DNA of 64,000 nucleotides from an uncultured virus (IMG/VR IMGVR_UViG_3300020190_000040). Lineage: Duplodnaviria > Heunggongvirae > Uroviricota > Caudoviricetes > Kyanoviridae. Location: IMG/VR virus record IMGVR_UViG_3300020190_000040; one strand, given 5' to 3'. The notes under the pieces are model-generated. The model saw only the letters and a program-made list of their open reading frames with translations. It did no database searches and had not been told where the DNA came from. Each line of letters opens with the position of its first letter. Position 1 is the stretch's first letter. The translations under genes were made by a program, and so were the position numbers. Shown here piece by piece: positions 1 through 64,000 of the stretch.

Positions 1-67
1 CTGTATCGCCTGCTCTTATATTCATACGCTTTGCCCACCCTAAATTTGGCCACGTATCTCTATATAT

Positions 68-220
68 TCAATCATTGAAACTCTCCTGAAACTGTTTCCA
101 TCGTTTGTCTAATTGACTATCCATCCAGCCCCATACACCGTGTTCCATACCATCAACACCAGCAACTTCAATCTCATCTTGAATGAGACGCCGCAGCATC
201 TCAATTTGTTCGTCAGTCAT
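68..220 (-). CDS. small hypothetical early protein
   Basis: ORF MTDEQIEML..., GGAGG Shine-Dalgarno just upstream of ATG at 220. Confidence 0.65.
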   Translation of the reverse strand: MTDEQIEMLRRLIQDEIEVAGVDGMEHGVWGWMDSQLDKRWKQFQESFND

Positions 221-221
221 T

Positions 222-461
222 TCAACCTCCTCCAAAAACATAATTAATAACACCTGCGGGATGATTGATATTTTCAATCACCTGAAATGTTCCATCCTTA
301 AAATCTGTTTGTGCGTCAATAATCTCACCACCTGACCACATCTCATAATGCTCAAACTTTTTAACATAAATCTCTTCACAATGAGACATAGATTCGGCAG
401 CAATTACACACATTCCACGAGTAGCATCCCAAAGAACATTGCTGATAATATAGAGATTCAT
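222..461 (-). CDS. hypothetical protein
   Basis: 79-aa ORF in a tightly packed minus-strand run. Confidence 0.7.
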   Translation of the reverse strand: MNLYIISNVLWDATRGMCVIAAESMSHCEEIYVKKFEHYEMWSGGEIIDAQTDFKDGTFQVIENINHPAGVINYVFGGG

Positions 462-513
462 TTTACCACCTTATATGAAAAATTCTATGGTTTGTGTTGA
501 ATTTTGACTTAGA

Positions 514-645
514 TTATTTCTTATAAAATTCTATTTTGAGTTGAGTAATGAGTAAATCAACTTTATCTTCAATACGAGTAAGTCGTTCCTCAATAGTATT
601 TTCTTTAGCAATAAGTTTTAGTTTTTTAATTTGTTCGTTAGTCAT
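514..645 (-). CDS. 43-aa coiled-coil-like hypothetical protein (not in ORF track)
   Basis: Manual translation MTNEQIKKLKLIAKENTIEERLTRIEDKVDLLITQLKIEFYKK; starts 2 nt after the upstream stop. Confidence 0.55.
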   Translation of the reverse strand: MTNEQIKKLKLIAKENTIEERLTRIEDKVDLLITQLKIEFYKK

Positions 646-647
646 AG

Positions 648-953
648 TTATACTCTTACAGGTTCTGCTTGTCTTTCTGGAAGTTTGATTTGTGGAAGTG
701 GTTGTGGTTCACGAACTTCCCAAGACCCACCAACTCCACCGTTCATATTCACAACAATCTCATTGGTTGGTAGTACTTTGGGCATCTGAACATCCACCAC
801 TCGACCCATCAGAAACTGATTGCTAATATAGGTACGGTTCTGTGAATCCATAGCAACCATCGCTAAAGCATCAAGTTCATCACCACAATCTAATAGTTTT
901 TTTCCAGTCTTTTTATCAAGAACTGAAAAATACTCTTCTTTATACTTTTTCAT
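648..953 (-). CDS. hypothetical protein
   Basis: 101-aa ORF, ATGA overlap with upstream gene. Confidence 0.75.
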   Translation of the reverse strand: MKKYKEEYFSVLDKKTGKKLLDCGDELDALAMVAMDSQNRTYISNQFLMGRVVDVQMPKVLPTNEIVVNMNGGVGGSWEVREPQPLPQIKLPERQAEPVRV

Positions 954-1183
954 TGGTAATCATTTGCAAGACGTTCCATTTCTTCTTCTAGACGACGAAG
1001 CAAACCTTCTGTAGTATAAGCACCAGTTTCTTGCTTACGACGCTCCATTTCTTCTTCAATCTTTTGTGTAATAGAAGCGTGGCGACGGATTTCTCCACCC
1101 ATCGACATTTGTTTTTTTGTTTGTTCCATACAGAACTGAAGTTGCATCAGTTCCATATCATCAAAATACATAGTGTTATTCAT
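950..1183 (-). CDS. hypothetical protein
   Basis: 77-aa ORF, ATGA overlaps on both sides. Confidence 0.75.
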   Translation of the reverse strand: MNNTMYFDDMELMQLQFCMEQTKKQMSMGGEIRRHASITQKIEEEMERRKQETGAYTTEGLLRRLEEEMERLANDYQ

Positions 1184-1362
1184 TGGTATTCATCCTCATC
1201 AAATACAAAATAATCGTGAATGGAAGACATTACAGCTTCTTCAATATATTCTTGGACACTATCTTCGTGTGGGTTATCAGTATGTTTATAAGCACGACGC
1301 CATCCATCACGTACACCTTGCTCTACAGCAAGACTGAGAATGTGATACATTTTAGGTTTCAT
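1180..1362 (-). CDS. hypothetical protein
   Basis: 60-aa ORF, ATGA overlaps. Confidence 0.75.
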   Translation of the reverse strand: MKPKMYHILSLAVEQGVRDGWRRAYKHTDNPHEDSVQEYIEEAVMSSIHDYFVFDEDEYQ

Positions 1363-1544
1363 TTGTATTGCTCCAGAACGTCAATAAAGTGTTGAATACA
1401 ATCTTTGGGAATGTGAATGGTTTCAAATCCTTGTCCATTACCATCCTCTACACTCACAGTCCCATGCTCATCAGCAGTAAAATCAAAACTCCAATCATCT
1501 TCTTCGTGTTGAATTTGGATGTGTTTGGTGATAGTGTAGCTCAT
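1359..1544 (-). CDS. hypothetical protein
   Basis: Start at MSYTITK, ATGA overlap, GGAGG upstream. Confidence 0.7.
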   Translation of the reverse strand: MSYTITKHIQIQHEEDDWSFDFTADEHGTVSVEDGNGQGFETIHIPKDCIQHFIDVLEQYK

Positions 1545-1741
1545 AGAACCTCCCATTCAGTTTCCCAGTGGCAATCTTCACTTACATTGACCCAGAAGAA
1601 GTATTTCTGGTTCTCACTAGCGAGAAACAGCATACCATCTCCTTTGTCCTGCTCAACAACACAGATAGGATTACCATCCATAGAGTTAGCAAGACGATTC
1701 TTCGCCTTGCTAGATTTAGGTCTTACAGTGACTCGTCTCAT
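1541..1741 (-). CDS. hypothetical early protein
   Basis: MRRVTVRPKSSKAKNRLANSM..., directly downstream of a sigma70-type promoter. Confidence 0.75.
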   Translation of the reverse strand: MRRVTVRPKSSKAKNRLANSMDGNPICVVEQDKGDGMLFLASENQKYFFWVNVSEDCHWETEWEVL

Positions 1742-1761
1742 TGTTTTATGTATTTGAATAC

Positions 1762-1790
1762 AATATAGCACCGCTCAACGGTGGTGTCAA
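1762..1790 (-). promoter_or_regulatory. sigma70-type early promoter
   Basis: TTGACA-17 nt-TATATT. Confidence 0.8.
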
Positions 1791-1821
1791 GCGGTGTTTC
1801 ATAAGCATTGCTTATCGATAG

Positions 1822-2049
1822 TCATGATGATAATTGTATAATTTTTGAAATATCTATAACAGAAAAAAACGCTTGTAGCACTAGAACATCCCAGGTTTTG
1901 ATTTGAATAGAGAAGGGAACCATGACTAATCCACCGATTAAACGAAACCAGCAACCAGTTTTCATATCACCATAAAGAAGTATAAAATAGCCAATTACAA
2001 GAAGAATACTACCCGTAATTCTAAGGGAGGTTGGTGTCAGTTTAATCAT
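1822..2049 (-). CDS. small membrane protein
   Basis: 75 aa, about three hydrophobic segments. Confidence 0.7.
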   Translation of the reverse strand: MIKLTPTSLRITGSILLVIGYFILLYGDMKTGCWFRLIGGLVMVPFSIQIKTWDVLVLQAFFSVIDISKIIQLSS

Positions 2050-2280
2050 TCAAAACCCCTTTGTTTTTTTACTTTTCTTCGGTTCTTTATGATCTAGAAC
2101 CTCAATGTGACTTAAAAAATGACCACTACGCTCAAACCATCTACGCTGTACATCTTCATAATTATCAAAGATAACAAATTCGCCAGTGCTCGATACTAAT
2201 TTATAATCGTGACGAAGGTAGGGTTCGTTAGATGTTTGTCGAAAAAAGCGTGGGTCGGAAGGGTTAATAAGTTGAGTCAT
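2050..2280 (-). CDS. hypothetical protein
   Basis: 76-aa ORF ending KGF, abutting neighbours. Confidence 0.7.
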   Translation of the reverse strand: MTQLINPSDPRFFRQTSNEPYLRHDYKLVSSTGEFVIFDNYEDVQRRWFERSGHFLSHIEVLDHKEPKKSKKTKGF

Positions 2281-2726
2281 TAGGAATCCTCCTCTTTTTT
2301 GATGATGTTTATGATACCCATGGGGGGTTCTTCAACTTTTTTAGGTGGTTTGCTTTTAGGATTGATTACCCTTTCCGTTTCTTTATAGTACAGCTTGGCA
2401 TCAGTTTTGTCAAAATTTTTATGCTTGACACCACCACCACGATTACGTGATTTCCAATTGATTTTGTTACCCTTTTTGGTGGGGAGTTTTGTTAATACAA
2501 CTTCTTTCTCAATAATTTTTTTATCCCACCATGTTACCCACGGATGATTTAACATAGTCTCATCGGAAAGATCATAAATGTGAAAAACAACTTCTCCATT
2601 TATAATTTCAGATGCCACACCACCAATCAAATCATCAATTTGTTCTCCTGGCACAAAGAAACAATCATATGAATTACTTCCTTGTAATTTGTATCTGTAA
2701 AAAACAGATGTTATTTTATCTGTCAT
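2280..2726 (-). CDS. hypothetical protein
   Basis: 148-aa ORF, coupled overlaps. Confidence 0.7.
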   Translation of the reverse strand: MTDKITSVFYRYKLQGSNSYDCFFVPGEQIDDLIGGVASEIINGEVVFHIYDLSDETMLNHPWVTWWDKKIIEKEVVLTKLPTKKGNKINWKSRNRGGGVKHKNFDKTDAKLYYKETERVINPKSKPPKKVEEPPMGIINIIKKEEDS

Positions 2727-3007
2727 TTCTCATCCTCAAAGAAAGAGTCATAGCTTCTATGCCATGTTGGTGCTAAGATGTCAATATCAAATGTAAATTT
2801 ATAGGCAAAAAATATCATACCAAACAATCTTCCCTGACCCATATGTATTTGTAAATATGGTCCAGAAGGAAAATCACACCATCCTACAGAAAGCTGTAGT
2901 AATGATAATAATTTTAAATTTTTTGGATAATGCTTAGATGTATTGAAAATTTGGACACACCATTCATGCCCATAATCATACCAGTGTTTAAATTGTATCA
3001 GTTTCAT
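2723..3007 (-). CDS. hypothetical protein
   Basis: 94-aa ORF. Confidence 0.7.
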   Translation of the reverse strand: MKLIQFKHWYDYGHEWCVQIFNTSKHYPKNLKLLSLLQLSVGWCDFPSGPYLQIHMGQGRLFGMIFFAYKFTFDIDILAPTWHRSYDSFFEDEK

Positions 3008-3341
3008 ATTTTTCTAGCTCTACATCTTTTAGGAGGTCTTTCATTCTATCAAAAAAATCTTCATCTGCAGGAATGAGTTCTTCTTGACCTTTATCTATTC
3101 TATCACACATTTCCAGTAAATGCTCAAGGAATTCTTTAGGTAAGGTATCATCATCACCTAAAGAACCCCAGAACCAATCTACACATTCTTCATAAGGATC
3201 ATCATACCACATCAGGGCATAGTCCTTATAGTTTCCCGTCATCAAGTCTGCCCAGATACGGAACGACCCACGAATTGATTGCCAACCAGTCATCCAACAA
3301 TGACCAATATAATACTCAAACCAGCTGAGTTTAGTTTTCAT
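2988..3341 (-). CDS. hypothetical protein
   Basis: 117-aa Trp-rich ORF. Confidence 0.75.
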   Translation of the reverse strand: MKTKLSWFEYYIGHCWMTGWQSIRGSFRIWADLMTGNYKDYALMWYDDPYEECVDWFWGSLGDDDTLPKEFLEHLLEMCDRIDKGQEELIPADEDFFDRMKDLLKDVELEKYETDTI

Positions 3342-3988
3342 AAAAAATTCTTAAAAGGACATTGCTTGGAAAATAACCGTCTGTGTAACGTTGATCTATT
3401 AGAATTTGATGGTTTTGATACGATACGTTGATCTATAATATGTTTAGGGACATCTTTAGAATGAAGTAATTTCACTCCTGAATTTAGATCTTCTCCATAG
3501 AATCTGATTCTATATAAAGGATCTCCCTTTTTAATGATGATAGAATTATCTTTATTGACATATTTGACCGCTGTGCTTACTGACCTCGGATGATTAAAAA
3601 GATTCCACCATCCACCAATAACAATCATATTATTGTTATAAGAAGTCATTGGATGATCTAACATTTCAACCCAAAGATTTTTTTCTTCGGTCCAAAAATA
3701 ATATAATGGAAATGATAATTGTAAAACAGGATGCTGTGAATCTAATTCATCAGCATCCGTAATCATTTTGCCATAAAGAGGATTCATCTCATAATCTAAA
3801 TATTCACCATTTATTTTTATTTCAAAATCTATTGGTGATACAGCCACAAACGTTCTATTATGTTTATGTTTCCAAACAGGACAGTTGTGATAATGATGAT
3901 GTTCAGATGGTTCTAAATCTCTTTCGGATAAAATATCATGTCCATCAGCATTTGGTGGTTTTATAGGTGAATAAAATACTTTATACAA
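3338..3988 (-). CDS. hypothetical protein (possible dUTPase-like beta fold)
   Basis: 216-aa ORF with CP motifs and IKKGDPLYRIRF; fold is a guess. Confidence 0.7.
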   Translation of the reverse strand: MYKVFYSPIKPPNADGHDILSERDLEPSEHHHYHNCPVWKHKHNRTFVAVSPIDFEIKINGEYLDYEMNPLYGKMITDADELDSQHPVLQLSFPLYYFWTEEKNLWVEMLDHPMTSYNNNMIVIGGWWNLFNHPRSVSTAVKYVNKDNSIIIKKGDPLYRIRFYGEDLNSGVKLLHSKDVPKHIIDQRIVSKPSNSNRSTLHRRLFSKQCPFKNFL

Positions 3989-4033
3989 CTATTCTCTCCT
4001 ATTCCATAATTTTAGGATACTCGTTTTGGGCGC

Positions 4034-4363
4034 TCATTCAAATTCCCCAGTGCGATTTTTGATTGCTCCTGAGCGATATACGCCCTCAATTCTGGTGTTT
4101 CCATCCACTCCCAAGTTGTGCCGTCTTTCTGAGTGTAACTTTTCAGAATAGTTTGAATTTTCATAGACTTCTACCTCAACATTAATTTGATTGTCATTCC
4201 AGTGTCTCACCACACCTGCTATAATAAAAGCATTTGTGACAAGATATGTAGCAAACATAAGAGTGCGAATGATAGCAACCTTATCTGCTTCGTTGTCGTT
4301 GTCGCTTGCTTTTTGACCCAGTGACTTTGCCCACCAACGCCACACCATTCGTGGATACTTCAT
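4034..4363 (-). CDS. membrane-anchored hypothetical protein
   Basis: WRWWAKSLGQK then one TM helix; start uncertain. Confidence 0.7.
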   Translation of the reverse strand: MKYPRMVWRWWAKSLGQKASDNDNEADKVAIIRTLMFATYLVTNAFIIAGVVRHWNDNQINVEVEVYENSNYSEKLHSERRHNLGVDGNTRIEGVYRSGAIKNRTGEFE

Positions 4364-4517
4364 AATTTTTAGGATTTAATTTTTCTCGTTCAATAAGTTT
4401 ATTTAAATGTTCTTCGTGAATAAACCAGCAAACTCTATTTTCTTTTTTAATATCTAAACGATATGGAAACGTTTCATATGGAAATTTAGAATTAGTCACT
4501 TGCCCTCCATTGTGCAT
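4281..4517 (-). CDS. hypothetical protein
   Basis: 78-aa ORF FPYETFPYRL...CWF. Confidence 0.65.
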   Translation of the reverse strand: MHNGGQVTNSKFPYETFPYRLDIKKENRVCWFIHEEHLNKLIEREKLNPKNYEVSTNGVALVGKVTGSKSKRQRQRSR

Positions 4518-4698
4518 ATACAGATGTGTCTGTAGTTGTTAAGACACGGTTTTGTTGAAATGCTTCCACAGTTGTTAGAATCTCATGTGCTTTTCTTTTT
4601 GCTAGCTGCTCATCCCAATATTTGTGCTCCCATGCATCATAGAGATGCATAATGAGCGTGTCAATTAATTTATCGTAATGCGTCATGTTAATCATCAA
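4492..4698 (-). CDS. hypothetical protein
   Basis: 68-aa ORF. Confidence 0.65.
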   Translation of the reverse strand: MMINMTHYDKLIDTLIMHLYDAWEHKYWDEQLAKRKAHEILTTVEAFQQNRVLTTTDTSVYAQWRASD

Positions 4699-4955
4699 TC
4701 AATAGGTCGTGATGAGTCATTTTGTTCCATTTCTTTTTGTAGTTTACGAGTCATTCGATTGAATTTATAATTCATACTCCAGGTGGTAAGTTTATTATCT
4801 GGATGAAAAACAACCATATAATATAATCTTTTCAAGTTGATAACGAAGAGTTGAAACATAATCTCAATATATCTAACTACATTTTCATCTACAATCATCA
4901 TATATGCTATTACAGCAAATATAGTAAAGATAATATAGTAGTAAATATTAAGCAT
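4695..4955 (-). CDS. membrane hypothetical protein
   Basis: 86 aa, N-terminal TM segment. Confidence 0.7.
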   Translation of the reverse strand: MLNIYYYIIFTIFAVIAYMMIVDENVVRYIEIMFQLFVINLKRLYYMVVFHPDNKLTTWSMNYKFNRMTRKLQKEMEQNDSSRPID

Positions 4956-4987
4956 AATTATTTTCCGTTACACGTTATATATGAGAA

Positions 4988-5827
4988 TTATACCATGAAA
5001 GATTCTAGCACAGTTTGTGGTTTTTGTATAGAGTGCTCTGGATGCTTGACAATCACCAATTCAGTTTTATCGTAACGTTTGGTGCCCGACATTTGATAAG
5101 GGAATGTAAGATACCTGAATTCTGTCCACCCTTGATAGAGTTCACGAACAGCATCACTGTTGTCATAAGACATCACGAACCCACCTTTGTGTTGCTTCAA
5201 AGTATCACAGAATGCTTCGTGATCAAATGATTTGTGAAGGGCACCATCTTTACCATAATAGTGGCTAACAGTCTCGTAATATGGTGGATCCAGATACAAG
5301 AAGTCATTTTTGTGCTTTGGAATCGTGTCGAAGCAACTACCGTAGGCAAACGACAGGTTCGGGTTATAAAAATTCCTAAGTTTATCAATTCCCACAAGTC
5401 TGAACTCTGCTCTAGACTTAACGGTAGAACATCCGATCTTACCTGAGTACGAACCCTTGATTGCAATGTAAAATGCCCACGCTCTGATGAACTTATCCTC
5501 ACTATCCAACAACGGAAGGAAGGATTTATAGTGATTGCTATCAATTAATGGGTAATGCTTGGTCACTTCATCAGCGATTCGCCCGCCGCCACCTGCCGTG
5601 ACGATCTCCCAGAAGTCTGCTAGCGGTCGAAAAATATCATACGATTGCACCTTGATACCTTGTGCTGCCATCAGAATCTCAGTTGATCCTCCACCCATAA
5701 ATGGCGCTACAATCTTGGTCAAACCAGGATTTACATCCTTGATAATCTGAATCAAATCTTTTTTCATCCTGTTCTTACCACCAGCGTAACGATACAGGGA
5801 ATGGTTAGTCAGTTTAGATGTTGCCAT
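4988..5827 (-). CDS. DNA adenine methyltransferase (Dam/D12-like)
   Basis: YAGGK, PFMGGGS (SAM-binding motif I), DPPY (catalytic motif IV). Confidence 0.92.
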   Translation of the reverse strand: MATSKLTNHSLYRYAGGKNRMKKDLIQIIKDVNPGLTKIVAPFMGGGSTEILMAAQGIKVQSYDIFRPLADFWEIVTAGGGGRIADEVTKHYPLIDSNHYKSFLPLLDSEDKFIRAWAFYIAIKGSYSGKIGCSTVKSRAEFRLVGIDKLRNFYNPNLSFAYGSCFDTIPKHKNDFLYLDPPYYETVSHYYGKDGALHKSFDHEAFCDTLKQHKGGFVMSYDNSDAVRELYQGWTEFRYLTFPYQMSGTKRYDKTELVIVKHPEHSIQKPQTVLESFMV

Positions 5828-6807
5828 GTATAATTGTTTCGGATGATGTTAGCAATAAATTTGTCTCTATTATAACTTGGATAGATGTGATTTGACAACT
5901 CTATGATTTCTGTGGTAAGAATAGCATAGACATCGTTTTGAATCTTTCCATTCAAATAAGTACTACGAAATAACCTAGCAGATTTATAAATTTCTCGTGC
6001 CAGATCAGGATCGCCAAACAGATATTCAGCAGCAATAGTGCTTAGAATGTCCACATAGTTACCTTGACTACCACCTTTACGTTCCTCTCCTGTTTTTTTC
6101 AGGATACGAAACTCACTGAGAGATGACATACCAATATTACGCCACACATATTTGTCATACTTTGGTGTTGTACGTGTCAACCAGTATGTTCGTAACTCAT
6201 CCTCATTCATGGAGAGAATTTCAGATTTCTTTTTCTGCCCACGTTTGACAGCATCTTTCATATCCTTATACCATTTGGCATATTCAAGTTCTCCCATGTT
6301 ATAACGCTGTTCACAACGTTCAAGGAAGCTCTCTACAGATTGCTTTTTATTCTCATTTACATTAGCGAGAACAAGTACAATGTTGTCTGGGTGGTCGCCA
6401 CCACTAGGATTAATATGTTCTACCTGAAAATCTAGAATATGGTAAGGACCATCACCACTGTAAGCACAGCAACGATCCTGATTGAGATACATTTGAGTTA
6501 CAAGAATACCCCTATCATTCGTAGGTTGAACATTAGGAGAATCAATTGTCTCAGTTGTAGGATTGTAGTAACCTTTAGCGAGTTGCTGCCCAGATTTACG
6601 AATATCTGCTCGCTCATCTGTTGTGAAGGTAGAATATGCCAGTGCTGCTGATTCCCATCCAAAATCGTTGATTTTTGAATTGTTGATAATCTCAGCAGCT
6701 GATCCAGTAAGAATATGCTTACGAGCAACCACACCTTCCAGTTGCTTGTATGTCAGCAACTGGTCTTTGTAATCGATTTTACGGGTAAGTTTAGTAAGTT
6801 TAGTCAT
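5809..6807 (-). CDS. HNH endonuclease-domain protein
   Basis: CCAYSG...VEHINP...DNIVLV...N..K HNH pattern. Confidence 0.8.
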   Translation of the reverse strand: MTKLTKLTRKIDYKDQLLTYKQLEGVVARKHILTGSAAEIINNSKINDFGWESAALAYSTFTTDERADIRKSGQQLAKGYYNPTTETIDSPNVQPTNDRGILVTQMYLNQDRCCAYSGDGPYHILDFQVEHINPSGGDHPDNIVLVLANVNENKKQSVESFLERCEQRYNMGELEYAKWYKDMKDAVKRGQKKKSEILSMNEDELRTYWLTRTTPKYDKYVWRNIGMSSLSEFRILKKTGEERKGGSQGNYVDILSTIAAEYLFGDPDLAREIYKSARLFRSTYLNGKIQNDVYAILTTEIIELSNHIYPSYNRDKFIANIIRNNYTWQHLN

Positions 6808-8042
6808 CGGTTGACCACAGAAACAGCGGGTTTGCCTTGAACGAAAATAGTATCGACAAGGTTCTGAAGACGTTTGATAGTACGATCACCATAGTTCTTG
6901 AACACAGGAACAGTCACAAAACCAGTGGGTTTACGGTACATAGCATAGTCACCAACAGCAATTCTACCACTAGAAAGGTCAGCAGCATCGTCTTTATTGA
7001 GACGGATAACCCTACCGATAGTCTGTGCCATCTCGATGACATCAAGAGTACGGAGCAGAATGGTGTGAGTCAGACCATGAACGTTGATACCCTCAGCAAG
7101 AATGCTATAATGGAAAATTACAAATTTACGGTTGGGATCTTTGCCCCAAGCATTGAACGTATCAAAGAATACCTCACGGTTGACTTTGGTTTTGTTAACC
7201 CAAGCACCATACTTGCTAGTGATATGAAGCACATCATAACCACGATCTTCAAGGTCATTGAGAATAGTAGTTTGAGACAGCAGATTCCACATCACTTTGC
7301 TGCTAGGAACTGCCACCAGAATTTTAGAAGCAGCATCCTCATCCAGTTCGTCGATAATATTAACGAGAGTAACATGATCGCTGCTAGCAGCAAGATCACC
7401 TTTCAAACGTTCGTAATCAACAACGTAAGGAACAACGGTAGGAGGAAGAATATAACCTTGCTTGACCATATCGGTAGCAGGAACATCACAGATAACCTTA
7501 CCGTATACATCAATATCATTCATGCCTGGTTTAGACATAGTGTTGGAATGCTTAGGAGTGGCAGTAAAGAAATAGCAACGATCAGCAGCACCAGAAAAAT
7601 ATTCTATAGCAGGAAAGAAATTCTTCTTGATAGAATTATGTGCCTCGTCACAATAGACAGTGTGGACATCAATGCCAGACTGCTGAACCCGAATAAGAGA
7701 GTTATAGGTTGTGAAAATAAGTTTGTTGTGGGACTTATGACTCTCCACCCATTGACTGATTACATTGGGGTTAGTAGTCTTGAAGTGGTGAGTTTCACCA
7801 CTATGAATATGAAGTACAGAAGCGTTAGTAATGTGCTCAAGAAACTCAGCAGACAGTTGCTCTGCCAGAAGGATCCTAGGAGCGACCACAACGACCGTAG
7901 CGGCGTCTACAGTGTCAAACACACGAATACAGTCATGAATCATTGTAGGGGTCTTGCCAGCGCCCGTAGGCATGAGCAGTTGACCGATGTTATACTGCTC
8001 CATAGCAGCACAACCACTCTGTTGGTGAGGACGAAGCAACAT
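6804..8042 (-). CDS. SF2 DEAH helicase (type III restriction Res-like)
   Basis: LRPHQ, PTGAGKT, DEAH, TATP, ILAEGINV, QTIGRVIR; start reassigned to MLLRPHQ, downstream of the promoter. Confidence 0.92.
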   Translation of the reverse strand: MLLRPHQQSGCAAMEQYNIGQLLMPTGAGKTPTMIHDCIRVFDTVDAATVVVVAPRILLAEQLSAEFLEHITNASVLHIHSGETHHFKTTNPNVISQWVESHKSHNKLIFTTYNSLIRVQQSGIDVHTVYCDEAHNSIKKNFFPAIEYFSGAADRCYFFTATPKHSNTMSKPGMNDIDVYGKVICDVPATDMVKQGYILPPTVVPYVVDYERLKGDLAASSDHVTLVNIIDELDEDAASKILVAVPSSKVMWNLLSQTTILNDLEDRGYDVLHITSKYGAWVNKTKVNREVFFDTFNAWGKDPNRKFVIFHYSILAEGINVHGLTHTILLRTLDVIEMAQTIGRVIRLNKDDAADLSSGRIAVGDYAMYRKPTGFVTVPVFKNYGDRTIKRLQNLVDTIFVQGKPAVSVVNR

Positions 8043-8067
8043 AACGAGGTGAAATGTCAATACAGAT

Positions 8068-8096
8068 AGTATGGCATAAAAAAAGGGGTCTGTCAA
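8068..8096 (-). promoter_or_regulatory. sigma70-type promoter embedded in a terminator hairpin
   Basis: TTGACA-17-CATACT; -35 is the loop of GGGTC/GACCC stem followed by a T-run. Confidence 0.75.
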
Positions 8097-8114
8097 GACC
8101 CTTATGCCAATTAT

Positions 8115-8495
8115 TCAACTGGTTCGTGGTGGTGGTATTCTGTCAGACAATCCAGATAATGAATCGTTAGCATAAGCTAAATTGCCATTACTGAATATAA
8201 AAAACTGAACAAAGAAATCCATATCTCCATTTTTATTCATTGGAAAATTTTGAATTCCAAAGTCATATGCTTCTTCTTCGGAATCAAATTCTAAGAAAGT
8301 AAATTCATTATACAAAAATTTATTAAAGAAATCAACTCGATCTGATTCAAAATTTGATTTATAAACAGAATAAATGTGATTTACTTTTTCAACATCAGTA
8401 GCACTATCTGGTCCTGTTGTTCTGATAACCATTAAAGTTTTATTTAATGCTTCAGTCCATTCAATAATAAATTCTACAAAATCCCTAGCTATCAT
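8115..8495 (-). CDS. hypothetical protein
   Basis: 126-aa ORF, ATGA overlap. Confidence 0.75.
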   Translation of the reverse strand: MIARDFVEFIIEWTEALNKTLMVIRTTGPDSATDVEKVNHIYSVYKSNFESDRVDFFNKFLYNEFTFLEFDSEEEAYDFGIQNFPMNKNGDMDFFVQFFIFSNGNLAYANDSLSGLSDRIPPPRTS

Positions 8496-9433
8496 TGATC
8501 TTCTCCTACATTTAATTTGATATCATCAATATTTTCTAACAAAGAATATCTTCTGATAATATCATACATTTCTTTATTGATTGGTATACCGTTTTCTTCA
8601 TTGTATTTAAATGTTTTGATAGCCAAGTTCAGTTTCTCATCGTAAATATTTACTTTATCTTCAGTCATTGAAGTGTCAGCAAAAACAAACTGTTCTGATG
8701 TTGAAAGATATTCAACATCATTATTTGGGTACATCTGATGGTATTGTTCTGGATTAATTGGCCATTTAAATTCTTCTTTATAGATAAGAAAATCTAAATC
8801 AGTTTCAAATTCTTCTGGTTTCTTTGGAGAATTTCTAATTTTTTGCCTCCATTGTTTCCACAATTCTCTTTCACCATCAAACCTTTGTGGGGCGTCATCC
8901 AAAATTCTCCAATCAGTTTCTCTAAGCATTCGTTCAGATTCTTGAAGAGTTTGAACGTACATACGATCTAGAAAAACATCTTTTTTAGCTAAAGAAACTA
9001 GAGAACTATTTCTAGCATTTTCATTCTTAGCATTTTGTAAAAAGACTGCTGCTTTTAAGGCATCAAAAATTTCTTTGGCATCAGACTGACTAAAATTTTT
9101 ATATTCGTATCTAACCCAATATGTTTCTTTTGTTTCAAAATTATATTTTAATTTTTCTTTTTCCAAAAGAGATTTACCATTTTCATGAACAGCAAATAAC
9201 AATATTCTATCATTTTCATTCGTCCATTCATCAGGTAAATATGTCAACAAATTATTATTAACGACTTCTGACAGATGGACAGCATTATACTCATACTCTT
9301 TTGTAGATGGATCCTTTACTCTAACGTAAATTAATCTAGCTTTAGCGTCATATTCTATTAAAGTTGGATTATCCTCAGGCAATTCTAATTTTTGAAAAAC
9401 AAAATCATCTGGATTAAAAACTGGTTTTGACAT
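8492..9433 (-). CDS. tail fibre assembly chaperone-like protein
   Basis: MLRETDWRILDDAP...WKQWRQKIRNSP motif; follows the fibre gene; ATAAATA late promoter at 9451-9457. Confidence 0.75.
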   Translation of the reverse strand: MSKPVFNPDDFVFQKLELPEDNPTLIEYDAKARLIYVRVKDPSTKEYEYNAVHLSEVVNNNLLTYLPDEWTNENDRILLFAVHENGKSLLEKEKLKYNFETKETYWVRYEYKNFSQSDAKEIFDALKAAVFLQNAKNENARNSSLVSLAKKDVFLDRMYVQTLQESERMLRETDWRILDDAPQRFDGERELWKQWRQKIRNSPKKPEEFETDLDFLIYKEEFKWPINPEQYHQMYPNNDVEYLSTSEQFVFADTSMTEDKVNIYDEKLNLAIKTFKYNEENGIPINKEMYDIIRRYSLLENIDDIKLNVGEDQ

Positions 9434-9458
9434 TTTAAATCTTTTATTGTTATTTATT

Positions 9459-12400
9459 TTAATATGCTTTGATTAACCATTTTACCCAAATATATGGAGT
9501 AATCAATGGAACTTTACTTTGTGGCGATAAAGATGGAGTAGGTATCAATTGTTTATTGGCATTTAAAGTAAATTTGCCTGGTAGTACTTCTAATCCTAAT
9601 TGAGCAGCAGTTCTGATAATAGTAACAGAAGTATTTGTTGGCGCTCCACCAGCAGCAGTTCCGTGATTATCTTCGTTACCATAGCTAAACGTTGTAGTTG
9701 TGTTGGCAATAGGAGAAAAACTTAGATAATGAGTGTGATTGTTTTTTGTAACTGGATTAAAACTAGCGACACTAACATTCTTCGTTGGAATATCAACTGC
9801 TCCTACCATTTTATAATTATCACCGCTATTAACAACACTAGCGTTAGTTGGGAAAGGTTCTGATGTTAGATTAATAAATTGATTGATTTCATCATAATTT
9901 GCGTCTCCAATATTACCAATATTTGGCTGTTTATATTGTACAGTAGTTCTCACCTGGGTAATACGATTTCCTGTATATCCAGGACCGCTAATGGTAAGAC
10001 ATCCGCCAGTAGATGGTTCCCATGGTTCTGCCTTTTGTAACCATACTGTATCAGAATTAGCATCCTGAGCAGTTGGAACTGTATTAGAACTAGTTAATAG
10101 GACGTGTCCAGCAGGCGGTTTAATAATATACCCCCACAAGTTAATTGTAACTGAAGCCACTGATTCAGAAGGTTGATTACCAATCACAATGCCCGAAGAT
10201 GCTGGAGATTGTCTACCACCATTAGAGCTCCAGTACACTAGACCTTTAAATCCATTTCCTCCAAGTGATGGGTCTGGTTGACCTGATAAAATAACGTGTG
10301 TGTGAGTTGGAGTTTCGTATAATTTAGTTGCTTTTAAAGATACATTAGCAGATATTTGACCAGTTGTAGTAAAGTCAATCTGACCAACGACATTAGTATA
10401 ACCAGTTGTGGAAATTGTTCCAATGATGAAATAATCACTTTCTGTTGCAGTTAATCCTGTACCAGGAGTTTTTACCTGAGGAACACTTTGGGCACTAGGA
10501 ACCGCTATTTGATCGATATACCACAATCCACCATGAGACCCTGGTATTAAATTAGATTTATTAGTAGCATTTTTTGCTGGTCCATAATCAGGAATTAAAG
10601 CAGGAGAAGAACTAGCATTACCATCAACGGGACCAGTTCCCATTGGTTTTTTATTTCTCATGTCAGGTAATCTAAAATCTCCACCACCTAAAGCACCATA
10701 AGTTGTACCAAGAATAGAGTATAAAGCGGGGAAATCTGTTGGACTTACATATGATCCATCACAAAGAATCCACCCAGGGAATCTAGAATCTGCTTTACCA
10801 TTTAAATTCCCCCAACCATCTGTTTGGGAAGCATCTTTAAATACAGGCATCATAGATCCGATAGGTAAACCATCAAATTTTGAAGCATATTTAATCTGAT
10901 TACCAGAAACATTTTGGATCATATTTATCCCACTATACCATTGACCTAAAATAGGATCGGGTGTTGGAGCTGGACTGACAACTGTAAATGTTGTTGTATA
11001 TGATCCAACAAAAACATCACTTGTTATAGAAAATCCTGCTATTCCACTAGATAATATCTGAACTCTTAAAGTATCTCCGTTAGCTACTAGTAAAGGAGTT
11101 GTCGATGTGTAAGTGTTAAAAGCAGCTCCATTTTTACTCAACTTAGCACCATTTGTAGCATATGCTCCAACAGAAGTTCCTAAACCAGCAATTGTTACTG
11201 TATTGCTATTTGTATTTGTAGATACGGCAGAAGCAATTACAGTTGGGAATAAAAACGGAGTTGGTGATGTTCCAAATTGACCAGCATTTGTTACTGTCCA
11301 TGTTGTTGTAAAAGTTCCAGCTGTTATATTCCAAGTTTTTGAATCACCAACAATACCAGATGTAGTATATCTTAATTTAACAACATCAAATAATTGTACA
11401 GTTGTAGATGAAAGATTAGTATCGATATCATTAATTACAATTGTTGGTAATGTTCCAGTCTGCCCAGTACTATTTGTTACTGAAAAAGGAATTGTATTAT
11501 CAATAGCCTGAATTGTAGCAGAATTACTAGTAACTGTAGTATTTAAATTTTGATTAGATAGGCTAATAAATGCGAAACTAGTTGGTGTGTTATCAGGAAC
11601 AACACCTGTTGATACAGTCCAAGTGACAGCTGGTGATGAACCTACTACTACTTGAGAAGTTACACTGGTGGAATATAATGAAGACGTAGTAATTCTTAAT
11701 TTAAATCCTTGACCATTTGCAATAGTTCTCGGAGAAGCAGCAAAAGCATCACAAGTAGTGCCATTACATATAGAAATTAGAGCACCATTACTAGCTGTAA
11801 TTGTAACAGGATTGTTAATACCAGTAATTTGTACAATACTACTGTCTACTGCTGTATTAGGTTCCTGATTTGTTAAGTTTGGTACTGAAAAGTCATTTGG
11901 AAGATTATCTGGAGGAGATCCAGTATCAATAGTCCAAAATTGAGTTACTGTTCCTACAGTAATTGTCATCGTATATCCAGTAAAAAATTGATCACCAGTT
12001 GTCATTCTTACTTGAAGATACTCGTTATTTTTTATGGTAGCACTAAATCCGAATGGTCCACAACTACTACTTTGTCCAGTAGTACATACTCTAACTTGTT
12101 GAGCGGAACCATTACTAGAAATAGAAACAGGAAGAGTTCCAGTAATTCCAGTTATTTGTATAATTTCACTAGTATATTGAGTATTTGGACTAGCATTTGT
12201 TACGGGAGTAAAAGTAAAAGGATCTGGAGTAAAATCTTGGGGGGGATATCCGAGATATGCAATACCGTCTTCATTAGTACCTGCTCCAAAATTATCTGGA
12301 GTTGATCCAACTGTAACCCAAGCAGATTTATAATAAGATCCTCCGCCAATACCACCATTAGCGTCTAAATCAACCGTAGCAAGTGTCCCACCAAATTCAT

Positions 12401-15311
12401 CAACTAAAGAAGCATTAGTGGATCCACCCGTGCCAAATCCACCACCGCCACCTCCGCCGCCGCCACCAGATAAACTAGCACTAGTTCCTGCCGACCCCGT
12501 TAGATTTAAACCAACCAAACTGTCAATTGCATTTGGACCATTACCAGCATAATTACCATTTTGTGTTAATTTTTGAATAACAGTATCATCACCAGCACCA
12601 CCTCCACCAGCACCACCGCCAGCTAAAGCAATCAAAGTTCCATCAGCAAGTGTTATAGCAGCGGCACCGCCGCCACCTCCACCAGATCCAGAGTATTCAC
12701 CAGATGCTGTAGCGCCACCATTACCACCAGTAGCATATCCAAAACCACCAGTTCCTCCAGCAGATGATTTAGAGAAATTTACACCATTATTACCTCTTTG
12801 AGGAGCAAATATTTTAATTGCTTTGTTGATAGGATCTGTCCATGGTATAGCAGCAACATTTATAGATCCGACCATCACATTTCCATTTCCACCCCTGCCA
12901 CCGAAACTGTTTGGATAATCATCTCCACCATTACCGCCACCGCCTCCAACTAAAACAAAGTCAATGGTATCAGCCCATTGTGGTATTACATATTCATAAA
13001 AAGTATTTGCTGGTGAAAATGTATTGTATGTGTATTGATTCCTCTTCGTGGTTATTCTAAAAGTATCTTGTGTAGTTCCACACTGATATACAATTGTTTG
13101 AGTAGTAGCAAAAGCGGTAGCAGAAGTTGCTCTTATATACAAAGTAGTTGTACTGGCAGGTACAATAGAAATAGTTGTAAAATAATTAATTCCATCTACA
13201 CTAATTTGAGCATTAGATCCAGGTGTTTGTGATACAATAGTAGCAGTTGTATCCAAATCTAATCCACTAATAGGAACAGTTCTCACATATTGTGTACCTA
13301 ACTCTGTTTGATAAACGTGTTGAGCTCTAAAAGGATATGGATTTGTTCTAGCAGATCTAGTTTTTATTGTAATAGTAGCTTCTTTATCTACAAATGAAGG
13401 TGGATTTGGTCCAGCAGTTGGGTTGGTAATTGTAGCACCAGTAGGATTTCCATTAGGAGGACCTTGTAATCTAATAGTACTAGTTTTTGTAGTGTTGTAG
13501 CTTGTAGAAGAAGTTTGTTTAATAGTTACTATATCACCATTTTTAACAACTACTGATGTTCCCCAAACACCAGTCCCATTTTTTCTGATTAATCCATCAC
13601 CTTGAGATACAGTACACCCAATACTTACAGGCTGACCACTAAGATCAGCAGGCACTGTGAACGGTAAAGTATATGAAGGTGTTTTAGTTATTAATGGTTC
13701 TTCTAGATTACTATATGCTCCAGTTGTATATTCTGTACCCAATCCACTGATAGCAATATCAGAATAATACGTTAATCCAACTTCAGCATTATTTAAAGTT
13801 GATGTTGTAGAAACATTTACAAGTCTGTATTGTATTAATCTTACTTGACCATTAACAGTTCCACCATTTACTGTTAAAATATCATCAATTGAATATGGTC
13901 CAGTTCCTCTCTCAACAATTTGAACCGCTTCAATAGCACCTGTTACAGAAACTTGTGCAACTTTAACTGTTAATCCAGTAGCAGATGGAGTAGTAGTATT
14001 TGTTGTTGTATATATACTGTTTAATACATATCCAGACCCACCAGAAGTTACGGATGATAATGGTAAAGAATCGGTATTTATATAAATTGGAGCAAAGTTT
14101 ACTCCAGTAGGATATCTATCAACCTCAGTCCATACCTGCCAATCATCTTGTTTTGAACCTATTGTTTGAGTTCTAGCAAAAGATCCAGATCCATATGTAC
14201 CAGCATTATTATTTTCATAACTCTGTGAATTAATTGTAGCAGTTTCTCCACCTACAGCAAAAACAGAAAAAGATCCTGTGGTTTTTGTTGTATATCCATT
14301 TCCAACCAATAATCTAGTAAATAATGTGTCTCCTAACTTTAATTGAGTTAGAGATTGTGACCAAGATGTACCATTTTTTGATATTTGACCATCCCCTGTA
14401 CAAGTAGCTCTTAAAACAACATCATTATCAATTCCTGATATTAAAATATTAGCTGTTTTATAAGTTCCAAATTCTGTAGCATCAACATCAACATAATCGA
14501 TAAATGTACCAGTACCGCTTCCAGTATTTAATGTTGTTATTGCTTGTAATTGTTCCCTAGTTGTAATACTCCATGTGTCGGAAACAGCATTACCAGCACC
14601 CCAATAATTATCAGAAATAGTTAGTGTTACATTGCTATTTGTGGTGTACCAATTTTCTGTTCGTATTCTTAATCTAACAGTATCATTATTAGTGACAGTA
14701 TAATACTGAGTTAGTGATACTCCAGATGATGTTGCAGTTGCTGGATTCGTTACAGTAACACTTGTACCACTAATGTTTAAAATTTCTCCAGAAATATTAG
14801 TACTAGAAATATATCTACCGACAACTAAACTAGCGGCATTAGAAACATTAGTGATAGTTGTGCTTCCATTAATAATATTACCAGTAACGACTACAGACTG
14901 TGTAGAAGTTGTGATATATGGTCCACCATTAATAGAAAATCCAGCGTTTGAGAGATTTGGATATGTCCCTTTTGGTCCAGAACCAGAAGTAGAAAAAGAA
15001 ATAGGTACTCTTAATTCTAACCCACTTACTGTGATAGGATTAGAATAATATGTGGTATTTTTTTGAAATGTGCTAGTAAACTCACCAGGAGTAGTAGCAG
15101 CAGCATTAATTGATCCTGAGTTATCAGTAAAACTAAATGTTGTTGGTTGAGAATCTGGCGCTCTAGTTCCTAACGTAATCCCAGTAGGATCAACCCCAGT
15201 ACCAATTTGTACCTGAATATTTACAGTCGTATTCCATGTTGATGGCGTAGGATATCTAAGTTCTATTTGATCTCCAGCACCAACATATACTGGCGTACTA
15301 CTAAATGGCAT
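9459..15311 (-). CDS. 1950-aa tail fibre with tandem beta-sandwich repeats, Gly-rich domain and tail-collar domain
   Basis: PIGSMMP...GWILCDG...FPALYSILGTTYG...FRLPD collar motif; about 8 repeated modules; poly-Gly region near 12300-13000. Confidence 0.85.
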   Translation of the reverse strand: MPFSSTPVYVGAGDQIELRYPTPSTWNTTVNIQVQIGTGVDPTGITLGTRAPDSQPTTFSFTDNSGSINAAATTPGEFTSTFQKNTTYYSNPITVSGLELRVPISFSTSGSGPKGTYPNLSNAGFSINGGPYITTSTQSVVVTGNIINGSTTITNVSNAASLVVGRYISSTNISGEILNISGTSVTVTNPATATSSGVSLTQYYTVTNNDTVRLRIRTENWYTTNSNVTLTISDNYWGAGNAVSDTWSITTREQLQAITTLNTGSGTGTFIDYVDVDATEFGTYKTANILISGIDNDVVLRATCTGDGQISKNGTSWSQSLTQLKLGDTLFTRLLVGNGYTTKTTGSFSVFAVGGETATINSQSYENNNAGTYGSGSFARTQTIGSKQDDWQVWTEVDRYPTGVNFAPIYINTDSLPLSSVTSGGSGYVLNSIYTTTNTTTPSATGLTVKVAQVSVTGAIEAVQIVERGTGPYSIDDILTVNGGTVNGQVRLIQYRLVNVSTTSTLNNAEVGLTYYSDIAISGLGTEYTTGAYSNLEEPLITKTPSYTLPFTVPADLSGQPVSIGCTVSQGDGLIRKNGTGVWGTSVVVKNGDIVTIKQTSSTSYNTTKTSTIRLQGPPNGNPTGATITNPTAGPNPPSFVDKEATITIKTRSARTNPYPFRAQHVYQTELGTQYVRTVPISGLDLDTTATIVSQTPGSNAQISVDGINYFTTISIVPASTTTLYIRATSATAFATTQTIVYQCGTTQDTFRITTKRNQYTYNTFSPANTFYEYVIPQWADTIDFVLVGGGGGNGGDDYPNSFGGRGGNGNVMVGSINVAAIPWTDPINKAIKIFAPQRGNNGVNFSKSSAGGTGGFGYATGGNGGATASGEYSGSGGGGGGAAAITLADGTLIALAGGGAGGGGAGDDTVIQKLTQNGNYAGNGPNAIDSLVGLNLTGSAGTSASLSGGGGGGGGGGFGTGGSTNASLVDEFGGTLATVDLDANGGIGGGSYYKSAWVTVGSTPDNFGAGTNEDGIAYLGYPPQDFTPDPFTFTPVTNASPNTQYTSEIIQITGITGTLPVSISSNGSAQQVRVCTTGQSSSCGPFGFSATIKNNEYLQVRMTTGDQFFTGYTMTITVGTVTQFWTIDTGSPPDNLPNDFSVPNLTNQEPNTAVDSSIVQITGINNPVTITASNGALISICNGTTCDAFAASPRTIANGQGFKLRITTSSLYSTSVTSQVVVGSSPAVTWTVSTGVVPDNTPTSFAFISLSNQNLNTTVTSNSATIQAIDNTIPFSVTNSTGQTGTLPTIVINDIDTNLSSTTVQLFDVVKLRYTTSGIVGDSKTWNITAGTFTTTWTVTNAGQFGTSPTPFLFPTVIASAVSTNTNSNTVTIAGLGTSVGAYATNGAKLSKNGAAFNTYTSTTPLLVANGDTLRVQILSSGIAGFSITSDVFVGSYTTTFTVVSPAPTPDPILGQWYSGINMIQNVSGNQIKYASKFDGLPIGSMMPVFKDASQTDGWGNLNGKADSRFPGWILCDGSYVSPTDFPALYSILGTTYGALGGGDFRLPDMRNKKPMGTGPVDGNASSSPALIPDYGPAKNATNKSNLIPGSHGGLWYIDQIAVPSAQSVPQVKTPGTGLTATESDYFIIGTISTTGYTNVVGQIDFTTTGQISANVSLKATKLYETPTHTHVILSGQPDPSLGGNGFKGLVYWSSNGGRQSPASSGIVIGNQPSESVASVTINLWGYIIKPPAGHVLLTSSNTVPTAQDANSDTVWLQKAEPWEPSTGGCLTISGPGYTGNRITQVRTTVQYKQPNIGNIGDANYDEINQFINLTSEPFPTNASVVNSGDNYKMVGAVDIPTKNVSVASFNPVTKNNHTHYLSFSPIANTTTTFSYGNEDNHGTAAGGAPTNTSVTIIRTAAQLGLEVLPGKFTLNANKQLIPTPSLSPQSKVPLITPYIWVKWLIKAY

Positions 15312-15339
15312 TTACAGTAATCACTACACTTTTTAATAT

Positions 15340-15519
15340 TTATGCTTCTTCAATAGACCTTACATCGATCCATTCACCGCCATTAATTCTAACTTGAATT
15401 GGTTCAGAAGCTTTAATTTCTGCCTGCTCTTTCTTTTTTAGGTGTTTCATCTTAACAATAGCGGATTGATAGTAATCATCATCAATTGATAAATTGTTAT
15501 CGTCTATAAAATCAATCAT
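15340..15519 (-). CDS. 59-aa protein carrying only the C-terminal motif of the paralogous adhesin family (not in ORF track)
   Basis: Manual translation ends EIKASEPIQVRINGGEWIDVRSIEEA, matching paralog ends such as EIKVNNPNVQIRIK...WQSVRQI. Confidence 0.65.
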   Translation of the reverse strand: MIDFIDDNNLSIDDDYYQSAIVKMKHLKKKEQAEIKASEPIQVRINGGEWIDVRSIEEA

Positions 15520-15811
15520 ATTTTAAATCTCCCTTATAAGTATCCCAATAAAATCTAATCATTTTCTGAGTGAATTCATCTTCACCAGAAATATCTTGTT
15601 CTGGTATCTCTACCTCAACAACATTACCATTAATATCTGTTGTTAAACTTTTCCCAGGTCTTGAATATTTTTTTCCTACAGTAAGCGTATTAAGAGTTTT
15701 AACAACATCATCTTCTACAGAAAATGTTTCTTCTGTTGTATAAACATCTACACAGCAATTTATGGCGGAAAAAATTATATGACTTGTATATTTTATAGTC
15801 TGAATATTCAT
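15512..15811 (-). CDS. hypothetical protein (possible fibre-associated small protein)
   Basis: 99-aa ORF after ATAAATA late promoter at 15824-15830. Confidence 0.7.
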   Translation of the reverse strand: MNIQTIKYTSHIIFSAINCCVDVYTTEETFSVEDDVVKTLNTLTVGKKYSRPGKSLTTDINGNVVEVEIPEQDISGEDEFTQKMIRFYWDTYKGDLKYD

Positions 15812-15829
15812 AATTTTTTGAACTATTTA

Positions 15830-17326
15830 TTAAATTTGACGAACGCTTTGCCAACTGCCAAACGTAGCATTTCCAGAAGGTTTTATTCTAATTTGAACAT
15901 TTGGATTATTTACTTTTATCTCTACAGGAATTTCAGCATCTGGTGGTGTACCAGAATCTGCCATAACAACTGTTGTTGGACTAACTATATATTGAGTTGG
16001 AGTATTAGTTATTTGATCAATATCTGGATATGGATAATTTACTGAACTGTCACCAAAATCAAACAATTCTCCTACATCAGGTGCTCTAGTAGATATCGAA
16101 AATGATTTAGATAATGTTCCTACAGTATAATTATATGTTCTAGAATTAATTGCTCCATTAGGATCGGTGTTGAATGGTTGAGAAGTAAATCTAAAAAATA
16201 TGGATTGACCATTAGTAATGTAAATAAATGAAGTCCAATTAGATTGATTAGTTGATACCTCCAGTCCAGCAGGGCAAATAACAGATGTTAACATATCAAT
16301 TCCAGTAATGGATGGGGATTGAATTTGGTATTGTGTATTAGGTTGTAAATTATTAATATTTACGCCAGATGTTGTAGTTGACGGTAAATTAAAATCATTT
16401 GGTGTGTTGTCATTAAAAACAAAAACAGTAGCATTAGCAGTAACAGTTCCTCCAGGACCACTAGCAGTCATTGTATAAGTTTTAGATGCTGGGCTGTTGC
16501 TTCCAGCAACAGATTGTAAATTACTATCAATATTAATGATGCCACTGCTTCCAATTCCAATTACAGATCCAACACCATTATTAATAGAAATACTATTAGC
16601 ATATTGTGTTGCCCAAGATAGTGAAACAGTATCGCTAGGAGTTCCACTAATACTAGTTTGTGTACTACCAGTAAATGACGTAATTACAGGAGCATAATAA
16701 TCCCATTGTATTCTAACAGCTCCATCTGCACCAACTCCACCAAAACCACTATTATTTCCCCCGCCACCTCCGCCATATGTACCACCATCTCGGTCACCAG
16801 TACAAGATCCACCAGCAGCAGATCCATCTAAAGCAGTTCCTCGACCACCAGCTCTAGGTGAATTACATCTACCAGAATTTCCATTTTGATTTCCAGCTCC
16901 ACCACCTTTACCACCATCATCGTCATCTTCACCATTTTGACCAGATGTTTGAATATCACCAGTAGTTCCATCTCCAGCCTGTCCGCCACCATTATCATCA
17001 AACCCAGCTTCACCACCGTCGGCAACTACAATCAGAATACCCGTAGTTGCACGGCAAATACTAGCTTGACCATCTCCACCAGTACGGGTATTATTTCCTA
17101 ATCGCTGACCCCCTCTTCCAACAGTAATTAAAAATGTAATCCCAGCACCAACAGTTCTAGTGGATCTAGCAAATCCACCGCCGCCGCCTCCTCCTCCCCT
17201 GTCATCGGCGGTCTCGTCCTTATAACCAGATCCGCCCCCGCCAATACAAGTAGCTGTGACATTTTTAGTGGCAAATGGAGTTTGAAAACTATAATTTCCT
17301 GGACTAGTGTAGTCATTTGTTGGCAT
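15830..17326 (-). CDS. Gly-rich adhesin-like virion protein, paralog 4
   Basis: Poly-Gly N-terminal head plus conserved C-terminal module (FDFG..YPYPDID..TNTP). Confidence 0.8.
   Translation of the reverse strand: MPTNDYTSPGNYSFQTPFATKNVTATCIGGGGSGYKDETADDRGGGGGGGGFARSTRTVGAGITFLITVGRGGQRLGNNTRTGGDGQASICRATTGILIVVADGGEAGFDDNGGGQAGDGTTGDIQTSGQNGEDDDDGGKGGGAGNQNGNSGRCNSPRAGGRGTALDGSAAGGSCTGDRDGGTYGGGGGGNNSGFGGVGADGAVRIQWDYYAPVITSFTGSTQTSISGTPSDTVSLSWATQYANSISINNGVGSVIGIGSSGIINIDSNLQSVAGSNSPASKTYTMTASGPGGTVTANATVFVFNDNTPNDFNLPSTTTSGVNINNLQPNTQYQIQSPSITGIDMLTSVICPAGLEVSTNQSNWTSFIYITNGQSIFFRFTSQPFNTDPNGAINSRTYNYTVGTLSKSFSISTRAPDVGELFDFGDSSVNYPYPDIDQITNTPTQYIVSPTTVVMADSGTPPDAEIPVEIKVNNPNVQIRIKPSGNATFGSWQSVRQI
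15879..16414. repeat. direct repeat copy A (C-terminal module of paralog 4)
   Basis: 81 bp exact match 15879-15959 = 17387-17467; about 100 bp with one mismatch near 16314-16414 vs 17825-17925. Confidence 0.9.
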
Positions 17327-17337
17327 ATTTTATCTCC

Positions 17338-19008
17338 TTATGTGCTCCTAGGTGTCTGCCAATTGCCAAATACAGCACTTCCTTGTGGTTTTATTCTAAT
17401 TTGAACATTTGGATTATTTACTTTTATCTCTACAGGAATTTCAGCATCTGGTGGTGTACCAGAATCTCCCATAACAACTACTGTTGGACTAGTCATATAT
17501 TGAGATGGTGTGTTAGTTATTTGATCAATATCTGGATATGGATAATTTACTGAACTGTCACCAAAATCAAATATTTCACTAACGTCTGGTGCTCTAGTAG
17601 ATATTGTAAATGATTTAGATAATGTTCCTACAGTATAATTATATGTTCTAGAATTAATTGCTCCATTAGGATCGCTATTAAATGGTTGAGAAGTAAATCT
17701 CAAGAAAAAAGTTTGACTATTACTAATGTAAGCCACCGAAGACCAATTTGAACCATTAGTAGAAACTTCTAATCCAGCACTAGTTGTTACTACTGATGTT
17801 ATCATATCAATTCCAGTAATGGGTGGGGATTGAATTTGGTATTGTGTATTAGGTTCTAAATTATTAATATTTACGCCAGATGTTGTAGTTGACGGTAAAT
17901 TAAAATCATTTGGTGTGTTGTCATTTCTAACTGAAATAGTAAGATTTTGTGTTGTCGAAACATTTCCAGCATAAAACTTTAAAGTATAGGTGATTGTTGC
18001 TGGAGAATTAGTACCAGCAACAGATTGGAGATTAGTGTCAACGTTGAGAGTTCCAGTAGTTTGCTCAAAGATACTACTAGTACTATCAGTATAAATAAGA
18101 CTTGGTAGAGGATCTAATTTATATATTTCCAACAAATTTCCATCTTTACAATTCCATTGTAAAGTAGTAGTATCTTGTGGAACTCCAGCATTACCGCTAT
18201 TTTGAGGATTTGGATTGGCAATAAAACTTACTATTTCTGGTGTATATAATGTATACGAAACCCCGACAGATCCATTAGGACTCGCCTCAGATGTATTTAA
18301 ACTAGAAGATCCATTTACAAGTGTAGCATAAGACGAATCATATCTACTAGTTCCCCCCATCCCGCCTTCAGCATTCCTCCCACCAGTATTAAACCCAGGT
18401 GGTGGATGGTCTCTACCAGAATTTCCACCAGCGCCTCCGCCAGCGCCCCCGCCGCCACCGCCTCCACCGCCTCCATCGCCGCCCTGAGTTACACCATTTA
18501 ATCCAGCTCCAATAAGACTATCAATCAAACCAGTATTCCAACTACTACCATCATTACCTTCAAACCCAGGCAACCTAGGATGACTAGCACCACCGCCACC
18601 GCCGCCACCACCTGCGACTATAATCCATTTATTAGCAACACTGTCATAGACACCAGTGGCGCCACCACCGCCGCCGCCACCACCAGATGATCCACTGCCC
18701 CCACTGCGTCCACCAAATCCACCATTTACAAGACCAATACCAAAAATTCCTCTACAATTAGCACAATTAGATGGACCATTTGTGGTTGGAGCAGCCCCAA
18801 TACTAAATGTTAAATCTCTAGCAGTAAAATTAGATAGAATAAAAGTTCCTGTTCTACCATCTCCCCTATTACCACCTGGCTGTGAAGCATCATTTCCTCC
18901 TCTAGCACCTCTAGCACCAACAATTGCTACAGTAACATTTCCAGCATCAGATGGTATGTTAATACTAGTATTAGAAGTATATGTATTGGTAACAACAGTA
19001 GAAGCCAT
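17338..19008 (-). CDS. Gly-rich adhesin-like virion protein, paralog 3
   Basis: Same architecture; C-terminal DNA nearly identical to paralog 4. Confidence 0.8.
   Translation of the reverse strand: MASTVVTNTYTSNTSINIPSDAGNVTVAIVGARGARGGNDASQPGGNRGDGRTGTFILSNFTARDLTFSIGAAPTTNGPSNCANCRGIFGIGLVNGGFGGRSGGSGSSGGGGGGGGATGVYDSVANKWIIVAGGGGGGGGASHPRLPGFEGNDGSSWNTGLIDSLIGAGLNGVTQGGDGGGGGGGGGGAGGGAGGNSGRDHPPPGFNTGGRNAEGGMGGTSRYDSSYATLVNGSSSLNTSEASPNGSVGVSYTLYTPEIVSFIANPNPQNSGNAGVPQDTTTLQWNCKDGNLLEIYKLDPLPSLIYTDSTSSIFEQTTGTLNVDTNLQSVAGTNSPATITYTLKFYAGNVSTTQNLTISVRNDNTPNDFNLPSTTTSGVNINNLEPNTQYQIQSPPITGIDMITSVVTTSAGLEVSTNGSNWSSVAYISNSQTFFLRFTSQPFNSDPNGAINSRTYNYTVGTLSKSFTISTRAPDVSEIFDFGDSSVNYPYPDIDQITNTPSQYMTSPTVVVMGDSGTPPDAEIPVEIKVNNPNVQIRIKPQGSAVFGNWQTPRST
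17387..17925. repeat. direct repeat copy B (C-terminal module of paralog 3)
   Basis: See copy A; more diverged copies at about 19057-19600 and 20860-21365. Confidence 0.9.
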
Positions 19009-20669
19009 TATATACTCCTCACATTTTGCCAGCTTCCAAATGTAGAAGTCCCTTGTGGTTTTATTCTTACTTCAACATTTTGATTATTTACTTTTACTTC
19101 AACTGGTATTTCAGCATCTCCAGAAGGTCCGACTTCATTGCCGATTGTCACAGTTGTTGGACTAACTATATATTGAGTTGGAGTATTAGTTACTTGGTCA
19201 ATATCTGGATATGGATAATTTACTTCACTATTGCCAAAATCAAATTTTTCATTTATATTTGGTGCTCTTGTTGTGACATTAAAACTACCACTAGTAGTTC
19301 CCACTGTATAATTAATTGTTTTTTGATTTGTAAGTCCAGATTGACTAGTATTGAAAGGTAATGACGTAAATCTAAAATAAACTGGTTGACTATTTGTTAT
19401 ATAAATTGGATTACTCCAATTAGATTGATTAGTAGAAAAATCTACACCAGGAGAACTACTTTCTACTTTTGTTATCATATCAATTCCTGTTATTGGTCCA
19501 ACTTGAACTTGATATTGAACTCCTGATTCTAAACTACTTAAAGAAATTCCACTTGTGGTTGTAGATGGTATACTAAAACTACTAGGTGAATTATCATTAT
19601 ATACAGATACTGTTATTGGAGCTGTTGTCACGCTAAAACTATTAGCAAAAAGTCTTAATCTATAAATTTTTTGAGCAGGAGAAACGGAACCAGCAACAGA
19701 TTGAAGTCCTGTACTGAAAGTAACATTACCGTCTGGATTTAAGTTATCGTATAATACAAATGTAGATCCAGTAGATCCTTCTAATATTTGAACTTTTGTT
19801 GCATCTGTTGTATCCCAAGTTAGAGTAATGGTATTACTAGGAACGCCAGCAACGCCACTAGTTTGGGGATTTGGATTGGCAAAAAAAGTATTTAATTCTG
19901 GTGTAATAGCAGTATACTTTAACCTAATATATCCTGTTGTATTACCAGCACCAGCAGTATTACTTTGAGAAGTTAATGTGGTGACATTACTACGATATCC
20001 ACTAGAGCCACCGCCGCCGCCACTAGTTGAACGAGGGTTACAAAAATCACCACCACCTTGCCCTCCGCCGCCACCACTAGTTCCAGCTCCACCGCCGCCG
20101 CCAGATCCACCATCACCAGCCGCAGCATTACCACCACCGCCACCAGGAGCAATAGATAATGTTCCAGTTGTTGCAGTAAAAGTGCCGCCAGCGGACCCAC
20201 CCGATCCAGCAGTACATCCCATACCGCCACCACCGCCACCGCCTCCACCAGCAGCAACAATTATATAACTATTCGACAAGGAATCAAAAACTACACTAGC
20301 AGCGCCTCCACCACCACCAGCGCCAGAACTTCCAGTGCCGCCAGTAACACCACTATTGCCACCCTTGGCATTAATATTACTAGCGCCGCCTGTCGAGCTA
20401 CATCCTCCACATTGAGCAGGTCTTGCTTGACCTGCACCGCCAGGTAGAAGATTTAAATTTCTAGTAGTATAATCTGGTAAAGTAAAGACACCAACTCTGG
20501 CACCACCCCCTGGTTTCCCATTCCCCGCAGGGGGACCACCATCAGTACCTCCATTTCCACCTTCACCACCTTGAACTGTTAATTGAATATTAACAGCGTT
20601 TACTGGTATTGTTACATTTACGCTGGCACCAGCACTATTATAGGTTGTATCAAAATTAACTTGAGCCAT
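19008..20669 (-). CDS. Gly-rich adhesin-like virion protein, paralog 2
   Basis: Same architecture; CATAAATA late promoter at 20691-20698. Confidence 0.8.
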   Translation of the reverse strand: MAQVNFDTTYNSAGASVNVTIPVNAVNIQLTVQGGEGGNGGTDGGPPAGNGKPGGGARVGVFTLPDYTTRNLNLLPGGAGQARPAQCGGCSSTGGASNINAKGGNSGVTGGTGSSGAGGGGGAASVVFDSLSNSYIIVAAGGGGGGGGGMGCTAGSGGSAGGTFTATTGTLSIAPGGGGGNAAAGDGGSGGGGGAGTSGGGGGQGGGDFCNPRSTSGGGGGSSGYRSNVTTLTSQSNTAGAGNTTGYIRLKYTAITPELNTFFANPNPQTSGVAGVPSNTITLTWDTTDATKVQILEGSTGSTFVLYDNLNPDGNVTFSTGLQSVAGSVSPAQKIYRLRLFANSFSVTTAPITVSVYNDNSPSSFSIPSTTTSGISLSSLESGVQYQVQVGPITGIDMITKVESSSPGVDFSTNQSNWSNPIYITNSQPVYFRFTSLPFNTSQSGLTNQKTINYTVGTTSGSFNVTTRAPNINEKFDFGNSEVNYPYPDIDQVTNTPTQYIVSPTTVTIGNEVGPSGDAEIPVEVKVNNQNVEVRIKPQGTSTFGSWQNVRSI

Positions 20670-20693
20670 TACAGCACAATATTTTTTTATTAT

Positions 20694-22007
20694 TTATGGA
20701 ATAGTATTAGAACTTGTCAATGTTCCAGAAGATCTGGTAGAAAATAGTGTAGGAGTACTATTTGTAATAATTGATGTTCTGGTTGTGATAGATCCGAAAG
20801 GAATTTTTAGCAATCCTTGTCTTAAATATTTCCAGCTTCCAAACGTAGAAGTTCCAGCTGTTTTAATTCTAACTTGAGTTTCGCTGTTATCGGTAAGCAT
20901 CTCGGTTCCATATGGATTAGATAATTCAACATTGTCTACAACTATAGTTGATGGACTGGTTATATATTGAGTTGGAGTATTAGTTACTTGATCAATATCA
21001 GGAAATGGAAATGCTGTCATAGCATCGCCAAAATCAAATAATTCTTCTAGATTTGGTGCTCTAGTTATAACAGAAAAATACTTCCTTAGTGGTCCAATAT
21101 CAACATACAAAGATTTTGTATTTGTTAATGCTAAAGGACTTGTGTTAAAAGGTAAAGTGGTTGTTCTTAATAATAACGATTGCCCAGAAGATACTAAAAG
21201 AGAATTAGTCCAATTATTTCCATTTAAAGAAATTTCAACTCCCGAACTAACAGTTGATGTAGTTCCCATATCAATACCTGTTATTGGTCCAAATGACCAA
21301 ATGATTGTAGTGTTAGGTTCCTGGTCAATTTTAGATGGAACAGTATAATCATTCGGAACATTATCGCTATATGAAGAAACAGTTATGGTAGTGGATACGG
21401 ATTCATTAAGTTCATTTTTTACAACTAAAGTATATGTTCTTGTAGCAGGAGAATTAGTACCTACCGAAGATTGTGGTAAATTTGTAATATTTAAATTACC
21501 ACCTAAAGAACTAACATTCCACGTTTCTCCAGCACTACTAGTAATTGTAGCACTACCACCACTGCCATTAGTAGTTGACCACGTTAAAGTAGTTGTATAT
21601 TGAGGTGTGCCATTAGGGCTAATTTGTGGATTTGGAGAAGCAGAAAAAGAATTTATTACAGGAATTGGAACAAATACCTGCTGTGTGCCAGAAGCAGTTA
21701 ACTGAATAAAAAGTCTCTTATAAGTTCCTAGACAAGGGTCACCAAATGTACCATTAACAGGATTTACAGATCCCGAAGTCTTGCCGATAAAAGCATTAGA
21801 AACGACCCCAAAAGAAGATCCAGCATGACATCCACCGTAAGTAAAAGATCCACAAGATCCATTAGGAGTTCCATAGCTAGCAAAAACAACTGAAGTAAAT
21901 TTTGTTGAGTATGTAGCATTATTTGGGGCACTTAAAGATATTGATCCACATCCTTCACAATTAGTACCACAAACTGCGGTGGAATAAGGTACGGCTTTAA
22001 ATCCCAT
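20694..22007 (-). CDS. adhesin-like paralog 1 with N-terminal SUEL/Gal_lectin domain
   Basis: CEG..ISLSAP...FASYGTPNGSCGSF..GGCHA.SS...V...IGK..SV...TFGDPC.GTYKRL; shared C-terminal module. Confidence 0.8.
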   Translation of the reverse strand: MGFKAVPYSTAVCGTNCEGCGSISLSAPNNATYSTKFTSVVFASYGTPNGSCGSFTYGGCHAGSSFGVVSNAFIGKTSGSVNPVNGTFGDPCLGTYKRLFIQLTASGTQQVFVPIPVINSFSASPNPQISPNGTPQYTTTLTWSTTNGSGGSATITSSAGETWNVSSLGGNLNITNLPQSSVGTNSPATRTYTLVVKNELNESVSTTITVSSYSDNVPNDYTVPSKIDQEPNTTIIWSFGPITGIDMGTTSTVSSGVEISLNGNNWTNSLLVSSGQSLLLRTTTLPFNTSPLALTNTKSLYVDIGPLRKYFSVITRAPNLEELFDFGDAMTAFPFPDIDQVTNTPTQYITSPSTIVVDNVELSNPYGTEMLTDNSETQVRIKTAGTSTFGSWKYLRQGLLKIPFGSITTRTSIITNSTPTLFSTRSSGTLTSSNTIP

Positions 22008-22008
22008 A

Positions 22009-22902
22009 TCAAATTTTAATAATATATTCTACTAAAACATAAGGCATAATAACATTATCTAATTTTTTAACATTCTCTGTGGATAATTGTATAGTGCTAG
22101 TTAATCCGTCAGCAGAAATCGTTTGATTATCATTATACTTAAATTTAAATGTTGTGGCTGCTTTTAATTGAGTGGAAGTGGGAAAAAGTACTTGGTGGTT
22201 ATGACTAGGATTGTTAACAGCATTACTAGCTCCTTGTATTTGCTCTAAATTGTTAGATCCATCAGTTTTTCCACTATTAGATCCTGATCCACCATTGCTG
22301 GTCCAATTACTATCTTTCCATTTTCCTAGATATGTAAAAACTCCAACATCAGCATTATGACCATGAGCTTGAAAATTATCTTCTGTTAAAAAATCTAATG
22401 GAGAATATCCAGCATTATCAGATACAAAGAAAGGATTCCCACTGAAGTTTATATCAGTGGCTCCAGTAAGATTAAATGTACCAGCGTAAGTAATTGTTGC
22501 TGAACTTCCTACTAGAGAACTAACTTCAGTTTCTACTCCAACTTTTGATAGTGTAGTATCTTGAGCTGTTGTTAGATTTAGATATTGACCAGAAGCATTT
22601 GAGCATCTAATAAATTTTGATCCTAAATCTGGTAATTGAATAGAATCTGATGATATAGCGTTTGCTCCAGTAGTCACTTTAGCAAATCTACAACTGGTTC
22701 CAATTCCTATTACAGAAGCTAATATAGGAAACAAATCAGCTTTGTAAATAGTTCCATCACATCTCAAAAATCCAGCGGGAACATAGTTTTTCCAGTTTCC
22801 TTGATCTGGAAAATTTGTTGATGGAAGTTGTCTCATAAATGGAATAATAGTTCCAGTTGTACCACCAAATTTTGCCTTTTCTACTGAATAATATTTTGCC
22901 AT
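22009..22902 (-). CDS. tail-collar domain protein (baseplate/short fibre)
   Basis: TGTIIPF...PAGFLRCDG...FPILASVIG...LPDLG; HxH motifs; PYVLVEYIIK end. Confidence 0.8.
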   Translation of the reverse strand: MAKYYSVEKAKFGGTTGTIIPFMRQLPSTNFPDQGNWKNYVPAGFLRCDGTIYKADLFPILASVIGIGTSCRFAKVTTGANAISSDSIQLPDLGSKFIRCSNASGQYLNLTTAQDTTLSKVGVETEVSSLVGSSATITYAGTFNLTGATDINFSGNPFFVSDNAGYSPLDFLTEDNFQAHGHNADVGVFTYLGKWKDSNWTSNGGSGSNSGKTDGSNNLEQIQGASNAVNNPSHNHQVLFPTSTQLKAATTFKFKYNDNQTISADGLTSTIQLSTENVKKLDNVIMPYVLVEYIIKI

Positions 22903-22903
22903 T

Positions 22904-24538
22904 TTAGTATGCTCTAATTAAATTGGTTATAGCTAAAGATGCTGTAGGTATAGTAAAAATAATTTGAAATGCTCCAGGAACACTATCTGGAGTTACATTA
23001 GGTACAACATTAGCAGCTATCGAATCTGGAATAAAAAGATTACCATTATCATATGTAACATTAAGACTCCCTTGGTGATCATGACATTGAATAACATCTA
23101 AAACAGTAAAATTTGTTCTTACTGTTTTAGTAAAACTAGTAGCAGCATTATTGAACATGACCGTTGTTGGTGCTACTGTATTATCACTACCTAATCCAGC
23201 TGCTAAACCATCATCATAGTTTATATAGAAATTTACTGACTTATCATCACTAAAAGGAATATAAGTTCCTTCACGAATTTTTCCATCGAGCCTTAGTTGT
23301 TCCAAAGCATTACCAGCAGAACTGACATTTCCATTTCCATCTCTTAATTTTTTAGCATCAGTAAACCATCCTTTACCAACGCCATGGGCACCACTAGATG
23401 TAAATAAAGCTGTATGAGTTCTAGCAGGTAATGTACCAGCGATAGATGCTAGAGCATATCTACCAACCCCAGGTTCAAATGGAGCACTGACTGTAATTGT
23501 TCCATCTGTTTGTGAACTTCCCCAAACATTATATCCCTCAAGGCGACCACCTTGACCACAAGCTTGTACTTCTCTGGCACAGAAAATACCTACAGCTGGA
23601 AACAAACAATGGGCAAGTTCACCAATCACAATTTGTGGACTATCAAAAACACCAACACCTTGTCCTGGATTATCAGAAACATCATTTTTGTTAATACTTA
23701 AATATGATCCAGGGTGAAGATGCTGAGGCATATGTTGCCTTCCTAACTTCCTAGGAACAATATAGATTGGTGTAATATCAAAACCTGGAGTAAATTTTAA
23801 TTTATTTCCATCAGTATTTTTAATAGTTCCCTGAAAAAATCCATTGCCAACAGATGTAACAGTAATTGTGACATTATTAGCAGTTGAATTACCACCAATC
23901 AAATTAAATGGTATTGTTAAAGTATTTCCAGAGACATAACCAGATCCTTTTTGTTTTAAAATGACAGTATATGTTTGGTTGGTATTTTTTACTACATTAA
24001 AAAATGCTCCTGTACCAGTTCCTGATGTAGTAGTAGCAGGGACATTAGAAAATAAAGTTGTAGTCGTACTAGTTGGAGCAGTTCCAGTGAAAGTAAAAGT
24101 ATTAATAATACCATCTGGATCTGGGGTATAAGTAAAATTCAAATCAGTTGTGGCATAAACTGTTTGTGGTGGTCCCAAATCTCCTTCAGTTCCAACATAT
24201 GATGCCACTACACTAGCAGCGGTTGGAGTATCTACATTAATTGTTGGTTGTGATAGTGTATTACTTGAAAAATATGCAACAGAAATATCTGCTAGTGATT
24301 TTTGGTTTACAGTTGGTAATTTAAATGTACCAGTATAATTTGGAAATGTACCTCCAAAACCTAGTCCACCATATGTGTCTTTTAATACTCTTGCTAGAAG
24401 CGGGAATTCATATGCATTTAATTCCGCTCCATTACACAAAAGCCAACCTTTCGGAATCCTAGTTAATGACCCACCCCAAGGAACTAAAGATCCTATGGGT
24501 TGAGCTTCAGCAGTACGTACTGTGTTATAACTTGCCAT
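22904..24538 (-). CDS. tail-collar domain protein
   Basis: PIGSLVPW...PKGWLLCNG...FPLLARVLKDTYG...FKLP. Confidence 0.8.
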   Translation of the reverse strand: MASYNTVRTAEAQPIGSLVPWGGSLTRIPKGWLLCNGAELNAYEFPLLARVLKDTYGGLGFGGTFPNYTGTFKLPTVNQKSLADISVAYFSSNTLSQPTINVDTPTAASVVASYVGTEGDLGPPQTVYATTDLNFTYTPDPDGIINTFTFTGTAPTSTTTTLFSNVPATTTSGTGTGAFFNVVKNTNQTYTVILKQKGSGYVSGNTLTIPFNLIGGNSTANNVTITVTSVGNGFFQGTIKNTDGNKLKFTPGFDITPIYIVPRKLGRQHMPQHLHPGSYLSINKNDVSDNPGQGVGVFDSPQIVIGELAHCLFPAVGIFCAREVQACGQGGRLEGYNVWGSSQTDGTITVSAPFEPGVGRYALASIAGTLPARTHTALFTSSGAHGVGKGWFTDAKKLRDGNGNVSSAGNALEQLRLDGKIREGTYIPFSDDKSVNFYINYDDGLAAGLGSDNTVAPTTVMFNNAATSFTKTVRTNFTVLDVIQCHDHQGSLNVTYDNGNLFIPDSIAANVVPNVTPDSVPGAFQIIFTIPTASLAITNLIRAY

Positions 24539-24539
24539 A

Positions 24540-27500
24540 TTAGATTTCCATTAACCACCAACCTTGTTGTGTTGATGGAGCACCTGTGGTTGTTCCATCA
24601 TAATTAGTAGAACCAATGAAAATTAATCCAAGAGCAGCATTAGGTGTTTGGATAATTAGTTCGCCACCATTATATGTAGATCCTGGATCTGGCGTACCAC
24701 CAGAATTAGTTCCGTCGCCTTGTATTCTAGTTCCTGTTGGGCATCTAAATTTGAGTGAAACATTATAAGTCAGTAAACCACCGACATCAACAATTCTTAT
24801 CATGTCACCAGTTGTGGGAGTTAATGGCAATTTGATGACCGTATTAGCAGAAGGAGCAACAAAATAGTTTATATTTGATTGTACCTCAATTATTTCGGCG
24901 CCTCCACTAGCGTAAATCCACTTTCTAGCACCAGAAGGAGTAAAGAATCCAGTCTGATTAGCATAGTCAATAGATCCAGTATTATTAATTTTAAAGATAT
25001 TTGTTTCGACATTGCCGACGAGTTTACTTACTGTTAGATCACCACCAGTTAATTTAATGTCGCCAACGAATACATTTTCACCAGTTCCGCTAGCAGTAAG
25101 TGTCCCGCTGATTGTTAAATTACCACTAGAATTTTGTAGAGTTAATCTATTAGTTGTTCCGTCAGAAGCAGTAATAGTTAGATTGCCACCTTTTAACAAG
25201 GTATTTCCTGACGATCCAGTAACTACAAACTTATCATAGAGAGTTCCACCGACACCCAAATTGCCAGCAATAGATGTATTGCCATTAGCACTATCAACTA
25301 CAAAATTATTAACTGTAGTACCATCAGTGATGATAAGTCTATCTGTATTTGCTGTAGTTGATCCAGAAAGCGTTAGATTTTTATATACTGTAGTATTACC
25401 ATAGATGCTGGTGTTACCAGTAGTAGATTCAACAACAAACAATTCTGTAGCTGGGGTTCCACCATCATTGACAACAAATTTTTGTACTGATGTTTCCGTT
25501 ACACCATTAACAAAAGTTAATTCACCTAAGTATCCTTCAGCATTAGCAGAAAGTCTAAAGATATCACCAACAGTAACAGTTCCGCTAAACGTTCCAGTGG
25601 TAGCATTTTGTAGAGTTCCTGGTGTAGGAGCATTCAAAGTTGTTGTCAGGAAACTAACAGTTTTTGATAGGTTATATCTAACAAGAATAGCATTATCTGG
25701 GTGATCATGTCTTAAGAACTTGTAACCGCTAGGAGCATTGTTATCAACAACCATTCCACCAGAAGAAGTTAATTGGTTTCTTGCTCTCTTAACTGTAATT
25801 CTTAAGGATGGAGGAGACGTAATATTATTAATATTTGTAATTTCAACAATTTCAAGAAGCTCACTATATTGTTCTCCAACTGGAGACACTGTAGTATTTT
25901 GACCAGTAACTGCTACTGATCTGTCAATTAATAAGTAAGCACCAACTTCATATTCTAACGAAGTTGCTACTTCACCTATGGGTAAGAAATAAGTTTCTGG
26001 ATCAGTAGTAGATACTTTCCATGTAGTATTTCCATATGTAGCTGCTCCTTCAGTATCAATTGTTTTATTAATTGGCTGTCTCTTATAGAGATCAATATTG
26101 AAAATTGTTGTGTTGTTGCCAGCAGTATGTGTTTGTGTTGGAACACTAAAAGAACCTCTTCTTAACTGGAATGAACCAGAATTAAGACCACCCAATAATG
26201 TGGTGTCTCCATTCATTGTGGTATTAGCAAGAATAGTTAATGAATTTTGTACTGTTGTATTGCCACCTAGAGCACCGATATTTACAGTAGAAGCAGCAGT
26301 AGCAAGATTAACTTTTGATGTGGTAATAGTTAAGAAATCTACTTGCTGAGCATTTGATTGTAATCTAGCAATACCAGTAGCAGTAGCTAAACCTTTACCA
26401 AAAGAAACATCGCCATCAAAATGAGCATATCTGTTATAAACTTTCAATATGCTACCATTTATCAAGCTGTCACTATTCTTAGAATAAGCACCACCAATTC
26501 TTACAACACTAGTACTGTTTGTATTTGTATTATTAGCAGTTCCTAAGGAAATTACAGAACTTGTTGTTGAAGAATGGATGTTTAATACACCAGTAGTACT
26601 AAAGGCACCAATGTTAAAGGTAGAATTAGAAGCAATATTACCAAAATTCACTACTTGTGTACCAGTAGTTACGCTGGCAATATTAAGATTATTAGCACCA
26701 TCAAAAGCATTTACATCAGTTGGTGTTGTAGTAAGATTAAAGAATGTCGAAGTAGTTGTTAAAGATCCGCCATTTACTTCAAGATTTGCTTGTAATCTAA
26801 CATCTTGAGTAATTCTAGCATTACCAATAACAACAAATGTTCTATCTAAATCTGTTGATACAGTTCCATTAAATGTTGTGTTAATACCAAATCTACCATT
26901 ATTTGTGGTCATCACACGTAACGTGGAAGCATTATTTGGTGCTGAACTATCACCACCAACTAAGAAAGCATTATTTTGAGTTAAGAATGTTCTAGCAGCA
27001 AGAGTTGGATTAGCAGTAAAATTATTTGGACTCGTTGCTAAAGTTTTACCACTAATAAAAGCAGTACCAACAATATCAAGATTGGCTCTTGGTTTTACAG
27101 CCTCAGAAACAAATCCATTAATTTGATCTCCACCAGTACCGTGGGATGCTCTAGCAAGAGTATTAATCCCCAATCTAAAATCACCATAATTGTCAGTATT
27201 TGTTCTTAGTGCTTCCGCTCCTAGAACACCAACTTCTTTCCAAGAATTCCTAGAAATTTCAATTGTAGATCCAGTAATAACAGTAGGATCATTAGGACTT
27301 GTAGAAATAACAAATGGAGTTGTTACTGTAAATGTGCTAGCAGTTTTGTCAGTTACTGTTCTAATTCCATTTACATTAGTAAATCTTCCAGTTAATCCGC
27401 CAATTCTTAAAGTAGAACCGACTACAATATTTACAGCAGCATCAGTTGTACTGACTCCAGCTTGAAGATTAAATCTAACTAAGTTATTTCCTAAAGCAGT

Positions 27501-30500
27501 TACAGTAAATACACTGCTTGTGATATCGCTATAGAAATTACTAAATACCCACGCTAATGATCCAGTAGATCCAATTTCTTTACCTTTCAGAAGTATATCG
27601 CCTGGTTTAGGTCCACTTGTTCCAAACTGTATAGCAAGACCTAATGTACTTAGTTCTTGATTTGGGGTGTGGTTGGAAGGTGTATTACCATTTGTTTGGT
27701 CAACATGAGTTCTAATACTGTAATCTTGACCACTCAGTAAAGTATTGCCTCTAGGATTTAAATTGTAAACACCAGCCCAAATTTGATTTTTATGTAGGAC
27801 AATATCTCCACCTGAAGGTATTGAACTTAGATCAAATGCTTGTCCATCTAAGGATATATCATCCCCAGCAATTGAAGAAACATTAGATACGACAGTAAGA
27901 GCGTTTGGTTCGTTTGCTTCAACATTAATAGTAACTGGATTATTGAAATTAGCGTTACCATCAACTGTAATATCTTTTTCAAATACTACAGGAAGTTCAA
28001 AAGTGGTTACAAGACCACCAATATCGCCAGTTTCATCAGCAGAATCTGCTAATACAGCTCTTTCTAGATATGTTTCTTCTCCCGTAATGGCGTTGATTTT
28101 ACGGTTACCAATATAGAGATCACCATTAGAGTTTAGACCAGTATAGAATACAATACCACCATCTTCTTTCTTCGATTGAGCATAAAAATCTTGAATATCA
28201 GAAAGAACGACTTCTTGGCGTAGTGGGAAACCAGTTGAGTAGTTACCAGGACCGAATCCAAGATATTCAAACGTGTGGTTACCAGAACGAGCAATCGATG
28301 GTCTACGAAGTTCTACATAAAGTTTTCCTTCTGTTGGATATGGTGAATCTCCACAGATAGGAATTTTTCTATCTTCAGATCCAGATACAGCGTTACCTTC
28401 CTGTGCCTTGATTGCATTTGTTACATAATCATATCTAGATAAAGATGGATTTTCAATTAAATCTAATACAGATTCTTTAGTTTCACTGTTCTTGTAATCG
28501 TTTGTTGTTACTAGACCATGTACATAATTATTGGCGGCACAAACAGTAGGAGGAGTATCTATAATAGAAGTATCTCTAGATCCATCTTGTTTAATTTGGA
28601 ACCACAATGGATCATTCTTATAATTTAATGGGTATAGTTGTGAAATTGGTTGAGAGAACTTATAATATCTAAAGTTTTCCCCAACTCCAGCACCAGTAGG
28701 ATATGGACTGATATTTCCTTTTACTACTGTTAGATAGTAAATTCCAGATTGTTGATTTGGAATTCTTCTTTGAATCTCATTAATATCAAAAATATAGAAT
28801 GTATCTTCAATTTCTCCAGCATCTTCTACAGAAAGAACACGATATTGTACGCTATCATCATCCTCGATAATATCGCCAGGTGTAACAGTTAATACGTTAG
28901 CATCTTTATTGCTATAAAGGTAATCTGCTTTAGCAGATTTACTTAAAGAATTATCAGTACTGCCTACACTGTTTTCTTTAGCAGCAAGATTAGCATAAAT
29001 TAAAACTGGATTGTTATTACTATCAAAAGTTGGATTTCCGTTTTGATCTAATACTGGTTGTGAGAATTTTGTAGTTATTAAAGAATTATAAGGAATAATT
29101 TTATTATCGTCAATATTTTTGATAATTAAATAATGTTTACCAGTTTCCTGAACATTAAAGTATCCTTGTAACCATCCACCACCACTTGAATAACCGCTCC
29201 AATTGATTCTACTTAGATCTGTTGTTGTAGAAGCATTTATTCTGAAGCTTCCTCCCTGTGGAGCGGTAATCTCAACTGTAGTAAATTTATCATTTTTAAG
29301 AGCATCATTAGTAATTGTGTGATCAAATACTGTAAGTTCTAGTAAATCCGTGCCGCTAATATTTACTTTTCTAGCAGATTGGATCGTAAATCCAATTTTA
29401 CTTGCTGTTTTATCACTGGTAATTACTTTAGACTGACCTGAGTTATAAGGATCGTAATCAAAATTAGCATTTAATTCTGATGAAGTTAATCCTAATTGCT
29501 GGGTAATTGTTCCTCCCGTTGGGTTTGGAATTTCAGTTTCAAAATAAGCAACGTTTGGACTACCACTAGCAACTTTCTTAAGAATAATTTTCTGTGGTAG
29601 AAGTTTTCTAGTTTCGTCAGTTCTTGCTTTGATAACAAATCCTCTTAAAGGATCTCTAACTCCTTCAGCATATTCTGGGATTACATAACGTAATCTATAA
29701 ATTCTATCAGCAGCTGTTCTAGAATCAGTAAGTCTCTTATAGAAAGTATTCTTACTTCTTTCGTCTTTTACTGTAGCACCTAGTTCATGTAATCTTTTTA
29801 AAATATTATATTGTTCTGTAGTTTCGTCTTTAACATTTATGTACCACAAACCAGTTCTGGTTATATTAGTAGAAGTTTCAATAACTTGAGCAGTAACATC
29901 AAATCTAACTGGACTTACTCTTTTATCAGCAAATACATAGAAATCTTTACCAAATCCAGAAGTAAATGTTACTCTAGGTGTTCCAGCAAGAGCTTCAGCA
30001 GCTGTTGTATGTACGCTAAATGTCTTAGAAGAAACATATCTTACATAGTAATATTCAGTTGTTGATACTGGAGAACTTACACCGTTAACTGTGATTTGTG
30101 GTAATTGAGAATCTGCTGGATCACCAAATGTTCTAAAGAAAATTTTCTGAACTTGATTAATATTTCCAGGAGTATCAAAGATATGAGGAATATCTGTTTT
30201 AATTACATCAGTTTGCCCAGCGGTAAAATTACAGGTGTATTTGTGTAAATTATAAGTTTCATCGAGAGTATATTGCTGTAATTCGATTTCAACATTTTGA
30301 TCAACAGAATCAGTTTCAGAAGAATAAATGTAAATACCAGCAGCAGCATTTTCTTTTGTGCTAGCAAGCATCAGTTTAGTTGATGCGGTAGGTCCAAAAA
30401 TATTTGGATATATAGCGTCATCAGCATAATTTTCTGGGTATGTTCCACGCCCAGGAGCAATTACATAATAGATTGTATTTGTATCAAATCCTCTTGGAAG

Positions 30501-33500
30501 TCTAATAACTCTTTTATCTGGATAAGTTCCATCTTTTGCTCTAGGAACAAGTCTAACAGGCGTACCAGTTTCAAAGTTATGGGGATTCGATGTTCCACCA
30601 CCAGTATTAACAGTAAATAAAGTAGCTCTTGTGGCAAGATTAGCAGTATCTAATGTAGATTCTACTCTGGTGATATTAGTAAACTCAGGTGTAGTTTTTG
30701 TAATACCATTCAAATTACCAGGAGTGTCTTCTGTTCCAATCGATTGAATAAGAATAGCCATCAAATTATTGATGGCAGTAGCAACACCAGCACATGCTGG
30801 GTTTAATGGATCTTGTAGAATAGTTAAATCTTTATATTGAGTTAAAGTAGATCCAGTAATTGTAATGGTTTCATTTCTCATGGCTTGAATAGCCATGTCT
30901 CTTACTTGCTGATAAACGTATGTAGATTGTGATCTTTCGCCTGCTAGTAAAGCAGGTTGAGTAGCATAAAGTAATCCAGCTTCATAAATTTTACTATTAG
31001 ATCCATACTTAACGTTAAATGTTAGAGCATCAATAACTTTAAGAACATCATCAATACACTCTTGATTACCTCCAGGAATTACAAATCCAGGGAAGTATGT
31101 TAACATCCTATCAACAGCAACTTCAGCAATTAACTGTTTATTAGACTTGATTAAATTAGAAGCATCAATTGCTGTGCTATTTAAAGGAGATAATCCTTGA
31201 TTTAAAATTAAATTAACGTTGCTAAAATATCCTTGAATAGTGGTAGCAATATCAACACATTCTGGATATCCTTTTTCAGTTCCAGTCCAAGTACTTGTAT
31301 CTTGGAGAATAGTAGGATCTTTAGTAGCAAATTGTGCTGCCCAAGCACCTTGTAAATTGTTATTGCTATCTGTTAAAGAAGCAGTTTGAGGAAGTTCAAA
31401 ATACAAATACGCACCACTAGCAGTAGTGGTGTTGGCAACTACAGTTGTTCCTGTGGATAATTTGCTTCCTTGTGTACCGAGTTCAATTTTTGTAGCATCT
31501 AAAATTCTTTTTACATAAACATTTGAAGGAATAACAGGGAAATCCGTAACAGGAACAGCATTAGCATTCAATCTACCATTAGTAAAATTAGTAGTATTAT
31601 AAGCATACTGAGTTACTTTCATTCCAATTACAATACCGCTAGTATCACCAATATCAACAATTGGAGACCCAGTAGTTGTAGCACAATTTCTAATTAGATA
31701 ATCAAAGTTTCTCATTGCTGAGATACAAAGATTCTTCACATAATCAAGTCCTTCAATGGTTTCATTTAATTCACTAGTAATATAAGAAAGTTGTCCACCA
31801 ACATAGTATCCTTCAGCAGCTTGAATCGTATTGATATTTCCACCAAGTCTTAAATCTTGAATAACAGCATCAACAAAGATACCAATATCTCTTTGACATT
31901 TAGAGATGGTAATATTAGTATTTGTAAGAAGATTTGGATATTTTTGTATGATATATCCGTATGCTTCCTGTTGAATGAACGTTTTATTATCTTCAATTCT
32001 ATTAGCAGCATCTTGTGCTACACTATCAATAGAAACTCCATCTGGATTTAAAGTATCTAATGATACGGTATATCTCTTAAATCCTGATGGTGATAAAGTA
32101 CAATTATATTCGTCTGTAGACCCACTAGTTGATTTTAACTTTAGAAAAATCTTCTCATCATTTTTAGCACCTAATCTATATGTTTCAATAGTTGTGGTTG
32201 GTTTAGTGAATGGATCATAAGCATTATCAGCACCATAATATAGCTTTGTATTGTTAGATTCTAATTTTGTTGGTTGTAGAGCAATTGAATAATATTTTAA
32301 AGTATTTTCATTGAAAGAACTAGAATCAATTTCTTTTACTGGAATAATATCTGTAATGTATCCGCCTTTATCTTGATTAAAAGCAAATCCTTTAAATCCA
32401 GCAGCATGTAGTGACGTATTACCGAAGTTTGAGTTGGAGTTGGTGATAGACATATCACCACCAGATTCCATTAAGAAGTGATCATGGAATCCTACAGCGA
32501 ATACCGATACACACTGGATGAAGGCATCATTAGAAGCACGGATGTGGAAGTTTCTCCAATCATCTTTCCAATAAGCGTCACCTTTTGCGTGATAAGGAAC
32601 AGTAGCAAAAGCATCAGTTAATGATGCCTGATTCCAAGTGTTTGTAAATTCATCATAACGAATAAACGCTCTGTCATCTTTCTGTAGAGAAACCCCAGTG
32701 TACTGAGCGACAACCATTGAGCGGAAACCAGTTGCTTTGGCACCATCCGCCCACATACCACAAATACCCCATGTGGATCTAATTGAGCAGTTAAACACAT
32801 ATGGAGAAGCAGATTCTACAGAATCAATTTCTGCTTGTCCACGAGCGTTTGTACTTAATGCTGGAGTGCTTCCTGTGCTATATCCATCTTGTGTAATATC
32901 TAACCCAAGAATTGCTATCGTTGAATTTACTTCATATTCAAATACTTTTGGATTATTTCCAACGTTAGTAGCAGTTACTTTAAATGTTCCATTTAAAAGA
33001 TCATTCAATCCATTATCAATAATGGCAATATATTGATCTTTAAAGTATCCATGAGCAATTTTAGTAGTTACACGTACAGTTGTCTTTTCTGTATTTGTAT
33101 TAGCAACTAGTTTGATATTAACAATACTTCTTGTATCAGAAAGAGGTCCAACAATTCTATTTTCTTGTGGTAATGGTTCAAAATCACCATCATCAATTGT
33201 TGGTTGGAATAAAGCAAAAGCTCTAGCAACTTTTTGATAGTAAAGGTCTAATTCCTGGTTTTCTGCATACTCCATAATGCAGATTTTGTGGTGTGAGTAC
33301 TCAGGAACAGCAAGTTGAGAAACATTACCCTTCTGGAAGTAAACTTTACCTACATTATCAGTTTCGTCAAATAATGGAGAATTGCTTGAAAGATCTCCAT
33401 CTTTAATAGTAAATTGCCAAATATAGCATCCACCAGTTAGATTGAAAATGGAAGTTCTTCCTTGTGTTCCATCTGTAGGGTCTGGAACATAAAGAGGACG

Positions 33501-35522
33501 TACAATAGTTCTACGAAGATCATAACCAATAAGAGAACAACCTCTAGGTACGATAGCACCACCAGTAGAAGCATTAAATTTGTAAAGTACGTTATCTGGA
33601 TTGCTGAGATCTAAAACAGTATTATCTTGCCATTCTTCTAAAGCTTTGCTGTAGTTAAATACAGGAATTGTTCCAGTAACTTGAATATCAGCAAGATTGT
33701 TTAAATTACCAGCATCAATTGTTGTTGTAATAATGGCAATTAGTGTATCAATGTTTGTTTGTACATCAATACAAGTAGCGGCATTTCCTGAAGGTAGATT
33801 TGGGATAACCACCCCACCCAAATCATAATCAGCTGGTCCAGGAGAAATTGTAAGATCTTTGGTAGATAGTTGATTTGTTACCGCTTTTTTCATCATATCA
33901 CGAGCCATGTTAAATGCTGTGATAGATTGATCTTCTTCGTCTACTAATCCGTTTGCAATTGGAACACCAGATTTAGAAAAATATGATTTTGTAGCAGCAA
34001 TAATATTAGCATTTCCGCCATTAGCCAAATCGGAAGAAACTGCATCAACAATATATCCAATGTCACGCTTACACTTTGTTTCTCCTGGAGTAATATTTGG
34101 AACTGTTTCTGCTACCAAATTAGTTAAATTACCAGCGGTAACTGTTGTTGTAACAATAGCCGTTAAAGATGTTATGGCAGCAGCGACATCAGCACAAGAA
34201 CTAACACTTGTATTTGATCCAGTTGCAGGATCTGCTGTAATAGTGAGATCTTTATAATATAATTGATTATTGATTGCCTGAATCATCATATCTCTTGCCT
34301 TAGCAAAAGCGGTATTTGATTGTTCTTGCTCATCTTGCAAGCCGTTATTTACCCAAGATGTTCCAGCAGCATTAAAATAATTTTTGATAAATTTACGAGT
34401 ATATCTATTTCCACCACCCTGAAAAATATCTAGTGAAATAGCATCAACAAAAATTCCAATGTCTCTACGACATTTGGGTTCACCTACCAAAGAAAATACT
34501 CCATCATTAACTGGATTTGGTAATCCAGCGATAGAACCAGTAGAAATAGCTGTAGTTACAATGGTATTTAATGTATCAATAGCAGCTCTAACATCAGCAC
34601 ATGAGTTAGGGCTTGTATTTAAACCAGTAAGTGGATCAGCTGTTATTGTCAAATCGTTTACTGCTAATCCATTGACAATAGCAGTTTTCATTAATGCTGC
34701 TGCTTCGTTAAAAGCATAGACAGACTGTACTTCTTCACCAACTAAACCATTAGAAATTGGAACTCCATTATTAAAATATTGAAGAGCAAATTCTTTAGAA
34801 TATCTATTTCCTCTTGTATATACATCCAAAGAAATAGAATCAACAAAGATGCCCAAATCTCTCTTACACTTTGTTTCTGTAGGAGCAGAAGATGGATACT
34901 GAGCAAGCATATTTGCCCAGGCAGTATTAACAATTTGTGTTTTGTTTAGTTTAATTAAACGATAAGAATCAGCATATCTAGATCCAGTATCTGTTTGACT
35001 ATCACCAGGAAAATAAAAATCTGGATGTTGTACAGCAACTTCAGCTAATGCTGTATCTACAATAACTGTTCTATTTTTTTGGATAAAACGATAAGCATCC
35101 GCATATCTAGAACTGGAATCTGTTTGATTGTCCCCAGGAAAATAAAAATCTGGATGTTGTACAGCAACTTCAGCAGCGGCACGATCTATAATTTCTTGGC
35201 GATTAGCAAGAATTAAATTTTGAGAATCATAATAACGTTGTCTTCCGCCCTCATTATAATCAACTAATCCAGGTCTGTTATCAATATAGTGATCACCAGG
35301 CATCAACATGATGCTGAACTGGTCAAATCTATCGTTGTCTTTTCCTGGTAAATATGAGTATCTAGCTACTTCAATAAATGCCCTTTGAATTGTTTTAAAC
35401 GGTCTTAAGGGCGAATTACCCCTATTATCAAGTTCATCAGTAGCGTTGAAATCATCTGGTGATACATACAGATACTTTCCTGTTTTGCTTGAATAGAGAT
35501 TATCAAGTCTTGTAAGAGCCAT
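24540..35522 (-). CDS. 3660-aa virion structural/fibre protein with five phycobiliprotein-like helical repeats
   Basis: TATAAATA late promoter; N-terminal YVSPDD..ATD...RPFKTIQRA; beta-rich C-half; KCxRD(I/L)G repeats; ends QGWWLMEI. Confidence 0.85.
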   Translation of the reverse strand: MALTRLDNLYSSKTGKYLYVSPDDFNATDELDNRGNSPLRPFKTIQRAFIEVARYSYLPGKDNDRFDQFSIMLMPGDHYIDNRPGLVDYNEGGRQRYYDSQNLILANRQEIIDRAAAEVAVQHPDFYFPGDNQTDSSSRYADAYRFIQKNRTVIVDTALAEVAVQHPDFYFPGDSQTDTGSRYADSYRLIKLNKTQIVNTAWANMLAQYPSSAPTETKCKRDLGIFVDSISLDVYTRGNRYSKEFALQYFNNGVPISNGLVGEEVQSVYAFNEAAALMKTAIVNGLAVNDLTITADPLTGLNTSPNSCADVRAAIDTLNTIVTTAISTGSIAGLPNPVNDGVFSLVGEPKCRRDIGIFVDAISLDIFQGGGNRYTRKFIKNYFNAAGTSWVNNGLQDEQEQSNTAFAKARDMMIQAINNQLYYKDLTITADPATGSNTSVSSCADVAAAITSLTAIVTTTVTAGNLTNLVAETVPNITPGETKCKRDIGYIVDAVSSDLANGGNANIIAATKSYFSKSGVPIANGLVDEEDQSITAFNMARDMMKKAVTNQLSTKDLTISPGPADYDLGGVVIPNLPSGNAATCIDVQTNIDTLIAIITTTIDAGNLNNLADIQVTGTIPVFNYSKALEEWQDNTVLDLSNPDNVLYKFNASTGGAIVPRGCSLIGYDLRRTIVRPLYVPDPTDGTQGRTSIFNLTGGCYIWQFTIKDGDLSSNSPLFDETDNVGKVYFQKGNVSQLAVPEYSHHKICIMEYAENQELDLYYQKVARAFALFQPTIDDGDFEPLPQENRIVGPLSDTRSIVNIKLVANTNTEKTTVRVTTKIAHGYFKDQYIAIIDNGLNDLLNGTFKVTATNVGNNPKVFEYEVNSTIAILGLDITQDGYSTGSTPALSTNARGQAEIDSVESASPYVFNCSIRSTWGICGMWADGAKATGFRSMVVAQYTGVSLQKDDRAFIRYDEFTNTWNQASLTDAFATVPYHAKGDAYWKDDWRNFHIRASNDAFIQCVSVFAVGFHDHFLMESGGDMSITNSNSNFGNTSLHAAGFKGFAFNQDKGGYITDIIPVKEIDSSSFNENTLKYYSIALQPTKLESNNTKLYYGADNAYDPFTKPTTTIETYRLGAKNDEKIFLKLKSTSGSTDEYNCTLSPSGFKRYTVSLDTLNPDGVSIDSVAQDAANRIEDNKTFIQQEAYGYIIQKYPNLLTNTNITISKCQRDIGIFVDAVIQDLRLGGNINTIQAAEGYYVGGQLSYITSELNETIEGLDYVKNLCISAMRNFDYLIRNCATTTGSPIVDIGDTSGIVIGMKVTQYAYNTTNFTNGRLNANAVPVTDFPVIPSNVYVKRILDATKIELGTQGSKLSTGTTVVANTTTASGAYLYFELPQTASLTDSNNNLQGAWAAQFATKDPTILQDTSTWTGTEKGYPECVDIATTIQGYFSNVNLILNQGLSPLNSTAIDASNLIKSNKQLIAEVAVDRMLTYFPGFVIPGGNQECIDDVLKVIDALTFNVKYGSNSKIYEAGLLYATQPALLAGERSQSTYVYQQVRDMAIQAMRNETITITGSTLTQYKDLTILQDPLNPACAGVATAINNLMAILIQSIGTEDTPGNLNGITKTTPEFTNITRVESTLDTANLATRATLFTVNTGGGTSNPHNFETGTPVRLVPRAKDGTYPDKRVIRLPRGFDTNTIYYVIAPGRGTYPENYADDAIYPNIFGPTASTKLMLASTKENAAAGIYIYSSETDSVDQNVEIELQQYTLDETYNLHKYTCNFTAGQTDVIKTDIPHIFDTPGNINQVQKIFFRTFGDPADSQLPQITVNGVSSPVSTTEYYYVRYVSSKTFSVHTTAAEALAGTPRVTFTSGFGKDFYVFADKRVSPVRFDVTAQVIETSTNITRTGLWYINVKDETTEQYNILKRLHELGATVKDERSKNTFYKRLTDSRTAADRIYRLRYVIPEYAEGVRDPLRGFVIKARTDETRKLLPQKIILKKVASGSPNVAYFETEIPNPTGGTITQQLGLTSSELNANFDYDPYNSGQSKVITSDKTASKIGFTIQSARKVNISGTDLLELTVFDHTITNDALKNDKFTTVEITAPQGGSFRINASTTTDLSRINWSGYSSGGGWLQGYFNVQETGKHYLIIKNIDDNKIIPYNSLITTKFSQPVLDQNGNPTFDSNNNPVLIYANLAAKENSVGSTDNSLSKSAKADYLYSNKDANVLTVTPGDIIEDDDSVQYRVLSVEDAGEIEDTFYIFDINEIQRRIPNQQSGIYYLTVVKGNISPYPTGAGVGENFRYYKFSQPISQLYPLNYKNDPLWFQIKQDGSRDTSIIDTPPTVCAANNYVHGLVTTNDYKNSETKESVLDLIENPSLSRYDYVTNAIKAQEGNAVSGSEDRKIPICGDSPYPTEGKLYVELRRPSIARSGNHTFEYLGFGPGNYSTGFPLRQEVVLSDIQDFYAQSKKEDGGIVFYTGLNSNGDLYIGNRKINAITGEETYLERAVLADSADETGDIGGLVTTFELPVVFEKDITVDGNANFNNPVTINVEANEPNALTVVSNVSSIAGDDISLDGQAFDLSSIPSGGDIVLHKNQIWAGVYNLNPRGNTLLSGQDYSIRTHVDQTNGNTPSNHTPNQELSTLGLAIQFGTSGPKPGDILLKGKEIGSTGSLAWVFSNFYSDITSSVFTVTALGNNLVRFNLQAGVSTTDAAVNIVVGSTLRIGGLTGRFTNVNGIRTVTDKTASTFTVTTPFVISTSPNDPTVITGSTIEISRNSWKEVGVLGAEALRTNTDNYGDFRLGINTLARASHGTGGDQINGFVSEAVKPRANLDIVGTAFISGKTLATSPNNFTANPTLAARTFLTQNNAFLVGGDSSAPNNASTLRVMTTNNGRFGINTTFNGTVSTDLDRTFVVIGNARITQDVRLQANLEVNGGSLTTTSTFFNLTTTPTDVNAFDGANNLNIASVTTGTQVVNFGNIASNSTFNIGAFSTTGVLNIHSSTTSSVISLGTANNTNTNSTSVVRIGGAYSKNSDSLINGSILKVYNRYAHFDGDVSFGKGLATATGIARLQSNAQQVDFLTITTSKVNLATAASTVNIGALGGNTTVQNSLTILANTTMNGDTTLLGGLNSGSFQLRRGSFSVPTQTHTAGNNTTIFNIDLYKRQPINKTIDTEGAATYGNTTWKVSTTDPETYFLPIGEVATSLEYEVGAYLLIDRSVAVTGQNTTVSPVGEQYSELLEIVEITNINNITSPPSLRITVKRARNQLTSSGGMVVDNNAPSGYKFLRHDHPDNAILVRYNLSKTVSFLTTTLNAPTPGTLQNATTGTFSGTVTVGDIFRLSANAEGYLGELTFVNGVTETSVQKFVVNDGGTPATELFVVESTTGNTSIYGNTTVYKNLTLSGSTTANTDRLIITDGTTVNNFVVDSANGNTSIAGNLGVGGTLYDKFVVTGSSGNTLLKGGNLTITASDGTTNRLTLQNSSGNLTISGTLTASGTGENVFVGDIKLTGGDLTVSKLVGNVETNIFKINNTGSIDYANQTGFFTPSGARKWIYASGGAEIIEVQSNINYFVAPSANTVIKLPLTPTTGDMIRIVDVGGLLTYNVSLKFRCPTGTRIQGDGTNSGGTPDPGSTYNGGELIIQTPNAALGLIFIGSTNYDGTTTGAPSTQQGWWLMEI
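35005..35174. repeat. 41-bp exact direct repeat (129-bp period) inside the giant gene
   Basis: 35005-35045 = 35134-35174, encoding AEVAVQHPDFYFPG. Confidence 0.9.
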
Positions 35523-35561
35523 AATTACTCAAACCTAGGTTTACGTTGTTCTTCTTACGAA

Positions 35562-35569
35562 TATTTATA
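35562..35569 (-). promoter_or_regulatory. T4-type late promoter
   Basis: TATAAATA about 40 nt upstream of the giant gene. Confidence 0.85.
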
Positions 35570-35570
35570 A

Positions 35571-35597
35571 ACAATAAAACCCCCTTAAGGGGGGTTT
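35571..35597 (-). terminator. intrinsic terminator
   Basis: AAACCCCC-CTTAA-GGGGGTTT followed by TATTGTT. Confidence 0.75.
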
Positions 35598-35640
35598 AAA
35601 GTCACACGGAAGGGGTTTGGTTTGATGGCAGTATCGCCAA

Positions 35641-35712
35641 CTGGAGTGGTGGGATTCGAACCTACGACCAATCGGTTAACAGCCGACCGCTCTACCACTG
35701 AGCTACACTCCA
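35641..35712 (-). tRNA. tRNA-Asn(GTT)
   Basis: Cloverleaf TGGAGTG/CACTCCA, GTCGG-CTGTTAA-CCGAT, GGTTCGAATCC; CCA not encoded. Confidence 0.95.
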
Positions 35713-35737
35713 ATGAGTCAGGATTGCTTACAATACA

Positions 35738-36298
35738 TCATTCTACATCCTCGAAAAAGATAGTGTGGTATTCACCTTCTACTTCTTCAAAGGTAAAGTT
35801 TTCGTGCCAAGCATAGGATATCATCTCCTTGACTGTTAATACTTGATCTTTCTCAAAGACATCTGTATATTTGATGTTGATAAATCTAACTTTGTAAGTC
35901 ATTTTGCAAGAAGTTTTGGAAAAATATAAAAGTGAAGAGAACATATCAAGAAGGTCTGCGGCTTGATTACAGATTATACCATGTTTAGTAAAGTATTGGT
36001 CAATCATTTCTTCATTTTGAGCCCAAGAACGAAGTTCAAGTGCAAGTTCTGTTGCGAGTTCTTGATGTTCAATCTTCGCAAGTTCCTTCATTGCATCCGA
36101 ATGTTCCTCAATAAAGTTCTTTGCGATGTCTAGGACTTTGTTTTCTTTTTCTCTTCGTGCTGCCTCTTCCAGCATTTCTTCGTGGTTCATAAGTTCTCGG
36201 ATTTTCTCCTTTCCGTATTGTGTGAGTTCTTGTTTTTTACTACGAAGTTCTTCAACTTCTTTTTGAGTCAGATTGACCCAGGGCATATCATCGTTCAT
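35738..36298 (-). CDS. hypothetical protein
   Basis: Start MNDDMPW by ATGA overlap; helical and acidic. Confidence 0.7.
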   Translation of the reverse strand: MNDDMPWVNLTQKEVEELRSKKQELTQYGKEKIRELMNHEEMLEEAARREKENKVLDIAKNFIEEHSDAMKELAKIEHQELATELALELRSWAQNEEMIDQYFTKHGIICNQAADLLDMFSSLLYFSKTSCKMTYKVRFINIKYTDVFEKDQVLTVKEMISYAWHENFTFEEVEGEYHTIFFEDVE

Positions 36299-36528
36299 CG
36301 TGGTGGAGGACAATATAAAAAATACTTGTATTCAGCAAGTGGTCCGTAATGCCACTGTATTATATCACATTCTTTGTAAGTGCCAATCACTTTGGTAGAT
36401 TGTGATTCAACTGGAGGATTCTGTGACTGATAGAGTAGAAAAATAATTAGAATAACTCCTCCCACAATAATACCAATAGAACCAGCACCACGTAAAAACT
36501 CTTTAAGTGCTACTTTATCATCGTTCAT
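36295..36528 (-). CDS. small membrane protein
   Basis: One TM helix then YKECDIIQW...YKYFLYC. Confidence 0.75.
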   Translation of the reverse strand: MNDDKVALKEFLRGAGSIGIIVGGVILIIFLLYQSQNPPVESQSTKVIGTYKECDIIQWHYGPLAEYKYFLYCPPPR

Positions 36529-36977
36529 AACTTATCAAATTCAAACATACCAGTTTCTTTGCCCCATACTAGATTACCATCAGCATCATATCCAGCATCT
36601 CTACCATAGTATTTCTTATCGTTGAACTTGATTTCACTAATAATCTTGATATCTTTGACAATACAAGTATCACAGGGTTGATACACCCAGAACTCACCAT
36701 CCCAACAAATGGTATGTACACACAACTCGTTCCAACTACTGTCGTAGGTATAAAATAAAACCTCGTTATCATTCACCTGTTCAAAGGTATGAAATGATTC
36801 CCGATAAGGTTCTGGATTTTCTTTTTCCACCAGATCAATTTCATAGAAACTTTGAGATCTAATTCTATTACCAAATCCCATGCTATCCCACACCAAGCGG
36901 ATCATAGCATAATCAAATGGATACATAAAAGCTTGATTTTTATTAGAATATTGTCCTATAATTTCTCCAAATTTCAT
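36525..36977 (-). CDS. cpeT: T-type phycobilin lyase (CpeT/CpcT family)
   Basis: GQYSNKNQA..P..YA.I, PYR, RDAGYDADGNLVWG...G.FEFDK; short phage-type length. Confidence 0.85.
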   Translation of the reverse strand: MKFGEIIGQYSNKNQAFMYPFDYAMIRLVWDSMGFGNRIRSQSFYEIDLVEKENPEPYRESFHTFEQVNDNEVLFYTYDSSWNELCVHTICWDGEFWVYQPCDTCIVKDIKIISEIKFNDKKYYGRDAGYDADGNLVWGKETGMFEFDKL

Positions 36978-37006
36978 ATCAGCACAGTACCAGAGGTTAA
37001 TTTTTA

Positions 37007-37624
37007 TTAATTAGAGCTAGGGTGTAAAAATTGAGTAATACAGAATCTACCAAGTTTTTGATCTAAATCCTTTTTTTTCATAACAACAGGATCAACTTTA
37101 TGAGAAATCATAGAAGGAAATATTACCATTCTATTGTTTAACACATTAATCTTGTTTTTATTATAAAAATGTAAATCTCCACCTTTAAATTTTTTTGGTT
37201 CTTTATAAAACCAAGTCAAAGACGTTATACACGATTCATCAGAGTGAAAGTTGTAATAATCTTTATTTTCATAATAAGAGAGTAATGTAAAATCACTCTC
37301 ACATTTAAAGTTTTGGTAAAACCAATGATTGCTATCTTTAACAATAGAATCCCAATAATCAAATATCTTTCTGTTCACTGTTAAAATATTAGAAGCATCT
37401 CTAACGGTATAGAGCTCATCCACAAATATAGAATAATTACTTTTTTTTAAAGAATTTCCAAATTCATCTACCGCCGCACCAGATCCAACTTGAGACCCAA
37501 AATGCATAGCATTTTTCTTTGTTAAAAAATTTAACTCGTCCCATATTAAATCTAATTCTTTTTCATCATAGTAATCATCAATTACTATAGCAGGAAATTC
37601 AAAATTTACATGATTAATTTTCAT
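37007..37624 (-). CDS. 2OG-Fe(II) oxygenase
   Basis: HSD, FKGGDL, NRMVIFPS..SHKV, GRF. Confidence 0.9.
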   Translation of the reverse strand: MKINHVNFEFPAIVIDDYYDEKELDLIWDELNFLTKKNAMHFGSQVGSGAAVDEFGNSLKKSNYSIFVDELYTVRDASNILTVNRKIFDYWDSIVKDSNHWFYQNFKCESDFTLLSYYENKDYYNFHSDESCITSLTWFYKEPKKFKGGDLHFYNKNKINVLNNRMVIFPSMISHKVDPVVMKKKDLDQKLGRFCITQFLHPSSN

Positions 37625-37775
37625 GTTTAAAATGCTCTAATTTAATCCAATTAAGAAGAGTGTAATATTGGTTAAGTCTATTTTCATCGTGTTTTGAATA
37701 AGATTTCAAATGTAGAATATAAAATTGTAAAGCGTCTTCAACCATTTTACGGTCTTGTTGGGAAAGCAACGACAT
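37614..37775 (-). CDS. 53-aa hypothetical protein (not in ORF track)
   Basis: MSLLSQQDRKMVEDALQFY...YYTLLNWIKLEHFKHEN; GAGG upstream. Confidence 0.65.
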   Translation of the reverse strand: MSLLSQQDRKMVEDALQFYILHLKSYSKHDENRLNQYYTLLNWIKLEHFKHEN

Positions 37776-37862
37776 TTTCACCCTCGACTTTTTTAGTGAT
37801 TTTTTGGCGGAATTTTTTTTCCTGTTTTTATGTATCTAAGTTTTGAATTTGAAAATTCAAAA

Positions 37863-37945
37863 TGTCGATGAGAGGACTTGAACCTCCACGTCATAAAGAC
37901 ACTGGAACCTAAACCCAGCGCGTCTACCAATTCCGCCACATCGAC
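37863..37945 (-). tRNA. tRNA-Leu(TAG)
   Basis: Cloverleaf with long variable arm, CTGGG-TTTAGGT-TCCAG. Confidence 0.95.
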
Positions 37946-38000
37946 AGATGAGTCGGATATGATGGTCCCGACTCGTATGGAAGAACCGAAGTCCATCCAA

Positions 38001-38072
38001 AGCCTAATGTCAGACTTGAACTGACGACCGCTCGCTTACAAGGCGAGTGCTCTACCACTGAGCTAATTAGGC
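38001..38072 (-). tRNA. tRNA-Thr(TGT)
   Basis: GCCTAAT/ATTAGGC, CTCGC-CTTGTAA-GCGAG. Confidence 0.95.
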
Positions 38073-38076
38073 AACA

Positions 38077-38343
38077 TCAATCGTCTTTTGGAAGCAGGTC
38101 TGGATTTTCTACCTGGATCTCAAACATTAAAGGGTGCATTTCTTCCATTATTAGATAGGTAGAACATTTATACAGATCTTCATCATCATAATCACGATGT
38201 TGAAGTGCTTCCGTTTGGACTGATGGGTGATCTTGTATAATTTGAGGAAGTTCATCAAATGTATACGGAACACCTTGAATGAAATACATACGAACTATTT
38301 CACCCATATAAAAGCAATATGCTTGAGAGAGTGTGTATTTCAT
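38077..38343 (-). CDS. hypothetical protein
   Basis: 88-aa ORF between tRNAs with CTAAATA late promoter. Confidence 0.8.
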   Translation of the reverse strand: MKYTLSQAYCFYMGEIVRMYFIQGVPYTFDELPQIIQDHPSVQTEALQHRDYDDEDLYKCSTYLIMEEMHPLMFEIQVENPDLLPKDD

Positions 38344-38376
38344 TACAAATTTCCACTACAATGTATTTAGTGGAAA

Positions 38377-38459
38377 TAGGAGCAGGGAGACTTGAACTCC
38401 CACGGGCACTGCCCAACAGATTTTAAGTCTGGTGTGTCTACCGATTCCACCATGCTCCC
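38377..38459 (-). tRNA. tRNA-Leu(TAA)
   Basis: Long variable arm, CAGA-CTTAAAA-TCTG. Confidence 0.95.
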
Positions 38460-38473
38460 TTGGTGATGGGACA

Positions 38474-38502
38474 ATCATAGCAGATGCTGCTCAGATTGTC
38501 AA
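38474..38502 (-). promoter_or_regulatory. sigma70-type promoter inside the tRNA cluster
   Basis: TTGACA-17-TATGAT. Confidence 0.75.
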
Positions 38503-38503
38503 G

Positions 38504-38576
38504 TGCTCCTTGAGGGGATCGAACCCACCTCACATCGATTATGAGTCGATTGCTTTCACCAGATAGCTAAAGGAGC
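38504..38576 (-). tRNA. tRNA with CAT anticodon (probably Ile2, otherwise elongator Met)
   Basis: ATCGA-CTCATAA-TCGAT; acceptor GCTCCTT has C4-G69/C5-G68 (TilS determinants); no initiator features. Confidence 0.9.
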
Positions 38577-38578
38577 GA

Positions 38579-38650
38579 TGGGAAATGGTGGATTTGAACC
38601 ACCGACCTCACGATTATCAGTCGTGTGCTCTACCGCTAAGCTAATTTCCC
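38579..38650 (-). tRNA. tRNA-Ile(GAT)
   Basis: CACGA-CTGATAA-TCGTG. Confidence 0.95.
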
Positions 38651-38653
38651 AAA

Positions 38654-38725
38654 TAGGGATGCTGGGAGTTGAACCCAGACTAACCCGTTATAAGCAGGTC
38701 GCTCTAACCATTAAGCTACACCCCC
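38654..38725 (-). tRNA. tRNA-Ile(TAT)
   Basis: ACCTG-CTTATAA-CGGGT, GGTTCAACTCC T-arm, A73. Confidence 0.9.
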
Positions 38726-38732
38726 ATGGGGT

Positions 38733-38861
38733 TCATATTCGCACTAATAGTTTCGCTTTGAGTGCTTGCTTACGCTTTTTAGCTTGGCGTAATGCCTGTG
38801 GTTTCAGACTACGCTTCTGCTCTTTATTGCTGTGGTGTTGCCAGTTTGGAAACGTAGTCAT
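38733..38861 (-). CDS. 42-aa basic protein (not in ORF track)
   Basis: MTTFPNWQHHSNKEQKRSLKPQALRQAKKRKQALKAKLLVRI; TATAAT at 38885-38890. Confidence 0.65.
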   Translation of the reverse strand: MTTFPNWQHHSNKEQKRSLKPQALRQAKKRKQALKAKLLVRI

Positions 38862-38897
38862 CGTCTTGCCTTGATTACCTAGTAATTATAGCATGAA

Positions 38898-39038
38898 TTA
38901 TTTAGGACGAGCGGGGGGTGTGGACAGTTTTGTGATTGTCTGACCTTTGATAAATGCCTTGAGTTCAGGCGTTTCCTCCCATTCCCAGATCTCCTCGTGA
39001 CCCTTGCTATCGATACGCTTAAAACTTTTCTTTGTCAT
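38898..39038 (-). CDS. 46-aa hypothetical protein (not in ORF track)
   Basis: MTKKSFKRIDSKGHEEIWEWEETPELKAF...; GAGG upstream. Confidence 0.6.
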   Translation of the reverse strand: MTKKSFKRIDSKGHEEIWEWEETPELKAFIKGQTITKLSTPPARPK

Positions 39039-39222
39039 TATTCATTTCCTCAAGTTTATCTAGTATACCATCAAATGAACCAATATGGTCAATCTCGCTA
39101 ATCATCTTAGCAATTTGACTACAAACAATTGGTCGTTCTTGTCTAGCAGCGAAAGCAAGTGCATTACGCAAATTTGCCTCTGCTTCCTTCAAACTATCTT
39201 CTACTTGTTTACCTAAAGCCAT
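39019..39222 (-). CDS. hypothetical protein
   Basis: 67-aa ORF; promoter TTGACA-17-TAGGAT at 39249-39277. Confidence 0.8.
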   Translation of the reverse strand: MALGKQVEDSLKEAEANLRNALAFAARQERPIVCSQIAKMISEIDHIGSFDGILDKLEEMNNDKEKF

Positions 39223-39273
39223 ACTATCCTTGAAACTGCGACAGAGTTATCCTACTCGGTTTATAGGATCTTG

Positions 39274-39591
39274 TCAATCCCTCTGTCTCCAATCAGTTTG
39301 ATCTTCATCACGTTTGAACCAATCATGTAGATCATCTGGATTATCAAAACCACGACGACCAAATCTTTCATGTCCCAATCCACCAATATCAAGTTGGTTC
39401 ATGAAATCGTCCATCGCATCCATATCAGGGTTTTCTGCTTTTCTTCTTGCCTGACGAAGTATAGTCGCAGCAGAGCGATTTGCTTTGGAAAGTTTTTCTG
39501 CCCAGATCATATCCTCAAGACTTACTTCCTCTTTCAAAACAATCTTTTCACAAATTGCTTCTAATCTTAATCTATATTGCGTGGAGAGCAT
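39274..39591 (-). CDS. hypothetical protein
   Basis: MLSTQYRLRLE...DWRQRD. Confidence 0.8.
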   Translation of the reverse strand: MLSTQYRLRLEAICEKIVLKEEVSLEDMIWAEKLSKANRSAATILRQARRKAENPDMDAMDDFMNQLDIGGLGHERFGRRGFDNPDDLHDWFKRDEDQTDWRQRD

Positions 39592-39611
39592 AAGATTTTC
39601 CAGATGTAAGG

Positions 39612-39683
39612 TTATTTATTTTTAGGTCGGAAGGGGCAATCAGGACATCCTGCCCCACAGCATCCCCTATTAGTTGATCTCAT
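39612..39683 (-). CDS. 23-aa four-Cys micro-protein (not in ORF track)
   Basis: MRSTNRGCCGAGCPDCPFRPKNK. Confidence 0.5.
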   Translation of the reverse strand: MRSTNRGCCGAGCPDCPFRPKNK

Positions 39684-39699
39684 AGTTTTCCATATAGGG

Positions 39700-39900
39700 T
39701 TATTTAGCATGAATCATTGACTCTAACTCATTGACCCTGCTGAATTCTTCGTATGCTTTTTCAGACCTTTCCGATAGGATATCAGAAATGTCTTCAAGAA
39801 TTACTTCGTTATCGATATATTCATCCAGATACTTATCCAATGCTTCTTTCAGATACCGATAACGATGCCACTCAGGGGAGTATGGTTTGTAGTGTGCCAT
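39700..39900 (-). CDS. hypothetical protein
   Basis: 66-aa ORF below a consensus promoter. Confidence 0.8.
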   Translation of the reverse strand: MAHYKPYSPEWHRYRYLKEALDKYLDEYIDNEVILEDISDILSERSEKAYEEFSRVNELESMIHAK

Positions 39901-39923
39901 AGCAAGATTGATATATGTGGCTA

Positions 39924-39952
39924 ATTATAAGCTATATATGCTAATTTGTCAA
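39924..39952 (-). promoter_or_regulatory. consensus sigma70 promoter
   Basis: TTGACA-17-TATAAT. Confidence 0.9.
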
Positions 39953-40021
39953 GATCAACTTTTTTTATTAATTTTTTGGCAGAAATTTTTTTCCCAAATT
40001 CATGTAATTGAGTTTTGAATT

Positions 40022-41212
40022 TTAGTTTAAGTAAATAGCGGTAGCAATTACAGAAACTTTTGCTGGAGATACAGATAATTTATTTGTTTTACCAAATGAT
40101 AAAACAGATTCTTTCTCCGTTATTTCTAATGCCCCTGCTGCTTTACCAACATTAACTTTAAAAGATTTTTCCGATAAATCTAATACACCAACTTGTTTAG
40201 CAACCTCAACTACAAAATTTCCAGTAGTCGAAGATATTTTAGCTCCACTACCTGATATAATACTATATGATGGAATAGTTTTGCTCTTTCCTGCTCCGAC
40301 TTTAATCAAATAATTTTCTTCTTGTGATGAAGCTGGTTTGGTAGCAGTTCCATTTACCTCAACCTTATATTTTCCTTCTATTTTGTCGGATCTATTACCT
40401 TTAACTACCTGAGCATAATCACCATCAACATTAAGTTCATAACTTTTATTGACAATTTGCCTTACTTTTCCAGTAACACCTAATTCATAATCGCCATTAA
40501 CTGTATACTTAATACTACCTGGAGTACTAATACTATTAGAAGCACCTTTATGAAACTGTTCAGTTGTCACTTCAGCAGCACCTGTGCTAGATTCTGATCC
40601 ACTAATATTTTTTTCAAAAGAAGCAGCATTGAATGCTATTTTACCAGCATTCAAACTAATTCTCCCGCTCTTTTCTCCTGCTTCAATGTTAATGTCTTTC
40701 CCAGACTTGAGATTGAGTGTGCTTGAAGCATTTACTGTTACATTATCACCTTTGATAGCAACTTCACCGCCAATACATTCAATTAATATGTCTCCATAAA
40801 CTTTAAGAGAATAAGCAGGTACTTTAGTTTCTTCTGTAGTTCCTTTTTCTGTTTTAGTTTTACTTAATTTACCATCATCTTGTCTTCCAGTAACTTCAAC
40901 AGAAATTGATGAATGTTTATCAATCTTACCACCTTTAGAAACATTAATCATTTTACCACCACAACCAGATTGACCTGGAGCACCAGCGGTAAAAATCATA
41001 TTGTTTAATGTGTCAAAATGGATTGCCATCTCTCCATTTGTTTTAGCCCATCCATATTTTCCATCAAGAACATAGCAACAATTAAGCCATCCAGCTCCTT
41101 CTATCTGTGACCATACAATTTGAGGTACTTCGCCATAACTAGGAGTGGTTTCAGGTACACTTCCTTTTGTTTTTGCTGGATCTGATTGGGGTTTATTAGT
41201 AGGTGCTGTCAT
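40022..41212 (-). CDS. gp5 C-terminal-like beta-helical spike protein
   Basis: V.G....V.G repeats, ends IYLN, coupled to the gp5 N-terminal gene. Confidence 0.7.
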   Translation of the reverse strand: MTAPTNKPQSDPAKTKGSVPETTPSYGEVPQIVWSQIEGAGWLNCCYVLDGKYGWAKTNGEMAIHFDTLNNMIFTAGAPGQSGCGGKMINVSKGGKIDKHSSISVEVTGRQDDGKLSKTKTEKGTTEETKVPAYSLKVYGDILIECIGGEVAIKGDNVTVNASSTLNLKSGKDINIEAGEKSGRISLNAGKIAFNAASFEKNISGSESSTGAAEVTTEQFHKGASNSISTPGSIKYTVNGDYELGVTGKVRQIVNKSYELNVDGDYAQVVKGNRSDKIEGKYKVEVNGTATKPASSQEENYLIKVGAGKSKTIPSYSIISGSGAKISSTTGNFVVEVAKQVGVLDLSEKSFKVNVGKAAGALEITEKESVLSFGKTNKLSVSPAKVSVIATAIYLN

Positions 41213-44200
41213 TATGGGCAATCAATATATTTACCTGTTCCGATCTTGGCATAACCATTAGTTTCAAGACCTGTTATATCTAGGCAGGTTAGACTTGCTA
41301 AAACTCTAGCACCAGATCCACCGCCACCTATAATAGTTACCGTGGGAATTTCAGAATACTGTGTGACTCTATCAATGATTTCTACACTATATAAAAATCC
41401 TCTTTCATTAATTTTGCCTCTTGCTCTACCTTCAACACCATTGATATAAACTGTTGGTTCTGAAGTGTAATCTCTACCAGGATTTAATAAAGTAAATGAA
41501 TCAATGACACAAAATAGATTTGAATCAAGTGCTGTATTTTTTTGATATCCAATTCCACCTCTAGTAACTCTAACTTCAGAAACTTTTCCATTGGCATCTA
41601 ACAATGCTATAGCCGAAGCGCCATATCCTCCACCAGTAATAATAATTTTTGGTGGTTGTTGATATGGGCAACCAGGATCTTTAACTGGAATGCTAATGAT
41701 TGCTCCTTTATTATCTGTAATTGGAGCACCAAATAATGGTGGTGCATAACAAGGTTCTAATTCAATTTTATCATCTGGTATATCAATTCCAATAGATTCA
41801 TTTAAAATTACAACGTCAGCAAAAGCATTTGTTCCACTAATAACACATCTCAATGCCTCTTGATTTTCGGTAATGTTATCTTCTGCTAATGTTACATAGA
41901 ATTTTGCTGTGTTATTAATGATAACAAAAGATCCGAATAAAGATTCGGAAGTAATATCTTTTGTAGTAATATTAGGTCCAAACAATAGATACTGTAACGT
42001 AGTGCCATCACTTACATTACTTGTGGTGACGGTATAAGTTATTGTTTCTCCTTCTTTATATTCAAATTTATCTGTAGCGATTGAATAGACAGCAACATTA
42101 TCTGGTAAAGTTATTGTATCACTTTGAGCGGCAATAACTACATCAGCAGAAGCAGTTGTGTTATTAATATTGAATGTTAATAATTCTGCTTGCTCTAAAG
42201 TAGAATCAGATGCTACTGTTACTTGAACTTGTGCTGTATTGTTTTGTATAGTAAACGATCCTGTTAAAGATCCACCTACAATATCAGTAGTAGTGATATT
42301 ACCACCAGATAAAGTGTAGTCTAATACAGTATTGTTTGCCACATTTAATGTTGTTATTGTATATGTAATTGTTTCGCCTTCAACAACTGTAACTTTATCA
42401 GCAACAACAGAATATTCTGGTGTTGTTAATGTGTCCGCTAAAATTAATACTGATGTAGAAGCTTGAGTATTATCAATTCCAAAGAATAATGTTTCTTCAT
42501 CTTCATCATCATTATTTGCTAAGGTCACATCAACTATCGCTTTATTGTTTTGAATAGTAAATGATCCAGTTAAATTGCCGCCGATAATATCAGCAGCAGT
42601 AATATTTGCTCCGTCAATAGTATAATTTAATATAGTTCCATTGCTTACATTAGCTGTTATAATTGTAAACTTAATTGTTTCTCCTTCTTTATAAGAAGAT
42701 TTATCTGATGTCACACTATAAGATTGTACAACTGGAATTGGATCCAGTTGGATTGGAGAAGCAATAATTGGTTCTGGATTTGTTAAAATTGGTACTAATA
42801 TTGGTGTTGGTTTTGTATTTCCACCCCCACCACCGCCGCCAGGTGGTGTAGTAGCGCCAGGAGAGTCTAAAATTTCACATGTAAATGTTTTTCCGTCGGG
42901 ATATATATTGATATGTCCTGGGGGTATAGTAGCATCTTCTAATTTTAAAGTAAAATTTTCTGGTCCTTCAACGGTGCTATCAATTAATGTGGTATATATA
43001 ATTTCTTTTGATGTTTCTCCTGGAGAAAATCCTAAAGTTCCAGAACTAGCAGTAACAGCAACAAAATCAGAACCTAAAGTAGCCGTGCCGTTAATGGTTG
43101 TATATGCCACACTAGATGACACAGTTGTGTTTCCTGTTCTTAGTATGGTAAAGATAGCATTTTTACCTTCGACAGTAATAATATTTTGAGCCTGATATTT
43201 AATTATTTTTTCTCCTGGAACAACTGTATCGCCAGGCGAAGGATTTACAGGTGGACTAAAAATACCACCAATAGGAATAATTTTTGTTGTTTCTGGTGGT
43301 GGAGGATCTTGAGCATCTTGACAAACAGATCCTGGAGCACTTGGACCTGCTTCAAGCTGAGCAATTAAATCATCTAACCAATCTTTCTTATCATCTGTAC
43401 CACAATCAGTACATTCTTTTGTTACTTTTTCACACTGAGCACCAGGACCATCACAAGAAATACCTAGTAGTTGGAAGACAGTATTGATAGCAGACCCAAT
43501 AATATTTAATGGTTCTGCTACTATTGCTAGCAATTCTTGTAGAGGTCCCAGTACACTAGCAATAAGTTCTTCTAAGAAGCCTAAAATTTCATTGATAATA
43601 CCGTCAACTAATGTATCTACAAGACAAGCAGCAGCGTTGTAAGCATCCATTAGATAACCAAGTAAAAGATCTGTCAACCACTGAGCAAGTCGATCTGTAA
43701 AATCTGCCATGCTACATCCAAGATCTTCTAAAACTTTATTGACAGCATCTAAGATTGGTTTAATTCTACTTTGTTTTTTTGTGATAGGTTGAAAGGGTTT
43801 AATACCTAAATCTGGATTGACTGGTCCAGTATTTGTATTACCTAAAGCATCAGTTGTTGCTACATCTTCTGTTAGTAATAACTGGACTAGTTTATCTACT
43901 CCGTCACGAATTAATTTAACAATTTCTCCTTTCACCCTGTTCAAAAAGCTAGTCACTAATCGAATAGCTTTATTAACATACTCCATGCCATTGTCAATAT
44001 AGTTAGTAAGTTCACCATTAATTGTACTGACATAATATGTTCCTAACTGACCGCCCGATTGTTGGTTAGCAGCAAGCATTCCGCCTAAGATATTTGTCAA
44101 CCCACCTTTTAAATCTGATTCCGATCCACATTTTGGATTAGCAATCTCAACACAAACTTTAGATCCAGTTGGATTGGTAGCAGTATTCTCAGCAAACAAT

Positions 44201-44766
44201 CCATAGAAAGCAGAAGGTGGTGTATCTGTAGCAATTGCTGGCAATCCAGCTTCACCTACCTTAGTATACTCAGTGTTATCTTTTGATGTGTCTCCATCCT
44301 TTTTATCTTTCTCTGCTAATGGAGCATGAAGATATGGATTTGAATTGGGGTCTAAAAATGTAGTAAAAGATTTACATGATGAATTTGGTTTAGGATCTTT
44401 CTCTACATTCTTTTTTAATGTAGCACCAGTAGTATGACCAATCGATCCCATAATGATTGGTTTTTGTTTATCATTATCTAAGTAAAATCCTACTACCCAA
44501 TTGCCTATCTTTAAGTTAACAGTCCCTCCTGTTGTACCTCCATCAGTAAACGGAACTGTTACTGGCATCATCACATTAGCCCACGGCAAATCTTTAGTTG
44601 CCGTAGCATCACAATCTTTTAAGTGCTGTCCTACAATACGTACTTTGTACCTACCAGATTTTTTAGGATCATCATTACTATTAGATTCAATCTGACCAAT
44701 CCACCAGTTAAATCCATCAGATCCGATTTGATGTACTGGGAACAGTGAAGATAATACTTGATCCAT
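41212..44766 (-). CDS. gp5: baseplate hub gp5-like protein (OB fold) with Calx-beta-like repeats
   Basis: FNWWIGQIE...GRYKVRIVGQH...LPWANVMMP...VVGFYLD...PIIMGSI; four EG..I.F/YT repeats; no lysozyme domain seen. Confidence 0.85.
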   Translation of the reverse strand: MDQVLSSLFPVHQIGSDGFNWWIGQIESNSNDDPKKSGRYKVRIVGQHLKDCDATATKDLPWANVMMPVTVPFTDGGTTGGTVNLKIGNWVVGFYLDNDKQKPIIMGSIGHTTGATLKKNVEKDPKPNSSCKSFTTFLDPNSNPYLHAPLAEKDKKDGDTSKDNTEYTKVGEAGLPAIATDTPPSAFYGLFAENTATNPTGSKVCVEIANPKCGSESDLKGGLTNILGGMLAANQQSGGQLGTYYVSTINGELTNYIDNGMEYVNKAIRLVTSFLNRVKGEIVKLIRDGVDKLVQLLLTEDVATTDALGNTNTGPVNPDLGIKPFQPITKKQSRIKPILDAVNKVLEDLGCSMADFTDRLAQWLTDLLLGYLMDAYNAAACLVDTLVDGIINEILGFLEELIASVLGPLQELLAIVAEPLNIIGSAINTVFQLLGISCDGPGAQCEKVTKECTDCGTDDKKDWLDDLIAQLEAGPSAPGSVCQDAQDPPPPETTKIIPIGGIFSPPVNPSPGDTVVPGEKIIKYQAQNIITVEGKNAIFTILRTGNTTVSSSVAYTTINGTATLGSDFVAVTASSGTLGFSPGETSKEIIYTTLIDSTVEGPENFTLKLEDATIPPGHINIYPDGKTFTCEILDSPGATTPPGGGGGGGNTKPTPILVPILTNPEPIIASPIQLDPIPVVQSYSVTSDKSSYKEGETIKFTIITANVSNGTILNYTIDGANITAADIIGGNLTGSFTIQNNKAIVDVTLANNDDEDEETLFFGIDNTQASTSVLILADTLTTPEYSVVADKVTVVEGETITYTITTLNVANNTVLDYTLSGGNITTTDIVGGSLTGSFTIQNNTAQVQVTVASDSTLEQAELLTFNINNTTASADVVIAAQSDTITLPDNVAVYSIATDKFEYKEGETITYTVTTSNVSDGTTLQYLLFGPNITTKDITSESLFGSFVIINNTAKFYVTLAEDNITENQEALRCVISGTNAFADVVILNESIGIDIPDDKIELEPCYAPPLFGAPITDNKGAIISIPVKDPGCPYQQPPKIIITGGGYGASAIALLDANGKVSEVRVTRGGIGYQKNTALDSNLFCVIDSFTLLNPGRDYTSEPTVYINGVEGRARGKINERGFLYSVEIIDRVTQYSEIPTVTIIGGGGSGARVLASLTCLDITGLETNGYAKIGTGKYIDCP

Positions 44767-44767
44767 A

Positions 44768-46180
44768 TCACTTTACATTGCTAGAATAATTTTTAATACC
44801 ATTTGTATCCCTAATCAATTCTAATTTCGTGGCACATGTAGAAGTATTTAGAAGCATATTGTTATGAGATAATTTAGATATTAAATAAGTACCACTATTT
44901 TCTTCATCATATTGTTGTACATCTCTTTTTTCTTGACTAGAAACATTTGGCAGCATAACTTTTATTTTATCGCCTACTTTTAACGCCATGTTACCTGGAA
45001 TTAGTATTTCTAATTTATGAGTCTCCATAAGATATCTTCTAGCAATTCCTTGAGATACATAAAATTTTTGATAATCTGGGAAAGAAGATCCTCCAGATGT
45101 AGATGTTTTTCCTCTATCTTTTTCTTCAGGAGAACCAGGACCATCACCATCAAACCATGTTTCATGATCTAAAACCATTGACATAATTCTAGTTGGATAC
45201 TGCCCAAGATTTTTTTGAAACTCAGGTAACTTTGCTTGACTACCTAGATGAGACATAGCATTAAAAGTATCTGCTAAATTATAAGTATATTCTTCGTAAG
45301 CACCTGTGGAAAAATTATAAAACACCATATAGGTTGAGAAAATTCCATTCCTCATTTGATCAATCATATCTAATTCATCTGTGAATTGATACTCTTCTAT
45401 TGTATAAACATTATTTGGATTGCCAGCATCCATAGATGGTTTGTATGTATATGTAGCTACAGGAGGTTTGCCTCCAAATCCATCAGATCCATCAGAACAT
45501 AATAAATCCATAGATTTAAATACGAAACCATCTTTAGTTTCAAAGAACAAATATCCAGCAGTTCCAGATGCCTTTTGTGTATTGGTTGGTATAGAAGATT
45601 TAGATCCAGATCTAGATGAAGTTTGTTCTCCTTTGGATATAGTAGATCTTTTTGGAACAGATTTAAATTGTAATGTTTGTATTATAGCGTGGGCTTTTTT
45701 ACCGTTTGGATAAAAATTAACATTATATTTTGCTATTTCAACATCAACTTTTTTCTTAGTTGCCAAATATTTTGTTAGAATACTTTTCACCACTTCATTT
45801 GGCAATCCAGATAGCTTTTCCGTAATTCTAACACCTTCATTATACAATGCTTCTTTAGATATCAATGATAGATTATAGGTTTGTATTTTTTTAGTAAAAG
45901 ATCTGTCGTATATTTTCCAAACATGTAAATCATATTCGTATGTTTTGTCTTGTACGTCTTTCAATTTAATTACTACTCTTTCACCACCTTGAATAGGTAA
46001 AGTGCCAATTAAATTCATACCGCTATCAACAACGTTTAACACCGCTGTTATAAACGGAGAATAAATGTCTTCGTAGTAAGCGAATGCCACACAAATTTTT
46101 GTAATGTCAAACTGCTTTCCTTTTACATCGTATAAAGTTGCTTTTACTAATTCTATACTACTACTATTAGGATTTGCCAT
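44768..46180 (-). CDS. baseplate hub / tail protein (gp27-like)
   Basis: YYEDIYSPFITA, YLFFETKDGFVFKS, IPGN..LKVGD, SGTYLI; position between tape-measure-like genes and gp5. Confidence 0.7.
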   Translation of the reverse strand: MANPNSSSIELVKATLYDVKGKQFDITKICVAFAYYEDIYSPFITAVLNVVDSGMNLIGTLPIQGGERVVIKLKDVQDKTYEYDLHVWKIYDRSFTKKIQTYNLSLISKEALYNEGVRITEKLSGLPNEVVKSILTKYLATKKKVDVEIAKYNVNFYPNGKKAHAIIQTLQFKSVPKRSTISKGEQTSSRSGSKSSIPTNTQKASGTAGYLFFETKDGFVFKSMDLLCSDGSDGFGGKPPVATYTYKPSMDAGNPNNVYTIEEYQFTDELDMIDQMRNGIFSTYMVFYNFSTGAYEEYTYNLADTFNAMSHLGSQAKLPEFQKNLGQYPTRIMSMVLDHETWFDGDGPGSPEEKDRGKTSTSGGSSFPDYQKFYVSQGIARRYLMETHKLEILIPGNMALKVGDKIKVMLPNVSSQEKRDVQQYDEENSGTYLISKLSHNNMLLNTSTCATKLELIRDTNGIKNYSSNVK

Positions 46181-46182
46181 AA

Positions 46183-48444
46183 TTACCAGCGGAAAATATA
46201 ATTAGGTGATGATGGATTTGCTGAAAACACGTTTTTTATATGAGATACTCCTGGCGGAGGTTGTGGATTGTTTTTAGGTTTTGCTTTAGGTCTAGAAGCA
46301 ACTACAGTTGTATTAGAAGCACTAGTTGCTCCACGAGTGTTACTGTTTGGGGTAGGAGTTCTAGTGCCTGGTTGAACAGATGGATTAGCTATTACTGGGG
46401 TTGTTCCTGGAGCACCAACTGTAGCTCGTCTAGCATAATCAATTTTAGATAATGCTATAGAACCTTTTGTAACTTTACCACTTTGATTTCCACCTATCAA
46501 ATCCACATATCCATCTTTAGGTGTACCAATAGCAAACATGACATGAGATTTAGATCCTCCTCCATAATCACCAACAATTACATCGCCTGGTTGAATATTA
46601 TTTTTATCTACAGGAGATCCCCAGTTTTCAAAACTATTTGCCGCGGGTGATCCAGATCCTTGTATCCCATTTCTTTGTAGTTGGGAATTAACATAGTCGG
46701 CACACCAAGCTTGTTTTGTCGGATCACCTATTCCAGCACCACCAGTACTCATAATTTCATCCTTCATTTCAGCAGCATTTTTACCAACATCTGCTTCCAA
46801 ATCAGCTATCAAACTTCCTGGCGTGCCACTTGGAGGATTGCCACCACCGCCTCCACCGCCGCCGCCTTGGCGTTTTCCTTTTCCTTTCTTTTTATCATCA
46901 TCACCTTTTAGAAAATCTGCTATACCTTTAGAATCTAAAGTAGCGGCTTCTGCTGAACCACCACCAAGTAAAGAACCTATAATACCAGCAGGCAGTCCGA
47001 ATACTCTAGCTAATGGACTAAACATTTGTGATAGAAATGGTCCTATAATTTTACCAACGCCACCAAGATTTTTGAAGACTTCTGTCATCGTAGATAATAA
47101 TAAACCACCAGCAGCAGTAGTTGGTAATTGTAATGCTTTACCTAATGAATCACCAACAGTTTTTCCAGATGATGTTTTAGCATCAGTTGCTTTTGGTTTT
47201 TGCTCTTGAAATGCTTTCTTAACTGGATTGTTTCTATTTAATGGTATTACTGCTTGCCCTGGTTGTAGAACTGTTTTGGTTGGATTATCTACAATCCCAC
47301 CTCTAGCTAATTTCTGCTGTGGTTGTACAGAATTTTGCTGTGGTTTTTGAGATAGAGTTTTATTTTCTACAGGTTTTGATGTAGGGACAATATTATTTTT
47401 TGCCTCTGGAGTTTGTGATTGAGGTGTTAGTGTTGTACCCGAAGGAGCAATACCGCCTTCTGAAAGTTTAGGAAGCGATCTTAATCCTCTAGCGAAACCA
47501 ACTCTTCCCCTTCTGTTTAATCTTCTAGCACTTCTTCCTACTCCTCTTCTAAAATTATTAAACTTCCTTCTAGCGTATCTTCTTCTAACCCCTCTTCTTC
47601 TCCTCCTACCCCTTTTGTCAACATCAAAATCAAACATTCTATCCATGAAAGATCTGTTGCCAGAATCTTCTTCGTCATCTTCTTCATCTTGAGCGTATGG
47701 ATCACTATACTTAACACTACCTGATAGATCCTGTCCAGATTCTAATCTTGCTTCGATTTGTTTTAGATCATTACTTTCTTTTTGATCAACAAAGAAATCT
47801 AATTGTTGATTTTCAGTCTTGTTTTCTTCTTCTTGTAAGTCATTATTCTTATTAAAGAAATTTTTAATTGTTGTCAATCCAGATGTTATTTTAGTAAGAG
47901 ACTTTGTATTTTTAATCTCTTCTTGAACAGCACCCTTTTCTTTGCTAGATAAAGCACCTATTTTATCAGCAATATTATCATAAGACTTTTGTATATTGTC
48001 AAACGCTACAGACAACCAAGACTTTAAAGATTTGTCTTCAACGTTTACAACGTTTTTATCATTACCTCCTGTATTTAAAGGTAACTCTAGTTGTTTAAAT
48101 GGTTCTGGCTTTACAATATCTGAACCTAATAAAGCAGAAAATCTTTGTCGCTTTGATAAAGCAGGATCTTCTGATTCTGTAGGATCATTTGAAAATGTTC
48201 CTTTTGTTCTTCTTATTAAATCTCCGCCAAATTCATGAGATAAAGCTTTACCAAAAAAGTATCCCTTATCATATTTTTGTATATCTTCTTCAGGAACACC
48301 TTCAGCACGTTGTTGTTCTGCCTTTTCGTTTGCTGCTTTTCTTTCTTCTGCCGACATTTGTGCAGCATCTTTTACTTTCTTAGCAAGGTATTCAGCAAGA
48401 CTTCCTGTATCTGGTTTAGAATAACTTACGGATCCGTGTGCCAT
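46183..48444 (-). CDS. tape-measure/hub-like protein with C-terminal CHAP/NlpC-like (TIGR02594-type) domain
   Basis: AWCADYVN...A.SFENWG...PGDVIV...SHVMF...IGGNQS. Confidence 0.7.
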   Translation of the reverse strand: MAHGSVSYSKPDTGSLAEYLAKKVKDAAQMSAEERKAANEKAEQQRAEGVPEEDIQKYDKGYFFGKALSHEFGGDLIRRTKGTFSNDPTESEDPALSKRQRFSALLGSDIVKPEPFKQLELPLNTGGNDKNVVNVEDKSLKSWLSVAFDNIQKSYDNIADKIGALSSKEKGAVQEEIKNTKSLTKITSGLTTIKNFFNKNNDLQEEENKTENQQLDFFVDQKESNDLKQIEARLESGQDLSGSVKYSDPYAQDEEDDEEDSGNRSFMDRMFDFDVDKRGRRRRRGVRRRYARRKFNNFRRGVGRSARRLNRRGRVGFARGLRSLPKLSEGGIAPSGTTLTPQSQTPEAKNNIVPTSKPVENKTLSQKPQQNSVQPQQKLARGGIVDNPTKTVLQPGQAVIPLNRNNPVKKAFQEQKPKATDAKTSSGKTVGDSLGKALQLPTTAAGGLLLSTMTEVFKNLGGVGKIIGPFLSQMFSPLARVFGLPAGIIGSLLGGGSAEAATLDSKGIADFLKGDDDKKKGKGKRQGGGGGGGGGNPPSGTPGSLIADLEADVGKNAAEMKDEIMSTGGAGIGDPTKQAWCADYVNSQLQRNGIQGSGSPAANSFENWGSPVDKNNIQPGDVIVGDYGGGSKSHVMFAIGTPKDGYVDLIGGNQSGKVTKGSIALSKIDYARRATVGAPGTTPVIANPSVQPGTRTPTPNSNTRGATSASNTTVVASRPKAKPKNNPQPPPGVSHIKNVFSANPSSPNYIFRW

Positions 48445-48473
48445 TTAATGCTACATCCCTTTTAATATTTAGA

Positions 48474-51353
48474 CTATCTCTGCCCAAGCACAGCAGAGTG
48501 AAGAGAGTTGATATCGTATGGATTGCGCAGCCGCAGTGCCCCGCCGCCGCCTACACCGAACGCTTCACTCAAAGAAGTATTTGCAGCGGTACTCCCAGAT
48601 TGAGAAAGTAATACATTGAAATTAGATAATGGAGATGCTGGTTGGCGTACTGGTGCTACTGGTCTAGTTCCTGGTTTAGTTCCTGATGGTACTGCCGCGG
48701 TGCTGCCACGTCGGTTCGTTTGAGTTCCTGGAACTACTGGTGCTGCAGAACCAGGAGATCCAGAAGGGGCACCAGGAGTCGCTGTGGACGCTGAAGCAAC
48801 GGCGGTGGCGTTTGGATTTGCCTGGTAAGCGGCATTAGCGCCATTAATGGCAGCAATTAATTTATCATCAGGAACTTTTTGTAATCCAATCCATTCATTT
48901 CTGAAGTTAGTTGCATTTGCTCCAGTTTTTAATCTGTATTTAATCAAAGCAATACCAAGTTTATCTTGAGTTACCGCATCATATAAATCCGTTGGTTGTA
49001 CTCCAGTATCACCATAGTTTCCATTCATTAATCCTTTAAGTGTGCTAGCAATAATTTGGTATCTACCAGTAGCATGTAGATCTCCTGATGCTTGTAAGCT
49101 CATTACCTCAGCAACAGTTCTCTGTGTCAATGGTTTTATTACACCACCAATAGCAACCTCGGCAGAATTACCAGAACCATGAGCAACTGTTCCGCCAGCA
49201 CTACCACCTCTATTGAATGCTTCATATCCACCACTACTAGTGCTTTCAACACCAGCAATAAGATCTAGCATATCTTTATAGGCACCAGCATCAGAAGCAG
49301 CAGATCCTCTAGTGCCAGATTGTCCTTCACTTCCCCCATCATCTTCATCTTCACCACGAAGAAATGATCCAATCTTCTTAATCAATCCAAGTATTCCACC
49401 TTCCTCTTGATTTGGTTCTTGAATATTGTTAAGGTTTTTCCCAACTTTAGTAGTAATATTGAATTCTGGTTTGCCATAAACTTTTGCTAAAGGTCCAATT
49501 ATCTGCTGAACAAAAGGTTTTACAGCACCCGCAGCAGGACCAGCATTTTGTATTACTTTATCAGTTACCCCCAGTATGGTAGAAATAGAAGTTTTTACTG
49601 GGTCCGATCCCATTCCAACTAAAGAAGATAAATCCAAAGGTTGCCCTGGTGAAGTAACAAGTTCAGGACCAGCTTCGCCTACCATTGCTGGTACACCACC
49701 ATTAGATAATTTAATCATACCACCTTCAGACATTTTCTTTTGCTTGCCACCAAAAATATCAAATATATCTTTTCCAAGTAATGCTAAATCAGTAACCCAC
49801 GAAACAGCGGTGCCAGCAACAGGTATAGCATCAGCACCTGCTCCGAAAGCAGCAATACCAGCACCAACTTTATCACCCCTGGCTGCTCGATCAGCAGCAT
49901 CAGCAGCGCCAACAGCAGCGCCTACACCAGGAACAGCTTTTCCTCCAAAAGCACCAAATGCTTTACCCAATCTCATAATTTTAGGATTATCAGCAATAAA
50001 CTTTCCAACTTTAGTTATTCCTGATTGCCCAGCACGAAGTAATTTGCCACCCTGATCACCTAAAAATTTACTAACACTCTTTCCTTTATCAACAAAAAAG
50101 TTTTTAGCTCTATTACCTTGTTCAGCAATACCTTTTCCAATGTTTCTTGTAGCGTTATTAAATTTTCTTCTAGCTAATCTTCTTCTTACTCCTGGTCTTC
50201 TACTTCTACGGGGGTTTCGATCTGGTAAATCTATATCAATGCCTCCACCACCACCTTCATCATCACACTCACAGTCATCACCATTGTCACCAGAAATAAA
50301 ATCCATCGCCCTTTGAACTAATCCTTTACCTTCTTTTTGTTTAGAATATGGATCGGAATATTTGACACTACCCGATAGATCAGATCCTTTTTCCAAAGAG
50401 GCTTCACGAGCAGCATTTTCATTTTGTTCTGCTTGTTTTTTCTGTACGTTTAATTGTGTCTGCTTTATTTTATTTAAAGTTTTTCTTAATATATTATTTT
50501 CTTTAATAGATTCCTTTACAGTTGTAAATCTATCAGATATAATTTCCGAAATAGTATTCTCTTGTTTTGATACTGATATAGATTGATCTTTGGTTTCACT
50601 TAGATCAGATAATTTTTTATTTACTCGTTCAAAACTCTTTTGTAATTTGCCAACATAATCTTTAACACATTGACCAATAGACCTGTCCACTACAGTAACG
50701 TACTTATTAGTGTCAAATAAAGATGGTTGTGTATAAGGTGTACTAACAGATGAAGCAGAAGCAACTTTAGGTTGATCTGTTGGTGGTTTAATATTTTTTA
50801 ATGCAGCAGCAAATCTATCTCCTTTATTTGAAGATGGATCCTGTTCTTCTGTTGGGTCGGATGAAAATGTTCCTTTCGTTCTATTAATTAAGTCACCACC
50901 AAATTCAAATCCTAATGCTTGCTTTAAGAAAAATCCTTTTGGTTTTGTTTCTTCACCTCTTTCCTTAGCATTTTTTCTTGCTGTTGCTGCCAAAGAAAAT
51001 GATGATGATATTTTACGTCCTAAGAACTCGGCAAAACTAGAATCTTTTTTCTCTATAGGTTTGTAACGATAAACCTTTATCTTTATTTTCTTTACTTTTA
51101 CTTCTTTTACTTTCTTTGGTTTTTTTAGTTTAACAGGTGGAGGTGGTGCCTGAACATCCGCTATAAGTTTATCTAAATTTTTATCAAAAGCATTTGCCAT
51201 CCTCTCAGCGAGATCATCACTGGGAGCATTTACATCTATGGTAACTGGTTGCTTTTCATTATTACTTTGCACCTCAGAAATAGAGAGTACAACATTTCTT
51301 TCTTCCAGTTCTTCTCCTTTTTTATCTTCAGGTTTCGTTTCTTCTGGATTCAT
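48474..51353 (-). CDS. tape-measure/hub-like protein with C-terminal lysozyme-fold domain
   Basis: LDLIAGVES..GGY...ATGRYQII..TL...QDKL...EWIGL. Confidence 0.72.
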   Translation of the reverse strand: MNPEETKPEDKKGEELEERNVVLSISEVQSNNEKQPVTIDVNAPSDDLAERMANAFDKNLDKLIADVQAPPPPVKLKKPKKVKEVKVKKIKIKVYRYKPIEKKDSSFAEFLGRKISSSFSLAATARKNAKERGEETKPKGFFLKQALGFEFGGDLINRTKGTFSSDPTEEQDPSSNKGDRFAAALKNIKPPTDQPKVASASSVSTPYTQPSLFDTNKYVTVVDRSIGQCVKDYVGKLQKSFERVNKKLSDLSETKDQSISVSKQENTISEIISDRFTTVKESIKENNILRKTLNKIKQTQLNVQKKQAEQNENAAREASLEKGSDLSGSVKYSDPYSKQKEGKGLVQRAMDFISGDNGDDCECDDEGGGGGIDIDLPDRNPRRSRRPGVRRRLARRKFNNATRNIGKGIAEQGNRAKNFFVDKGKSVSKFLGDQGGKLLRAGQSGITKVGKFIADNPKIMRLGKAFGAFGGKAVPGVGAAVGAADAADRAARGDKVGAGIAAFGAGADAIPVAGTAVSWVTDLALLGKDIFDIFGGKQKKMSEGGMIKLSNGGVPAMVGEAGPELVTSPGQPLDLSSLVGMGSDPVKTSISTILGVTDKVIQNAGPAAGAVKPFVQQIIGPLAKVYGKPEFNITTKVGKNLNNIQEPNQEEGGILGLIKKIGSFLRGEDEDDGGSEGQSGTRGSAASDAGAYKDMLDLIAGVESTSSGGYEAFNRGGSAGGTVAHGSGNSAEVAIGGVIKPLTQRTVAEVMSLQASGDLHATGRYQIIASTLKGLMNGNYGDTGVQPTDLYDAVTQDKLGIALIKYRLKTGANATNFRNEWIGLQKVPDDKLIAAINGANAAYQANPNATAVASASTATPGAPSGSPGSAAPVVPGTQTNRRGSTAAVPSGTKPGTRPVAPVRQPASPLSNFNVLLSQSGSTAANTSLSEAFGVGGGGALRLRNPYDINSLHSAVLGQR

Positions 51354-51355
51354 CT

Positions 51356-51529
51356 CTACTGAGCAGCTTTTTGTTGATCTTCTTTTTCTTTAATGTACTG
51401 ATTTAATAAAGAGATGTATATAGTTCTTTCCCATGGCATCATATTTTCAATCTCTGTCAAGCTATATTTATGTTCCTCCATGAGAGTAAAGTTTGTTCTA
51501 TAATAGTTCTCTAGATTATTGTAGAACAA
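51356..51529 (-). CDS. gp51: gp51-like baseplate hub assembly protein (not in ORF track; may be made as a frameshift fusion)
   Basis: LENYYRTNFTLMEEHKYSLTEIENMMPWERTIYISLL. Confidence 0.85.
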   Translation of the reverse strand: MFYNNLENYYRTNFTLMEEHKYSLTEIENMMPWERTIYISLLNQYIKEKEDQQKAAQ

Positions 51530-51531
51530 AC

Positions 51532-52248
51532 TTATCCGAAAAAAGATTGTAAACCCTCCAAGGTATACGTTGATTCCACACCTGTTGAAGGATTAGTTAC
51601 AGAGAATTGATGACGTAACACAGGCATTGTATCAAAGAAATTTTGAATCTTTTCAAATTGCTGCTGTGTAAATGCTTCTATAAAAGAAACCAATTCTTTT
51701 CTTGTTGTAGTAGAAGAATCCCAAACTTCATCTCCCTGAAAAACTTGATCAATACAACCTGCTAGCATATCAAATACTTGATCAGTTGTATCTAAATCTT
51801 TCTCCAGCAATGTGATATTAATAAAATTATTCATGGCAGGATACTTCATTACAATACCAATTGTATCGTCAACCATAATTTTATTTGTATGTCCTTCTGG
51901 TTTAAAAACTTCAATATCATTTAAGTTAATAATAACATCAACTACAGTTTGTTGATCATCTGAACATGTAACTTTCATTGATACTTCTTCACCAGCAGAA
52001 GCAGCTCTAATTTTTAAAAACAAATATTCTAAATCAAAACTAGGGAGGTCTTCTATCTTAATTCTAGCTTGAATACAACTTTTCAGAATATCTTTTACAG
52101 CATTTGTAATTTCTTTTTCATCTTCAGATTCCATTGCCATCAATAGAATTTTTTCTTCTCTGACTAGAAATGGTCTATATTTAATTTTTTTTCCTGTAGA
52201 TGGCAACTCAAGTTCATAAGTTGGTACAGTGGGCTTTGGTAAAGGCAT
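51532..52248 (-). CDS. gp26: gp26-like baseplate hub assembly protein
   Basis: MPLPK...PTYELELPSTGKKIKYRPFLVREEKILL...EGLQSFF. Confidence 0.9.
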   Translation of the reverse strand: MPLPKPTVPTYELELPSTGKKIKYRPFLVREEKILLMAMESEDEKEITNAVKDILKSCIQARIKIEDLPSFDLEYLFLKIRAASAGEEVSMKVTCSDDQQTVVDVIINLNDIEVFKPEGHTNKIMVDDTIGIVMKYPAMNNFINITLLEKDLDTTDQVFDMLAGCIDQVFQGDEVWDSSTTTRKELVSFIEAFTQQQFEKIQNFFDTMPVLRHQFSVTNPSTGVESTYTLEGLQSFFG

Positions 52249-52273
52249 AGCAATTAATCACTCGTAATAATAT

Positions 52274-53059
52274 TTATCCAGCGTAAGCACGTATATTATT
52301 GTAGTTAATAAAATGTCTGGCGTAGTAAAAATTAGCAGAAACTTTTGTTACTTGAGAAGCACCATATGATAATGGAGTAGCGTCAATACTATAGGGAAAA
52401 CAATCAATCATATTATAGCACATCGAAGCTCTTCCGTTGGGAGCATTTTTACTTTTCTCTGTTTTTGTTATTAAAATATTAGATAGATATGTGTTTGGGT
52501 AATTTAGTCTCACAGTTCTGGCGTAACTTCCTGGGGAATTATTACTTCCTGGTGTATTAGCATTGCCACCCCCAGCACCAGCACCACTCTTAAGATCATT
52601 TAAATTTTTAGGTGAACCAAAATAATTTCCAGAAACTTTATTATCTTGTGTATCAAATTCCTGGAATATAAAACCGTACCATATTTCTAAAAATTTTAAT
52701 GGTGTCATGTTAGCATCACACATCCACGACATTTGAAAGTCAGAATATAATTTTGTGTGGGGATAGTTTACTTGTCCTTCTCCTAATAATCTTCCTGTAA
52801 TCTGCCCCGTTGCTGCTTGTATATTTGGTAGTTGTGCTTCATCACAAAACAATTTAACAACAGCACCAGTATCTGTCGGATTAGTAGAGTTTAATACCCC
52901 GCTACTAGTCTTTATTCCATAAGAATCCATTCTTGATGCTAATGCTGATGGCAATCTAAACTCCACATCAAAATTATTGCTGTAGGACATGCCTCCGTTT
53001 TTAGCAATAGTTTCAATGAAAGAACTTATTGATTTGTTTGTAGTTTGTAAATTTGCCAC
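52274..53059 (-). CDS. tail tube initiator / gp54-like protein
   Basis: FCDEAQLP, FPYSIDATPLSYG..QVTKVSANFYY; GTG start below TATAAATA at 53080-53087. Confidence 0.7.
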   Translation of the reverse strand: MANLQTTNKSISSFIETIAKNGGMSYSNNFDVEFRLPSALASRMDSYGIKTSSGVLNSTNPTDTGAVVKLFCDEAQLPNIQAATGQITGRLLGEGQVNYPHTKLYSDFQMSWMCDANMTPLKFLEIWYGFIFQEFDTQDNKVSGNYFGSPKNLNDLKSGAGAGGGNANTPGSNNSPGSYARTVRLNYPNTYLSNILITKTEKSKNAPNGRASMCYNMIDCFPYSIDATPLSYGASQVTKVSANFYYARHFINYNNIRAYAG

Positions 53060-53090
53060 TCTAAATATATGTGAGGGTTTATTTATATTT

Positions 53091-53528
53091 ATGGCATACT
53101 CTGGAACATATAAACCTACCAATCCCAAAAAGTATAAAGGTGATCCAACTAGGATTATCTATCGTTCGATGTGGGAACGAAAGTTTATGGTATTTTGTGA
53201 CACAAATTCCAACATCATTGAGTGGGGGAGTGAAGAAGTAATAGTGCCTTATCGTTGTCCAACTGATGGGAAATTCCATAGATATTATCCCGACTTTTAC
53301 ATTAAAGTAAAGAGCAAAGATAATACTCTTACAAAATATATCATAGAGATTAAACCAAAAAGACAAGTCATTGGACCCAATGAAAAACCAAACAAAAAAA
53401 CTGCTGCTTGGAAAAGAGAAGTCCTAACCTTTTTAAAGAATAAAGCTAAGTGGGAAGCGGCAAAGGACTTCTGTGAGGATCGGCAGATGAAATTTTTGAT
53501 ACTCACCGAAGACCACTTAGGAGTATAG
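53091..53528 (+). CDS. gp4: head completion nuclease gp4
   Basis: MAYSG.YKP.NPKKYKGDP..IIYRS.WE, RYYPDF, IEIKP, KWEAA. Confidence 0.93.
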   Translation: MAYSGTYKPTNPKKYKGDPTRIIYRSMWERKFMVFCDTNSNIIEWGSEEVIVPYRCPTDGKFHRYYPDFYIKVKSKDNTLTKYIIEIKPKRQVIGPNEKPNKKTAAWKREVLTFLKNKAKWEAAKDFCEDRQMKFLILTEDHLGV

Positions 53529-53530
53529 AA

Positions 53531-54238
53531 ATGGCAAGAAAAAAATCTTCTACTTCTGGGATGGGATTTAATCCCACTCCTAGAAAAGTTGATACATCAA
53601 AAGGATACACAACTTTATTCGAAAGAGTAAGCGAAGCAACTGGAGGGGAGAAAAAAGGATTGAGTTGGTATAAACAAACCGTCAATACCTTAGCATCACA
53701 ATTTAAAAAAGAACCAGAAAAATTAATTAGAGAAGAAAGAAAAGATCTTTTAGATGAAGAAGAATTTGAAGATGAAAATATGCTCAGACGTAGAGCAATC
53801 ATGGGGCATTTATATTTCTTTGAATACGAAGCGAAGATGAAATATCTTCCTTACTATGATAAGTTTCCTTTGGTATATGTATTAAAGAGTACAGGAGATT
53901 ATATCATTGGTGCTAATTTACATTACATAGAACCAAAGAAAAGGATACCAATCATCAATAAGTTAAAGCAAGGGAAGATTGATATACCCAAGGTTTGTGT
54001 TCATAAATATATAAATGATCATGTAAAAAGTTTGTTCGTTGATTTAGCGAGCCTAGAATGGGAGACTAGTATTCTCTTACCTGTCGAAGATTTTGTAACT
54101 ACATCTGGGTCTGGAAAAATTTCTTATAATAGACAACTGGTTTGGAATGAAACCAACGAAAAATACACAGATAGATTAAAAGGTCAACGTGTCATTAAAG
54201 GATATGGCAACTCAGGAGATATAGAGAAGGTTAAATAA
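53531..54238 (+). CDS. gp2: DNA end protector gp2
   Basis: LPYYDKFPLVYV, GANLHY, W....LP.E.F. Confidence 0.85.
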   Translation: MARKKSSTSGMGFNPTPRKVDTSKGYTTLFERVSEATGGEKKGLSWYKQTVNTLASQFKKEPEKLIREERKDLLDEEEFEDENMLRRRAIMGHLYFFEYEAKMKYLPYYDKFPLVYVLKSTGDYIIGANLHYIEPKKRIPIINKLKQGKIDIPKVCVHKYINDHVKSLFVDLASLEWETSILLPVEDFVTTSGSGKISYNRQLVWNETNEKYTDRLKGQRVIKGYGNSGDIEKVK

Positions 54239-55296
54239 TGCCAGTTACACTTAGTTTCAACGGAGCAAATCCTACAGGATCGGGAACATTAAGATATCCC
54301 AAAGTTTTGTATGAATCACATACTGACTATGTACGTTTTGATTTTTACAAATACAAACCACCTTTTAGTGCTATAGCAGGAGCTACACCAGCTGTTAATG
54401 CTGCTACTGGAGCACCTGCTCCTGCAGCAGGCGGTGGATTGTCAAATTATAATGCCTCATCTGAGGGTTTGGAAAAAGCTGCTGGTCTAGAAACCATACT
54501 TTTGTATATGCCAGAAGATATTAGTACTGGTACTTCAATTGAATGGACAGGTAAAGGATTTAGTAATGTGGCAGCAGATATTTTACGAGGTTCTAGCATC
54601 CCAAATGGCACAGCAACTGCTGGTGGTGGCGCTGCTGCTGTAACTCAAGCAATTACTGCCGCTGGGCAAAGAGGAGCAAGTATAGCGGCAGATGCCCTAG
54701 CAAAAGCAATCAATGGTTTACCTGGGGGAATCGGTGGTGACGTTAATATGCAGGATATTCTTGGTGGTGTAGGAGGAGTAATTTTAAATCCAAATACAGA
54801 ATTAATGTTTGGTGGTTTTGGTTTAAGATCATTTAGTTTAAAATTTAAAATGTCTCCCAGAAGTAAAGAAGAAGCAATAGAAATTAAAAAAATATGTAAC
54901 TCATTTAGAATAGCATCTTTACCAGAATATGGTCAAAGTCCTTCTGGTGTTTTCGGTGGGGCTGATAAATTTTTAGCCTTTTTCACAAATCCAGGTGGGC
55001 AAGGTGGTACTAGTGATGGAGCAGCAGATGATAATAAAAATTATATTGGTGTTCCTAATCTATGTCGAGTAACTTTTATGAGCGGTTCAAATCCCAACAG
55101 ATACATAGCACAATATAAAGCGTGTGCTATAAATAGTGTTGATATAAATTACACACCTGATGGATCTTATGCTACATTTGGTGGTAATGTAGGTGCTGAC
55201 GAAAGATCTCCTGTAGCAACAGAATTAGCAATAAGTTTCACGGAAACAAAACTATTATACAGATCAGAAGTATCAATAGATGGAGGATCATTCTGA
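54238..55296 (+). CDS. gp48: baseplate tail tube cap gp48
   Basis: LRYP, LYMP, NPNTELMF....RSF...FKM.PRS..EA, NYTPDG.YAT, F.ET. Confidence 0.88.
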   Translation: MPVTLSFNGANPTGSGTLRYPKVLYESHTDYVRFDFYKYKPPFSAIAGATPAVNAATGAPAPAAGGGLSNYNASSEGLEKAAGLETILLYMPEDISTGTSIEWTGKGFSNVAADILRGSSIPNGTATAGGGAAAVTQAITAAGQRGASIAADALAKAINGLPGGIGGDVNMQDILGGVGGVILNPNTELMFGGFGLRSFSLKFKMSPRSKEEAIEIKKICNSFRIASLPEYGQSPSGVFGGADKFLAFFTNPGGQGGTSDGAADDNKNYIGVPNLCRVTFMSGSNPNRYIAQYKACAINSVDINYTPDGSYATFGGNVGADERSPVATELAISFTETKLLYRSEVSIDGGSF

Positions 55297-55961
55297 TGTA
55301 CTTTGGCAACATACCCTATGTAAAATACGATACAAAACCAACTAAGTATCCTTTTTCTGAATCGGATTACGTTATCGCCAAAAACTTTTTTAGAAGATAC
55401 AAAATAAATCCAGATGCTTTTTCATATACAGTAGTATTTAAAAAATATATTTTAAAAGATGGAGAAAGGTTAGATACCGTAGCAAAAAAAGCATACGGTA
55501 ATCAGTTTTATGATTGGATTATTGTTTTGACAAACAACATGATCAATCCTTTATTTGATATGCCATTATCAGAAAATTCATTAAAAAAATTCTGTGAATC
55601 TCAATACGAAGATCCATACTCATCAATAAAACATTACAAAACTATTAGTAACGAGGCTCAAATCTCAGCATTTAATAGAGTTATTATCAAAGGTGATCAA
55701 ATAGTAGATGAAACATTCTACAATTCATCTCACAAAAAATTTAATCAATCCACAAATTCAGTTGAGTCATTCCTTGGTGAGGTGTTATCTACACCAATAA
55801 CATTTTTTGATTATGAAGTGGAACAGAACGAAAAGAAAAGAGAAATATATTTACTCAAACCGAAATATTTAAATACCTTCATAGAAGATTTTAGAAAAAC
55901 AAATTTATATTCATCTTCAACAGACACTATCAATAGTAAAGTTAAGAAAACTGGAGTATAA
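55296..55961 (+). CDS. gp53: baseplate wedge gp53
   Basis: MYF..IP...Y, KNFFRR, LysM-like GERLDTVA...YG...YDWII, NEKKREIYLLKP. Confidence 0.9.
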   Translation: MYFGNIPYVKYDTKPTKYPFSESDYVIAKNFFRRYKINPDAFSYTVVFKKYILKDGERLDTVAKKAYGNQFYDWIIVLTNNMINPLFDMPLSENSLKKFCESQYEDPYSSIKHYKTISNEAQISAFNRVIIKGDQIVDETFYNSSHKKFNQSTNSVESFLGEVLSTPITFFDYEVEQNEKKREIYLLKPKYLNTFIEDFRKTNLYSSSTDTINSKVKKTGV

Positions 55962-55992
55962 AAAAGGGGGGCGTAAACCCCCCTTTACTTTT
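55960..55992. terminator. bidirectional terminator between convergent gp53 and gp32
   Basis: A-run GGGGGG-CGTAAA-CCCCCC T-run. Confidence 0.85.
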
Positions 55993-55993
55993 A

Positions 55994-56899
55994 TCAATCT
56001 TCTTCAGCGAGTCGAGCGAAGTAGCTGAGAGCATCGTCATCATCAGAACCAACAGAACTCATCACAGGAAGAGAAGGTTCACGACGAAGAGGAGCAACAA
56101 AATCTTCATCCTCTTCTTCATTCATACGGTTTGCTACAGTAGCAGCACGAGCATTGGCGGGAGTTTGAGCAATCCCCAGAACCAAATTTAGACGCTGCTC
56201 AAGTTCTTCGTAGGACTTGAATTGATCGGGAGCAGTGAATGCTTCCAGACTGTACTCTTTGTTGTAGATTTCTTCTAGAAGATCATCGTTAGCTGCCAGA
56301 GCAGTGGGAGAATCAAACTCAGAACTATCATAGTTCCAGTAACCAGCAACAGTTTTGATCTTCAGTTTGAAGTTAGCACCTTCCCACAGATCAAATACAT
56401 TTACAGGAGTTTCATCTTGGAACTCAGGTTGCATCGCTGCTTGAATCTTGTCAAAGATTTTCTTACCATACTTGTAAAGGAAAACTTTACCGTTGTTCTC
56501 AGGATTCTTAGGATCCTTAACAACATAGATGTTGCTGTAGTAAGCAAGTTTACGTTTCTGTTTACGTGCTTCTTCCTTATCAGCATCGCTACCGCTATTC
56601 CACAGTTTACGATTCACTTCCCCAACAGGATCCTTACCACCAGTAGTAGTCAAGGAGTTTTCAATATACCAACCACCAGGACCTTGGAAGGCATGAGAAT
56701 ATAGTTTTGCCCAGGGAACGGATTCACCTTTAGGAGCAGGCAGGAAACGGATAACAGCATAACCATTACCAGAAGCATCAAGTTCTGGTTTCCAAAAGCG
56801 TTCATCAGCACCGCCACCAGTAGAAACAGTCTTCTCAAGTTCTTTCTGGAGAAATTCAAAACTGTTTTGGGACTTACGCTTAAGATCAGCAAAAGACAT
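55994..56899 (-). CDS. gp32: single-stranded DNA-binding protein gp32
   Basis: DERFWKPELDASGNGYAVIRFLP, KYGKKIFDKI, NYDSSEF, acidic tail. Confidence 0.97.
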   Translation of the reverse strand: MSFADLKRKSQNSFEFLQKELEKTVSTGGGADERFWKPELDASGNGYAVIRFLPAPKGESVPWAKLYSHAFQGPGGWYIENSLTTTGGKDPVGEVNRKLWNSGSDADKEEARKQKRKLAYYSNIYVVKDPKNPENNGKVFLYKYGKKIFDKIQAAMQPEFQDETPVNVFDLWEGANFKLKIKTVAGYWNYDSSEFDSPTALAANDDLLEEIYNKEYSLEAFTAPDQFKSYEELEQRLNLVLGIAQTPANARAATVANRMNEEEDEDFVAPLRREPSLPVMSSVGSDDDDALSYFARLAEED

Positions 56900-56954
56900 A
56901 GGATTACCTCGGATTAAATTAGATTTGGTCTTTGTGACGCCCGATCACTTAATC

Positions 56955-56983
56955 ATCATAACATAGGCAGAGGTCGGCGTCAA
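56955..56983 (-). promoter_or_regulatory. sigma70-type promoter of gp32
   Basis: TTGACG-17-TATGAT, -35 enclosed by a 9-bp inverted repeat. Confidence 0.75.
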
Positions 56984-57318
56984 CCCTCTGCCTCTAGTTT
57001 TTCTTTCATCATCGAAACTTTCTTCGATAGATCATCAAACATAACAGTCAAACTAACATTAGGATTTCCTCCCAGCATAATAGCAGCTTGTTTCATTGTG
57101 TCTGCCATTTCAACTGCTTCTGGATCATCACTTAAAGCTAGTCTAGTATTAAATATTTTTTGTTTTTCAATCAGTTGTTCTAAAACATCAAAATATTCTT
57201 TCTTTTTTTCTTTAGTGAGTACAGGAAAAGCAGCAGCACATTGAAAACAATATCTTTGTAGCTCCATTATTTCTTGTACTTCACCTCTCACCATTTCAGA
57301 TTTAAAAAATTCAGACAT
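56980..57318 (-). CDS. conserved cyanophage protein (DUF1825-like)
   Basis: FFKSEMVR...LIEKQKIFNTRLALSDDPEA. Confidence 0.75.
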   Translation of the reverse strand: MSEFFKSEMVRGEVQEIMELQRYCFQCAAAFPVLTKEKKKEYFDVLEQLIEKQKIFNTRLALSDDPEAVEMADTMKQAAIMLGGNPNVSLTVMFDDLSKKVSMMKEKLEAEG

Positions 57319-57319
57319 A

Positions 57320-57565
57320 TCAAACTAGCATCAATTTTGCTCTAGAAGTTTTCTTCATATAGTTAAGTTTTTGAGCGTCATACTTAAGTTTATCTTTCAA
57401 AGGTTTAGAAATTAATTTAGGTACTGACTCAATTTCAATTTCATTTCTCTCACAATAATGTACAATAGCGTCGATATAATTCATGGAGTATTCGACAGCA
57501 ATTTTTTCCACATCCTGCGAGAACTTCGCAGCAGTCATAAATTTATCCTCCAGTGTCTCTAGCAT
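57320..57565 (-). CDS. gp33: late transcription coactivator gp33
   Basis: YIDAIVHYCE...IESVPKLISKPLKDKLKYDA. Confidence 0.92.
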   Translation of the reverse strand: MLETLEDKFMTAAKFSQDVEKIAVEYSMNYIDAIVHYCERNEIEIESVPKLISKPLKDKLKYDAQKLNYMKKTSRAKLMLV

Positions 57566-58235
57566 TTTTTTCTTTATATTCTTGGATATATTCTTGTAGT
57601 CTTATTAAGTATTCTTTTTTAGGTGGTTGAATACTGACTTGGCAATCGCCATCTTCACACGAAACAATCGTGACTAATTTCTTAACTTTTAAATTGTATA
57701 TCTCCTGTAACATACAGGCGTAAGCACATTCTTGAACGTAATAGTCATAGAGGTGCTCTTCTTTTTTTATCTTAGCGGAGGTTTTAAAATCTATGATGGA
57801 TAATTCACCATCAAACTCAGCAATACAATCAACTCTACCTGCTATTTTTAGCGTATCAGAATAGAGAGCTGCTTCTTGAAGATATATGTTATTTATACGA
57901 TTTAAAATTTCAACCGCAGAATGAAACATAATGACAGGAAGAGGAGTGTCCTTATAATTTTCTATAACTAATTCATTATTGAAATAATCTTCAACAATTT
58001 TATGGTATTTTGTACCTCTATTGGCAGATCGAGTAGAAATTTGCTGAGCTTTTTCTTTACCAACCCGCCTTCTCCATTCAGATAGAACCTTTTGTTTTCT
58101 ACTATTGTTTCCAATAACAGTTGTCACAGAGGGATGCTTAAACCCTGTAGGTGTAACATAATATCTTTTACCATCAATGGTAACTGTATCCATTTCGATA
58201 GGTTTAAGCAACCCAACATGATTAAACTGTTTCAT
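57543..58235 (-). CDS. PD-(D/E)XK exonuclease
   Basis: PSVTTV, RGTKYH, AGRVDCIAEFDG..IIDFKT, Q..AYA. Confidence 0.88.
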   Translation of the reverse strand: MKQFNHVGLLKPIEMDTVTIDGKRYYVTPTGFKHPSVTTVIGNNSRKQKVLSEWRRRVGKEKAQQISTRSANRGTKYHKIVEDYFNNELVIENYKDTPLPVIMFHSAVEILNRINNIYLQEAALYSDTLKIAGRVDCIAEFDGELSIIDFKTSAKIKKEEHLYDYYVQECAYACMLQEIYNLKVKKLVTIVSCEDGDCQVSIQPPKKEYLIRLQEYIQEYKEKNARDTGG

Positions 58236-58987
58236 TAGAATCCTAGATTAATTTTAGCAATGATATATGATTTGATTAGACCAGAACGTACAATGTCTTC
58301 AACACCAAACTCAATAAGAGAAACTTCTTTCATTTGCTGAAGAATACGTTGAAAGTCAATGATACCAGAACGTTCGTTACTACGTTGTAGATCTGACTGA
58401 CTAGCATCACCACAGAAAATAATTTTGGTATCTTCCCCAACACGAGTAATAATAGAATCAAGTTCGTGGAAGTTCAGGTTTTGACATTCATCTACAATAA
58501 CAATAGATTTGTCTAATGTAGTGCCACGAAGGAATGAAGTGGACCAGAAAGAAATAGTTTCTTGATGTTTGAGATTCTCGTAGAGCATTTCAAACGAAGC
58601 ATCATCTGGCATCTCAAACATATACTTTACCATATTCTTATATGGAATTTGATAAAGCGAAGACTTATCTTCATGTGTACCAGGAAGGAAACCAATCTCT
58701 CTAGTAGCAACCAAAGATCTTACCACATAAACTTTCTCGTATGGAGTGTTCTCATCCAATACATCACGAAGAGCTAAGTACATAGCAACAAATGTTTTGC
58801 CTGTACCAGCAGCACCATAAACAAATAGGTTTTGCCCTTTGCCATACTCTTCAAACATAACTCGTTGATTATCAGTCAACGGTTCAATGTTGAGGAGGTA
58901 ATCATAATTGATTGGCTTTCTCCTCTTGAATTGTTTGACACTCATACCATTGATATCTGGTTGATTTCTTTTTCTTGCTCTTGGCAT
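58235..58987 (-). CDS. phoH: PhoH-family ATPase
   Basis: GAAGTGKT, REIGFLPG, FLRGTT, DECQN, GD..QSDL, DIVRSGL. Confidence 0.96.
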   Translation of the reverse strand: MPRARKRNQPDINGMSVKQFKRRKPINYDYLLNIEPLTDNQRVMFEEYGKGQNLFVYGAAGTGKTFVAMYLALRDVLDENTPYEKVYVVRSLVATREIGFLPGTHEDKSSLYQIPYKNMVKYMFEMPDDASFEMLYENLKHQETISFWSTSFLRGTTLDKSIVIVDECQNLNFHELDSIITRVGEDTKIIFCGDASQSDLQRSNERSGIIDFQRILQQMKEVSLIEFGVEDIVRSGLIKSYIIAKINLGF

Positions 58988-58988
58988 A

Positions 58989-59228
58989 TTACCACTCCAC
59001 TCGTGATCCAGGTACGTTTTTCATTTTGTTCATAATTTCAGTCCATCCAGGGTGAGTTTTGTTCATTTTGTTTCGCCAATCTCCAACTTCACCAACACCA
59101 GCAACACCAGCAGTCCAATCTTTATCCCATTCGGGGTTATCTTTTCTCCACTGTTCATACTCTACCATCGACATGTAGAGTTCTTTCTTTTCTCCAGTCT
59201 CTTTATTTACAATAGGATATGTAGGCAT
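58989..59228 (-). CDS. hypothetical protein
   Basis: MPTYPIVNKETGE..., TAATG overlap with thyX stop. Confidence 0.8.
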   Translation of the reverse strand: MPTYPIVNKETGEKKELYMSMVEYEQWRKDNPEWDKDWTAGVAGVGEVGDWRNKMNKTHPGWTEIMNKMKNVPGSRVEW

Positions 59229-59884
59229 TAGTTCCACTCCAAAGCTTCGGCACAAATAGGGAATTGTTCAATGAATACTTCACGACAAGCATTAGCAATG
59301 ATCATATGTTCTTTTTGAGTACCATGAGCACTCCGTAAATCTATATAGTGTATCCACGACCTTACTGATCCTGTCATATAGATTTTTGTTGGGGTTGCCA
59401 ATGGAAGCACAAACCTAGCACATTCCTTTGCTACTCCCTGATTCAGAAGACGATTATAAAGTTGTTGTGCTTTAGCAAAGTGTTCTTGAATTTCAGTTTC
59501 AAGAACAAGTTTCAGATAACCATCAAGGTCATCGGTAGAATTTTGACGGTTCTTTGTATCCTGACGACGAAGTTCAGGAATAGGAATATACTGAGAAAGA
59601 AGATTGGTATCGGCATATCGTTGTGAAAATTCTTGATATGTAAACGAACGGTGGCGTAAAATTTGAGCAGCAATACCACGATTAGTTTCAATCTCTAGTG
59701 TCATATGTGCTTGCTCAAATACAGACCAATGATTATGTTTGATACAATACTTGAGCAGACCAGCAACGTTAGGGTTCTCCTGGTTCTGGGGATTGCTCAC
59801 CCTCGCTACGTACCCCATTGTCTGTTCCGCTTGTGGGGTCACTGAGATCAGTGTCACTGGTGATTTCTGATTCGATTGGGGCAT
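59228..59884 (-). CDS. thyX: flavin-dependent thymidylate synthase
   Basis: HWSVFE, QILRHRSFTYQEFSQRY, ARFVLP, GTQKEH; start uncertain. Confidence 0.95.
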   Translation of the reverse strand: MPQSNQKSPVTLISVTPQAEQTMGYVARVSNPQNQENPNVAGLLKYCIKHNHWSVFEQAHMTLEIETNRGIAAQILRHRSFTYQEFSQRYADTNLLSQYIPIPELRRQDTKNRQNSTDDLDGYLKLVLETEIQEHFAKAQQLYNRLLNQGVAKECARFVLPLATPTKIYMTGSVRSWIHYIDLRSAHGTQKEHMIIANACREVFIEQFPICAEALEWN

Positions 59885-60080
59885 AGTTGTATCCAAATCC
59901 TCGGTATGCTTTTTCGTCATTAATAATACGCTCTCTCAGTTTTTTGATATCACGGTATTGTTTTTTAGCCTTGTGATATGTTTCATCATCAAGACCGATT
60001 GGGTTATCAAGCAATCGTTTAATATTTTTTGATAAGTTTTTTAAGGTTGCCGAACGTTTAAATGATAACATTTGATTCAT
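59769..60080 (-). CDS. hypothetical protein overlapping thyX start
   Basis: 103-aa ORF directly below a promoter. Confidence 0.6.
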   Translation of the reverse strand: MNQMLSFKRSATLKNLSKNIKRLLDNPIGLDDETYHKAKKQYRDIKKLRERIINDEKAYRGFGYNYAPIESEITSDTDLSDPTSGTDNGVRSEGEQSPEPGEP

Positions 60081-60095
60081 GTCAAATATGTTTGT

Positions 60096-60130
60096 ATAAT
60101 AACATAAAAAAAGGAGGGTGTCAACCCTCC
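60096..60130 (-). terminator. terminator of micro-ORF operon fused with sigma70 promoter
   Basis: GGAGGG-TTGACA-CCCTCC-T7; TTGACA-17-TATTAT. Confidence 0.8.
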
Positions 60131-60137
60131 CGCTTGA

Positions 60138-60227
60138 TTAATTCTTATACAACCACTGAATGTAGGTTGAAAGTAAGATTGTTCCTAGAGCTGCTACAGC
60201 AGTTAGAGATATGATAGTTTGTATCAT
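60138..60227 (-). CDS. 29-aa single-TM peptide (not in ORF track)
   Basis: MIQTIISLTAVAALGTILLSTYIQWLYKN; TAATG coupling, GGAG SD. Confidence 0.6.
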   Translation of the reverse strand: MIQTIISLTAVAALGTILLSTYIQWLYKN

Positions 60228-60325
60228 TATTTTGCTCCCACTAGTTGTGCTAGTTGTGCTTGATAACGACGCTCCTCTTTTTGCTTTTGTTCCTTAATCA
60301 ATTGTAGGAAGTTAAGTTTTTTCAT
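60227..60325 (-). CDS. 32-aa helical peptide (not in ORF track)
   Basis: MKKLNFLQLIKEQKQKEERRYQAQLAQLVGAK; ATGA coupling, GGAGG SD. Confidence 0.65.
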   Translation of the reverse strand: MKKLNFLQLIKEQKQKEERRYQAQLAQLVGAK

Positions 60326-60483
60326 TGCTTTTCCTCCCAGTTCCAATTGTTACATGGACGATAGGAAATACCACGATACTTATTTGGTGGATGAGATGGA
60401 GCATGTGTTTCTGAATACCACTTACGATATTCTAGTTTCGGAATGTGAGTATTATACTTCACACCACGATAGGTTGCTGTCAT
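60322..60483 (-). CDS. DUF4278-like small protein 2 (not in ORF track)
   Basis: MTATYRGVKY...KYRGISY, two YRG motifs; ATGA coupling. Confidence 0.75.
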   Translation of the reverse strand: MTATYRGVKYNTHIPKLEYRKWYSETHAPSHPPNKYRGISYRPCNNWNWEEKQ

Positions 60484-60620
60484 CCCTTGGTCCCCTCTTT
60501 TACAAATTTGACCCCACGATAGGTCTCATTGTATTGTTGAGGTTGTTGTTGCATTTGCTGTTGATAAGCGATACGCTTTTCGGTATCGTATTCAACGCCA
60601 CGGTATACGACTTTCGACAT
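60480..60620 (-). CDS. DUF4278-like small protein 1, Gln-rich (not in ORF track)
   Basis: MSKVVYRGVEYDT...QQQMQQQPQQ...TYRGVKF; AAGGAG SD. Confidence 0.8.
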   Translation of the reverse strand: MSKVVYRGVEYDTEKRIAYQQQMQQQPQQYNETYRGVKFVKEGTKG

Positions 60621-60652
60621 TAGGTTTCTCCTTAGTTGTTCAGGTTAAAGAG

Positions 60653-60878
60653 CGTTCCTTCAGTCGGCTTTTGCGTCTATGAATTTACAGGTCTTTGGCG
60701 AGTGTTCTATATAAATTTGAACGAGCTCTTCCTTTACATTGTTCGGCACTTTTGAAATGCGAACATTATTAATAAGTTTCTGAGCTTCTACACACGACCA
60801 GAGAATGATTTCCATAGATGAACGATCCGTTCCGAGTCGGCTTACTTCCGTTCGCTATTCGGAAATAGCGAATGAACG
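60653..60878 (-). ncRNA. tandem glnA-type glutamine riboswitch-like aptamers
   Basis: Unit 1 CGTTCA-[9-bp stem]-CGGAAGTAAG-CCGACT-CGGAACG (60828-60878); unit 2 CGTTCA-TCTATG..CATAGA-CGCAAAAGCCGACTGAAGGAACG (60653-60824); upstream of DUF4278-like genes. Confidence 0.75.
60660..60815 (-). CDS. 51-aa ORF embedded in the second aptamer (not in ORF track)
   Basis: MEIILWSCVEAQKLINNVRISKVPNNVKEELVQIYIEHSPKTCKFIDAKAD. Confidence 0.6.
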   Translation of the reverse strand: MEIILWSCVEAQKLINNVRISKVPNNVKEELVQIYIEHSPKTCKFIDAKAD

Positions 60879-60915
60879 TTTATTATATATCTATTTAATT
60901 TTGTAGTGAGTGATA

Positions 60916-61254
60916 CTATCTATCAACATAATCCAAGGTAAAGTCCTTGGCTTTAAGTTGTTCTATTATTATATCACATCCAATTTTAGGTTCACATTCA
61001 CCACAGGTAAAAATATCTGCTGCTGCTTTCCCTTCTTCTGGCCAAGTATGAATGCTAATGTGACTTTCAGAAAGTAAACTAACTACAGTAACGCCTTGTG
61101 GATCAAACTTCTCATAGATTGTTTGTAAGACCCGAGCGCCCGCAGCTTCAGCAGCATTTTCTAGCAAGTCACAAAGAAAAAATTCATTATTCAATGAAGA
61201 AAATGGACATCCATACAAACTTAACAAGTAGTGTCTACCCAGTCTTTCCATCAA
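60916..61254 (-). CDS. speD: S-adenosylmethionine decarboxylase proenzyme
   Basis: G.H, F.PQGVT...LSESHISIHTWPE..AA.DIFTCG. Confidence 0.95.
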   Translation of the reverse strand: MMERLGRHYLLSLYGCPFSSLNNEFFLCDLLENAAEAAGARVLQTIYEKFDPQGVTVVSLLSESHISIHTWPEEGKAAADIFTCGECEPKIGCDIIIEQLKAKDFTLDYVDR

Positions 61255-61260
61255 TATACC

Positions 61261-61521
61261 TCACTTTTTTTTCTTTGTTTCGTCTTTATAAAACCATAGT
61301 TTAGGATTTACCCTTCCCTCGGTTTGTTTAAATGTTATGAACCCTTCACGATATTTATCCCAATAGTAATCAAAAATATCAACCTGCCTATTAGAAATTA
61401 CAATATCATAACAAATTCCCTCAGCAACATCTTTATACTTAACAATATAAGCACTATAAGGGAGACTTCTATCTTGTGCTAAATTTGGATCACAGTTTTG
61501 ATGTAAAATTTTTATATTCAA
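61261..61521 (-). CDS. hypothetical protein
   Basis: DIFDYYWDKYR...EGRVNPKLW; TTG start overlapping upstream stop. Confidence 0.75.
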   Translation of the reverse strand: MNIKILHQNCDPNLAQDRSLPYSAYIVKYKDVAEGICYDIVISNRQVDIFDYYWDKYREGFITFKQTEGRVNPKLWFYKDETKKKK

Positions 61522-61949
61522 GAGCGTCCCCCCCACTCAATTTGGGGGAAAGCTTCTTCAACACAAGCTCTGGTAATTTTATACTTAGATTGTAAGCCTT
61601 TATCTTTTACTAAAACTAAAATTTCTGCTTCTTCAGCATGTAATCCTTCAAGCATTTGAATAAAAAGATTCTCTCTCATCATTTGCTTGATCGAAGAACC
61701 ACCTTTAAAGAAAACATAGAGCTTACGATACTCATGTTCTAACATAGTGTGCTCTGTTCCTTTAGGAGCATCGTTAGGAGTATAAGGAACTTCTCCTTCG
61801 GGAAGCAAAGAAACAACAGAGTCATCGTAATTAGCAATTAAAATTGCTCGTAAAGCAGGAGTGTTATACTCTTGAAAAAGTTTTACTTTTTCTGCTTTTG
61901 TTTTAGCGTTGCTTACCTTCTGTAAGACTTCCGACAGTAATAGTTTCAT
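61518..61949 (-). CDS. conserved T4-like hypothetical protein
   Basis: LLSEVLQKVS...LPEG.VPY...RE.LFIQMLEGLH..EAE. Confidence 0.85.
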   Translation of the reverse strand: MKLLLSEVLQKVSNAKTKAEKVKLFQEYNTPALRAILIANYDDSVVSLLPEGEVPYTPNDAPKGTEHTMLEHEYRKLYVFFKGGSSIKQMMRENLFIQMLEGLHAEEAEILVLVKDKGLQSKYKITRACVEEAFPQIEWGGRS

Positions 61950-62018
61950 GGTTTAAATTAATTTTATTATGGGGGAAAGCATGTTCCCATCAAAGATGGT
62001 CACAGGATTTATTATTAT

Positions 62019-62255
62019 TTATCTATCGTCGTATTCTTCATCATCATCAGTTTCAAATCTAACAGCCACAATTTCATCTGGGAGAAGATTACCATTCTCA
62101 TCAAACATTTCTGGGTGCATAGGTTGAATTCTATTTTTATTTAAAAATGAATATACAATATCATTTCCAAACCATCCAAGCATAAACCCAATAACAAATG
62201 ATCCGAGGATTCCTATTCCAGAAAAGAATAGAATATATGGTGTTGCTGATTCCAT
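62019..62255 (-). CDS. small membrane protein
   Basis: TM helix then HPEMFDENGN. Confidence 0.8.
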   Translation of the reverse strand: MESATPYILFFSGIGILGSFVIGFMLGWFGNDIVYSFLNKNRIQPMHPEMFDENGNLLPDEIVAVRFETDDDEEYDDR

Positions 62256-62256
62256 T

Positions 62257-62439
62257 TTAGTTCTCCCTTGTTAGATTATTATCTTCCCAAGTGAATTCAA
62301 ACTTGATTTGAAATTTTTTCTTGAGGAAAACAAATATTTTGCTAATCTTTAGACCATATGTTTCTGGTTTTTGTTCTACTTTCCTCCTGAGCATAAGCTC
62401 AACACCTTTATTTATTGCGAGTTCTCTATCCGTTTTCAT
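62257..62439 (-). CDS. hypothetical protein
   Basis: INKGVELMLRR; ATGA coupling. Confidence 0.7.
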   Translation of the reverse strand: MKTDRELAINKGVELMLRRKVEQKPETYGLKISKIFVFLKKKFQIKFEFTWEDNNLTREN

Positions 62440-62687
62440 TTTTTTCTTGAGGTTACCAATCCTTTTTCCACAAATAATTTAACCGTTTCTGTAAGTCCTC
62501 CAACTGGTTCTCCATCAATAATAACATATGGGAATCCAATTGCTTGTGGAAACTTTTCTTTAAATTCTTTTCGGTTTATATCTTCTCCAACCATGTAAGA
62601 AGTATATGGAAGATCAGCACGTTCCATTAATTCTACAATTTTATTACAGAATCCACAACCACTAGTTTTGTAAATAACAATCTCCAT
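62436..62687 (-). CDS. glutaredoxin (NrdC-like)
   Basis: CGFC, FPYV, DGEPVGG; start MEIVIYK. Confidence 0.9.
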   Translation of the reverse strand: MEIVIYKTSGCGFCNKIVELMERADLPYTSYMVGEDINRKEFKEKFPQAIGFPYVIIDGEPVGGLTETVKLFVEKGLVTSRKK

Positions 62688-62741
62688 AAAAAAAGGGGGA
62701 TTAACTCCCCCTAGTGTATCAGATTTTATCCTGATTGTCAA
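62688..62741 (-). terminator. psbA terminator overlapped by a sigma70 promoter
   Basis: AGGGGGA-GTTAA-TCCCCCT-T run; TTGACA-17-TACACT at 62713-62741. Confidence 0.75.
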
Positions 62742-63817
62742 CCAATTGCTGGAGCAGTGAGAGCAACAGGAGTTGCATTGCTGGAAGCAAGATCTAGAGG
62801 GAAGTTATGAGCGTTCCTTTCGTGCATTACTTCCATGCCAAGACCACCACGGTTCAGAATGTCTGCCCAGGTAGGGATGACTTTGCCTTCACTCGATACG
62901 ATGGACTGGTTGAAGTTAAAACCATTCAGGTTGAATGCCATGGTGCTAACACCAAGAGCAGTAAACCAGATGCCAACTACAGGCCAAGCAGCAAGGAAGA
63001 AGTGTAGTGAACGAGAGTTGTTGAACGAAGCATACTGGAAGATCAAGCGACCAAAGTAACCGTGGGCTGCCACGATGTTGTAGGTCTCTTCTTCTTGACC
63101 GAACTTGTAACCATAGTTCTGACTTTCGTTCTCGGTAGTCTCACGAACCAGTGAAGACGTAACCAGACTTCCGTGCATGGCACTGAATAGAGAACCACCA
63201 AACACACCAGCAACTCCGAGCATATGGAAGGGGTGCATCAGGATGTTATGTTCTGCCTGGAATACAAGCATATAGTTGAATGTGCCAGAGATTCCCAAAG
63301 GCATAGCGTCACTGAAAGAACCTTGACCAAAAGGATAAACAAGGAACACAGCAGAAGCAGCAGCCACGGGAGCAGAATAAGCAACACAAATCCAAGGGCG
63401 CATACCCAAACGATAAGAGAGTTCCCATTCACGACCCATGTAAGCATAGATACCGATGAGGAAGTGGAAAACAACCAGTTGGAAAGGTCCTCCGTTATAT
63501 AGCCATTCATCAAGAGAAGCAGCTTCCCAGATGGGATAGAAGTGAAGTCCGATAGCATTGGAACTAGGGACAACAGCACCAGAAATAATGTTGTTTCCGT
63601 ACATTAATGAACCAGCAACAGGTTCACGGATACCGTCGATATCAACGGGTGGGGCAGCAATAAAAGCAACGATGAAGCAAATAGTAGCAGCGAGTAGGGT
63701 AGGAATCATTAGGGTTCCAAACCAACCGACGTAAAGACGGTTATCGGTAGAAGTGATCCACTCACAGAACTGTTGCCAAGTGTTACTTTGTCGCTGTTGG
63801 GCGATAGTAGCAGTCAT
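62738..63817 (-). CDS. psbA: photosystem II D1 protein
   Basis: [43 protein letters not shown]; uninterrupted; Glu130. Confidence 0.99.
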
Positions 63818-63878
63818 AGTTTTAAAAGAACGTTAAATTTACATGAATTGTGAAGAAATGTTTCCATCTCTTAACACT

Positions 63879-63912
63879 TATTTATAATAGCACGGTTTCC
63901 CGTACCTGTCAA
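63879..63912 (-). promoter_or_regulatory. overlapping sigma70 and late promoters of psbA
   Basis: TTGACA-17-TATTAT overlapping TATAAATA (63879-63886). Confidence 0.8.
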
Positions 63913-63954
63913 CCCCCCCCATAAATAAAGATAAATAAAACCTTTTTATGGATA

Positions 63955-64000
63955 ATGGCAAATCGATTCCCATTAGTAATCAATAATTCTACTACTGTTG
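63955..64000 (+). CDS. 5' end of a probable late structural gene (partial)
   Basis: MANRFPLVINNSTTV... after two ATAAATA motifs. Confidence 0.5.
   Translation, partial: MANRFPLVINNSTTV

Follow-up and report, generated by a model that had tools for sequence, protein, structure and literature searches.

Nested glutamine-I-like aptamer cores around a small-protein gene in a T4-like cyanophage leader RNA: a candidate two-pocket riboswitch

In the window analysed here, a 64,000-nucleotide stretch of an uncultured virus (IMG/VR record IMGVR_UViG_3300020190_000040), two aptamer-like units precede DUF4278-type genes on the minus strand. Pairing patterns among relatives showed that the two units are nested, the inner one lying in the P3 loop of the outer, and on the same comparative grounds the element is a glutamine-I riboswitch variant with a new architecture, its outer core having the structural features of that class but not its Rfam score. 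The best model for its function, to which we give a probability of about one half, is that glutamine locks the fold, represses an open reading frame (ORF) held within it and frees the ribosome-binding site of the DUF4278 gene. A wider reading is more doubtful and is put forward tentatively: that T4-like cyanophages almost universally carry, in this element, a glutamine riboswitch with two cooperating pockets, domain-swapped within one chain, in which gene slots in P2 are inversely controlled and the outer linchpin sets an ON (G23-C60) or OFF (C23-G60) response.

By profile matches the window belongs to a T4-like cyanophage with speD upstream of the element, and its closest DNA matches are the Synechococcus phages DSL-LC02 and S-SRM01 (about 71%). 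A gene near the element, recognised from its sequence, is presumably psbA. On the minus strand speD is followed by the two aptamer-like units, the second of which holds a 51-codon ORF, then by a pair of DUF4278-type genes, one more small gene and finally a terminator-like hairpin. The features are, from 5' to 3' on that strand:

60882..60897, minus strand: candidate promoter elements, TAAATA (60897-60892) and TATAAT (60887-60882), read from the sequence
60874..60878, minus strand: outer P1 5' strand (C1-C5), pairing with 60657-60653, from cross-unit covariation of pair 5
60851..60872, minus strand: hairpin of 22 nt that forms the outer P2 (slot a), here without an ORF, read and folded
60843..60850, minus strand: C21-G22-G23 of the outer junction, with the linchpin G at 60848, together with the E-loop strand AAGUA, from linchpin covariation
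60835..60842, minus strand: P3 5' strand, common to both aptamers, from cross-unit covariation
60820..60833, minus strand: inner, circularly permuted P1 hairpin (GGAACG, loop GAT with linchpin G at 60827, CGTTC), from the swap of pair 5 and folding
60811..60818, minus strand: inner P2 5' arm, containing the ATG, from reading, folding and homologs
60660..60815, minus strand: ORF of 51 aa, phrog_504 family, from reading, coding selection and profile
60676..60683, minus strand: inner P2 3' arm, also codons near the ORF end, from reading, folding and homologs
60670..60675, minus strand: inner junction C21-G22-C23 (linchpin C at 60673) and AAA, no E-loop, coding for D-A-K, from the homolog parse
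60662..60669, minus strand: P3 3' strand, its last base being the T of the stop codon, from the homolog parse
60652..60661, minus strand: GAA strand of the E-loop, outer P1 3' strand GGAACG and linchpin C60 (60652), from covariation and folding
60628..60652, minus strand: predicted expression platform, anti-Shine-Dalgarno (anti-SD) strand 60652-60646, starting at C60, with the Shine-Dalgarno (SD) TAAGGAG at 60634-60628, from folding
60480..60620, minus strand: first downstream gene, DUF4278-like (IF17-like), 46 aa, by Pfam DUF4278 and phrog_5049
60322..60483, minus strand: second DUF4278 gene, 53 aa, by Pfam DUF4278 (28.8 bits, over the cut-off)
60227..60346, minus strand: third small gene, 39 aa, probably in the same operon, by phrog_545 (E 0.01)
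60112..60131, minus strand: terminator-like hairpin ending the probable transcript, from a hairpin scan

The position of the element upstream of DUF4278 genes, as given in a first-pass annotation made from the sequence alone, held up: the first downstream gene scores 20.5 bits against Pfam DUF4278 (E 6e-4), under the cut-off of 25.3, and matches phrog_5049 at E 1e-12, and the second gene passes the cut-off. The third gene (60346-60227) resembles a family that we call 'MNTL', which lies directly 3' of the aptamer in 39 of 56 elements with a 5-nt P3, in place of the DUF4278-like gene. The candidate elements at 60882..60897 include a late-promoter motif, and a sigma-70 scan gave a weak match (9/12) at 60926-60898. 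Many other loci (L002, L006, L011 and L362 for example) carry upstream of the element a short inverted repeat centred on a -10-like hexamer and, at a greater distance on the upstream side, a motif resembling TAAATA; this arrangement is perhaps an early/late promoter pair giving transcript-dependent folding. In L014:491-295 the element is followed, some 200 nt downstream and in the same orientation, by a manA RNA.

Nesting of the two aptamer units

The evidence from the linchpins comes from a set of relatives gathered with a pattern that did not fix P2, P3 or the linchpins and parsed without any pairing rule; its 120 listed loci comprised 107 distinct elements, six duplicates and seven misses (four truncated, two chance matches and the variant L219). 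The linchpin of glutamine-I aptamers is a long-range pair, G23-C60 (excerpts of PMC5393176 and PMC6212724; numbering after the former). In the 107 listed elements, position 23 in unit 1 forms a Watson-Crick pair with position 60 in unit 2 without exception (89 C-G, 18 G-C). The reverse linchpin, which joins position 23 in unit 2 to position 60 in unit 1, is formed in 105/107; of the two misses, the G-G of L231 is an artefact of parsing. Pairing within a unit is found in only 89/107 (unit 1) and 88/107 (unit 2) of these listed elements, and all four combinations of the two linchpins occur among them. P3, too, forms between the units: among elements listed in the larger parse, the 5-nt class of the cross-unit helix is fully paired in 57/57, and in those with an 8-nt P3 the inner pair is formed in 73/73 with four pair types. 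In the window P3 joins 60835-60842 to 60669-60662 with 6/8 bp and two C-A mismatches. Among the listed elements of the 8-nt class, position 3 keeps a mismatch in 72/73, of which 66 are C-A, and position 6 does so in 62/73; in the window these positions are 60840/60664 and 60837/60667, and the conserved mismatches are possibly a non-canonical motif between both pockets.

The P1 strands lead to the same topology. The first-pass annotation had read the CGTTC and GGAACG flanking the ORF as a P1 of its own; these are not mutual partners. The partner of CGTTC (60824-60820) is the GAACG upstream of it (60832-60828), and the GAACG downstream of the ORF is paired to the CGTTC found in unit 1. The inner P1 hairpin has a predicted pairing of 0.87-0.99. 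A search for variants carrying C55 (unit 1) together with G5 (unit 2) gave 120 loci, made up of 82 that were not full elements, one duplicate and 37 distinct elements; as the search pattern itself fixed the swap in the inner P1, the test lies in the outer pair together with a control pattern. Outer pair 5 is C-G in 34 of the 37 and T-A in three, and the control pattern gave no full element among 38 matches. When both topologies were enforced in folding, the nested helices were lower in energy in 130/130 elements (median 2.8 kcal/mol). Furthermore, the Rfam model aligns the ORF-less double units L009 and L020 as a single aptamer with a P3 insert of 38-39 nt, and in the S-CREM1 record 99 nt are annotated as one glnA element. 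Because the units are nested, unit 2 is not a self-contained aptamer, and in this respect the earlier description is not supported. The halves of the E-loop are likewise split, AGUA in unit 1 and GAA in unit 2. It follows from the cross-unit pairing that the inner core is a circular permutation, here closed by a 3-nt loop and devoid of an E-loop.

A tandem arrangement of independent aptamers that close separate P1 helices is very improbable. Both P1 strands are identical between the units in most elements, so that either pairing can be drawn on paper; the halves are aligned separately in the part of Weinberg 2010 that concerns them, and Sherlock 2022 lists glutamine doublets as tandem. That arrangement, however, would require G-G and C-C linchpins in the window and mismatched ones in 18 and 19 of 107 listed relatives, would place two P1 mismatches in each of the 37 variants, and would leave each unit with half an E-loop and a P3 of at most 2-3 bp. 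A direct test for an own P1 and linchpin in each aptamer was negative.

As for class membership, the ligand contacts C1, G2, C58 and G59 and the junction base G22 are present in both cores (C1, G59, G22 and C58 are named as ligand-contacting in excerpts of PMC6698751), and both have the three-way junction of P1, P2 and P3 through the common cross-unit P3. The outer core has the E-loop (AAGUA at 60847-60843 with GAA at 60661-60659). The inner core presents AAA opposite a single C, which is C in 107/107 listed elements; lacking an E-loop, it was not filed as a member of glutamine-I (RF01739), and it may not bind ligand. Against RF01739 unit 1 alone scored 34.1 bits, with a gathering cut-off of 35, and unit 2 of the window gave no match. 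The cut-off was reached by 7/20 related loci and by 3/14 ORF-bearing copies, so that standard scans miss most of the latter. The pseudoknot of glutamine-II (RF01704) is absent, the linker pairing upstream as P3, and the RF01704 model had no match in the window at E up to 1.

A small-protein gene within P2

The P2 helix of the inner unit consists of 8 bp (60818-60811 with 60683-60676, minus strand, one G-U). The layout in the first-pass annotation agrees with a direct reading of the DNA: the arms TCTATG (60818-60813) and CATAGA (60681-60676) enclose 131 nt, the 5' arm contains the ATG (60815-60813), and IDAKAD followed by a TGA (60662-60660) closes the frame in the 3' core, just before GGAACG (60658-60653). 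A pattern for this site occurs once in the window and in none of 100 shuffles, a weak control since the pattern was derived from the site itself. The strong control is given by homologs: P2 pairs 1-4 are formed in 69/69 listed ORF-bearing elements of the rule-free parse, in which pair 5 is kept in 64/69 and pairs 6 and 7 in about half. For pairs 1-3 only these counts were used, since the larger parse of 142 elements demanded 3 bp in P2 and these pairs are formed there by construction.

Pair 4 occurs as C-G, A-U, U-A and U-G and is paired in 95/95 listed elements; shuffling gave a mean of 57, none of 2000 shuffles came as high, and sliding the register gave 76, 11 and 14. The 5' arm is mostly non-coding, unlike the coding 3' arm, and the residue that precedes the conserved D (W, I, E, K or R) therefore changes together with an untranslated base. 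On a tree of the ORFs, itself weakly resolved, the 3' base of pair 4 changes seven times without adding a step to those of the 5' base; the tree was built on 53 columns with 60 of 118 forks open and gives, for this reason, no direction of gain or loss. These homologs argue that P2 is under selection across the ORF. Frame conservation and P2 covariation, the comparison proposed in the first-pass annotation, were both borne out in the listed elements, with the stop site shared in 90/95 and compensatory changes at pair 4. Homologs without the ORF or without P2 pairing had been named there as counter-evidence; among the listed elements the pairing is retained in 69/69, but the ORF of the inner loop (slot b) is absent from 47/142.

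Two further searches gave similar figures. A protein-anchored search returned 73 loci and, after removal of 10 duplicates and four incomplete loci, 59 distinct complete ORFs, of which 53 lie within the aptamer with at least 5 bp in P2, two in the P1 variant and four free-standing. A metagenome scan, serving as replicate, found 118 loci with 113 distinct elements, 85 of them ORF-bearing; P2 has at least 4 bp in 84 of the 85, the shared stop site is present in 78, and 55 of 70 metagenome loci of at least 2 kb match proteins of the window.

Substitution pattern and conservation show the nested ORF to be a true gene. Each of the 95 long inserts in slot b among the listed matches has an ATG within 16 nt, and 90 share the TGA/TAA stop site. 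Over 43 disjoint pairs, dN/dS is 0.20 and differences by codon position are 398/192/689. Exactly two Cys, 31-40 residues apart, were counted in 121/121 listed ORFs of both slots. The window ORF matches phrog_504 at E 8e-4, and 64/71 aligned members match that profile; the family has 414 representatives at 50% identity. The product has a hydrophobic N-terminus and two invariant Cys, and its predicted structure is a two-helix hairpin (pLDDT 86); it may be a disulfide-closed mini-protein, possibly membrane-bound or exported. Foldseek returned no match for the model at E up to 0.001 in the PDB or in BFVD, where the best rows were unnamed or uncharacterised and included several cyanophage proteins; a search of the Atlas gave only scores of 0.77 to hypothetical clusters, Pfam gave no credible match, and no paralog was found elsewhere in the window. 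ORFs of the outer P2 loop (slot a) match phrog_6471, and the slot-a and slot-b proteins are homologous (E 3e-6). PHROG families 504, 6471 and 13397 (T4-GC 430 and 429) carry no annotation beyond 'hypothetical protein' and are not connected there with an RNA. In P-SSM2 (L363:937-1086, AY939844.2) a 49-aa nested ORF is intact yet unannotated in the record.

The distribution among relatives also showed that the ORF is an optional cargo of the element. Two viral scans yielded at least 240 loci, which with the window parse to 142 distinct elements; among these listed elements the ORF is confined to slot b in 69 and to slot a in 12, both slots are filled in 14 and neither is in 35, and a further 12 have a slot-b ORF with slot a unread. 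Slot a carries an ORF in 26 of 130 readable listed elements. Near-identical proteins are found in either slot, with four slot changes on the tree, three of them forced by well-supported branches, and the 22-nt slot-a hairpin of the window is the slot-b hairpin of S-PM2 and S-CREM1. Cassettes may have been exchanged by recombination between the repeated flanks. All of 12 cultured phages picked from BLAST matches have the nested element, with a slot-b ORF in nine and none in three, and a relative of the element matches 436 phage records, many of them near-identical isolates, 189 over at least 80% of the query.

Several departures from the common layout were seen. Free-standing ORF paralogs lie between two other small genes with no surrounding aptamer in L365:1201-1359, L367, L368 and L369, and are a possible source of the cassette or an escapee from it. 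In L219 the ORF starts deeper in the P2 loop, with a strong SD of its own at the end of the 5' arm and an altered inner junction. A change in P3 removes the usual stop or shifts the frame in L715 (S-SRM01), L397, L539 and L200, where the ORF reads through the end of the aptamer; L010, L018, L073, L167, L194 and L218 have an extra variable hairpin of about 30 nt after position 60 and before the downstream SD.

GTDB cellular genomes, used as a false-positive control only, gave at least 120 chance matches, of which 1/120 passed the parser. In four RNA runs, at 80% likeness, contigs of relatives span the aptamer cores and DUF4278, and in two of them contigs join across a different insert with 128 skipped bases; these are contigs only, uncontrolled, and were not counted as evidence. 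A sequencing-run search found no run with more than 0.05 of the sampled words of the window.

Proposed regulatory output and competing explanations

The anti-SD helix that starts at C60 is a prediction of folding: its 7 bp have a predicted energy of -4.6 kcal/mol, which becomes -1.7 when G59 and C60 are withheld (a loss of 2.9), and its seven bases are identical in 24/28 elements of the C60 class. An anti-SD helix from C60 has been proposed in an ON model for the gifB leader (excerpts of PMC6212724). Withholding position 60 in folding freed the SD in 16/22 C60 elements and closed it in none, and in G60 elements it closed the SD in 48/103 and freed it in one. This suggests opposite polarities by outer linchpin class, with C60 predicted to be ON-like and G60 OFF-like; DSL-LC02 has, like the window, a G23-C60 leader, and Syn19 and P-SSM4 have C23-G60 leaders. 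C60 elements pair C60 straight to the SD, and many G60 elements (e.g. L094, L040 and L032) hold the anti-SD through G59-G60.

The first-pass annotation had proposed that folding and translation are mutually exclusive. This stands insofar as at least one base of the ATG lies within the P2 helix in 86/95 listed elements (none in 9/95) and the ribosome has to read through both cores; it fails insofar as a self-contained aptamer was assumed. Since the ribosome must unwind P2, the inner junction and P3 and, at the stop, the outer P1, folding and translation would exclude each other on a given molecule, and sensing nitrogen status and translating the nested gene probably compete on one mRNA. In the 5-nt-P3 class 44/48 listed elements have an SD-like GGAG that overlies G59 together with G60 of the inner linchpin, at a distance of 9-11 nt from the ATG, and the GAG loop is present in 45/48 ORF-bearing vs 0/9 ORF-less elements listed, a comparison uncorrected for kinship; an SD-like 4-mer precedes the ORF in 0/45 listed elements of the window's class.

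According to our best model, this phage leader RNA would have two glutamine pockets joined via one common P3 helix, the outer a normal glutamine-I aptamer and the inner a circularly permuted one within the outer P3 loop, and the P2 loop of either pocket could take a cassette, be it a short hairpin or a whole gene for a two-Cys small protein. When host glutamine is low, the outer P1 would be open, ribosomes would enter the nested ORF and stop the fold from closing, and C60 would keep the DUF4278 Shine-Dalgarno site shut. When it is high, the ligand would lock both linchpins, clamp the start region of the ORF and free C60 from the anti-SD helix, with the nested gene going down and the IF17-like gene up, so that a single sensor would have two opposite outputs. 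Glutamine binding and the ON output are assumed by analogy with the family, and ligand-driven repression of the ORF is our inference only. Some predictions weigh against so clean a scheme. Folding in the absence of ligand predicts that the inner P1 and P2 form (median pairing 0.74 and 0.81) and that about 10 kcal/mol would be needed to expose the start of the ORF, for which reason the ORF may be poorly translated whatever the glutamine level. A start region that is paired without ligand weakens a ligand-dependent switch, and a ribosome at the stop would melt the anti-SD helix, which counts against strictly opposite outputs. Further points on the negative side are the 0/45 for an SD-like 4-mer in the window's class, the 9/95 elements whose ATG lies wholly outside P2, the missing E-loop of the inner core and the Rfam score of unit 1.

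The main competitor, to which we would give a little over half the weight of the best model, is that the ORF is a tolerated passenger: the riboswitch would control the downstream gene only, and the ORF would be loop cargo translated at a low, glutamine-independent rate, for instance during RNA synthesis before the 3' arm exists, the aptamer refolding between ribosomes. The 47 of 142 listed elements without a slot-b ORF and the free-standing paralogs in 4/59 protein-anchored loci are in keeping with it, as are the predicted formation of P2 without ligand and the order of the sequence, by which the inner pocket is impossible before the entire ORF is transcribed. Nonetheless, the ATG lies within 3-5 nt of the helix base in 94/95 listed elements, and in one class the SD-like loop goes with the presence of the ORF, which together suggest that the start is deliberately placed under the fold.

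Less probable is a switch gated by translation, in which the ORF would act as an attenuator leader or through translational coupling, ribosome traffic resetting the aptamer or melting the anti-SD helix on termination, so that DUF4278 output would follow translation capacity as well as glutamine. Such gating would account for the shared stop position (90/95 in the listed matches, 78/85 in the metagenome) and for the retention, among the matches listed, of the stop T in 69/69 ORF-bearing against 30/38 ORF-less elements and of the frame of the P3 3' strand in 68/69 against 29/38; in folding, blocking four bases from G59 abolishes the anti-SD helix. However, read-through or early-stop variants exist (5/95 of the listed elements, and S-SRM01), ORF-less elements persist, and the protein has a defined fold and a constrained amino-acid sequence, neither of them a requirement for a mere leader peptide. 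It is improbable that the fold, although real, responds to a protein or to a metabolite other than glutamine, or has a role in the processing or stability of the mRNA: that neither window unit reaches the Rfam cut-off and that the inner core departs from both known glutamine classes would fit this, but every ligand-contacting base and both linchpins are kept, and the downstream gene is the usual DUF4278 partner of the family.

Comparison with known systems

Neither nesting nor an ORF in P2 was found described in our literature search, with Ames and Breaker 2011 and parts of Weinberg 2010 outside its scope; about 80 of the 1039 rows of the 2010 glnA alignment were covered, together with motif searches, and its P2 gap is wide enough for a long insert elsewhere. 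In excerpts of McCown et al. 2017 (PMC5473149), only two glutamine aptamers are counted in cyanophage genomes and phages are said to use riboswitches rarely. If our reading is right, the published structure of these 'tandem' aptamers would be corrected, a natural circularly permuted, domain-swapped aptamer pair would be at hand, a gene for a folded protein would be encoded within a metabolite-binding RNA, and the question of direct host-nitrogen sensing by cyanophages would become testable. Should the cooperative two-pocket reading be true, riboswitches would be common in phages and would tune host nitrogen assimilation during infection.

The element resembles glutamine-I (glnA RNA, RF01739), and the Synechocystis gifB/IF17 leader as described in excerpts of PMC6212724, in its P1 sequence, ligand contacts, three-way junction, outer E-loop, 23-60 linchpin, position before DUF4278 genes and predicted anti-SD helix from C60. 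It differs in having two cores with one P3, P1 and linchpin partners swapped between units, a circularly permuted inner core with no E-loop and a P2 around a 51-codon gene, and in being phage-encoded. With tandem glutamine riboswitches, of which 157 doublets have been reported (PMC9481103) and 'some occur in tandem' (PMC2864571), it shares two aptamer-like units back to back, and rows of the 2010 alignment include cyanophage half-units, among them that of S-PM2. Whereas those doublets were published as separate, pseudo-cooperative aptamers under multiple expression platforms, the covariation seen here shows a single interlocked fold that has just one platform downstream.

The C-G orientation of its linchpin and the lack of an E-loop bring the inner core close to glutamine-II (Downstream-peptide, RF01704; excerpts of PMC6698751). 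Excerpts of the same report describe strand exchange between two molecules in the glutamine-II crystal and glutamine binding by a two-piece RNA. In contrast, the cyanophage element has no downstream pseudoknot helix, and its exchange takes place within one chain and is fixed by evolution; the glutamine-II leader peptide lies downstream of the RNA, whereas the ORF here lies inside it. ORFs also occur in the loops of group I introns, and leader peptides act in attenuators such as mgtL. The likeness to these systems lies in a frame in a peripheral loop of a structured RNA and in translation set against folding. Unlike group I introns, the element has no signs of splicing and no endonuclease domain, its host RNA being a metabolite aptamer, and unlike both intron ORFs and mgtL-type leaders, its ORF has last codons and a stop that are themselves part of the aptamer core and a product that is a conserved, folded protein.
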